From Felis catus (Eukaryota): 64,000 nt of DNA. Below, piece by piece: positions 1-64,000 of this stretch. The notes below the pieces were generated by a model. It was not told the origin of the DNA. It saw only the letters and a list, made by a program, of their open reading frames with translations, and searched no databases. The position numbers and the translations under genes were made by a program. Where the stretch lies: assembly GCF_018350175.1 (NCBI RefSeq), contig NC_058381.1, forward strand, positions 2,232,001-2,296,000, given 5' to 3'. The number at the start of each line of letters is the position of its first letter. Positions within the stretch are counted from its first letter, which is position 1.

Positions 1-367
1 TTCCTCGTGAGCTACAAATCCGGGTCCTTCACCTAGAACTAGGTACTCACCAGGCCCACCAAGTCCTGCCCTAGGGGTTCCTAGCGCACCTGCTGCCCGG
101 GCTGAGTCAACCAGGCCAAGTCTCCCACCGCGGGGACGTGCCCCGGACCCTAGCTGGACCCACCCACCGCGTCCTTGCTGCCAGGGAGGCGCGGCAGGAC
201 TTCCCACCAGGGGAACACGCTTGGGTCAGCTGCCCCCAGCCCAGCTAGTCCTTCGAGCCTCCGGGGCCAGGCCCGCCTTCGGCTTTCTGGGTTCTGTGGG
301 CTCCACGACACTCCTCCCCCAGCCCGTCGACACCCTCAGAGCCGCTCTGGCACGCGCCCCCCCTCAC

Positions 368-632
368 CCAGCACCGGCTTGTCCGCCTGACTCCGGGCCG
401 GGGTCGCGGGGGTCCCCGAGGCTGCCGTCGCCGGGTTGCCCGGGGTGCGGGGACCCTGCGCCGAGGGGGACCCGGCAGCGGGGCCCGAGGCGGCTCCGAC
501 CCCGCCGCCTGCCCCGCCGCCTGCTTTCTGTGGCTCCCCCGCGGGCACCGGTACCACCACCGCTACCACCCCTGCCGCCGTCGCGGGCACCGTCGCCGCG
601 GTCGCCACCGCTGCCGCCTCCGCCTCGCTCAT
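368..632 (-). CDS. YBX2: Y-box binding protein 2 (germ-cell MSY2/contrin), coding exon 1; the rest of the gene lies left of the window
   Basis: ATG at 632 reads MSEAEAAAVATAATVPATAAGVVAVVVPVPAGEPQK...PATPARSQADKPVL, matching the YBX2 Ala/Pro-rich N-terminus that precedes the cold-shock domain. Canonical G|GTGAG donor after 368. Position next to EIF5A fits synteny. Confidence 0.95.
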
Positions 633-1100
633 CCCGCCGGGTCCAGTACCGGCCCCCGCCGCCGCCACCGCCGCCACCGCCTCCTCCGCCGCCGCCACCG
701 CCCCGGCCCCTCCCCCCGGCTCGCAAACCCGTCGCCCCGCTCAGTCCTCGCGCCCCGAGCCTCGCCCGCACGCCGGCAGCGGGCCCCGGGACGAGGCCAA
801 TCGCAGCCCGCAGCCGCGGCGCGCGCAGGCCCCGCCTGCCGCCCCCGGGCCAATCCCAGCGGAGCAGCCCCCCGCCCCGGCCCGCACGCCGGCCACGCCT
901 CCCGGGCTTCGCAAGGAGGCCGCGACCCGGGCTCGCCACCTCGTAAGTACACCTGGGCCCCGCCCCGAGGCCGTCACGTGACCTCCCCGCCCCAGCCCAT
1001 TGGCCGACGGCCCCTTTCCCCTCCCCCTCCGCCCCTTTCCACCGGCCGCGGGAAATCAAACGGGCTGGTCGCGCCCCAACCGCCACCTGGCCTGTGCGCG
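633..1100 (-). promoter_or_regulatory. YBX2 CpG-island promoter and 5' UTR
   Basis: Very CpG-rich. GGC-repeat 5' UTR (about 655-700), two CCAAT boxes on + (about 796 and 850), a third CCAAT (ATTGG on +) near 999, GC boxes, and palindromic E-box GTCACGTGAC at 973-982. Confidence 0.7.
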
Positions 1101-3052
1101 CAGGGCGGGGCGGGGGGCGCAGCTTCGGGGTTGCCCCTGACGACCCGGGTGCGCGGCCGGCGCCGGCAGCCTCCGCTCTGGCTGCGCGCCGCACCGCTCA
1201 TCTCCGCCCTCGAGACGGCACGTGCCCGCACACCGCCTCCTCCCGGCCCGGGGGATGCCCCGCACGCCCCGGGCCGGGGTCCCCGCCCGCCGAGCGAGCC
1301 TCCAGGCGCCGCGGAAGAACGACTCTCCCAGCTCGCAATTGCTCCCACTTTTATTTTTGAGGTGGGACGCACGGAGAGCGGAATGCACGACTCTGTTGTC
1401 CGCGCAGTCAGCGCCCTAAAGGAGAGAGCTCCCCCCGAGCCCTTTCCAGGCATCCCCGGCCTCCCCAAGGACCGTCGCCGCCGTGATGTCCGGCTCCCCG
1501 CAGCTTCCCCCGCCTTCCTTCTTTGCCTGCACCTGCGCTTGCCGCCACCTAGAACGCACCTCCGTGATTTGCAGAGCAACCTTTTCAAGTACCGGCTGAC
1601 CTATCACTCCTCACCATCACGTCATCCTTTCCTTTTCTCGGGGCGTTTTTGAAAATATGAGCGTATCTCGCCCTGTGCCCCCGCTGCGCTGGACGGAGCT
1701 GGTGGGCGTGCCTGACGCCTGCAGCACTGCCTGGCACAACGTGGACGCTCACTTGTTTCTTGAGTAATCGGATGGTCCCCATTGCACAGATGGGAAGACT
1801 GAGGCCCCGGCGCGAAGCTTGCCCCAGGTTTCCCCGGAGCCCGGGTGCTCGGCCCGGAGCTGCGATCTCCCTCCCGGAGTAGTGCGGCTCCAGAGTCGCT
1901 CCTCCCGAGGGCCGCCGCCCCGCCCCCGCTGCCGGACCCGGGCAGCGCGTATTTTTAGCCGGGACGGTGCGCGTGGACCAGCCTTCGTGCCCCTACGCGC
2001 CGCGGGCCCCAAGCGCGCCTCTCCAGCCCCGGGGTCCGCGCCAGGCTCGGCGGCGACTCTCCGGCGGCCGTGCTCCAATCCCGGTCCCGGCGCGCCCTCT
2101 GCCGGCCGCTCCCGGAGGCGCCGGCGCCGCCTTCCTCGCGGTCCTGCCACCTGCGGCTTACTCCGCCCGCCCCACCCCTCCGGCCCTGTCCGAGGCGACG
2201 GTTCTGTGTCCCCGCGCAGCCGGCACCGCGGATAGAAAAAGAGAAAAAAGCGGGAGAACAATTAAATCAAGAGGCAAGGCCGCGAAGGATGCAGAAATGA
2301 CCACTCTCCCTCGGACTGTTAAGGACCCGTGTACCTGTGTCCAGCCCCGAGATCGAGGCAAGCAGACGAGGGCAGGGCTGGGGCAAGGCGAGCAGGAGAC
2401 CTCCCAGTGCGGCCCCGGCAGCAGAGGAAGCACGCAGAAGGTACAGAGAGAGGGCAGGCGTGGGCTGGTTAAACCGTGACGGGAGAGGAAGCTCATAGGA
2501 AAGATGAGCCCTGTTTGCGGTAAGAGTTGTTAAGAAAAGACGTCAGGAGACCCCTGGGTGAGGGCGCTGAGGGGCAGGCGCCTGGCGACAGGAAACGACG
2601 CTTACTCCTACAACAGTAACATCCTCCCTATCTCCACGGTCAGGAATTAGCTGCCCCCGAGAGAAGCAATTGATTTCCCTGTTGCGTTGAAGGGTCTGCA
2701 CGGGTGATTTTCTGGGGATTTACAGATGCTTAGGGGCTGGAGGTGGCCAGGGCTCTGGGCATCCCGGCAAAAAGGGTCCTCCTTTGTCGCTCTCTTTCCG
2801 TTTGCTCCCGTCCACTTGAAGGTCGCTGTCTCGCCCGTCTGGTTCACGGGTTTAAAACCAAACAAAACGCGAAAAACAACGCCTCCTTCACTGTGGCCCT
2901 TCGCGGCTCCTGCAGAGAAGAAGATGCGCGACGTCAAACGGAGACGCTGTTTGAAAGATTTAAGAGCCGGTGCCAAATGCTCCTGGCGACACACGTCTCC
3001 TCGCAGCCCAAACCAGAGCTTCCGCCCTCTCCCCTCTAACACCTGCTCGCTC

Positions 3053-3053
3053 G

Positions 3054-3100
<47 letters not shown>
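3053..3100. repeat. (TC)n microsatellite
   Basis: About 20 TC units directly visible. Confidence 0.9.
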
Positions 3101-3103
<3 letters not shown>

Positions 3104-3374
3104 GGCTGCTCCAGAAAGTGCCACAGACCCCACGGCCTTCTCTTCTCCGGTCGACTCTTCCGCGGCCTTTGCCTCCGTCTTCCCCTCCTTCCAAGCTCTG
3201 CTAGGACTGCCAGATCCTTGACCTTCTCTCCGCCCTCTGCCTGTCTCCTTGTCCCATCTGCCGCATCGGATATTATTTACACGTCCTTCTTGAAACTTCC
3301 TCCTTGTCTTGTTGTTTTTTTCGGTTTTTGGGTTTTTTTTTTTTTTACCCGAGAGCAGTAAGAGTTGAGATTTT

Positions 3375-3610
3375 TTTTTAGCACCTAACTATGTGCCACA
3401 CACTGTGCTAAGCAGCCTAGGGGACTTCGGTCATTAATTCCTCACGGCAACCCTGGGGAGTGGCTACTATTATCGTTATACCCACTCTTCAGATCAGGAG
3501 ACTGAGGCAGAGTGGAGGTAAGCCAGCAGCCCAAGACCACACAGCTCTGGAACCGGCCAAGCGGGGGGTTCAGACGCAGAGCAGCCTGACTCCAGGACCT
3601 TTCTTCTGAG
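3375..3610 (-). mobile_element. MIR SINE fragment
   Basis: Degenerate MIR core (tattatc...cccact..cagatcaggagactgaggcagag...cccaagaccacacagct). Family assigned from memory of the consensus. Confidence 0.6.
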
Positions 3611-4578
3611 TCACCAGCCTCCTGCCACCGCGCTGGGACTACACTTTTCCACCTTCCTCCTCCCCTCTAGTACTTTCCACATGTCAGGCTCTTCCTTCCC
3701 AACCAAGTGTCTTGAGAGGCCGCCTGCATTGCGCAGGCTCTGCTTCTTCCCCAGGCCCGGCATCCGGGACCGGCGTTGATGTCGGTCGCACTACCTTGTT
3801 CGACGGACCCTTGCTTGCCCCCGTTCCTCCGCCTCCGTCCACGTGGCAGATGCCCACGGAGACCGTTTGGCTCTCAGATTTCTTCGGGGACTCCTCAGCC
3901 TCTCCCTCGCCCCTTCCTCGAGGTCAGAGCCCCCCAGTTCTTCTCTTCTTCTGACTCTGTGACCCCTCCCGTGGAGGCCCCTCCACCCCCACTGCTTCAA
4001 ATATGACCTGTTAGGGGTCTACCTTCTTAAGCACCGAGCTTGTGGCATTTCATTAATGCCAGCCCTAGGGAGGCAAAGACAACCCGAACCCAGTGACCCC
4101 CCAGCCCGGACCACCTGAGCCCCAGACCCACGATGGCCGGCTGCCAGCAGGAAATCTCCAGGGCCCCCTGCCTGGGGAAAAGGCTCCACCATATCGGGGC
4201 ACAGAGATGTGAACCCCACCGCCCCCACCTGGTTCACACCGTCGGCATCTCTCACCCGCATCAGCTCAGCGGCCTCCCCCCTGCGTGGTTTCCTCGCCCT
4301 CAGAACTGCCCTCTCCAGTCCATTTTGCACAATGGACCTCCCAGCAGCTTAGCCTGTGCCACCGCCGTCATGCTGCCCTGCTTGATTTCCACCGTAGTAT
4401 TTATTCGTACCTGACATTTGCTTGTTTGTAATCTGTAAGCTTCGGATCTTGTCTGTCTTGTCCACTGCTGTATTCTCAGTGCCTCAAACTGTACCCAACA
4501 CGTAGTAGGTGACCGGTAACTACTTGACGGGATACATGAAGACAGCCAGAAACATCTTTTATTGTTATTATTTTAAGG

Positions 4579-5003
4579 TTTTTTTTAAAAAAATTTTTTA
4601 ACGTTTATTTATTTTTGAGACAGAGAGAGGCAGAGCATGAACGGGGGAGGGGCAGAAAGAGAGGGAGACGCAGAATCAGAAGCAGGCTCCAGGCTCCGAG
4701 CCATCAGCCCAGAGCCCGACGCGGGGCTCGAACTCAGGGACCGCGATAGCGTGACCTGAGCTGAAGTCGGACGCTTAACCGACTGAGCCACCCACCCAGG
4801 CGTCCCTTAAGTTTATTTTGAGAGAGAGAGCACGAGCAGGGAAGGGGCAGAGAGAGGAGGAGAGAGAGGAGAACCCCAAGCTGGCTCTGCTCTGTCCGCA
4901 CAGAGCCCGATGCCGGGCTCGAACCCACCAACCGGAAGAGCGTGCGTGACCTGAGCGGAAGCCGAGAGGCGGACGCTTAACTGACCGAGCCACCCCGGCG
5001 CCC
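4579..5003 (-). mobile_element. Two tandem Can-SINEs (about 4579-4806 and 4807-5003)
   Basis: Reverse complement of the GGGGCGCCTGGGTGGCTCAGTCGGTTAAGCG tRNA-derived head, CT-rich segment and A-rich tail. Confidence 0.9.
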
Positions 5004-5417
5004 TCCGAAACATCTTTCTGAAATGCATTTTGGTTTTTGCCATACTCAGGCACCTTCCACGTGCACATTGGCGATGGCCAGCAACTCATCCGCGGGGCAC
5101 ACGACACAAAGAGATTCCTTTCACAGATGTGCACGTAGACGTGCCTGGGAACGGGGAGGCCACCCGCGCATGCATCGCCGGGCGCGTGCTGAGTAAAATG
5201 TGGTAGGTGTCTACCTGGGGTGTCATGCAGCACTTAGAAGTGACCCCGTGACAGGCTCCGTGCTCTGTGACAACAGGACAGACCCTCACAACACGGCCCT
5301 TAGAGAAAAAAGAATAGGAAACCAAACGAGAAAGACCGCAGTCTCACTTACTTAAAAAAACACAGCCCCACAAACAACAAGTCACATCTGGTCAGAATAC
5401 GTCAAAACCAGAAGGGA

Positions 5418-5606
5418 GGGGCGCCTCGGTGGCTCAGTCGGTCGAGCGTCCGCCTCTCGATTTCGGCTCAGGTCATGATCTCCCCGCTCGCGGGACCGAG
5501 CCCCACATCAGGCTCTGCACTGACAGCGTGGAGCCTGCCTGGGATTCTCTCTCTCTCTCTGCTTGTCCCTTGCTTGCGCCCTCTCTCTCTTATAATAAAC
5601 TTTAAA
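5418..5606 (+). mobile_element. Can-SINE
   Basis: ggggcgcctcggtggctcagtcggtcgagcg head, (CT)n and A-rich tail. Confidence 0.9.
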
Positions 5607-6846
5607 GAGACACACAAGGGCACGATTCCCTACAGAAAGGCAGGGTAAAAGGGGGTGAGAGGTTAACAAAATAACCAAGCAAACTTATGAACGAATGAAT
5701 GAAATACTCTATTCTGCCGTGACTTCTCATTAAAGGCTCACGGGTGACATTCAAAGACCCAAGGTGAACTTAGCTCTAAAGACCCACCATCCAGCCCTCT
5801 CTCTTCCTGTTGCCAATGAGTCTCTACTCACCCCCGCCCCTCACTCCCTCCTGGAGGGTCCTCCCATTGTCTGAATGGGCCGATGCAGCAGCCGCTAGCG
5901 ACCTGTGGCCATTTGAGTCCAGTTAAAATGAAATGAAATACGAAATCCACATTCGGCTCTGGGACAGGGATGGAACACGTCTGCGGAACAAACACTTCTG
6001 TCGTCACGGAGAGTTCTAGCAGGCAACGTGGCTACACGTGCTTCTCTGTACATCGCAGCTTCCGTGACGCTAAATCTGTCCCCAAAGCCCAGGGATTCCT
6101 GCCTTGCCTTAATTCCACGGACACTTACGGACTACCTTCCTCTGGCCTCATAGCGAGGGAGGCAAGGGCACTAGCAGCTGTAACGGCCCCTGCAGTGCTC
6201 GCGGACCACTCTGCAAATCTCCTAAAGACGTCAGGTGGTTTACGGTCAAATGTGCCTCTTCATTTACGTCTCCCAAACAAACGTTTGTGGCGCACCTACT
6301 GTGTGCCAGGCGCTATAAAAAAAATAAATAAAAGGTGCTGCGGATACGGTCGTGGACAAGACACGCGCGTTCCCTGCCCCCAGACAGCTCACGTTCTAGA
6401 AGGCCCCACGATGAAATAAGGAAATGGATGCACACGATAATTACAGATATGATAACAAGCCGTGAAGGAAAGGCACAGACTGGTGTGATAGAGAGTAAGA
6501 TGTGGGGGGGCGATTCTAGAATCGGGCCACCAGGCCCCCACTGCCAGGGGAGGTGTCACAGTCTATGCGCTGACCTGAAGCATGGGAAGAAGAGAGCCGA
6601 AGGAAAGGATGAGGGAAAGAGGGTTCCGGGTGCTTGAAGCCACTAGTGCAAAGGCCCTGAGGCAGAAAAGCTTGAGCCCATTGGAGGAAAAAGTTTAATG
6701 GACAAAGAGGAGGGCGAGAAAGGCAAAGCCTGAGAAATGAAAGCTTTGGAATCTGGATTTTATTCCAGAAGTGATAGGAAGCGTTTGAGGGTCTTAAAAG
6801 GGGGAGTGAGTCATATGGCCTGATTTATTTATATATTTTTTAAATA

Positions 6847-7015
6847 GGGGCACCTGGGTGGCTTAGTCGGTTAAGCATCTGACTCTCGATTTCGGCTCAG
6901 GTCATGATTTCCCCGTTCGTAAGTTCGAGCCCCACGTCAGGCTCTACGCTAACAGCGTGGTGCCTGCTTGGGAATCTCTGTCTCCCTCTCTTCTTCGTGC
7001 CTCTCCCCTGCTTAT

Positions 7016-7056
<41 letters not shown>

Positions 7057-7422
7057 TGAACAAATTTTTTTAATTAAGAAATTTATTTTTTAAAGATTTT
7101 ATTTATTGTTTGCTTGTTTTTATTTTTGAGAGAGAGAGAAAGACACAGAAGGTGAGCGGGGAAGGGGCAAAGAGAGGGAGACAGAATCCAAAGCAGGCTC
7201 CAGGCTGTGAGCTGTCAGCACAGAGCCCGGTGAGGGGCTCAAACTCCCCAACCATGAGATCATGACCTGAGCCAAACTGAAGCTTAACTGACTGAGCCAC
7301 CCAAGCGGCCCTAAAGATTTCATTTTTATGTAATCTCTACACCGGGGGAGCGGAGGGGCTTGAACTCTCAACCCCAAGATCAAGACTCCTAGACTCCAGC
7401 TACTGAGCCAGCCAGGCGCCCC
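6847..7422. mobile_element. Can-SINE cluster: + copy 6847-7063, - copy 7082-7311, short older - copy 7312-7422
   Basis: tRNA-derived heads, (CT)n and A tails in both orientations. Confidence 0.85.
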
Positions 7423-7556
7423 ATGAAATAAATTTCATTTGTTAAAGCACTTTCAGGGTCACAGAGAAATTGACCGGAAGATACGCAGATTTCTCACATA
7501 CCCCCCACACCTCTACTCCATACCCCCCACACCTCTACTCCATCTGTTTTTGTGGG

Positions 7557-8024
7557 TTTTTTTTTTAACATTTATTTATTTTTGAGAGACAGAGACAGAG
7601 CACAAGCGAGGGAGGGGCAGAGAAAGAGGGAGACAGAGAATCGGAAGCAGGCTCCAGGCTCCGAGCTGTCAGCACAGAGCCCGACACGGGGCTGGAACCC
7701 ACGGACCATGAGATCATGACCTGAGTGAAGTCGGGTGCTTAACTGACTGAGCCACCCAGGTGCCCCTCCAATTTTTTTTAAAGATTTTATTTATTTTGAA
7801 AATTTTTAAATGCTTATTTATTCTTGAGAGAGAGAGACAGAGAGAGAGAGAGAGACAGACACAGCGTGAGTGGGGGAGGGGCAGACAGAGAGGGAGACAC
7901 AGAATCCGAAGCAGGCTCCAGGCTCTGAGCTGTTAGCACAGAGCCTGATGCGGGGCTTGAACTCACGAAGCCTGAGATCATGACCTGAGCTGAAGTCCGA
8001 CACTCAGCCGACTGAGCCCCCCGG
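7557..8024 (-). mobile_element. Two tandem Can-SINEs (7557-7766, 7772-8024)
   Basis: SINE consensus motifs. The pair is flanked by the direct repeat CTACTCCATCTGTTTTT (7535-7551, 8043-8059). Confidence 0.9.
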
Positions 8025-8969
8025 GCGGGGGGGGGGGGGGGCCTACTCCATCTGTTTTTAAAACATCGTCTGGCTGCCCTGTGGGACATAGAGCGGCCAG
8101 AGGCAGAGGTGATGGGGGTGCGGATTCGAGTGGCGGCAGCGAGGGGGGAGGAATGGGGGCCGGTATGAGATACGTTTTGGAAACAGGGTCTGCAGGACTT
8201 GGTGGAGGGCTGGATGTGGGGGTGAGGGGAAAGGAATCAAGAAATCTGGGTTTTTCGCTCCCCCCACTCCCACCGTGGGTGACGATGCTGATTTCACTGA
8301 GCAGCCCCGGGGAGGCGCAGACAGGCAGGGGCTTGGTTTGGGGCTTGTTGGAGACCCCGGCCAGGAGAGCAGGGGCGGGTGGTTGGAGGAGAGTCGAGTC
8401 AGGCTGGGGACAATCCCAGCCAGAGGCATCCACCTGGGAATCTGCCCACACACGCGGGCAGGGTCACGTGAGCTCTCTAGGAGGTAGAGGGTTCCTCTCT
8501 ATTGTCATAGCTGAGGAAGCCGCCCCCAGACAGTGAGTGACCCAGGAGCAGGGAAGGTGTGATGCGGTCTGTGGGGGGTGCAGGGGGCCTGCACGCGCCC
8601 TGTAGGGAAGCGGTGGGCTGGGTAGGGCCTGAATCCAGGCGGGAACTCGTCCTCCACCGACCGAGCCGGCCCCTGAATGGTGATCTAAAGCCCTTCACTG
8701 GGCTCTTGGTTGAATCGAATGGTCCCAGAGGACTGACACCACTGATGGGGATGTAGGCCTAGCCGCCAGGCTCCAGGCTCCGGAAGGCACCGAGGTAGAG
8801 CAAACTCTGACATTACACCTCGGGCTGGGAGGCCAGGGGAACCCTGAAGACCGGCTGCTTGGATGCACCGAGGGTTGGTGGGAAGAGAGACTCCCTCCTC
8901 TCTAAAGGGGCAGGAGACTTGGGCCCCAAGCGGGGGAATCTCCTTGCTTGTCCGAGTCCCGTCCGGTAT

Positions 8970-9158
8970 TCTTTTTTTATAAAAATTTATTTATTTTGAC
9001 AGAGAGAGAAGAGAGGGAGGGAGAGAGAGGGGGAGAGAGAGAATCCCAAGCAGGTTCCGCACCGTGAGCACAGAGCCCGATGTAGAGCTCGAACCCACGA
9101 ACCCTGAGCCGAAATCAAGAGTCGGATGGTCAAGTGACTGAGCCCCCCCAGGCACCCC
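8970..9158 (-). mobile_element. Can-SINE
   Basis: SINE head at the right end (gactgagccccccaggcacccc) and T-rich tail at the left. Confidence 0.85.
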
Positions 9159-10242
9159 AAGAATCTGGTATTCTAGGCTGGGTCGCACATCCTGAACAGG
9201 AGAGGAGGCAGCCCGGGAGGGAGAAGGGATTCACAACCCACCACGTGCCAGACCCGGCTGTCGCGGTCCAGTGGGCTAGACGGCCACGCGCTCTGTGGGA
9301 CAGGTGCTGGGCAGAGGTGAGCACGGGGGTGGCGAAGCAGGCGAGATGCCGTCGAAGTCAGCCCGGCGGGGGCAGGAGGCGGAGCCAGATCCCAGCTCTG
9401 GCCAGGAGGCCAGAGGGTAGCCAGGAATGGGATTGGCATCGGGGTTGGGGGCAGGTGAACAGGCCTGGGACGCGAGATCAGCGCGCAAGTCCCTGTCGGA
9501 GGTGAGGCCCCCGTCTGCCCTTGGACCTTTCTTCTCTGAACATGGATGTCATTGTCCGCTCACCTCCTCTCTCACATCTTGAGATATTCTTTTCATGGGT
9601 CTAGACCAGCCAAGAAGCTGGTCTATCGACGCCAAGAAGCATTGGTACCCAGCTAAGCTTTCTTTATCCGCTGTCCCCAGAACTCGTAGACCCTCCCTCA
9701 TCCTGCTGAGGGCCGGCTTCCCTCACGTTCCTAGGCTCTGGCTTCTCTGTTGCCAAAAGACCGGCTTCTGGGCTGGGTTCGGCCCGGTCCTGGCGCTCAC
9801 TCAGCCCCCACGTTCCCCGCATTTGGTCCCCCGTCTACGGCATTTTCCAACTTCTCTCTCTAGCACCCAGGTTCAGCAAGGCCTCTGAGAATGGGGGATG
9901 AGGAGGGCTTTTGGGTAGGGCTTCTCCTCCGGACCCAGAACCAGGCCTGCCTCCGTCTTCCCCACCTCCACTCTCTTCTTCTCAGCTTCCAAAGAGGCGA
10001 GGTCAAAGTCACAAAGATCCCTGTGGTATCTTCTTCTCAGGAGCTCCTCTGACTCTCATAACTGCCGTTCATAAGCCCATCACTCACTGGTGGTAGACAG
10101 GTGGCCTGCACACTCGTTACATGTTATATGTTTTGTTGATTATCGATTGCTTTCCCCCCTCCCAGCTGTGGGGAAGGGGCCATACTGCTAAGGTCACCAC
10201 CCCTGTGTCTCCAGTATGTGGCACCTAACAGACGCAGATATT

Positions 10243-10272
10243 TAAAAAAAAAAAATTTTATGTTTATTTATT

Positions 10273-10326
<54 letters not shown>

Positions 10327-10452
10327 CGCAAGGCAGGGAGGGTTCGAGAGAGAGGGAAACACAGAATCCAAAGCAGGCTCCAGGCTCTGAGCCGCCAGCC
10401 CAGAGCCTGATGGCGGGGCTCGAACTCACAGACCACGAAATCATGACCTGAA
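10243..10452 (-). mobile_element. 5'-truncated Can-SINE with long (GA)n
   Basis: SINE body and (GA)n at about 10276-10320; the head is replaced by a C-run. Confidence 0.8.
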
Positions 10453-10880
10453 GGCCCCCCCCCCCCCAGATGTATCTTTTTTTTTCCCCAGTATTTTGTT
10501 TCAGATGTATCTTTTAAAAGGCATAGAAAAAAGTTTGTAGGCAAATATGGTAAAACATTAATCATTAATAGTAGCTGCCTCTGGGTCCTGGGGGTTCTGT
10601 TTTTGTTTTTCTTTCTTTTCTGATTTTCCCAAATGTTTCCACAAAGACTTGTATTTTCATGATAAAGAAAACTTGACAGAATCTTTGTTATCATGTAAAA
10701 CCATTCCTCTTGATATGCCTGGAGCCCCTTTCCTGTCTGCGAGGGTCAGTGCCACTAAAAACAGCGGCCTTGTCCTCAACCCCAGTGCCACCCACCTTCC
10801 CAAGTCCAGCTCTGCTTGTGACTGGCTTGCACACCCCATCGCTCTGATGGCTTCCCAAGACTCTCAGAATCCTGGAATCC

Positions 10881-11059
10881 TTTATTTTTTAAACATTTAT
10901 TTATTTTTTTTGAGAGACAGAGCACCAGCAGGGGAGGGGCGGGGGGGGGGGTGCACCGAATCCGAAGCAGGCCCGACACCGGGCTCGAACTCACCAACCG
11001 TGAGATCACGACCTGAGCCGAAGTCAGACGCTGAACCCACTGAGCCATCCAGGCGCCCC
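10881..11059 (-). mobile_element. Can-SINE
   Basis: ...gacctgagccgaagtcagacgctgaacccactgagccatccaggcgcccc. Confidence 0.85.
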
Positions 11060-11338
11060 TAGTGTTAGACTACCTTGACCTAACACTACTTTCTATATGT
11101 CAGAACCTCCTTCCCAATCAGTGTGTGCTGCTAAATGTTACCAACCAGCTCTGGGAGATGGAAAACAACATCTGCCAATTTCCCTGATGTAAACACTTCC
11201 ACTGTGGTCAATTTCAAGCTTCCAGGAAGACATTACTGAATGTGCTGTTAGGAAGAGGTGTGCACAATTGCTTCTTACAAACCTACACGTGCAGCCTCCA
11301 CCACACTGTTGGTTCCCTCCAAAGCCTCACTGCTGCTG

Positions 11339-11588
11339 CGGTGCCCGGGGGGCTCAGTGGGTTAAGCGTCCGACTTCGGCTCAGGTCATGATCTCACAGT
11401 TTGTGAGTTTGAGAGCCCGTGTCGGTGTCGGGCTCTGTGCTAACAGCCCGGAGCCTGGAGCCTGCTTCAAATTCTGTGTCTCCCTTTGTCTGCCTGAGAC
11501 CCACTCACCGTCTGCCTCTGTCTCTCAATAACAAACATTAAAAATAAATAAATAAATAAGCATTTAAAAACTTCAAACAAAAAAAAAC
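11339..11588 (+). mobile_element. Can-SINE
   Basis: ggctcagtgggttaagcgtccgacttcggctcaggtcatgatc... with an (AAAT)n tail. Confidence 0.85.
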
Positions 11589-12102
11589 CCCACACACAAA
11601 ACCTCACTGGTATTCCTTAAAGTATTTTTCATACCACTGTTGCGACTCTTCTGCATAGCAAAAACTATTCCAAAATAGAAGGTTTGGAAAGTCTACCAGA
11701 AGAGATACAAACTTATTTGGCAAACTTCTTTCTCAGCAGAACGCTAAACTCTTACCCTCTGAGAAAGAAATGAGAAAATAATGAATCAGATGGATTGCCA
11801 GGACAGTATCCAAAGGCATTGAAAATCTATAGATGGGTAGCCGGGGAGTTCTCCCCGAATATCTGAATTTTAATCTTGGTGAGTGGGTGTAACCACAGAA
11901 GGTGGGAAAGAAATGCCATCTTAAGATAGAATCTGATCAAGTGCATTCAAATCAGTTCTCAAGAAAGAAATTTCTATGTGACCTAAAGGGGGTTGCTTGG
12001 TATGTAAATCATAAAAAAAAAAAAAAAAAAAAAAAAGACAGAGAGGTTCTCCAATGATTTTCAGGGGAGTTCTGATCCAAGATCATCACTATTCCAGGAT
12101 TC

Positions 12103-12313
12103 TTTTTTTTTTTAAAGGATTTTTAAAAATATTTATTTATTTTGAGACAGACAGTGAGCTGAGGAGGGACAGAGACAGACAGACAGACAGATGCAAAGCA
12201 GGTTCTAGACTCTGAGCTGTCAGCACAGAGCCCAACGCAGGGCTCGAACCCACGATCTGTGAGATCATGACCTGAGCCAAAGTTGGATGCCTAACTGAGC
12301 CACCCGGGCTCCC
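12103..12313 (-). mobile_element. Can-SINE with target-site duplication
   Basis: SINE consensus; TSD TTCCAGGATTCTTTTT at 12092-12107 and 12315-12330. Confidence 0.9.
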
Positions 12314-13098
12314 TTTCCAGGATTCTTTTTGAAGGGGAGACAGACTGGCCTTTTCGCAATGAGGACAGATGCACTGTGTTCTTCTGTTCTTAGAGCTGTG
12401 TGGTACCAAACGTTGGAGGACACGTAGCTAATTCCTTTGTCCGATGTCAAGGTTCCTTGACTAGATTTTGTCTTTCCACTTACATTTCCTTATAGAAAAG
12501 AACGGAGAGTTGGGCCAGCCAACATAGACGTTCTGTTGCCCTTCCCCATTTCAGTTCATTTATAGAGAAGCTGATATTCCCACTTTTTGGTCAATCTATC
12601 ATGAGTCTGATTAGCCAGAGCCCGGTGTACCTTTCCTCAACGGTAAATTAGGATCGATAGCGTACCGTGTATCTGCCAGGCACAATTCTAGTTGCTGGGA
12701 ACACAATAACGAACCAGACAGGTTCCCAACCCTACACAGGTTATATTCCAGTGGAGAAAGCCAGACATGAGTAGAGCAATTGCACACATAAATGGATGTC
12801 ACCAGTATGTGACAGGCTCTATGTCTGCTGTGAGGGGACATAACATGAGAAGCCCACTTAGTCTTGTAGCTCAGGAAAGGTGTCCCTCAAGAAGTGATTT
12901 GACTGGCCACGTAAACTGGGAGGGCTCCCAAAGCTGAGGACTCTGCCCTGGACCGTGGGGACTCCACACAGGCAATGCTGTGGTGCTTCGGCCGGGTACC
13001 AGGTACTTCATCACCCTACAATACTGAACAGTATTTTGCCCTTTTCTTCCTCTGAGTATGTAGAACTCCGTCTTCTGTCAAGGTTATCTGTGCCTTTT

Positions 13099-13544
13099 GG
13101 GGTGCCCAGATGGCTCAGTCTGTTAAGCGTCTACCTCTTGGTTCCTTCTCCGGTCATGATCTCATGGTTTGAGAAGTTCGAGCCCTGCATTGGGCTCTGC
13201 CCTGGCAGCACAGAGCCTGCTTGGGATTCTCTCTCTCTTTCTCTCTCTCTCTCTGTGTCTCCGTGCACCCCTACCCCCCACCTGCACAGTGTCTTGTCTC
13301 TCTCAAAATAAACTTAAAAAACAAAATTTGTTTTATTCTTTTTTTTTTTTTTTAACATTTATTTCTGAGAGACAGAGACAGAGCACGAGCAGGGGAGGGG
13401 CAGAGAGAGAGGGAGACACAGAATCCGAAGCAGACTCCAGGCTCTGAGCTGTCAGCACAGAGCCGGAAGCGGGGCTCGAACTCACAAACTGTGAGATCAT
13501 GACAACCAAAGTCAGACACTTAACTGAGCCACCCAGGCGCCCCC
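13099..13544. mobile_element. Inverted pair of Can-SINEs (+ 13099-13329, - 13330-13544)
   Basis: Two SINE bodies tail-to-tail; outer direct repeat AAG(G/A)TTATCTGTGCCTTT at 13080-13097 and 13558-13575. Confidence 0.9.
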
Positions 13545-13744
13545 AAAAAACAAATTTAAGATTATCTGTGCCTTTTTTGAGTTTTGGATGGAAGTTGGCA
13601 AGGGTTGTTACCACTCAGTGCCCTTGTCATATCATGGAGCCTGTGCCTTAGGTCAGTGAGGACACTTCACCAATGTCTCAGGGAAATGAATCAATTAAGA
13701 CTGGCACATGACACACGGGAGGTACAGTCACACAAAGACGACAG

Positions 13745-15055
13745 CACTTTTTTTTAAGGAATAACTTGATTGAAATATAATTCACATAACATCCAATTCA
13801 ATTATTTAAAGTGTACAATTCAGTGTTTTTTAATATCTGAAGAATGGGACCATAGCTCCAATCAGTGTTAGAATATTTTCTTCAGCACAAAAGCCATACT
13901 CTGCCCCTCCCTGTACTCTTTAGCAGTCCCTCTCTGGCTCCCCATTTCCCTCTAACTTCTCAACACTAGGTGTCTACTGATCTATTTTCTGTCTCCATGG
14001 ATTTACCTATTGTGGACATGTCATGTAAGTGGAACTCTATACTATGTGGTCTTTTGTGACCGACTTTCACTTAACACGTTTCAAGGTTAATCCATGTTGT
14101 AGCATTTACCCGGTACTCCATCCTTTTTTATTGCCCTGTAATATTTCGTTGTATGGATACACCATACTCTATTTATCTATTCATCAGTTGATGGGCTCCA
14201 GGAGTTTCTGCTTTTTGGGCTATGATGAATAACGCTGCTTTGAACATTCCTGTACAAGTTTTGGTAATTGAAGTGAAATTCACATGGCATAACACTAACC
14301 ATTTTTTGTTGTTGTTGTTGTTTTTTAACATTTATTTATTTTTGAGACAGAGAGAGACAGAGCATGAACGGGGGAGGGTCAGAGAGAGGGAGACACAGAA
14401 CCTGAAACAGGCTCCAGGCTCTGAGCTGTCAGCACAGAGCCCCACGCGGGGCTTGAACGCACGGACCGCGAGATCATGACCTGACCCGATGTCGGCCGCT
14501 TAACCGAATGAGCCACCTAGGCGCCCCAACACTAACCATTTTTAGATCAATGAAGTGCCAGTTAGAGCACTGGGTGTTGTGCAATCCCCACCTTCACCTA
14601 ATTCTGAAACGCTTCATCATTCCAAAATAAAACCCCCTGCTCATTATCCCCACTCCCTGGTCCCCTCATCCCCCAGCACCTGGCAACCCCCAATCTACTT
14701 TCTGCCTCTAGGATTTACCTATTCTGGATAGTTCTTGCCATTCAAATCATAGGGTATGTGACCTTTTTTGTCTGACTTCTTTTACTTAGCATAATATTTT
14801 TGAAGTTCATCTAGTGGAAGCAGGTATTAGTACTTCATTCCTGTTTTGTGACTGAATAATATTCCATTGTACACCCCCCCCCCCTTTATCCATTCCTCTG
14901 CTGATGGATACTTGGGTTGTTCCTACCTTCTGACTACTGTGAATAACGCTGTTGTGAATATTTTCCTGCAAAGATTTAAGTAGCTTTTTTTTTTTTTTTT
15001 TTTAATGATTTGGGGCATACACCTAGGAGAGTTGTTGGATCATATGGACAAACAC
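13745..15055 (-). mobile_element. Ancient L1M (LINE-1) 3'-end fragments, interrupted by a Can-SINE at 14302-14527
   Basis: Typical L1M 3' UTR motifs (ttgattgaaatataattcacataac...aaagtgtacaattcagtg; tttacctattctgga; gaataacgctg). SINE TSD AACACTAACCATTTTT at 14291 and 14528. Confidence 0.75.
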
Positions 15056-15839
15056 ATCTTTGAGAAGAGCAGGTAGGGGCTTTAAACAATGCGCCCAGAC
15101 CCTTACGGGGGGGGAGGAGGGGAGTGGTGGTTTTGCGTTTTACAAAGGAAAAGGCGGAAACTTCAGAAAGCTGAGTGGAAGGAACGGGGAGTGACAGTGG
15201 ACCACGCCGCATAAACGTATTAATTCAAGCCGGTGTTTGCGGTACGCGTCTACCAGGTCACGGGATTCTAAAACAAAACAAGAACCAGATCCAGGGTTGG
15301 GGACTCCCAGCCCAGGTATGTGGCTGCTCGTCTTCTCTACAGGACTGCTGCCCGCCTGGTTTGCGGAAGCAAAGCAGGTGGCCACGAGGGTAGTGCCGGA
15401 AACCTGGAAACTGGAAGAAGACCACAGAGTTGCGGGAAAAGCGGCAGCTTTCTTCCCTAGGAGGAGAGCCAGAGAAATAAACCGCGAGAGACGGGTTGTC
15501 CCCTGCTTCGTGGTCGCCTTCCACGACCTGGAGAGCGTCAGCGGACCGTAACACGCCAGTCTGCTTTAGAGTTTTCCCAGGGTGCTCGCAGACAACTGCT
15601 GTGGAGCAGCCGGGGGGCCGGGATCGGGGAGAAATAAATGCCTTGCGAAGCTCCCTAGAGCTCAGCCGTACGGCAGCCGCCCAGGCGGCCCCGCACCCAG
15701 GGAATCGACAAGATGGTGGCCGCGACCCGGGCGCTCTAGCTCCCGGGCGAAACTCTATGGCAGGCCCGAGGCCGGGAGGTGAAGCTGAGATGGGCGGTAA
15801 CCCGACCACACTAGCGCGCTAGGAAGCGTGAGCGGAAAG

Positions 15840-17500
15840 AGCTCTTGCGCGCATGCGTGGACGGGGGGGGGGGGGGGGATGGGCTTTGAGACGAGGGGCC
15901 CACCCCGCAATGCAAGTTTTCTGAAACGTGTGAGTCGTTTAAGTCCAGTTAAAGCCGAGGTGGGGCGTTCCCAAGACGCATGCGTCCTAGCCGAGCCCAG
16001 CGCTACAGTGGCGTGGTCTTTTCAACGCCCGGCGTACAGACGACGTCTGAGGTGGAAGGGGCGGTCAGGATCCCCAACACGCATGCGCTCTGAGGCCGAG
16101 GCGTTCCCTCCGGAGGGTGTGGAGTGCAGGGCTCCTTATTGCGCAGGCGCGAGTCCCGTCCGGTAGGGGTAGTGGTCTATCACGGGAAGGGAAGAGGAGG
16201 TTGAAGGGCTTAAAAAACCGGGTGCGCCTGCGCACTGCCTACTGGTGGGAAGCGCTCTGGGTTGGGGAGGGGCGGGGTCACGCGTACGCGTCATTGGATG
16301 GGAAGGTGGGAGGGAGGGTGGAGATCGGGNNNNNNNNNNNNNNNNNNNNNNNNNNNNNNNNNNNNNNNNNNNNNNNNNNNNNNNNNNNNNNNNNNNNNNN
16401 NNNNNNNNNNNNNNNNNNNNNNNNNNNNNNNNNNNNNNNNNNNNNNNNNNNNNNNNNNNNNNNNNNNNNNNNNNNNNNNNNNNNNNNNNNNNNNNNNNNN
16501 NNNNNNNNNNNNNNNNNNNNNNNNNNNNNNNNNNNNNNNNNNNNNNNNNNNNNNNNNNNNNNNNNNNNNNNNNNNNNNNNNNNNNNNNNNNNNNNNNCTC
16601 GGCTGGGGCTTGGGAGCGGAGATGGAACTGCTCGAGGGTCGGGGAGGGGGCAAAGGGGAGCGGCGGCGGCCGCCGCACAGGGTTCGGTCCGCGAGCGGCG
16701 CGAGGTGCGGAGAGGCGCGGGAGCGCGCCCCGGTTGGCGCGCGGGGTGACGGTTGGGGCCGGCCGGGTGACGTTGGAGCGACGCAGGGCGGGGGACGGCG
16801 AGCCGCGAGGCCGCCACGCGGGAGAGGCCGCCGGGCGGCCACGCCGGGGCGAGGGCCGGGGGCCAGATCGGCCCGGAAGGGCCAAGGTACCGGGGCCGTT
16901 GAGAACCGGGCGCCGCGCGGCCACGTGAGGTGGGGGAGGGGGCTATTCGGTGAGAGGGCAAGTGGGGGGGGGCTGGCGGCCGGCCGGAGAGGGGGGGAGG
17001 GGAGGCGGCGTGGCTCCGGCCTGGCGCGGCCTTTGAGGAGGGGGTGGCGGCGGCACCGGAAGTGTCCCCCCTACCGGAGGCTGCCCTCTGGGTCGGAGGC
17101 CGCATGGCCGAACGTGGACGGGGGCCGCATGGCAGCGCGGGGACCCCTCCCCCCAGATCCCGGCCACCGGAAGCCCCGGGAGGCCACATGGTGGGCGGGA
17201 GCCGGCAACCCCCAGCGCGGAGAGAGGTGGTCGGTCCTCGCGGGCGCCCAGGGTAGCTTGGAATTTTGGGGAGGGGGCGAAGGCTGAGGCCCGCACCTGA
17301 TCTCCCCGGAGAGCCCGCTGCGGACATATGTTAGCGTGCCCCCGCCCCATGGGCCCCTGGCGCGCTACCCCCCCCGCCCCGACTCCCCTGGGAAGTGAGG
17401 CGGCCAGCCAGGTGCGAGCAGCGCTCTCCCGTGCTGGGTGGCCGGAGAGACGGGGAGACTGAGGGCGATTGGACGGGAGCCCAGCTCTTTTCGGCCGCGC
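15840..17500 (+). promoter_or_regulatory. EIF5A CpG-island promoter region with alternative first exons (partly in the N-gap)
   Basis: CpG-dense, with five NRF1-type GCGCATGCG/GCGCAGGCGC sites (15846-16234), GC boxes and several GT donors; lies upstream of the EIF5A coding exons. Confidence 0.75.
15879..15929 (+). CDS. EIF5A: Putative alternative EIF5A first coding exon (isoform-A-like N-terminal extension)
   Basis: ATG GGC TTT GAG ACG AGG GGC CCA CCC CGC AAT GCA AGT TTT CTG AAA CGT|GTGAGT = MGFETRGPPRNASFLKR. This resembles the remembered human isoform-A extension (..SKTRRPPHRASFLKR) and ends at a consensus phase-0 donor. Confidence 0.55.
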
Positions 17501-18583
17501 CGACAGCGCCTTAAAGTCCCGAGCAGAGGAGCTCCCCGCTGTGATAGGTGCTCTTCACCTTGTCACGGTCTTCCTCCTTGTGTCTGATTTGCGGGCTCCT
17601 GCTTTCAGAGCCCCAACTCTGCCGGCCTAACAGAACTTCTGCTACTCACTACTCCCAGCGTTTTGCTTTCATTTTATTGTCATTCACGCTGCCCACTCCT
17701 CCACTTTCCACTGAGCGCACAGGCCCGGCCTGAAAAGCCGACAGGACCGGTGCATCCTGGGAAAAGGGGGAGGGCCCTCGAGGAGAGGCCGGGTTCCCGG
17801 GTTCCCTTTGGGAAACGAGATGGAGGTGTTTGGCAGGGGGAGAAGTTAGAGAACAGCTTTACTTTCTCTCCCTCGGCTGTGTCGGAAAAGGCCTGTTGGA
17901 GAGGCGGGAATCCCCCAAAGAGGCCTTGTGGTTTCCTGTACCAGTGACTGGCGCGTGTGGATCGGGTGGGGGGTGTAACAGACGGGTGGGGCCCTGTCCT
18001 CCGGTCTCCACCCTCCCCTCTCCCCGCTACGGTAGCCCCGCCCTTTTGCTGGCTCGCGGCTGCTCACCTAATTATAGCCCTGTTCTGTGTGGGGAAGAGG
18101 GGTGGTTGGTTTCAGCGGCCAGGAACACCTGAGTCTCCCCCCGCCTCCCAGGAATTAGGCGTTTGCCCATCTTGGAGATTTGGCATCCTAACTCCCCAGA
18201 GCCTTCTGTTCCCGGGCCACCCCTTTAGCTTTCAGTTGGGCTAGGGGTCCGGCTCGTGTTCCCACCACTTCATACACACGCCCCATCTTAAGGGTTTGTG
18301 GTCCCAACTCCGTATTTAACCTGGGCACTTTGACTTTCATTTAGGCGGGTGATGGAACGGAGGGCTGTTTCCAGAGAGCAGTGGGGCAGATGGAGAGCTC
18401 TGTCGACCTCCACCTCTACTGACTCCNNNNNNNNNNNNNNNNNNNNNNNNNNNNNNNNNNNNNNNNNNNNNNNNNNNNNNNNNNNNNNNNNNNNNNNNNN
18501 NNNNNNNNNNNNNNNNNNNNNNNNNNNNNNNNNNNNNNNNNNNNNNNNNNNNNNNNNNNNNNNNNNNNNNNNNNNNNNNNNNN

Positions 18584-20304
18584 TCGTGGAGATGTCTACC
18601 TCCAAGACTGGCAAGCACGGCCATGCCAAGGTTAGAATCGGGTCTCTCCGTCTCTCGCCTTCCCCACACTTCCCTCATCCGTGGGGCTCCCGGCAGCAAG
18701 CTGCCCTCAGTCCTAGTCCTCTCCGTTCCCGGAGCTCTCTTTTTACCCCCCAGTTCCTTGTGTAGTGCTCAGCCCTGGCTGCCTTCCACCTTCCCCCGGC
18801 CTTCAGCCTTTCGTTACCTCCTGTGCCCCGTCATCGCCTTGTGTCCGGTCCTCTTCCCCACTGGTGAGTCTCTTAACTTTGCCAGGTGGTCTGGTCAGCA
18901 GCTCCTTCCTTCTTGGCTTTCACTTGTGGTTTTTCTTGCCTGGGGTTCTAGTTCCCAGGCTTTCTCTAGTCCCACTACAGAGCAGCTTCCCCTGGAGGGG
19001 GCCAGCGTACCTTGAGCTTCCAGATCCCCTCCTGCCCCACGCCCCCGATCTCCGATGCAGCGTCACGCTGCGTCTCCGCCTGCCCCTCTCCCGGAGTTTC
19101 CTGAGCCTCCACCTCGCTCTCTTGGATCTGGACGTTGTGGCTAGTGCTTGTCAGTTTTTCCTGCCCTCCCAAAACTCGACCTGACTCATCCTTGCTGGGG
19201 TTCTTGTGGTTTTGTTCCCTGGTTGGTCTGTCTTCTGTTGGCTCGGGGTTCACCCGGGGTCACCCCCAACGTCTACGTCCTCGTCTGTGTTCTTTTGTGG
19301 CGTTTATTCCCTTTGCACAATTTTCTGTCCCCAAAGCCTTTTTTTCTCCGCGCTCTTCCTTTCTTGTTGCTTCCTGTTTTCCCAAGTTCACCTTTTATGC
19401 TGATGTCCAGATGCTCTTCCACATGTTCCGCCTAGAGTCCTCCCAGTCCCCTGGGCACGTCGGTCCGTGTTCTGGTAGCTCAGGGTAACTGGCTGCTTGG
19501 AGCCTGCCCTCCTGTGTTCTTTGTGCTGTCAACCCCAAAGTCAAGGGCAGTCTTTCTGCCTCCCGTTCTTAAAGGCTTTAGTGCTGCTTTGGGCTGATTG
19601 GTTTAGTTCCAGCTCCCCTGGTCTTTTCCCTGACAACTTCGTCGGACTTCCCTCACCAGTCAGGAGCACCTCGAGCCTTTCTCTTTTCCATCCTAGAGCT
19701 TGGTCGGGTTTCTCTTTCATGTGATGCACACATACAGGTCCACCTGGTTGGTATTGACATCTTTACTGGCAAGAAATACGAAGATATCTGCCCGTCGACT
19801 CATAATATGGATGTCCCCAACATCAAAAGGAATGATTTCCAGGTATGTAGGTGGGTTAGTGGTTTGTCGGTGGCCAGAGACTGACCGGGAGAGAGGGGAA
19901 CGGCCGGAGAAGGGGTTTGGTGTTAGAGGTTTGCCACCAGTTTGTCCTCAGACCCTTTATCCTCCCCCCTGCCTGGGCCAACCTGCAGCTTCCTTCCTCC
20001 TCTGCCCCCAGCTGATTGGCATCCAGGATGGGTATCTCTCGCTGCTCCAGGACAGCGGGGAGGTGCGAGAGGACCTTCGTCTGCCCGAGGGAGACCTCGG
20101 CAAGGAGATTGAGCAGAAGTATGACTGCGGAGAAGAGATCCTGGTACGCGCCCCCCCCCCCCCCCCCCCCCGGCCTGTGCCCAGCTCCTCTCCTCACACT
20201 GCTTCCTCTGACCTCATGTCTGACCTCCCCCACCCCCCCAGATCACGGTGCTGTCTGCCATGACAGAGGAGGCAGCAGTTGCAATCAAGGCCATGGCGAA
20301 ATAA
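18584..20304 (+). CDS. EIF5A: Eukaryotic translation initiation factor 5A-1 (hypusine-containing); 5' part of the first common coding exon is in the gap
   Basis: join(<18584..18630,19738..19842,20012..20143,20242..20304): [15 protein letters not shown]|[35 protein letters not shown]|[44 protein letters not shown]|[20 protein letters not shown]. Hypusine Lys50 codon at 18613-18615. All introns GT-AG. Confidence 0.98.
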
Positions 20305-21116
20305 GCGGCTCCCAGGTGAGTGTGCCGGCTGCCCGTCCCCAGCCCCTGCACGTGCTCCGCGTCCCAGACAAAACCTGCCTCGGTCCTGTTCCAGGTTCCC
20401 CTTCCTGCCCCAGCAGGGTCGCCCCCCACCATGGACAGGACAGCCCAGTCTCACCAGGCGTCTCTCCTCCCCAGGGTGGCGGTGGCGGAAGCAGTGATCC
20501 TCCAGCCTGCAGAGGCCCCCTTCCCCAGCCTGGCCCAGCTCCGGCCCGGCCCCGGGCTGGACTCCTCCTACACGATTTATTTGACGTTTTATTTTGGTTT
20601 CCCCCACACCCCCTCAATCTGTCGGGGAGCCCCTGCCCTTCATCTTGCTCCCTTGGCCAGGAGTGAGTGACCCATGGCCTTGGCGAAATTGTCCTCCTCT
20701 TCTCCCCTCGCACTACAGTCCTGGTCGGGGAGAGGGGGCGGGTGCTGCTTGTGGTTTAGTGGGTTTTGTTTGGTTTTTGTTTTCTTTCTTTTTTTCTTTT
20801 TTTTTTTTTTTTTTAATTCAATCTGGAATCAGAAAGCTGTGGATTCTGGCAAATGGTCCTTGTGCCCTTCCCCCACTCATCCCTGCTCTGGTCCCTTGTT
20901 CCCCTTGGCCCTTTACCCCAAGCACCACCCCACAGACTGGGGACCAGCCCCCTCTCCTGCCTATGTCTCTCCCCAAATCCCTTTAGCTGGGGAGGGAAGA
21001 GGAGGAGAGGGGAGGGGACCTGCCCCCTCCTCAGGCATCTGGGAGGGCCCTGCCCCCACGGGCTTCACCCTTTCCTGTGGGCTCTCTCCCCGACACATTT
21101 GTTAAAATCAAACCTG

Positions 21117-21122
21117 AATAAA
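21117..21122 (+). terminator. EIF5A polyadenylation signal AATAAA
   Basis: AATAAA at the end of the non-coding last exon (about 20475-21140). Confidence 0.8.
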
Positions 21123-21356
21123 ACTACAAGTTTAATATGAAGGCCCCAATTCAGTTGCTTCTTTGAATTGAATGGGCATTTGCGGACTGGAGGGGAGATG
21201 AGAAATCCTGTCCACCAAACTCGGCCATCCGTTCCCGGCAAGCGTTCACTTGCTGTGCATCTGCCGGCCACCCCGCCCCTCCAGAGAGCCCTGGCCGCCT
21301 CCGGGTGAGGCCACACAAACAGCAGCAGCAGCAGCCAGGGGCACTGGCAGGTAGAT

Positions 21357-21362
21357 TTTATT
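21357..21362 (-). terminator. GPS2 polyadenylation signal AATAAA
   Basis: TTTATT on +, about 70 nt downstream of the GPS2 stop codon. Confidence 0.8.
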
Positions 21363-21432
21363 GGACCGGGACACACCGGGGACCCTCACCCACGGCAGGG
21401 GGTGGGGGGAGGCTGAAGATAAAATCTGACGG

Positions 21433-22152
21433 TCACTTGTGGTAGAATCGCGGGTTCTGGCTGTGCTGGATGAAGGGGAGCCGAGGGCCAGGTTGGCTGG
21501 TAGCCGCAAAGCCCGACTGGTGGCAGGGACGAGAGGGGGGTTCGGTCAGCGAGCACCCTCTCCCTCCAAGCCCTTGAGCCCGCCCCCCCCCCCCCCCCGA
21601 GAGTGGGAAGGTGGGGGTCTGGGCGCACCTGGTTCCCGACCTTACCTTTCCCGCCGGTTGCATCTGCACGGGGAGCTGGGGAGAGGCCAGCAGTCCAGGG
21701 GCTGGATGCAGAGCTTGGGGATGCATGGGGCGCAGGGAGGACTGCGGAGAGGAGAGTCAGGACCGGAGGCAGCTGGGGGCTCCCCTGAGCACAGCGCTTC
21801 CCCCGAACTCCCAAGACCCCATGCTCTCCATACTCACAGAGTCCGAGAAGGCGGTCTGCTGGTTGGCGTGCTCCATCGGCTTCTGTAAGGACAGGGCGCC
21901 ACCCGGCTGCAGGAATCCTAGGGAGGGAAGGAGGGGGGTGTGACGCAGTCGCCGGGGGTGGGGGAGGCGGGGAGGGCAGGGTGCTCGCACAGGGGTGTCG
22001 TCACCTGTCTGGGTGGGCTGGAAGTGGCCGTGCACTGCGTAGGGCTGTGGCTGGGGCTGCGACAGGTACTGCACTGCGGGGAACGCCGAAGGTGCTGAGG
22101 AAGGGACGACGCACGGCCATCAGAGCCTCCTCATCTGGGTCTTGCCAGAGTG

Positions 22153-22185
<33 letters not shown>

Positions 22186-23685
22186 ACCACTCACCTCTGA
22201 GCTGCTGGCTAGGGCTATAGGCCGGCTGCGTGGGGCCATAGTGCGGCGGGGGCTGAGCGGTCCCATAGGCACCGCCGGGGCTGCCTTGGAATTGACCGTG
22301 CTCTGGGGTCCCTGCGAAAGCCGCCGCTGAGCCCACGTAATGCCGAGTCTGAGGAGGGAGGACGAGAGCTGGCCGCTGTAAACTCCGAGGCGGGACCTCA
22401 GGGGCCCACCGTGCCCGGCTTTCCCCCACACCGTGAAGGGTCCGACGCCAGTAACGCCCATCATTTGAGTGCTGGGTCACTAAGGGCGCCTAGGTGTGGG
22501 TGGGAGAGGTCGGGGAAGAACAGGGCCGGACGCCCCATCCTACTCCTTACTGTAAGCACTTGGGGCCCGAACATCTGTTTGGCCCTGTCAGCCGCCATGA
22601 GGGTGCCTGGGCGATTGTGTCCTCCAGGGCTCCCTAGGGAGGGACAGGGGCTTCATGAGGCCGGAAGGGGTGGCTGTGACCCCCAGGAGGGCCCGTTTGG
22701 ACACGCGGTCTCTCCACTCCTCACCCTGCATGCTGAGGAGGTGCGTTCCCGTGTGGACGGTCAGGCTCTGCTGGTACGCAGCTGATGTCAGAGTGGTCAG
22801 GTCACTGGGGCGAAAGGCGGGCGCGTCAGAGTCGGGGACAAGCGCCCCCTTTTGCCCCTAGACGCCGGTCGTTGTCACCCGATCCCAGTTACACCCTGCC
22901 CCGATAAATTTATTTTTAGCTCTCCAGTCCCACCTCTGCTCCTTTCGCCTCCGTTTCTCCTCCTCGTGTAAAACTTTCTTGAGCTGCAAGAAAAGCTGGT
23001 GCTTCTCCTCTTGTAAGGCCAAGAGCTTCTCCTGCAATTTCAGGATCTGAGAAGCAAGGGGAGCAGAGATGAAGGCAAGAGGGCCAGAGGGAAAGCGCTG
23101 TGAGAGATCAGGGGACTCGCTCACTTGCTCCTTGGTCTCCTCCAGAGACATTCTCTCTTCCATCTCCTTTTTCTTTCTCCTCTCCTGCTCCTCCTTCATC
23201 TTCTGTTCCATCATCTTGTCCACCTCTTCCTCTTCTGGAGAGAGAGTCGGGCAGAATGGGAAAACGGCAGGGTGGGTAACAAAGCGGCCTGTTGCGCACC
23301 GCGGGCCAGCGAGGCCTGGTCACCACGATGCTCCTCGTGCCTATCTCGGCAATGGCTCTTTCCCCGCGGAGGGGGCAGGCGGGTGGGTCTAGTAGGTGCT
23401 CTCCAAGGTCCTTCCCGACCCAAGGGTTCTGGAGCGGAGACCCGGCCTCCGGCTTCCACCACCCGCAGGGCTGTCTCATCCTTCCTGCGGCGCGGCCGCG
23501 GCGGCGCGCTGCACGGCCCGGGGTGGAGGCCTGCTCCGGGGAAGCGGCGCCTCCCCGGGGCCCTGTGTCCTCCCGCTCGGGCCCGGCTCACCTTGCCGCT
23601 TGCGCTCCCGCTCCATCATGATGTGCCGGTGCAACGCCCGGGCCATGGCGTTGGAAAGCTTGGGGCGCTCCAGGAGCGCGGGCAT
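21433..23685 (-). CDS. GPS2: G protein pathway suppressor 2 (NCoR/SMRT-HDAC3 complex subunit), 327 aa
   Basis: complement(join(21433..21516,21646..21741,21838..21917,22005..22094,22195..22348,22551..22633,22725..22804,22934..23046,23125..23234,23592..23685)) = 984 nt; MPALLERPKLSNAMARALHRHIMMERERKRQEEEEVDKMME...PFIQHSQNPRFYHK*. All introns GT-AG. Confidence 0.98.
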
Positions 23686-23754
23686 GATGCCGCCGGGGGC
23701 GCTCGGGCCGTGGGCGCCCGGCTCTGTCACTGACTGCCAGACCTCGGACCGGGC

Positions 23755-24300
23755 CTACCGGGAGGCGGGCGCTCAGGGCGAATCGCGCCCGGCCGGCAGA
23801 GGCGGAAGCCCTCCCGCCGCCCCCCTCCGCCCGGCCGGCCCCGGGGGTCCCCGCGTGCGCCGGCGGGCCGGGGTCTCCAGCCTCGGCGCTGCCCGCCCCC
23901 CGGCCCCTCCCTACCCGCCTGCTCTGCGCTTTCTCCGCGGCTCCTGCGCGCCTCGGCCGCGCGTCACATCCGGCCGCCGGGCCGACTCCTTCCGGAGCCG
24001 GGGCGGCCGCCGGCCTCGCGGGTCGGGCGCAGGGAAGGGCGGAAGCGGCCGCGACGGGTGCCGGCGGCGGTCAAACCCCGTCGCCGCGGCCCGCGCCCCC
24101 GGCGGGGCGGGCCCGGGGCTCGCGGGGGCGGTGCGCGCGCGCGCGCGAGAAACAGGCCGAGGCGCGCGCTCCGGGACGGCGTTTATTGGCTGCTTGGAAA
24201 CCCGCGTCCGTAACAACTGTACAGAGGCCCGCCTTCCCCGCGAGCGCCCTCCCACCACCCGGCGGCCCGGGAAGCGGCGGCCCGGAGGGGGATCCGGGCT
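23755..24300 (-). promoter_or_regulatory. GPS2 CpG-island promoter and non-coding exon 1
   Basis: CpG island with GC boxes and a CCAAT box; candidate donor near 23915 and acceptor near 23754. Confidence 0.6.
24182..24187 (-). terminator. NEURL4 polyadenylation signal AATAAA (overlaps a CCAAT box)
   Basis: Minus strand reads GCAGCCAATAAACG; first canonical hexamer I found downstream of the NEURL4 stop at 24604. Confidence 0.65.
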
Positions 24301-24603
24301 GCTCGGGATTCACAGTAACAGGAACGAAAACGGAAATAAATTAAGTGGTACGGGGGAGGGAGTCCGGGGAGTCGTGCTCCCCAAGTCAGTGCATGAAAGG
24401 GGGGGCTGCCGGGCCCGGCTCCCGCTCGTCCGCCGCGCGGTCGGGGATGGCTCTGCTGCCGCGGGCGCGGGAGGCAGGACTCGAGCTCCAGGGCCCCCTG
24501 CCTGTCCGGGCCCCGCGCGCGCGTGCCGGGGCGATCGTCGTCGGTCGTCACTCGGAGTCCCGGGCCCAGGGCCCCGCTGTGCTTGTCATCGCCAGGCGGC
24601 CCC

Positions 24604-27600
24604 TCATTCCACCCGCACCAGCAGGGCATAGAGGAGCGTGGCCCCCTTCTCCTTGGTCACCCACTCGAGTTCGGCTGGGCTGAAGTGAGGGTCCGGAGGT
24701 TCTCTGAGGGCGGCCGAGGGGGGCCCGGGGGTGTAGGAGCCGGGGCGCACGCACACCTGGAACGCCACCTGGGCCTGGTGCGTCCGCTGGGATTTGGGGT
24801 CCCGGAATCTGTCAAGGGGAGAAGAAATCCGGCCGTGAGGCCTCTGGTCCCTCTCCTCCCCTTGCTAACTGCACGGCCACACAGGCCCTGCGGGGGCACC
24901 CCCACCTTGCAGGGGCCTTGCCCTCCCCCCACTCCCCTCCCTACCGCCTTCCCCAACGACTGCTCAGCCGGCTCCCCGCTTCTGAGTGCAGGCCGCTGCC
25001 CACCCTGCTCCCCGTGCCCGCTCCACCCGCACTTCTGACCCACTGCACCCCCCTTTTTGTCACCTTTAAAAATAGAAAATGCTTCTTATATAACAATGTT
25101 CTAGAGCGAGAGAAGACCCAAGTGGCACAGGTGAGAGAAGGGAAGGCAAAACATGGAGACCCCGGGCGTGTCCCCCGGGTACTCACTGCACTTTGGATGC
25201 CAGGGTCTCGGCCCCAGCGTACTGCAGGGACGGGGAGAGCAGCACCGGAGGGGGCTGCTCCTCCCGGGGAGGGGCGCAGTTCTCGCCGGGCTCCTCAAAC
25301 CCCACCCCGGGCTCGCCCTTCAGCGGCCGGCAGCTCAGGATAGAGGCAGCGCCTAGGACAAGAGCTGCGTCAGGGCCGCCCTCCAGGGGCCGGGCCCACC
25401 AGCCTTGCCCTGCCCTGCCCCTGCCGCCCCGGTACCTGCTCCCAGCTCCCCTCGGTCCAGCACCCTCCGCACGGCTGCCACGTGGCTCCCGTGATATGCC
25501 ATGTGCCACTTCTTGGTTAGCGTCCCAGCTTCCAGACGGGGATTCACCCTAGGATGTAGACAGGGCAGACCGGACAAAGGTCGCTGGCTCCCCAACACTG
25601 TCCCCTCTACAGGAAGTTCTGCCACGTCTTCCATGCACCCCCTGGGGAACCTCCTTCCTCTAGGGGGAAAAGAACAGTAAGGGAGCCGCGTGACCCCGCC
25701 CTGCGCACACCTGAGGTTGAACCTGCACCAGCCGAAGGGCAGGGCATACTCCCGAGGGGGCTCTCCCCGGCGCCTGTGGGCCTCGTCCCCTCGAAGCTTC
25801 CGGCAAGACTCACAGTAGCACAGGCTTCGCTTGGGCGGAGGCATAAAGTAATCCTCTGCGGGAAAGCGAGGGGCAGGCTGGGTGCCGAGGTGCCCAACAC
25901 TGCCCCGGGGAACGAGGCGGGTCCCGGGGGACCGGGGACTCACCGGGAAGCAACAGCAGTTCTTGGAAGCGGGAGCACAGGGCGTGATACTCGCAGCTCT
26001 TGAGAGGGCTGGCGGCAGGCAGCGGCCCCCAGCACACGCTCTCCTTCATACCTGCGCGGGCAGGAGGGGGCACAGGTCACAGGAGCCGGGGCGGCACGGC
26101 ACGGTGGGTGGGGCGGGGCTCTGCGGGCTGGCTCACCATCTACCATGTCCGCCTTCTCCATGTCCCCTTGGGTTCCCGCACTCTTGCCACTGGCAGCCCC
26201 TGGTTCAGGACTCACGATGGTCACCTGCAGGGGAGGGGGGCGGAAATCAGCCTGGGCGTGCCCCAGCCCCCGGGGCCTGCCCGTGCCCTCACCGGTCGCC
26301 CCCTCCACCCTTCCTCCATTACAGCCGACCTGCTCGCACTGGCCGTAGAGGTCCACCACCGCGTGGCAGGGCTGGGGCACGTCCGGTACGGCCACCCCCT
26401 GGTCCAGCCCATTGACGTGGAGGTGCAGCCCCCCAGAGCTGTCCAGCCGCAGTCCCAGGACGGTGCCTTCGGGACACGTGTCCAGGTTTGGCCCAAACTT
26501 CTCACAGATCTAGGAGGAAAGACCTACTGTCTTCCCAGAGATCAGACGCCCACAGGCAACAGCCAGGCTCGCCCTTCACTCTGCTTCCGGTTGCCAGGCC
26601 CCAGGCTTGGCCTCCACGCCGGCCTGCTGCCCGGGCTCCACCCCCCTCCTCAAACATCTGGAGTCCACCTCCCCGCCAACCCCCGCACTCCCCTCCCCCC
26701 CACAACATGCTCAGTGGCAGGAACCCAGGACAACGTGACAGCCTGAGCGTCCAGACAAGGCCCCCCACACTCTCGCTCACCCACCATGGGGTCTACCCCA
26801 CTATGGGGCCCCTTTACGCCTGCAGTCCTACTGCCGGAGCCGGGGACCCTTTTGGCCAGACCCTCCCGACTCAAAGCCCCAGCCCTCCCTCTTCTCTCTG
26901 CCCCGTACTCACCTTGAGACCATTGTGGAAGATGCCACGGCCCCGCAGCAGCCAGGCTGCCCGCTTGAGGGCACAGGCAGAAGCGGGGAAGTTGAGCCTC
27001 TCGGGCGGGCAGGTGATGACGCCCAGGACCAGGGAGGACGTCCACTGCCGGTTCAGGAAGTCTATCCGCACCTGGGGAAAAGGGCAACTACTCCCCAGTC
27101 ACGGCCTGCTGGGAAGAGGCCGCCCCCCAGCAGAACCAGGCTCCTCACCCCTGCCGGGTGGGAGCGACAGGACCTCCCACGGCGTGGCCGGGGATGCTGC
27201 CCTTCCCTCGCCCGGAGGGACCGCAAACTACAAACCGCTTGTTTCCTTCCCCACGTGAGCCTCGGCGCTGTCGGGACAGTAAGGGTCCCCGTGCCCCGGC
27301 TTCCTAACTAAATCTCTCCGTTTGTGGCAAACAGCAGAAAGGCCTCCTCCTCGGCAAAGCCGTCCACGCGCCCACGCGTAGGGCCGGCGTCTCTCTTGGC
27401 CTCCCCCAGCCCCTGCCCGCTGCCGCCGCCCCCACCGGTCGGCAAGTAAGGCTTCCTGATAAGCGACCTACGAACCCCACCGCGGACACGAGCCCAAGCC
27501 CGGGAAGCTCATCCGAGGGGCTTGCCTTCCACCTCGTCCTCAGCTGGAAAGGGGTTCCTCCAGGAGGGCTGGCCCTGGGTCACCCCGAGCCAGAGGAGCG

Positions 27601-30600
27601 GCGAAGGTGAGGCCCACCTGGACCAGCAGCTGGGGCACCAGGGGCTGGTTGATGACAACGATGCCCTGGTTGTAGCTGGCCACCCGCGTGGCGGTGCGGT
27701 TCCCGTTGGACAAGAGGATGTTCTTCCCGTGGTTCTCCAGGAACTCGAGGGCTGTGGGCATAATGGCCACTTGATTCTGGCCCTGGTGTGGAGGAGAGAC
27801 CGAGCTGCTGGGTTGCCAGTACGAGCCACCCCCCGCGGGCGTTTACACGGGGCTCGCGCACAGGCGACTGGCCACCCGGGGTTGGGTCAGAGAGCCCCGG
27901 GACAGCCTGGTGTCCCGCGGACCACCGACCCCAGCCGCCCGTTCACGGGCCCCGCCTGCCCCGCGTGGCCTCTTACCCTCGGGCTGTGCTCCTCCCCGTC
28001 ATCATCTTCCTCACCCTCGCTGCCGGTGTCCGAGCTGGGAGAGGGAGGCTGGGTGCCTTCCGACTCCTCCAGCCTCGTGGAGCTGACCACGGACACGCTC
28101 CGTACGGGCCCGTAGAGGTCCAGCACGGCCCACACGTTCTGTGGGCACACACGACACGGGAGTCAGGGGTCCGCGGAAGGCCTCAAGCCCGCTCCCCAAG
28201 CCCAAGGTTCCCTGGGTCTACCTTGGCGACGCCGGTGGCCGCAGGCCCCATGTCCTCTCCGTCTACCAGGATGTGCATCGTGTCGTCCGCCCCCCGGCGG
28301 ATGCCCACGCGGCTGCCCACCTGGCGCCAAGGTGAGACGGGCTCGAATGCCTGGCCTCCCTCCCCCCCGCCGCCCCCGCTCCACCTCCACCCCGACCCCG
28401 GAGCCGGCTGCCTCACCCCCAGCCTCTCCAGGTTCCGGCCGTAGTTCATCCTCTGGAGCTGGCCGTCGCGCCTCACTTCGCAGCTGGACACCATCCAGGT
28501 GGTCTTTGTCCGGAGCTCCGGCAGGGAGGGCGGCAGCGCCGGGCCCCCGCCCGTGCCGGGCCCCATGTCCCCGGGCACCAGCGTGGTCAGTCCCAGGCGC
28601 AGGGAGCCCGCCCACTTCTCGTCCAGCTCGTCCACTTTGACCTGAGAGAGACAGAAGGCGGCGGCCGGCGCTAGCCAGGGACAGGGGGACAGCGGGGGGG
28701 CGGGGGGGAGCCCGCCTCGCTGCGAGGGGCCCGCCGCCCACCTCGAACACCTCCTCCGTCTTGAGCTCCTTGGTGCTGAAGACCAGGCCGTGAGCGTAGC
28801 CGGCCGCGCGTACCGCCCTCGTGCCGTCCTCCTCCAGAGTGACGTTCTTGCCACACGTGCTGTGAAAGCGGTGAGCCACTCCAGCCACTGTGGGGAACAG
28901 GCGCAGCGGGAGGGGACAGTGGGACAGCAGGCTTCAGAAAGGACACGGAGCGGCGCTCTCGGGGGAAGCGGGAAGTTGCCGGAAAGGCCCCGTTTGCCAT
29001 CAGTCCTCTGTTTGCCATCGGAGAGCCTCCGGCGCCTCTTTCCCCACGAGAGACCCGTTCCCAAAGCGGGCGTGCCCGGCTCCTGGCCTCCTGGTGGCCG
29101 AGAAGAGCCTCGGTCGTTCCAGCCAGTCGTGACCTCCTCCCCTCTTCTTGGCCGCCGCCTACCCTGGGCTCATCCCTCCCTTCAGGGGCGAGCCTGTCCT
29201 GACCCAGCTCCCTGAGCTGGAAGCGGCCCCCTCAGGCCCACGGTGAGGAAGCAGAGCCCGCCCCGCCGGCCGCACCTGGGGAGTGCAGGGGGAAGGACTT
29301 CTCAGTGGCCGTGTTGCTGGTCGCCAGGCTGTTGTCCATGGGGCCGGTGGCGTTGGTGATGGAGACTTGGACGCACTGGCCGTAGAGATCCACGACCGCA
29401 TACACTTCTGGGTGGGAAAGGAAGGGGTCAGAAGTCCGAGAGCCCGCGGGGCACCGGCACGAGGCGGGCAGGCCGAAAGCCACAGCGCAGTCACCTTTAC
29501 CCGGAGGCAAGCCTGAGCAGGCGGCGCCTTGGTCCTGGCCGTTGATAAAGTAGTGCAGGTCGCCCTTGGCCGTTCGCATCATGCCGATGCGCGCGCCTGT
29601 GCCCAGCGCATCGAGGTCGCACCCGTAGTTGTTGCGCATCGTGTTTCCATCTTGCATGATGGCCGTGCCACTGGAGGGGCGACAGAAGGGGCCGGTGAGT
29701 CTCCCGGCTCTTTCCCACACAGGCCCCTGCTCGGTGTCTGCTCATCAGAACCTTCCAGCGATGGGGCGCCTGGGTGGCTCAGTCGGTTGAGCGTCCGACT
29801 TCGGCTCAGGTCACGATCTCGTAGCTCGTGAGTTCGAGCCCCGCGTCAGGCTCTGGGCTGATGGCTCAGAGCCTGGAGCCTGCTTCCGGTTCTGTGTCTC
29901 CCTCTCTCTCTGCCCCTCCCCCGTTCATGCTCTGTCTCTGTCTCAAAAATAAACAAACATTAGGGGCGCCTGAGTGGCGCAGTCGGTTAAGCGTCCGACT
30001 CCAGCCAGGTCACGATCTCGCGGTCCGTGAGTTCGAGCCCCGCGTCGGGCTCTGGGCTGATGGCTCAGAGCCTGGAGCCTGTTTCCGATTCTGTGTCTCC
30101 CTCTCTCTCTGCCCCTCCCCCGTTCATGCCCTGTCTCTCTCTGTCCCCGAAATAAATAAACGTTGAAAAAAAAATTAAAAAAAAAATAAATAAACATTAA
30201 AAAAAAAATTTTTTTTAAAAAGAACCTTCTAGCACCTTGGATTGGGATCTCGATCTGGGGTCTGGGACCCAATCCCGTTTCCTATGCCTCCGGGACAGCG
30301 GGAGCTTCCCTGAGAGGAGAGGGGGCTGAGCCGCTGCAGGGTGCGGGGCGATGTGGGAAGGCTGCCCAGAAGCCCTCCGGTCTGTCACTGTCCAGGGCCA
30401 CCGCGGGCCCCAAACCTCGCCTCCCTCATCCTAGCCGGCCGCATGGCCCGCAAAGCAGGCAATCTGACCTCAGCATCCACGTGTCATAGTCGATATCCGT
30501 CATGGTGTTGGGGAATTCAAGGTCCTCTGGCCGAATAGCGGTCACTCCTAGGAGGCAGGGGTAGGTCAGAGCCAAGCGCCCAGCAGTGGGCAGCCAGCAG

Positions 30601-33600
30601 CCACCGCCCCCGCCCCCGGTGCGCGCACACACACGGGTGCCCTCACCGGCCTCGATGGAGCCTGACCAGCGGTCCACCATCTTCTGAATGACGATTTCAA
30701 ATAGCTCCCCATCCCGCAGGGCCCTGCCAGGGACAGCGGCAATCAGACAGGCCCTGCTCGGTGGCCGAGGCTGGGCAGCGGGAAGCTGGGGGCACGAAGG
30801 CCCAGGCACTGACCGATTGGAGATGACGATGGCGTCGTTGAACTCGCTGCGGCAGTTATGGCGGAGCGCGGTGCGGCCCCCGTTGGTGATCACTGCGTTA
30901 CTGCCGTGTAGCTGGTGGAAACGCAGGTCGGAGCCCCCGGCCCCCGATGACGGGGAGCTCGGGGACACCTGGTTGTTCCCTTCGGGGAGTGGCTCGGGGA
31001 CTGGGGGCACCTCTGCATGAGTGGTCATCACCCATTAGGCTCACAGGGGTCTCGGAGGCCCCCCAAGGCCACCCCGACCCCCTGCCCCTGCCCAGTCCGG
31101 CCCTCACCCACGTCGTCCACAATGGTGGCCTGGGCCGCCTGGCCGTAGAGGTCCACGACTGCGTAGACACCCGGGGGCACGTTCCAGGCCGCGGGGCCCT
31201 GAGTCATCCCGTTGACAAAGAAGTGCAGGGTCCCGTCCTCCCGCCGCACCACGCCCACCGTGTCCCCTGCCTTGGAAGAAGGGGGGCTGGAGTGAGGAGT
31301 CAGGCAGAGCTCCCGCCTGGGCTGGTCCTACGGCAGCCCCGCCTTGCCCGCCTCCCGCCGCCGGGCCCCGGCCGGACGCACGCTCTCCCACCTTGAGGCG
31401 GTCCAGGTTGTGCCCGTACTCGTCCAGGATGGTCGTCCCGTTGTGCATCACCCCGTTCCCGGTCATCATCCAGGTCCCTAGGGGGACGAGGGGGGACAGA
31501 GGACGTGAGCGGGGCCCAGGGCTCCTGTCGTGCAGCGGTGCCCGCGTCCACCCCCCAAAGCCGCTGGCCCGGCCTGCCTTTTCTGACGGTCGGCTCTCTT
31601 CCCAGAGCTGAACAAGAAAACCCTGCACGTCCCAAGCCAGCCATAAGCCCCGTCCACGTGACAGGCAGGCCTCAGCCACCGGATGAGTCGTCACAAGGGT
31701 GACAAGCGAAAAAAGGGCCGGAGCACAAGCATCCGGGCTCCAGGGGGTGGTTTCCTCCCGCAGACCCTGTCCCGGCCCCGCCCCGCCGGGGGGCTCACCC
31801 GAGCGCAGGTTGGTCATGGTGGAGGGCAACTGGAGGTAGGCAGGGTTGTGGGTGGTGACACCGATCTCGATGGAGCCAGCCCACTTGTCTACCATCTTGT
31901 CGATGCGCACCTGGAACACCTCTCCGTCCCGCAGGGCTCTGCTGCTCAGCACTACGCCGTGATTGAAGTCATCGGTGGCACTGAGGGCACAGCACGTGGG
32001 GCCTCAGGCACGAGCGCGCGCTCTGAGCACGCCGCACCCCGGCCCGGTCGGTGCCTGCCTGACTCCTGCTGCCCCCAATCCACCTGCTGACCTTCGCTCT
32101 CCCGGAGGCTCCCCCCTTCTCTGTCACGACGGCCCCGCTCAGAATCCCGCCGCCCCCCGCATCCGCGCCCCTCCCGCAAGCCCGTTAGAGCCCCTTCTGC
32201 GGGCTTCTCCCCACCCCCTGGGCCATACTGGGGCCTCAAGGCAGTGCGTCCCTCGTGGGTGATAGCCGCCTTCTGCCCGCAGTTCGGGTGGAAGAGCAGG
32301 CGCTCGGGCTCGGCCTGAGCGGCGGGGGCGGCGCGGCGGAGGGCGCCCTCGGGAGACAGGGCCCGCAGGATGGCGTTGTTCCGGCGCAGACGGTCGCTGT
32401 GGTTGTTATTATGGACGATGGTCACCTTCACCGCCATCCCGTACAAGTCCACCACTCCATACACCACCGGGGGCGTCAGCGGGGTGGCCACGCCTGTGGG
32501 GGTGGAAGGCAAAGGAAGGGGTCAGACACGGGGACACCAGCCTCAAAGAGAGACAGGAGTGTGAGGACCAGACCCCCTGCACCGAGCGCCCTGGCCGCGC
32601 AGCCCCTACCCTGATCGATGCCGTTAATGAAGAAATGCAGGGCAGAATTGGACTTCCTCGTGAGACCGATGTGGTCGCCCTCCTGGTCAAAGCAGAAAAG
32701 ACGAAAGTCTGGAATCTATCCCCGGTCGGGCTCCAGACTTGTCCCGGGGACCCTGGAACAACGCGGTCCTAAAGCCTGCCCGCCAGCCCAGGCCGCAGGG
32801 GAACTGCTCCGAAGGTGCCGGAGTCACAGAGCCGCCCCGAACGCTCACTCCGAGGCCAGCGCTGCATTAAGCCATCTCATAAACATCACCCCATCTACCT
32901 CCCAAAGGAGTCTAGAAAATACTAACAGGCTCGTTTTAAACGTTAGAAGGGAAGAAAAAAAAACCCACCAAACTACCAAAGAGAACGAGTTTGTTGCCTC
33001 TGGTCACCACCACAAATGGCCAAGCGATTAAGAAAAAGTAAAACTCTGACTTGGAAACCTGAGTGCCTAACTACTAGGCAGCCCTGCCTTCTCAGAAGGA
33101 ACCTCTAGGCAAAAGCTAACAGGCCTTGGGGCGCCTGAGTGGCTCAGTCGGCGGAGCGTCCGACTTCGGCTCAGGTCATGATCTCACGGTTCGTGAGTTC
33201 GAGCCCCACATCGGGCTCTGTGCTGACAGCTCGGAGCCTGGAGCCTGCCTCGGGTTCTGTGTCTCCCTCTCTCTGCCCCTTAGCCACTCACACTCTGCCT
33301 CTCTCTAACGTTTAAAGTAAATAAGCGTTAAAAAAAAAAAAAAGACTTTAAAAAGCGCTAACAGGCCTTGCTCTGGGTCACAGGGGAGACCGTGGTGCAC
33401 AGGCAGGGGCACAGGGAAACGGGGCTGCCCCACAGAGGGGCCCAGGCTCCACGCCCACCCTCACCTGTAGCTCATCCAGACTGAACTCACAGTACTCCCG
33501 GCGGGTGCCCTTGCCGTTGGTCAGGATCCCACAGCCACTCATCATGATGGTGCCTGGGGGGGAAGCGGACACCCCGCTCGGGACACGGGCTTCCTCCGCC

Positions 33601-36321
33601 TTAGGAAGGTGCCCCCCGCCCTGCCCGGGGCTGGTACCTGACTGCAGGTTGGTCATGGTGGCCGGGTACTCCAGGCTGTTGGGGTTGTGGGTGGTGACGC
33701 CGATCTCAATGGAGCCAGACCACTTATCCACGAGCTTGTCGATGCGGATCTTGGGAGGGGCGACGACAGAAGGGAGAGACGGGGAACGTGAGCACAGAAC
33801 AGGGCCCCTCGGTCCCCGGCTCTTCCTCGGGCCCCACCCTTCTAACGTCAAGGGTCAAGCCCGGTCTCGAGCCCCCGGAGAGTGACGTGCCAACCAGAGC
33901 CCGGGATCTCGCACACCTCAAACATCTCGTTGTCCCGGAGCGGACGGTTGGTCATGACCACGCCATTGTTGAACTCATCCAGGGGCCGGCGGCGCTCGGC
34001 CGTCTTGTTATTGTTGCTGAGTTTGATGAGGGTTCCGCACTTCTCGTGAAAGAGCAGGGCGTCGTTGGAAGTGAGGACAGGCGAGGTGGCAGCGCCGCTG
34101 GGCCCCGGTCCTTCCCCGGCCGGGGGGGAGCTCAGGTTCACATTTAGGAGCCCCCCGTTGTAGGCAGACAGGATGGCGTTGCCCACCACCTCCGAGAGCT
34201 CCATGCTGGCAAAATCTGCAGCGGCGGGGCGGGGGAGGGAAGCTGGAACGAGGCCGTACCCCCTCTGGCTCGCCACTCGCCCCCTGGCCCTCTCCTGAGG
34301 TCCCTCCCCTCGCCTGGGCCACCTCACTTCCCACTGCCCTTCCCAGAGCCTCCCGGAAGCCCTCACCATTATGCGACTCAAGGCTGTTAGGAAACGTCTC
34401 CGGCCGGGCCTGCGCTGGGGACACCATGAAGGCTGGGGACCAGGCGGGATGGGAGGGGAATGAGGGTTCGGCCCCTGCTGCAGGGGCCCACAGCCAGGAG
34501 ACCCCCTCCTCTAGCCCCTGCTTTCCCCTTCAACAGACTCGGGTGGGGGGGAAAGGGGTCGGAGAGGCCCTGCCCACACCCAGCCTCATGTGTCACTACA
34601 CGTCACCCACTCCTTCAGCCGGTCCCCCTGCCCCGCCCCTCCACCACTGCCCGAGCTGTATTCTCACCTTCGTCCCCCGGGGTCCCCTGTTCAGTCAAGG
34701 CAGAATCTTCAGGGGGTGCGGAGGGCTCGAGGGGGGGTGTAGGGATGGGAGCAGGGGGGCTGAAACCTGGCTCAGGGGGTAGCACGGTGATCTGTGTGCA
34801 CTTGCCGTAAAGGTCCACAACGGCCCAGACACGCGCGGGGAGGCCCGTGGCGGCCACCCCGCAGTCCCGCCCGTTCACCCAGAGCCGCAGCTCCCCGGCA
34901 ACTGTGCGCTCCACGCCCACACGGTCCCCTTCACCGAGCTGGTCCAGGTCCTGACCATACTCCTCCAGCACAGAACGTCCATCCCTCAGCACTGAGCAGC
35001 CCGACACCACCCATGAGCCCCCCTTCAGCCCCGTGGCGCTGCTTGGGAAGTCCAGCACACTGGGGTCCAGTGCCGTCACCCCAATCTCAATGGAGCCACT
35101 CCAGGAGTTGACCTGCGATGAGAGTGGTGGACAGGGACTCAGGAAGGGCCCCCACGGGTCTCCCACCACTAGGAAACCACACTTCACAGACCACCGTGTC
35201 CCCCCTCTTGCCACGTCCCAGCCAGCTGGCTCTTCTCTCTTGAGACGCGGGACACTAACCCAGAGGTGCGGTCCTACAAGCAACTTCCTGGACTCTGTCT
35301 CAGGGACCGTGGGCACCGCTGTCCCCTAGCAACTCTGCTCCCTACTCTGGCGGCTCGGTGTCTCTGACACCATGCCTGTCCCCACCGTCTGGGCTAAATT
35401 CCCTGGCTGCAGCCCCCTGCCTCCTCTAAGTGCCCGGTGTCTGTGACTTCCCAACCACCCAGATGCACAGCTCTCCGAGTCCGTTCTCCCTGCTCTTGTA
35501 CACCGCTCTCCTCCTCCCCTGGCCCGTTTCTCTCCTAGGCCCTGGCTCCACTCAGATTCACTCACTTCCCAAATTCCACCTCTGTGCCCCTGGCCTCGTC
35601 ACCAAACGACACACAAGAGGCACACCTCCCTCTCCCTGAGTGTCCCTCCCCACCCATCGTTCCGGCCTGAGTTTATCCTCCGATGGTTGTACTTCGCCTG
35701 GTTCTCTCTCCTCCTGTCAGGTCCCTGACATCTCTCCGTCCTCCGCCTGCCACAAGCCATTCCAGGAGACCTGTTCCCCAGCCATTCTAGTGGCTGAAGC
35801 CCGTGTCCCTTCCCTGCTCCTGGGTCCGGAGGAAATCAAGCTCTCCTTACCCGTTTCCCCTCCAGACTCAATGTTTCTACTTCCCGCTCCCCTCCTGCCC
35901 GTCACCGGGTGCCCATAAGGTCCGTCGGTTCCCTCTCGGTGCCCGGCGATGGGGCTGCCCCGGTTGTCCCCCATCCCGCCTCTCGCTCTCCCCCTCCCAC
36001 CACCCTCCACATCTCGGTTCCGCGGACCCAGCTCCGCACCTTGCGGTCGATGCGGACGGTGAAGACGCGGCCGTCGCGCAAAGGCTCCCGGCTCAACACC
36101 AGCCCGTGGTTGAACTCCTGGCCCGGCTGCTGCCGCCGCGCTGTACGCCCACAGGCCGACAGGCTCACCAAGCGCCCGGTGCGCGGGTGCAGCTCCCCGC
36201 CGCTGCCCAGACCCCCGCCGGACCCCGGCCCTGGGCCGCTCCCGCCGGGGCCCCCACCCCCACCCGGCCCCGGCCCGGGGCCTCCCCCAGAGCCCCCGCT
36301 CCCACCCGACCCCGCCGCCAT
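24604..36321 (-). CDS. NEURL4: Neuralized E3 ubiquitin protein ligase 4 (six NHR domains plus a C-terminal ADP-ribosyltransferase-like domain), 1561 aa
   Basis: 29 GT-AG exons on -: 36321-36040, 35112-34668, 34432-34367, 34215-33917, 33749-33638, 33553-33465, 32682-32610, 32493-32229, 31980-31799, 31477-31392, 31270-31108, 31012-30814, 30723-30647, 30547-30469, 29670-29495, 29407-29276, 28887-28742, 28641-28417, 28320-28222, 28138-27977, 27782-27618, 27071-26913, 26509-26330, 26224-26137, 26051-25944, 25855-25711, 25548-25436, 25352-25187, 24808-24604. Total 4686 nt, in frame. Starts [10 protein letters not shown], repeats W(S/A)GSIEIGVT and VVDLYG NHR motifs, ends [22 protein letters not shown]. 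Confidence 0.97.
29763..30208 (+). mobile_element. Two Can-SINEs, the second nested in the A-tail of the first (NEURL4 intron 14)
   Basis: Heads at 29763 and 29963; outer TSD-like AGAACCTTC(C/T)AGC at about 29747 and 30221. Confidence 0.9.
33128..33342 (+). mobile_element. Can-SINE with TSD (NEURL4 intron 6)
   Basis: SINE consensus; TSD GCTAACAGGCCTT at 33115-33127 and 33357-33369. Confidence 0.9.
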
Positions 36322-37565
36322 CGCCGCTGACACCCGGGCCGCGCGACAGCCGCGCTTGGCGGCACCGTGGCAACCGCGGTGCACACACACCCGGAGGGAA
36401 TAGGGCTCGGGGCTGGGGCCAGGTATGCTTTACGGCACTGCCGGGCAACGAAGCATCCCGGGCTAGGGAACTAATGACCACCGCGGTGGGAACAGAAGGA
36501 CGACGGGGTCGGGCAGGCTTGCTTTACGGCACGGCCAGGTGACGGAGTGGCTCAGAGTGGGGTGCAGACTCGGGCAGCGAGCTTTTGCGACAGTAGAAGA
36601 AACGACCGCCTCAGGCATCTTTACGACGCAGGGGGTGCTGGCCCCCACCTTCAGCTTTGCGACAGCGGCCCCAACGACCCCGCCCCCGCCGAGGCAGGCG
36701 ACGCCTTGAAGTTTTCGCTTTACGGCAACAGGAGGAGGTGTCTTCCCTTCGCGCTACACCCTTCGACGCCGTAAGAGCGGCGTCTGGAGCATCCAGAGAA
36801 GGGAACCGGTAGCTTTATAAATAAAAACCTCTGCCCTCGCACCGAGACCGGATATATTTTGCGACACTGTCGCAGTCCCTCCACTGTGTAGCGCACTTCT
36901 CGTGAGAGGCAAAGCGCGTCGACTTGGGGGGGGGGCAGGGAAGGGACTCGTGATATTCCTAAACAAGCCCACTTGAACTCCAATCTAGCCAAACCCTTAA
37001 ATTTTAAAGCCACGGATGAAGAGTCCAATGAAACCCTGGCAGGCAGATTCAAGCAATGGCACTGACGGTCCTGCCCCCAAAACCCCGAGCTATCAAGCCC
37101 CCCAGCCCAGCGGTCCGAGCTCGCGCCGAGGTTGGAGGACTATGACGTCACAATGAAGGCTTCCGCCCCATGACCGGGACCCCTGACTATGATTGGATAA
37201 TTCGGATGAAGGCGGTGATGGGGAAGAAGGGCGGGAACAAATCCCAGAGACAAAGAAAGAAGGCCTTTGGGTGGGGCAGCCGGAGGGGCCCCTAGCCCGA
37301 GGTCCCTATATAAAGTCTCGATGCCGGGGCCGCGGCTCCAGGTAGCTGAGCGGGAGGGGACCCGGGCCTCAGCCCGAGCCCCCGACCTCCACGCCCCTCC
37401 GCCCAACGCCACGGTGGGGGCGGGGCCTCGGGGCGGGGCTATGAGAAACAAGTAGGCGGAGCGGGGCGGGGCAGCTAAGAGAGGTCCCCGGATGGGGCCA
37501 GGGAGAAGCCCGAGGCTCTGGGGGCTGCCGGCGGCCGCAGTGGGGAATCCCCGGGAGAGGCGACC
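36322..37565. promoter_or_regulatory. Divergent promoter region shared by NEURL4 and the I-2-like gene
   Basis: Head-to-head start codons 1.24 kb apart. CpG-rich, with a TTTRCGRC motif cluster (36429-36875), CRE TGACGTCA (37143-37150), ATTGG (about 37191), TATATAAA (37307-37314) and GC boxes. Confidence 0.7.
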
Positions 37566-40500
37566 ATGGGTGTGTCCGGAGGAATCACGTTCGAGGCAGA
37601 CGCCGGGCCGCCCTCCAGCGTAGTCCCGTTTCACGGTTCTGGGCCCTCCCTGCACCCCGGGGGAATCGTAACTCGCAGTCCTGAATCTAGCCGGCCGTCC
37701 GGGGGCGTAGCAGTCCTCGGTTCCGGACCCAACCAGCACCCTGGGGAGGTTGCGAACCTCGGCACTGGGTCCGGCCCGTACCCAAGCGGATTACATGGCC
37801 CCTTCCCTGAAACTAGAGTATCCGGGACCTACAGGCTCGGGTCCGAGGGGTCTGGGGCGTACAACTCCGGACGCAGTCCGCGCTCCAAGTCAACTTGCTT
37901 GCACTCCCACAAACCTTGTGAGGACCGGCCCCGGAGCATCCTAAAAAGCAACGGCTCCGTCTTGATGCAGAAATCCGCCATTGCGGAGAAGTAAAGAGTT
38001 CAGCTCGGCTGGCACCCGGCTCGGAGCCCGGAGGGAGGGGTTTCGGACACTGGAGGGGGCGGGGCTAGGAGGAAGGGGCGGGGTCCTGAGAACTAGAAGA
38101 GAGAGTCGCTGAGGGCTTGGGGGGGTGGGGGGGTGGAATCTGAGCTTCCAGGCCTCCGGGAGAGCAGGTACAGGGTAAACGCTGGCTACGCCGTGTGTGA
38201 TTATCGTTAGGCGTGACCCCCGCCCTCACTGCTACGCCTCTGAGACTACGAGCGGTACAAGAAGTTTCTGAATGGAAGAAAGTGGGAGGGCTGTGAGGAG
38301 GAGGTCGCTGAAAGTTTTCCTACACCTTTCTGTGTCCTCCTACGCCAGGAACAAGTCTCAGCGGTGGAACGAAATGAATATCCTAGTCACCTACCACCCT
38401 GCTGACAAGGACTATGGATTTATGAAGGTGGATGAACCCAGCACTCCCTACCACAGGTGCTGAGCCCTCAGCCCTAACCTTTTAGCCCAGACCCTTCCCT
38501 ATTCAAAGGCAGTGGGGGAGGCAGAGAGGCCCCAGGGATTGGATACTTTCAGATGCTTGCCCCTCACCACTGCTTACTCCCTCGTCTGCAGGCTGCAGGA
38601 CAGTGATAAGGACCTGCCTGGGGCATCCTCTCCTTCAGTGACTCCGAAGGTGCTGGCCAAGAGGTGAGAGTCCTGCCAGAGGTCAGTAGGGATGTGGGGC
38701 CTCTTTCTCCCTCCACCCCTGAGCTCTGAGGTCTGAGCCAGCTCTGCTTTTTGGCCACCAAAATGGGAGGCACTACAGTTCCCATCTGGACTGACCAAGG
38801 CCAAGGTGGGGGAATTAGCCAGCTACATCTACCACCTGCCCCTCCTCGTTCTCTCTGTTTGGTGCCCGCAACCAGTCTCCCTCCTCTTCAGGTTGGCAAA
38901 AATGGACAATCTCTATCCCAAGGTCCTCCAGTATGGTGATACCAGAAGTTTGGGAGCTCCAGACCACTTTTCCAAGACACGTGAGATGAGGGGTGGGGAT
39001 TGAGCGGAAAGGGGAGGCAGAGTGAACCGTCAGCGAGAGCCTGGCCGGAAAGCCAAGCTGTTTACAATGGCCCGCAGACTCCAGTGACTTCATAAACCGC
39101 CGAAAGACACATTACGATGAAGGAAAGGTCTTCGAGACTCAGAAAAGTTTTTCCTTCAATGATAATAAGCACAACAACAAAGCAGGCCGTGCCAATACGG
39201 GCAGTGGCGGTCGGGGCATGATGCTGGACCCAGAGCCCAGGCCTGTGGAGAGAGGCCGGACAGGAGGACTGGCCAGAGGAGTCAGCGATGAGATTGACCT
39301 GGTCACCGGGAACCACATCCGAGAAGCCAAGGGTTAGCTATGGTGGAGCCCCAGGGATTTGTGGGAATTGTAGTCCAGAGTCTTTGCCATACCCTATCTT
39401 TCTCAGTGGCCATTGGCCCAGGGCCTTGCTACCTGGGAGGGAGGTAATGGCAGGTGACCCCCAGGGAAGACGGAAGGCGGGTGGGGTGGGGGCCTCATCA
39501 GAATAGTCCTCAGGAAGCCCAAGAGAACCATGGGGGATGGAGAGGTCACTGGGATTTTCTAATACGGGAAGAGGCCAGAGAAGTGAGATGAAAACCCAGG
39601 GCTGGAACTTCTCCCCTGTGGAGGGGGCCATCACGGACACCTGGGGGTCCTGGATACCCTAGGTGGCCATAAGACCCAGATGGACTCGGATGATTCGGCA
39701 GATCCCCCTGCCTTCAGAAATCAGTGCCGAGCTTCAGCCATCATCAGGTCAGGCCAGGAAAGTGGTCTGCGACAAGGAAAGGAGTATTACATCAAAGGAA
39801 GATACCTGAGGAGCTCCCCCCACCCCGAGCTCGAGGAGGACACAGAAGATGAGCATGAGGAGCAGGACAGTGAGAGCTGGGCCGGGTCAGCCTGGGGCGG
39901 GGGGGTGCTGACAACCCCAGACTGATGGGTGCCCCAGCCTTGACCCTGTGGTGTTTCCAGGCTCTGCAAACTTGAGCTGGGTGATTGAGAATCCCATAAG
40001 CACTGAGGTCCGTCTGCTGGGCCACCCAGGAAGCCCCGTTCAGGATCACAAGGCCACCAAGGACCGCCTGAAAGTGACAGTGACAAAATCGGAACCTGGT
40101 GAGGGCCCCAGGCCCCAACAGCTGGCTCTTGACAAGCTCCCATCCCCCCACCCCACCTTCTTTGCATACCAGTATACCTTCAACAGATGCTAAGAGCGGC
40201 CTCGGGCATCCTGGTGTGCAGGGCCCACGTTGTACAGAGAGGAACGAGGGAGGCTCAGAAGGGGTTGGGACCCCCTCCAGCTTGGCACTAGCTGTTGGTC
40301 CCGCGCCTCCCCCTGATTCCCCTTTGCCCCCACCCCCCTCCAGGTACCGCCCTGTCCTCCAAAGACAATGGGTCCAGATCAGAGTCAGGCTGGTGTCAGT
40401 CAGTGCCTGGTATCCAAGGGGCTCACCTGGCAAAGGCCAGAAAGCTTGGAGAGGCAGCCTGGCAGCCACCGGAAGTCCCCACAACAAAACCAAAGCAGGC

Positions 40501-40710
40501 GTGAGCCTGGGCGGGTGGGGGGCAAGGGGGCCGCCTGAACCAGCCCCGGAGAGAGGGCCTGAATGGGTGGGCTCCAGGGAGTTTCAGGGTCACGTGGGCC
40601 AGATCTCCTGCCTCCTGCAAGGAAGCCAGTAACCCAGTCATTTCTCCCCAGATGAAACCCTGCGTCTTCAATGGACACAAGAGGGGGAAGCCAATCGATG
40701 GAAAATGTAG
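37566..40710 (+). CDS. Protein phosphatase 1 inhibitor-2 (PPP1R2/IPP-2) family paralog, intron-containing, about 515 aa model
   Basis: Well-supported exons 37566-37990, 38349-38456, 38592-38663, 38892-38980 and 39078-39332 encode [39 protein letters not shown] and [12 protein letters not shown] (I-2 signature motifs). Less certain 3' exons 39702-39869, 39961-40098, 40187-40263, 40344-40500 and 40652-40710 complete a stop-free 1548-nt frame. Kozak ACCATGG; AATAAA at 40768-40773. From memory this is the position of mouse 2810408A11Rik. Confidence 0.8.
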
Positions 40711-40767
40711 CCAGCTGGGGATGGGGCGGGTCCCAGCCTCCCCCTGCCCACTGTCCTCAAGGTGGAC

Positions 40768-40773
40768 AATAAA
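40768..40773 (+). terminator. Polyadenylation signal of the I-2-like gene
   Basis: AATAAA about 60 nt after the modelled TAG (40708-40710), followed by GT-rich sequence. Confidence 0.6.
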
Positions 40774-41507
40774 GAAAAGTGTGGGAGTCTGGGTGCTCCG
40801 AGTCGTTGGCCCTGCATGGGCCTGCTCAGCCACAGAGGAGAGGGGCGGAGGGAAGGACGTCTGCATACAGGAAACCACAGCAGGCAGAGGAGCGGAGAAG
40901 AAAGCTTGGAACAGCCTGGGGCACTGGACTCAGGGAGGGCCTGGGAGGCCCAGAAGGCGCCCCCACTGCAGCAGGGGGACGGTGGTTGGTGGGACCCCAA
41001 AACCACGAATGTACCAATGTCCTCTTTAATTCCTACGACATCTCTGGGCGGGGCGGTGGGGGGGGAGGTTGTCATGCCCATCTTCCAGATGAGGAAACTG
41101 AGGAATCAGAGAGCTTGCCCAGGGTCACACAGTCTCTGAGTGACAGAATCAGGACTGGAGCCTGTATCTGCCAGTCACCCCCAGCCCCCAGCACGGCTAA
41201 AGGAGAAAAAATCGGGGAAGGGGACTCTGGTAAGAAGGGGACTGCAGATAGTCTGTGTGGGTGGGGCTGTGGCTTCTCCGCCTGGCCCCGCCTCTGCCCC
41301 TCCCAGTACTGCCTGCAAGTGTGAGGTGAGAGCTCCTCCTTGCACACCCCTAACCCTTAGGGAAGGGATTGAGCCCCCTCCCCCACCCCCAGGCTCTCCC
41401 CAGGAGAGGACCCCCCCTCCTCCTCCTCACCAACCCCTCCTGGGGCAGGGAGCGCTTCCCCCTGCAGCCCCTGCCCGTCTGACCCCCCCACCGTGCAGCG
41501 GAGCAAG

Positions 41508-53722
<12,215 letters not shown>

Positions 53723-53784
53723 TCCCAGGCCTTCGAGAGCCCGCAGCCCCCAGTCCCCTCTCCCCGGCCGCCGGCCCCTCGGTC

Positions 53785-53790
53785 AATAAA
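53785..53790 (+). terminator. ACAP1 polyadenylation signal
   Basis: AATAAA about 60 nt after the stop, followed by a GT/T-rich element. Confidence 0.8.
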
Positions 53791-54346
53791 GCCGCCGTGC
53801 TTTGCGCTTCCCGTCGTGGTTCTTTGGCAGGGCGCCGCCTTCGGGCCGGGCCGGGGACTGGGCGCCGCGGCTGCCAGGGTGCGCGGGCGGTTGGGGTTTG
53901 CGAGCTCGAGTCACGCGAGGGGCGCCTTCGGGACAAACTAGGTGGTAGCTTCGGCCGCAGCCCTGGCGCCGGGCGGCCCCGAGGCGGGGCTCTCGGGCTC
54001 GGGCGACGTGGCCAGACGAGTCCGGCCGGGGAGAGGCCGCCCGCGTGGGCTGGGGGCCGGCCTTCCGTGGGGGGTGGGGGGTAGCTGGCGTCGGGCCGGG
54101 ACGGAGAGGCTGGCTTCGGCCACCCCGGCCAGGAGGCATCCCCGGAATGCGGCGGCTCAGCACCCGCCCCCTCGGGAATTCCCTGCGGGAGCGAGCGGGG
54201 AGGGCACCGCCTCCAAGCCGGGGACCGCCGGGCCTGGGGGCCCTCGACGAGCTGCGGACGTGAGGCCCGGCACACCTGCGGGGCCTGCGGGGCGGACGCG
54301 GCCGCATCCGGAGCGACGCACCTGAGTCACCCTGCGGACCCCACCC

Positions 54347-54394
54347 CCGCCCGCGTCCGCCCGTGTCCGCCCGTGTCCGCCCGTGTCCGCTCGT
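54347..54394. repeat. 10-bp tandem repeat (CCGCCCGTGT) x about 4.8 in the KCTD11 promoter
   Basis: ccgcccgcgt ccgcccgtgt ccgcccgtgt ccgcccgtgt ccgctcgt. Confidence 0.85.
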
Positions 54395-55195
54395 CCAGCC
54401 CGTCCGCCCCGTCTCTCCGGTTCCAGACTCTCGGCTCCCACCTCCGCCCGGGCCGCGCGAGCCGGGCGGGGGCGGGGGGCGGGGCGCCAAGGGGGCGGGG
54501 CTGTCTCTTAAAGGGCTCCCAGCCGCTGCCCTTAGGCCACTTCCTGGGGGCGGAGAGGACTTCGGCGGCTGCGGCGACACCCGTGCAGGCGGCGGCGCCC
54601 GGGTCCCGAGAACCCCGGGCGGCTTCCCTCAGAGTCCTCCGGCGCGCCCGGCTCGCTCTGAGCGTGCGCCCTCGCTCCCCAGCGGATCCGGAGCCGCTCC
54701 GCCGCCAGCTGCGCTCAGCCCCGCCTCCGTCGCCAGAGACCCGCGCCGAAGCCAGGCCCTGCCGGGCCTCCGACTGGCCCCCGGCGCCGTGCGCGGACTC
54801 GCCCGCGGCGACAGCCATCGACCCGAGAACTCGGAGGCTGGGTCCTTCCGAGGGTCGGCCTGTGCTCGCCACCGTCACCTGCTGGCTGGAGTCCGGAAAC
54901 CCGCTGTCTGAAGACCGCAGAAGAGACTTGCTGACCCACCGCCCTGCATCGAATGCGTCTGGGCCGAAAGCTCCCTTCCCTCTCTGGCTTCTGTTCTTTT
55001 CGGCCGGCCGTGTCTGTGCCCGGAAACCATCCCCCACTACCAACGTAGCTGGGGTGAGCCCTAAATCTTCCTGCCTTGTGTTCCGACCTGTGCATCCAAC
55101 CCCGAGAGAGTCTGAACGAACCTTAGGACCCAGTTCTGCCCACGCCCGCGGAGTTTGCGTTTTCTTCTCTGTCGGTGTCTCCTGTACTCCCCAAA

Positions 55196-56011
55196 ATTTC
55201 GCCTCCTCCTGTGCCCTCTTCGCCCCCCTCTTTTGGGGGCCCTGTGACCCTGAATGTGGGGGGCACACTCTATTCCACCACTTTGGAGACCCTGACTCGC
55301 TTCCCAGACTCCATGCTGGGGGCCATGTTTAGGGCGGGCACCCCCATCCCCCCCAACCTCAACCCCCAGGGAGGTGGCCACTACTTCATCGACAGAGATG
55401 GCAAGGCCTTCCGGCACATCCTCAATTTCCTGCGGCTGGGCCGCCTGGACCTGCCCCGTGGCTACGGGGAGACGGCCCTGCTCAGGGCAGAGGCGGACTT
55501 CTACCAGATCCAGCCCCTCCTGGATGCCCTGCGGGAACTGGAGGCCTCTCGGGGGACCCCCGTGCCCACAGCTGCCCTGCTCCATGCAGATGTAGACGCC
55601 AGCCCCCGCCTGGTGCACTTCTCCGCTCGCCGGGGCCCACACCACTATGAGCTGAGCTCTGTGCAGGTGGATACGTTCCGAGCCAACATCTTCTGCACCG
55701 ACCCCGAGTGCCTGGGCGCCATGCGGGCCCGATTTGGTGTGGCCAGTGAGGACAGGGCAGAGGGAGGCCCTCACTTTCGTCTGGAGTGGGCCCCCTGTCC
55801 CGCAGAGCTCCCTGAGGTGGAGTATAGGAGACTGGGGCTACAGCCTCTGTGGACTGGGGGGCCGGGGAAGCTGCGGGAGGTGGTGGGCACGCCAGGCTTC
55901 CTGGAGGAGGTGCTGCGGGTGGCTCTGGAGCACGGCTTCCGTCTAGACTCCGTCTTCCCTGACCCCGAGGACCTGCTCAACTCCCGATCTCTGCGCTTTG
56001 TGAGGCACTGA
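55196..56011 (+). CDS. KCTD11: BTB/POZ-domain protein KCTD11 (REN), single coding exon; AUU-initiated 271-aa form, AUG form 55313-56011 (232 aa)
   Basis: ATT TCG CCT CCT CCT GTG... gives (M)SPPPVPSSPPSFGGPVTLNVGGTLYSTTLETLTRFPDSMLGAMFRAG...YFIDRDGKAFRHILNFLR...RSLRFVRH*; T1-type BTB motifs. Confidence 0.95.
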   Translation: MSPPPVPSSPPSFGGPVTLNVGGTLYSTTLETLTRFPDSMLGAMFRAGTPIPPNLNPQGGGHYFIDRDGKAFRHILNFLRLGRLDLPRGYGETALLRAEADFYQIQPLLDALRELEASRGTPVPTAALLHADVDASPRLVHFSARRGPHHYELSSVQVDTFRANIFCTDPECLGAMRARFGVASEDRAEGGPHFRLEWAPCPAELPEVEYRRLGLQPLWTGGPGKLREVVGTPGFLEEVLRVALEHGFRLDSVFPDPEDLLNSRSLRFVRH

Positions 56012-57305
56012 AAACGCGGCCCTCCCGTCTGCCCGGGATGGGGAGAGAACGGACAGCAAAGAGAATGAGAGACTCCCCCACCACCACCACCACCACCTCC
56101 GAAGCCTCTTCTTAGCTCTGCCTCTGGAGCTGTGAGGGTCAGGGCTGCACCTTGACTGGAGCCCAGATGTGGGCAGGAGCTCCCGAACCTGAGCCGTGCA
56201 AAGGGTCTGGCTTGGTGCTAATCCTGGGAGGGGCGGGGAAGATCCCCTGGCTTGCTCTTGCCCGAGGCTGGGGGCCTGCAGTGTCTCCCCGTTGGAGCTC
56301 AGTATTCAAGGGTCTAGAGAAATAGGGACACCTCTCTGCCCAGGCTAGGCCTCGCAGAACCCTGGGGGGGACACCGAAGTGTGGGAGAAAGGAGGACTTT
56401 GAACTGCTCTGATGTGGTCTCCTGGACCGTGGCTTCTCCTGCGGCTGGATGGCCTGGCCAGGCCTGACCGAAGACAGACCAGAACATTCTGGAATATGGG
56501 AAGGGGGTCCTTTGCTCTGTCTCGAGTCACCTCCTGAGGGAGACAGAAAGGCCACACCCCACCCCACGGTGGCCTAAGGGAGCGGGGAGAATCCCCATTT
56601 ACTATGGGGCTGGAGCCCCACACTCGAGAAAGCCAAGTTTTTAAAGGACCCTCCATTGATGGTGGAGCTGGCCTTTGGGAAGAGGGTGGCATCTTCTTGG
56701 GCCTTGGCCTTACTGCCTTCATGTGTGCACGCGTGTCAGTCAGAGTGTGTCTGAGCGACGTCTGGGCCTCTCACATCCAGGCTCCCGTCCGTGTGACAGT
56801 CTCTCCGTGGTCTCTGCCTGTGCAGGCCTGTTTGGGGTTGCCCAGCAACTGCTTTGGCGCTGGGTATGTCTGCCGTATGGGTGTGAGTAGATTGAGAATT
56901 AGTAGTTGAATCACGAGGGGATGTGTGTGTGTGTGCGTGCACACATGTGTGTTCGCCTCCCCGCATAGGCACGAGGGGCCTGTGGAGGCCTGGGTCGCCA
57001 GGGGCTTCCTGGTGAAAGGTAAGAGAAGTCATTGGGCCCCGCCGGCCCTTGGAGGCCTGTGTAGAACTCTTGGTTGCTAAGGCGACCGTGGGCCTGTTGC
57101 TAGGAGAGAGCTGGGAAGGCCCAAGGCGGCCCAGGGCAGAGGGGAGATGAACAGAGGAGGCCGGGAGGGTTGGGGGAGGATGTGGTTTCTGGGTCCCCGA
57201 GGGATGGGATCCTCACGCACGAGTTCTTCACGGTGGGAGGCGGGGGCTGGGGGGGGGGCGGACTCACTCGCTGTTTATCGCGGGTCACGAACTTACAAGA
57301 AGAAA

Positions 57306-57311
57306 AATAAA
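57306..57311 (+). terminator. KCTD11 polyadenylation signal
   Basis: First AATAAA I found after the KCTD11 stop (3' UTR about 1.3 kb). Confidence 0.65.
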
Positions 57312-57630
57312 ATTGCTTTTTGGAACCTCAAACTTGTAAAGGCTGCTGCTGAGGGCCAGGGTGGGGGTGGGGGGCACTGCCCCCTTTGCAGCAGAAGCCC
57401 TGCGTTCTCTGCCCAGTCTTCTTCTGGCCCCCAGTTCCTTGGGCCCCTGCTTTGCCCTAGCCAGAGACGGAGCGGTGGTGCTGTTCCAGAATGCTCTAGA
57501 ACCCCAAACCCCGGCTGTTCCGGAACAGTCTAGAACCTCCGGGCAAAGGGTTGGATCCAGGATCGAAGCATTCCAGGCCTTCCCAGCCTACATGGGGCCA
57601 GCCTCCCTGTGCCACCCGCTAGCGGGCCTC

Positions 57631-58998
57631 ATGTGGACGCTGGCACTAGGTGGGGTCTTCCTGGCAACCGCCCAGGCCTGTGTCCTCTGTCACCTCTCAG
57701 ACCGTGACCTGTCGGGCCGCCTGGCTCGACTCTGCAACCAGGTGAAGGCTCGGTGGGAGACCTGTGAGGCCTCCTGGACCTTCCCGGCCTTTGCCTTAGG
57801 TAGGATCAGACATCCAGGGCCCGGCCTGGCAGCATGTGGCTTCCCAGCTGAGCCCCTCGGCCACCACCTGAGTCCCCAGCCCTGGGAAAGTCAGGAAAGA
57901 GTCACAGGTCCTTGCCTGTCTCCACAGATGAGGTGTCCACGAACAAAGTCATAGAGAAGACTCACAGAGTCCTGAGGGTCATGGGTGAGATCAAGGGCGA
58001 AGGCATGACCTAGGGGCTCCGATGGGCACCAGGGAGGGGGATGGGAGGAGGGACCCGGGGAGGCGGGGAAGGGTGCAAGGCAGGTGGAGACGACGGGAAG
58101 GTGTAACCGGGGAGGTGCTGGGTGAAGCGTGGGAGGTACGCCTGCCCTGGGGAGGCCCTGGGCAATACAGCTGCCCTCTGTCTCCGCAGAGATCAAAGGG
58201 TCTCCCTCCTCACTCCCTTTATATTGGCAATGGCTGCAAAAGGTCAAGTTTCCCGAGTACACCAGGGAAGGTACTGACGCGGGCAGGGACCAGGGGCACC
58301 CGGGCTGTCCGGTGAAGGGGTGTGTGGCTGAGTGTCTCCTCTCCCCCCACCCCTCCTTGTCTCTGGTTTCAGCTTTCTGTGCTCCCGCCTGCCGTGAGTA
58401 GAAAAGGGAAGGGGTAGGTGAGGACGGGGGACCCGAGGAGAGCCTGGCGGTGGTCCCGGAGGGAGTGGGGTACTCTGGAAGGTGGGAGCCGGGACTCCCC
58501 CGCCGCAGCTCCGGCCCCGCCGTCTCCTGCAGGGGGCAGCACCGTCCTGTACAACTGTTCCACCTGCCAGAGCTTTGCCGTGCACTGCTGGCCTCTAAGG
58601 CGCTGCCTCCCAGGTTCCGCTCCCCGCCCTCGCCTCACCCCTGCTCAGATCTCTGAGCTCGGGCTCCCCCCCCCCCGCCCCGCCCCGCCACAAGGACAAG
58701 CGAGGTCCCCGGGATCACTCACTGCTTCCTGGGTTCCCTGCAGGAAGTCACGATCTTCGGGAAGCCAGGATTCTGCTCCTCTCTGTGTTCATAACTGTCC
58801 TGCTCCTGGGCGTTCTGAGCCTCGTGGTGGAGTGAGTGGGCAGGTGGCGGGTGTGGCCTCGCCACCCTTGACCCCCCAGCACCTTCTACCACCGTCCCTG
58901 TGCCCTCTCCTCCCAGCTGCCTGCCCTGCCCCTCTCAGGCCCCCCGTTCTCTGTGTCCCCTCAGGTCCAGACACTTCAAAGCAAAAAGCGACATGTGA
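57631..58998 (+). CDS. TMEM95: Transmembrane protein 95 (sperm-egg fusion factor), 176 aa
   Basis: join(57631..57799,57928..57984,58190..58270,58373..58393,58533..58613,58744..58831,58965..58998) = 531 nt. Signal peptide MWTLALGGVFLATAQA, CxxC, LPLYWQWLQK, YNCSTC..CWP..C, TM segment ILLLSVFITVLLLGVLSLVV, short tail. Confidence 0.93.
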
Positions 58999-59234
58999 AG
59001 ACAGCCTCCCAGCCCCCACGTCCTTTGGAAGGGACCCGCCAGCCCCTCACTTCCAATCCCAAAGGCTCAGCCTTCCAGACCCTAAACCCAGCCGCCTCCG
59101 TGATCCCAGTGTCAGATGGCCTCCAGGGGCCCAGGCACCCACAGCTGGAAAGTTCCTCCCCTCCGGCCCTCAACTAATCAGCCAGAAGCAGTCACTGATT
59201 CCAGGAAAATGGCTACAGGAGGAAAGAACCCCCT

Positions 59235-59235
<1 letters not shown>

Positions 59236-59268
<33 letters not shown>
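59236..59268. repeat. (CA)n microsatellite
   Basis: About 16 CA units. Confidence 0.9.
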
Positions 59269-59270
<2 letters not shown>

Positions 59271-62254
59271 CGCCGCCCCCACACCCCCTTCTGCCTGTTC
59301 TCGGAAAGCGGGGGCTGTTTGCCCCAGAAGCTGCTCTTGGCCCTCCTCTGACTGATTGGGAATCCGGGAACGAGGGTTCTGGAAAGCTCCCTCCCTTTGG
59401 AGTGGCGACCACATCAGTCAGCCTGCTGGCATGCTATCCCTCCATTTAACATTGTGAAGCCTTGGCCTCCCACAGAGGCCTCCCTCCTGCCAAGATCAAG
59501 TAAACCTGCTTTTCGGTGGCCTCCGCCCGGGCCTGGCCTCTGTCTACAACTGGGGAGGGCAGAGGGGGGACGGGAGACTCGGTGTAGCACAAGGGTCCTC
59601 AACTGGGTGGGGGGTGGATTTCACACCCCAAGAGGCGTTCGGCAACATCCGGAGACATTTTTCATTGCTTCGATCGGGGGATGTGCTACTGACCTTTAGG
59701 GGGTACACACGAGCAATGCCGCTGGCACCTTATGATGAACGTGGGCGTCCTCTGCGACACAGAGTTGATCTGCCCGACACCTCCGTCGTGTGTGGTTCAG
59801 AGACCCTGGCGTTTAGTCCGCTGGCTATCAGGAGCTTTGGGTTGGGTAGATGGACGAGGAAACGTAAAAAGAGAGGCCGGTCGCCAACCCCAAGTCTCCG
59901 TCGGAGGGGCTGGGCCTGGAAGGGATCCTGACACACACCTAGCCCGGTGGTTTTCAAACTGGGTATCTAGAGGCTCCAGGGCAAAGGTTCTCATCCGGCT
60001 GCACATCGAAGTCACCTGGGCCTTAGGTCCAGAGATTCTGAATTTAGCGGTGTGAGGTGGGGCCTCAGTGAATCTAACTTACAACCAGCCAGGGCTAGCA
60101 CCGTTGTTTTTGGGGTGTCCATAAGGGTCCTGGGGATGGGGAGGTGCCTACTCCTTCTAGGAAAGTACATTCGATATTATTTTACACATTCTGGTCCAAT
60201 CCTTNNNNNNNNNNNNNNNNNNNNNNNNNNNNNNNNNNNNNNNNNNNNNNNNNNNNNNNNNNNNNNNNNNNNNNNNNNNNNNNNNNNNNNNNNNNNNNNN
60301 NNNNNNNNNNNNNNNNNNNNNNNNNNNNNNNNNNNNNNNNNNNNNNNNNNNNNNNNNNNNNNNNNNNNNNNNNNNNNNNNNNNNNNNNNNNNNNNNNNNN
60401 NNNNNNNNNNNNNNNNNNNNNNNNNNNNNNNNNNNNNNNNNNNNNNNNNNNNNNNNNNNNNNNNNNNNNNNNNNNNNNNNNNNNNNNNNNNNNNNNNNNN
60501 NNNNNNNNNNNNNNNNNNNNNNNNNNNNNNNNNNNNNNNNNNNNNNNNNNNNNNNNNNNNNNNNNNNNNNNNNNNNNNNNNNNTGCCAAGTTCTTACAAC
60601 CTGCCCAAGATCATACAACAAGTCACGTCCATTCATCTGACGGACGCTTAGCGAGTACGCGTCGGGCGCCAGGCAGCGTCACTGCCCAGCCTGGGGTGAG
60701 AAGGCACGACTGCCGACCGCCCGGGGAACCACGGCCCCCTCGGGTCTGCAGCAGCCCTTCCCTAGCCCTTCTTGCCTGTGGAATACAATAGGCCTGGCCC
60801 TTGACCCTGACTTTCAAGACTCTCCATCAGCAGCTCCCCACGTCTTACTTGGTCCTCGTGCCAGAGCTCACCCATCTTGGCCCTAAGTGGAATCTCCACC
60901 CGAACGCCCCACGAGCCTGTCGGAGTCACGAGTCCAAACCCACCTTCCTCCCCGACCCCGCCTCCTCCTCGTGACCTCCCTCTGGGCTAATGGCGGTGCC
61001 GGGACGAAGGGACATCCCCTTCCTCTCCCGCCGCCTGCCTGCTTCTCATCAGTAAGCCGTCCACCTTCGTAATCCTTTTTGGAATCTGGCCCCCATGTGT
61101 CCCCGGAGCTTTATCTCAGCTCTGCCCGCCCCGCAGCCCCGCTGAATCACTTGCCCACTTTGTTTTCCTTGCCTCTGCCCAGGCTTGTTCCTGTAACCGG
61201 GATGCCCTTCTCCTTTGGCTCCGACATCACCTCTTCTGAGAAGCCTTCTCGGAGCTCCTGAGGCAGAGTAGAATGTCCCTTCTCCAGACATCTGTCATGG
61301 GGCGCCAACGTCAGGTGGGGGGGGGGTTCCTTAAAAATCTTCCCTCTCAACCATGTGCTACCCTATAAAGCTGCTACCTGAAGTTTTGTCTCTGCTTCCC
61401 CAGAACCGGGCCCGCGGTGACAGCAGGAAGCATCTCTAGCCATCTTGATCCCTCCTCTTCTGAACCTTGGTGACACCCCCCCCCCCCCGCACATGAGTTT
61501 TTCATGAACTTGTGACACAGGAGGCCGGCGGGGCTGGTGTTTTCTGTGCAGGGAAGGCCGACGGCCTGCCAGGGCAAGGCTGGTTCTTCTGAGCCCCTCA
61601 CAAAATAAGAGGGGCCACGAGGGCTCTGGCAGTTTTAAACCACGGACCCTAAAGCCTTTGACATGCCTCCTCCATCAAGAGGTAGGGTCTCTGTAGCCTT
61701 CCCTTGAAGGTGGGCTCTACGACGGGTTGACCAACCGAATGAGGCAAAGTGAACTGGGCCACTCCCTGGGCCAAGGCCTTGAGAAACTGGCAACTTCTGC
61801 CCTCTGCCTCTGAGGACATTCACTCTGAAAGCCAGTGACCATGCTGTGACGATGTGCAGGCTACAGGGAGAGTCCACCCTGCGGCGGAGGGGGGGGCGGG
61901 TTTCAGTCAAAAGGCAATATCTTCTGCTACCACGGGAGCGATAATACAGCCCCCAGCTGTCAGGTCACCTGCAGACTTTGCGTTTTTCCAACGATGGCCC
62001 CAGACCCAGTAGGGCAGAGAACTTGTCCCCACCTTGTCCTCTTGGAGTTCCAGACTCTCAGAGCCCAGGAGCGTGATCAAGTGGTTGGTTCAGGCCACTA
62101 GATATCACTACTCAGCAGTCGAGGACAGTGGGGACAGAAGAAAGGAGCCTGGGACTGGGCACCTAAGGGCCTCACGACACAACTGGCTGTGTCACCATCT
62201 AGCTACGTGCAGGAGAAACATCACTCACCAGCTTCAGCCTTAGTCTTCCTACCA

Positions 62255-62900
62255 GTGTGGAGCCCGATGCAGGGCTTGAACTCATGAACTGTGAGTTCAT
62301 GACCCGAGTGGAAACCAAGAGTCGGTTGCTTAACTCTTGAGCCACCTGGGCGCCCCCCTACCTGCAAAGTCAATGTTAATGGTGGCTAATGTACGGAGAC
62401 GATGTGTCAGCCACAGCCAGTTAGCTAAAGCTGTGTAACAAATGATGCCAAAGGTTAATTGTCTAAGGCAATAAACATCATCTCATAGTTTCTGTGGGTC
62501 AGAAATTCGGGAGAAGCTTCCCCGGGTGGTTCTGGCTCATGGTTTCCCATGAGGGTGCTTCAAGACGTCCATCAGGGTTGCGGAAGTCTAGGGTTTGACC
62601 GGGGCCGGAGGATCATGTCTCAAGATGTCTCACTCACGTGCCTGGCAGGTTGGCGTTGGCTTGTTGGCAAGAGGTCTCAGTCCTTTGACTTGCGGAGCCC
62701 CTCCACAGGACTGCTTGAGCGTCCTCATGACCTGGTGCCTCGGTTCCCCCAGAGCGAGGGGTCCAAGAGAGCGGGGCAGAATCCTCGCAGTCTCGTACGA
62801 GGTCACTCGGAAGCCACACACCATCCTTTCTGCGACATCCCTCTGATGCCACAGAGGAGCCCTTGTCACTGTGGGAAGGCACCGCATTCAACAGTGCTGG
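62255..62900. mobile_element. Short Can-SINE (- 62255-62358) followed by an MLT1-type LTR fragment (about 62420-62900)
   Basis: SINE head motif; gctgtgtaacaaat...tctcatagtttctgtgggtcagaaatt MLT1-like motif. Confidence 0.6.
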
Positions 62901-64000
62901 TGCCGGGAAGGAGTTTCATCGGCAGCCGCTTGGCTACCGGCTGGCGACCACCCAGCTGTGTAGACACAGCTAATTCTCCGATGACACCGAAGGTACGTAC
63001 TGCAAACAGATACATCTCGAAGAGGAGGACACAGAGGGACAGAAATGGGAAGTAACATGCTCAGATTCACAGGGGGGTAAGTGATAGAGTCACAAGATGC
63101 CAACTCAGGTGGTCAGGCTCCCAAGGCGGGGTCTAAGCTACCATGACCCTGAAGACAGACCTTCACCTCCTCTGTGACCCGGAAGGAACAGGGTGGATCC
63201 AGGACCGCTTCCACTCCAGAAAGCCAACCAACAGACGCGTACAGGGTGGTGGGCTGGTGACTCCAAAAACTAGCAAGACAAATGCAGCCTGGGAAGGATG
63301 GGACCTGGGGATGGGGGGATGGAACGGGAGGGTTTCACCCAAGGGTCTAGGGAGAGCCAAACTTGGGGGCCCAAACAGTGAGGAAGCAGGGACGGGTGGA
63401 CCAGAGAATGCTTACGGTGAGGTCTGGGCACTCCTGTCCCCATCACTACCAGCAAAGGAGCTCTTGGCGTCAAAAAGTCTCCTTGGCCTCACCCTACCCA
63501 GATGGCATTGTCTCACCCACTTGTTCAACAAAGGTTACTGAGCACTTATTGTACGAGCCCAGGCACAGGACTGGGCAAGAGGGACGTGGCAATACCCAGG
63601 CGAGATAAAGTCCTTTTCTACCTGGAGCTTGGAATCTAGCAAGGGAGACAGACAAGTTACCGGCAAATTCTACAAGAACAACGAGTACGATGATGGGAAG
63701 GCGCAGGGATCTTGGGGTTCGGGGGAAGGGAGCAGATCAGGGAGGGACAGGCTTCCTGCGCTCAGCCAGAATGGGATAAGGGCGGGAGGACTTCCAAGCA
63801 GAGGGAAGAGCCACACAAAGGCTCTGAAGAGAGGTGATTTCCCTCGTCGAGAGGTTGGCGTGGGTAAGGCGGAAGGGGAGAGCCCAGTGACTTCAAAGAT
63901 CAGGGCAGGAAAGTGGGAGCTAAGGGGGAGCGAACGTGGTTCCCCAAAGGAGAGGGGAGTTTTCCGCAGACGGATGGGCCCTACCCCCGACCCGAGCCCA

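Follow-up and report, generated by a model that had tools for sequence, protein, structure and literature searches.

An intact, multi-exon Inhibitor-2-like gene between NEURL4 and ACAP1 in Felis catus

Introduction

Inhibitor-2, the product of the ubiquitous PPP1R2 gene, is an intrinsically disordered regulator of PP1, 205 amino acids long, whose complex with the phosphatase is represented by PDB entry 2O8A. In that complex the HYxE of the IDoHA segment covers the active site of PP1, and proline-directed kinases re-activate PP1:Inhibitor-2 through a Thr-Pro site (Thr72/73 in Inhibitor-2). Sperm maturation and motility are controlled by the PP1 gamma-2 isoform and its inhibitors. Mutation of the HYNE segment abolishes binding of PP1 by Inhibitor-2, SILK and SQKW also contribute to it, and the biology of the protein is currently under revision (PMC11561318).

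Several Inhibitor-2 relatives have been described. The human copies PPP1R2P1, P3/PPP1R2B and P9/PPP1R2C keep SILK and KSQKW, and the 2013 survey of human PPP1R2 copies listed none on chromosome 17 (PMC3840573). In rodents, mouse 2810408A11Rik (NP_081695.2, 435 aa; rat NP_001017476.1) is a multi-isoform locus whose product is named 'protein phosphatase inhibitor 2-like' in the curated mouse and rat entries. The mouse protein carries its IPP-2 domain (aa 150-277) behind a long N-terminal extension and, in contrast to ubiquitous PPP1R2, is testis-specific. It appears in spermatids, both round and elongating, and in sperm it occupies the acrosome and the post-nuclear region, the acrosomal signal disappearing on capacitation (PMC3597327, 2012).

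Here we analyse a cat gene of this kind in a window of 64,000 nucleotides of Felis catus (NC_058381.1, positions 2,232,001 to 2,296,000). A sequence-only reading of the window had proposed an apparently intact, intron-containing Inhibitor-2 paralogue in the NEURL4-ACAP1 interval, and exon structure, Pfam match and neighbours all agree with that proposal: the gene is intact, multi-exon and a genuine relative of the PP1 regulator Inhibitor-2. What that reading missed is that the gene is already recognised, through the RefSeq cat model (LOC102899307), the curated mouse and rat entries and the 2012 description in mouse. Since the gene is already annotated in the cat and described as testis-specific in the mouse, the reading was correct but is not a discovery.

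Gene Structure and Locus

The gene lies on the plus strand between NEURL4 (minus strand) and ACAP1 (plus strand), head-to-head with the former and directly upstream of the latter. The full coding model comprises eight exons joined across seven GT-AG introns, with 16 of 16 splice sites intact and 484 open codons, and every residue of the resulting 484-amino-acid protein agrees with RefSeq XP_006939812.2 (isoform X1 of the Felis catus uncharacterized protein LOC102899307). The features, in window coordinates, are as follows.

28-32 kb, minus strand: Neuralized domains of NEURL4, upstream of LOC102899307
37500..37502, plus strand: AGG codon at the site of the ancestral ATG; other felids have ATG (MEKPE.../MAKPE...)
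37563-37569, plus strand: Kozak context ACCATGG
37566..37990, plus strand: exon 1; ATG in ACCATGG, Gly/Pro/Ser-rich disordered N-terminal extension, RPRSILK (aa 121-127) near the 3' end, donor AA/gtaaag
38349..38456, plus strand: exon 2; degenerate RVxF KSQRW (aa 144-148) and Thr-Pro site in DEPSTPY (T174-P175)
38592..38663, plus strand: exon 3; phase 2 to 2, start of the sole confidently predicted helix (aa 196-209)
38892..38980, plus strand: exon 4; conserved block LA.R.A.MD..PK.L, 100% identity with Panthera
39078..39332, plus strand: exon 5; IDoHA-type SSDF..RRK.HYDEGK followed by a fast-evolving tail, weak donor G/gttagc
39663..39869, plus strand: exon 6; paralogue-specific motif, consensus QRKEYYsKGRYLRs.shPELEED.EDE (cat aa ~354-380), then an acidic stretch
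39961..40098, plus strand: exon 7; conservation poor beyond carnivores
40344..40500, plus strand: exon 8; 157 nt in the cat, its inclusion giving isoform X1 with a frame-shifted 34-residue tail
40396..40403, plus strand: TCAG-TCAG, a 4-bp tandem duplication (sequence CTGGTGTCAGTCAGTGCCTGG) putting exon 8 in a different frame from that of Panthera and Leopardus
40652..40710, plus strand: exon 9; coding in the exon-8-skipping isoform
40768..40773, plus strand: polyadenylation signal AATAAA, ~740 bp 5' of the first ACAP1 coding exon
~41514, plus strand: first coding exon of ACAP1
58.4 kb: TMEM95, in agreement with this neighbourhood

Five in-frame GT-AG exons had been read at first. Their borders (acceptor AG and donor GT as applicable to exons 1 to 5) and their joining into one frame without a stop hold, but those five exons account for the Inhibitor-2 core alone. 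The strong Kozak context and the poly(A) signal claimed in the same reading are both present. It estimated about 120 additional N-terminal and 250 C-terminal residues. The full model has some 112 residues in front of SILK that have no counterpart in Inhibitor-2, and 237 after HYDEG; compared with PPP1R2, the cat paralogue has about 112 extra residues at the N-terminus and about 180 at the C-terminus.

The 3' end of the gene can be read in alternative ways. Following exon 8, exon 9 supplies A/TGA, the stop of isoform X1 (40653-40655), and retention of intron 8 would bring in a TGA at 40502-40504 and leave the protein unchanged. Following exon 7, exon 9 encodes the conserved C-end and terminates at TAG 40708-40710, giving isoform X2, and the RefSeq cat isoform X2 (P0193) does skip exon 8. 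Felid Logan contigs of 923-1365 nt carry open frames running E5-E6-E7-(E8)-E9, and contigs so short with such frames can only derive from spliced RNA.

The Inhibitor-2 Core

Family membership was analysed by scanning single exon pieces against the Pfam IPP-2 profile (PF04979) with a cut-off of 25 bits. The exon-2 piece matched profile positions 1-32 far above the cut-off (60.5 bits, E=3.6e-16), and the exon-5 piece aligned with positions 99-127 at E=0.08, in the correct order. PF04979 is likewise precomputed for the identical RefSeq cluster and for nearly all orthologues. A PDB sequence search with the exon-4 and exon-5 pieces did not reach the Inhibitor-2 chain and gave matches at chance level (antibody light chains, phage spike), and the Pfam/NCBIfam scan of the exon-1 and exon-6 to exon-8 pieces produced no family match.

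The PP1-docking elements are found in the cat protein in the Inhibitor-2 order, as had been read from the sequence: SILK at aa 124 within RPRSILK, KSQRW at aa 144 and HYDEG at aa 243, with the Thr-Pro site of DEPSTPY (aa 170) in addition. The cat protein thus resembles PPP1R2 in its Pfam family, in the succession SILK, KSQ[KR]W, DEPSTPY Thr-Pro and HY.E, and in its intrinsic disorder. Exon structure, motifs and IPP-2 match are together far beyond chance.

Conservation of the motifs was studied in an alignment of 48 orthologues, whose mean column identity is 36%. Among these, P122, I125, L126 and K127 of the SILK element are at least 90% conserved, as are K144, Q146 and W148 of the KSQKW-type degenerate RVxF and T174 and P175 of the Thr-Pro site. 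The IDoHA/HYNE-type segment (HYDE, aa 243-246) is stricter still, with no variation at F236, H243, Y244 and E246 and almost none at R240, K241 and G247. Exon 2 forms the most conserved core, with a mean top-residue fraction of 0.90 over 86 orthologues; outside the motifs the protein is disordered and fast-evolving.

The paralogue carries an additional conserved motif that is missing from Inhibitor-2. In the RKEYYxKGRYLR motif of exon 6, R366 is invariant among the 48 orthologues and R355, E357, Y358, R363, Y364, L365, P371, E372 and D376 are nearly invariant; the motif is present also in platypus and echidna. The AlphaFold2 model has a mean pLDDT of 50 and a single confident helix (aa 196-209), as is expected of a disordered Inhibitor-2-like protein. 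An IDoHA helix is predicted for only four residues (aa 236-239), with low confidence; this weak prediction was not counted against an IDoHA-type segment because Inhibitor-2 folds upon binding (PMC11561318).

Orthologues and Origin

Orthologues occur all over placental mammals and in monotremes. A search with the exon-5 tail among 1.84 billion representatives matched only mammalian proteins of this paralogue, and when orthologues outside mammals were sought with the echidna tail, the matches were to monotremes only, although that search was word-limited and is not evidence of absence. The probable orthology with mouse 2810408A11Rik, advanced from the sequence, is borne out by the paralogue-specific tail, which is shared outside the IPP-2 core: queries made with the exon-5 and lemur tails recovered proteins bearing the name 2810408A11Rik from Phodopus, Cricetulus, Jaculus and Nannospalax, and the 90% cluster of a Mus caroli match (P0122) also contains the RefSeq isoforms of Mus musculus, NP_081695.2 among them. 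The cat protein has in common with the mouse one the IPP-2 core behind a long N-terminal extension, the tail and the RKEYYxKGRYLR motif. It differs from the rodent proteins in being only ~44-50% identical to them overall, and from the mouse protein in starting 22 residues later and in its frame-shifted exon-8 tail.

Two protein searches gave no monkey, ape, human or tarsier match; among the 59 matches to the lemur tail no anthropoid or tarsier protein was found, whereas every other placental order was represented, along with lemurs, galago and colugo. As far as protein records go, this pattern is consistent with loss or non-annotation of the gene in the lineage of monkeys, apes, humans and tarsiers, and fits the earlier suggestion that it is lost or unannotated in humans.

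The reach of the orthologues to monotremes argues that the gene, as judged from sequence, is an old DNA-level paralogue of PPP1R2, in accordance with the initial reading of an old duplicate rather than a retrocopy. A processed retrocopy of PPP1R2, comparable to the ten human PPP1R2 pseudogenes, would be the obvious alternative, as the recognised extra human PPP1R2 copies are all intronless (PMC3840573). Against it, the coding region is divided into eight exons by seven GT-AG introns, four of which fall inside the IPP-2 region or at its border, the paralogue exists in monotremes, and the position beside ACAP1 is conserved in another mammal, where a read-through or fusion model (P0010) links the two genes. 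The retrocopy origin is already refuted by the exon structure and its probability is practically nil. In contrast to the human processed copies, intronless and of about Inhibitor-2 length, the cat gene is split by introns, carries long extensions and lies, in the cat, between NEURL4 and ACAP1.

Changes in the Cat Lineage

Two lineage-specific changes mark the cat gene. Panthera, Leopardus and Prionailurus proteins begin with M-[EA]-KPEALGAAGG, while in the cat translation in frame 5' of 37566 gives R-EKPEALGAAGGRSGESPGEAT; a stop lies 7 codons farther upstream. The ancestral start has been lost to AGG, which leaves the cat protein without 22 N-terminal residues. The second change is the 4-bp duplication of exon 8. 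Without it the exon would measure 153 nt and make a phase 1-1 cassette. The shifted tail is common to the cat and Prionailurus bengalensis (leopard cat), Leopardus and Panthera have kept the ancestral frame, and in P. viverrinus that frame resumes after 7 residues. An assembly error as the origin of the frameshift was rejected, both because of the tail shared with P. bengalensis and because several independent cat DNA samples, from several studies, contain all the sampled words of the duplication stretch.

Cat and Panthera have different residues at 31 of 445 positions, a high figure for felids. Exon 4 is identical between the two; exon 1 is 96% identical to that of Panthera uncia and exon 5 is 87-88% identical to that of Panthera. 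Two cat substitutions, D149N and R355G, are placed at positions about 90% or more conserved among orthologues.

Discussion

The changes described above could be taken as signs of early decay: the cat copy would be an unprocessed pseudogene belonging to a real family, constraint on it would have been relaxed in the Felis lineage and its open frame would be a remnant. Loss of the ancestral ATG, the frame shift of exon 8, the two substitutions in near-invariant columns and the 12-13% of residues differing from Panthera in exons 5-6 point in that direction, as does the assignment of 17 of the differences to the cat lineage and 9 to Panthera (5 being ambiguous), although this asymmetry is not significant. 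The rest of the evidence opposes decay. All splice sites and the whole frame over eight exons are preserved, and a full Kozak context surrounds the next ATG in frame. The frameshift dates back at least to the split between Felis and Prionailurus with no further breakage since, and skipping of exon 8 keeps the conserved C-end with the frame still open. Moreover, the cat differs from the conserved residue in 4 of 81 such columns, the median among the 48 species being 3. Early decay is thus quite improbable.

It is also conceivable that the gene is functional but no longer acts on PP1, the core having been kept for another partner and the C-terminal motif being the real function. R366, which stands out most among the invariant residues that do not belong to the Inhibitor-2 kit, indeed lies in a motif with no Pfam/NCBIfam match, capacitation-linked loss of the acrosomal signal is not a described behaviour of Inhibitor-2, and no PP1 binding or inhibition by this paralogue in any species was found in the literature, the 2012 paper reporting localisation only. 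However, the invariant and near-invariant residues are exactly the PP1 contacts of Inhibitor-2 (SILK, KSQ.W and F..RK.HY.E) together with the T-P switch. Such a pattern would be difficult to account for if PP1 had ceased to be the partner, and a function apart from PP1 is unlikely.

Cat LOC102899307 is the orthologue of 2810408A11Rik, an ancient, intron-containing and almost wholly disordered paralogue of PPP1R2 and a probable regulator of PP1 in spermatids and sperm. Its central 125 residues keep the Inhibitor-2 PP1 kit, namely SILK, KSQRW, the IDoHA-type segment and the Thr-Pro site. As a regulator of this type, the protein would act in the cells in which its mouse counterpart occurs, namely sperm and round and elongating spermatids. 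It would dock on PP1, there mainly the gamma-2 isoform, through its SILK, KSQRW and HYDE motifs, and the docked phosphatase would be kept inactive or handed on in the fashion of Inhibitor-2. The N-terminal extension and the C-terminal RKEYYxKGRYLR/acidic motif may serve for localisation or to contact a second partner. What the analysis establishes directly is the gene structure, the family membership, the orthology, the conservation of the motifs and the predicted disorder; binding to PP1, a role in the cat testis and a function of the extra motif are inferences.

A more extended scenario is offered tentatively, as something that we consider possible but rather doubtful. The mammal-old Inhibitor-2 paralogue, with its RKEYYxKGRYLR motif and acidic run, might be a dedicated regulator of sperm PP1 gamma-2 that the ancestor of tarsiers, monkeys and apes had lost, testis-expressed PPP1R2 retrocopies possibly substituting for it. 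In Felis and Prionailurus the 4-bp duplication might have given a cassette exon the power to switch frame, leaving alternative splicing to pick between two C-termini.

The paralogue extends from monotremes to carnivores and rodents with every PP1-docking element kept, and is restricted to spermatids in the mouse, while its literature consists of one descriptive paper. If the gene is truly missing in monkeys, apes and humans, as it appears to be, this would represent a clean lineage-specific loss of a PP1 regulator, and would advise caution in transferring results on mouse sperm phosphatases to humans.

Gene structure and coding frame

The sequence-only reading had proposed that the locus at 37566-40773 is an apparently intact Inhibitor-2 (PPP1R2) paralogue whose five GT-AG exons join in frame and carry the motifs by which Inhibitor-2 docks on protein phosphatase-1 (PP1). 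The window was read from 37300 to 41100 and the exons (E1 to E9) were then checked by script.

Features of the LOC102899307 locus (window coordinates)
37500-37502, + strand, ancestral start codon, now AGG, 22 codons 5' of the cat ATG
37566-37990, + strand, E1, splice borders included in the scripted AG acceptor/GT donor check of E1-E5
38349-38456, + strand, E2, AG acceptor and GT donor
38592-38663, + strand, E3, AG acceptor and GT donor
38892-38980, + strand, E4, AG acceptor and GT donor
39078-39332, + strand, E5, AG acceptor and GT donor, the donor weak
39663-39869, + strand, E6, open frame carried on from E5
39961-40098, + strand, E7, open frame carried on from E6
40344-40500, + strand, E8, 157 nt, open frame carried on from E7
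40396-40403, + strand, TCAG tandem duplication in E8, shifting the frame
40652-40710, + strand, E9, joined to E8 as GC/A and then TGA
40768-40773, + strand, poly(A) signal AATAAA

E1 to E5 join without a stop and encode SILK (aa 124), the RVxF-type KSQRW (aa 144), the Thr-Pro site in DEPSTPY (aa 170) and HYDEG (aa 243). This part of the proposal stands; its extent has to be revised, as the open frame continues through E6, E7 and E8 to a total of 484 codons. The stop is identical with intron 8 retained (TGA, 40502-40504) and with E8 spliced to E9. The strong Kozak context and the poly(A) signal were also borne out, the start being ACCATGG. Exons were joined by script solely for the frame check and for comparison with the database protein; searches were made exon by exon.

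Read-through of the weak E5 donor meets an immediate stop (TAG, 39335-39337). The UniRef cat model A0ABI7Y0R4 (312 aa) continues 31 residues into intron 7 (40099-40193), hence intron-retaining cat isoforms are annotated. A TATAAA at 37309-37314, about 250 bp 5' of the ATG, is only a candidate mark of the transcription start; its surroundings, shared head-to-head with NEURL4, have a GC of 0.64 and a CpG observed/expected ratio of 0.70.

Transcription and splicing in felids are indicated indirectly. Logan contigs of 923-1365 nt hold felid open frames running E5-E6-E7-E9 or E5-E9, and since in the window E5-E9 cover 1.5 kb and are split by stop-containing introns, these contigs must be spliced RNA.

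Identity, family and neighbours

In a cluster look-up the 484-residue model proved identical at every residue to RefSeq XP_006939812.2 ('uncharacterized protein LOC102899307 isoform X1 [Felis catus]'), and E2-E7 also match a UniRef cat protein at 100% identity. Mouse NP_081695.2 and Q6NSU2 and rat NP_001017476.1 sit in the same family clusters; the gene thus has an annotation in cat and curated entries in mouse and rat. The mouse entries are those of the RIKEN cDNA 2810408A11 gene, currently named 'protein phosphatase inhibitor 2-like', and the suggested orthology with mouse 2810408A11Rik is upheld by these clusters and by several relatives of that name among the 194 proteins recovered when the tiger orthologue was used to seed a word-indexed search. 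That set spans carnivores, cetartiodactyls, perissodactyls, bats, eulipotyphlans, rodents, lagomorphs, tree shrew, colugo, strepsirrhine primates, xenarthrans and afrotherians. When 1.84 billion representative proteins were scanned in full by HMMER with the E5 piece, 20 matched; all those named to species are mammalian, the rest coming from sequencing-run and metagenome assemblies. The observation is confirmed and its interpretation supported: the gene is real and intact, but it is already known from these records and from one dedicated paper of 2012 (PMC3597327).

Membership of the Inhibitor-2 family was confirmed by the Pfam IPP-2 profile (PF04979). E2 matched positions 1-32 with 60.5 bits (cut-off 25, E=3.6e-16) and E5 matched positions 99-127 with E=0.08, so that a single IPP-2 domain covers E2-E5. 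E1 and E6-E8 matched no Pfam or NCBIfam model.

The predicted location between NEURL4 and ACAP1 is correct. Neuralized domains on the - strand at 28-32 kb mark NEURL4. On the + strand the first coding exon of ACAP1 ([18 protein letters not shown]) begins near 41514, which leaves about 740 bp between it and the poly(A) signal; the gene thus faces NEURL4 head-to-head and stands in tandem with ACAP1. TMEM95 lies on the + strand at 58.4 kb. In P0010, a database protein of another mammal (1094 aa), read-through joins the orthologue to ACAP1, so the linkage occurs outside cat too.

Age and distribution

Platypus and echidna possess a 'protein phosphatase inhibitor 2-like' protein with RPRGILK, KKSQHW, HYDEGKFLK and the paralogue-specific R..YYSKGQYLRS; of the two monotremes, the exon 8 block W..WLETKGLKW was found in echidna and not in platypus. 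The paralogue thus dates back at least to the mammalian ancestor; its age and its seven introns jointly support an old DNA-level duplication of PPP1R2, as had been suggested. The statement that PPP1R2 copies are mostly intronless retrocopies is supported by a 2013 survey, which described ten human pseudogenes, all intronless, and did not mention chromosome 17, so that the NEURL4-ACAP1 paralogue fell outside it (PMC3840573).

In the monotremes SILK is at aa 21, and thus the long N-terminal extension present in cat is missing there. In cat this extension, in E1, includes degenerate [16 protein letters not shown]-type repeats, of which P0010 has four tandem copies. Searching with the echidna tail, at limited sensitivity, gave no match outside monotremes. 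The lemur tail beyond the Inhibitor-2 core gave 59 matches, including Prolemur, Microcebus, Otolemur and Galeopterus and then every other placental order, but none of them from a tarsier, monkey, ape or human. The gene thus appears, at the level of annotation, to have been lost in Haplorhini, which agrees at that level with the suggestion that it is lost or unannotated in humans.

Changes in the cat lineage

The ancestral start reads MEKPE... in Panthera and Leopardus and MAKPE... in Prionailurus. In cat this codon is AGG, with an in-frame stop 7 codons further upstream; translation must therefore begin at 37566, giving a protein 22 residues shorter. The TCAG duplication swaps out the ancestral tail, and the protein ends at the E8/E9 border. 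Prionailurus bengalensis has the same shifted tail, while the frame in Leopardus and Panthera is still the ancestral one, which argues that the duplication is real and older than the Felis-Prionailurus split; every sampled word of the stretch occurs in cat DNA samples from several studies. The P. viverrinus protein regains the ancestral frame seven residues later, as if the next G run had lost 1 bp. Without the duplication E8 would be a 153-nt, phase 1-1 cassette. Its inclusion yields the new tail; RefSeq isoform X2 skips it and retains the conserved C-end, whose frame in E9 is therefore still open.

Cat also carries D149N and R355G at near-invariant positions, residue 355 being G in the reference cat and R in two related database fragments. 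Cat and Panthera differ at 31/445 residues, mostly in E5-E6 (17 derived in cat, 9 in Panthera, 5 ambiguous). That the cat copy is decaying is nevertheless quite improbable, because it deviates at 4 of the 81 conserved columns, where the median is 3.

Proposed interaction with PP1

Across 48 aligned full-length orthologues mean column identity is 36%, with F236, H243, Y244, E246 and R366 invariant. Positions at least 90% conserved include P122, I125, L126 and K127 in SILK, K144, Q146 and W148 in the RVxF-type element, T174 and P175 in the Thr-Pro switch, and R240, K241 and G247 beside HYDE; an alignment of 86 sequences shows the same islands. The SILK, KSQ.W, Thr-Pro and HY.E islands correspond to the PP1 contacts of Inhibitor-2, in which changing HYNE to AAAA abolishes PP1 binding, mutations in GILK and SQKW weaken it, and the inactive PP1:Inhibitor-2 complex is re-activated once a proline-directed kinase phosphorylates Thr73 (PMC11561318). 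AlphaFold2, run on the 48-orthologue alignment, returned a mean pLDDT of 50, one confident helix (aa 196-209) and another of four residues (236-239), a prediction that fits a disordered protein folding on its partner.

A second conserved island, QRKEYYsKGRYLRs.shPELEED.EDE (cat aa ~354-380), lies in E6; in it the motif RKEYYxKGRYLR is followed by HPELEED and an acidic run. The island is present from monotremes to placentals and includes the invariant R366. Nothing in Inhibitor-2 corresponds to it and no Pfam or NCBIfam model matches it; one might guess at a second docking or localisation element.

In mouse, the IPP-2 domain of 2810408A11Rik covers aa 150-277 and its mRNA was found in testis only, among 14 tissues compared. 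The protein, of about 47 kD, is first seen in round spermatids, increases in elongating spermatids, and stains the acrosome, where the signal is gone after capacitation, and the post-nuclear region of sperm (PMC3597327). Given that the SILK, KSQ.W, Thr-Pro and HY.E islands match the PP1 contacts of Inhibitor-2 and that the predicted disorder fits, the best-supported mechanism would be that the protein grips PP1 in spermatids and sperm in the manner of Inhibitor-2.
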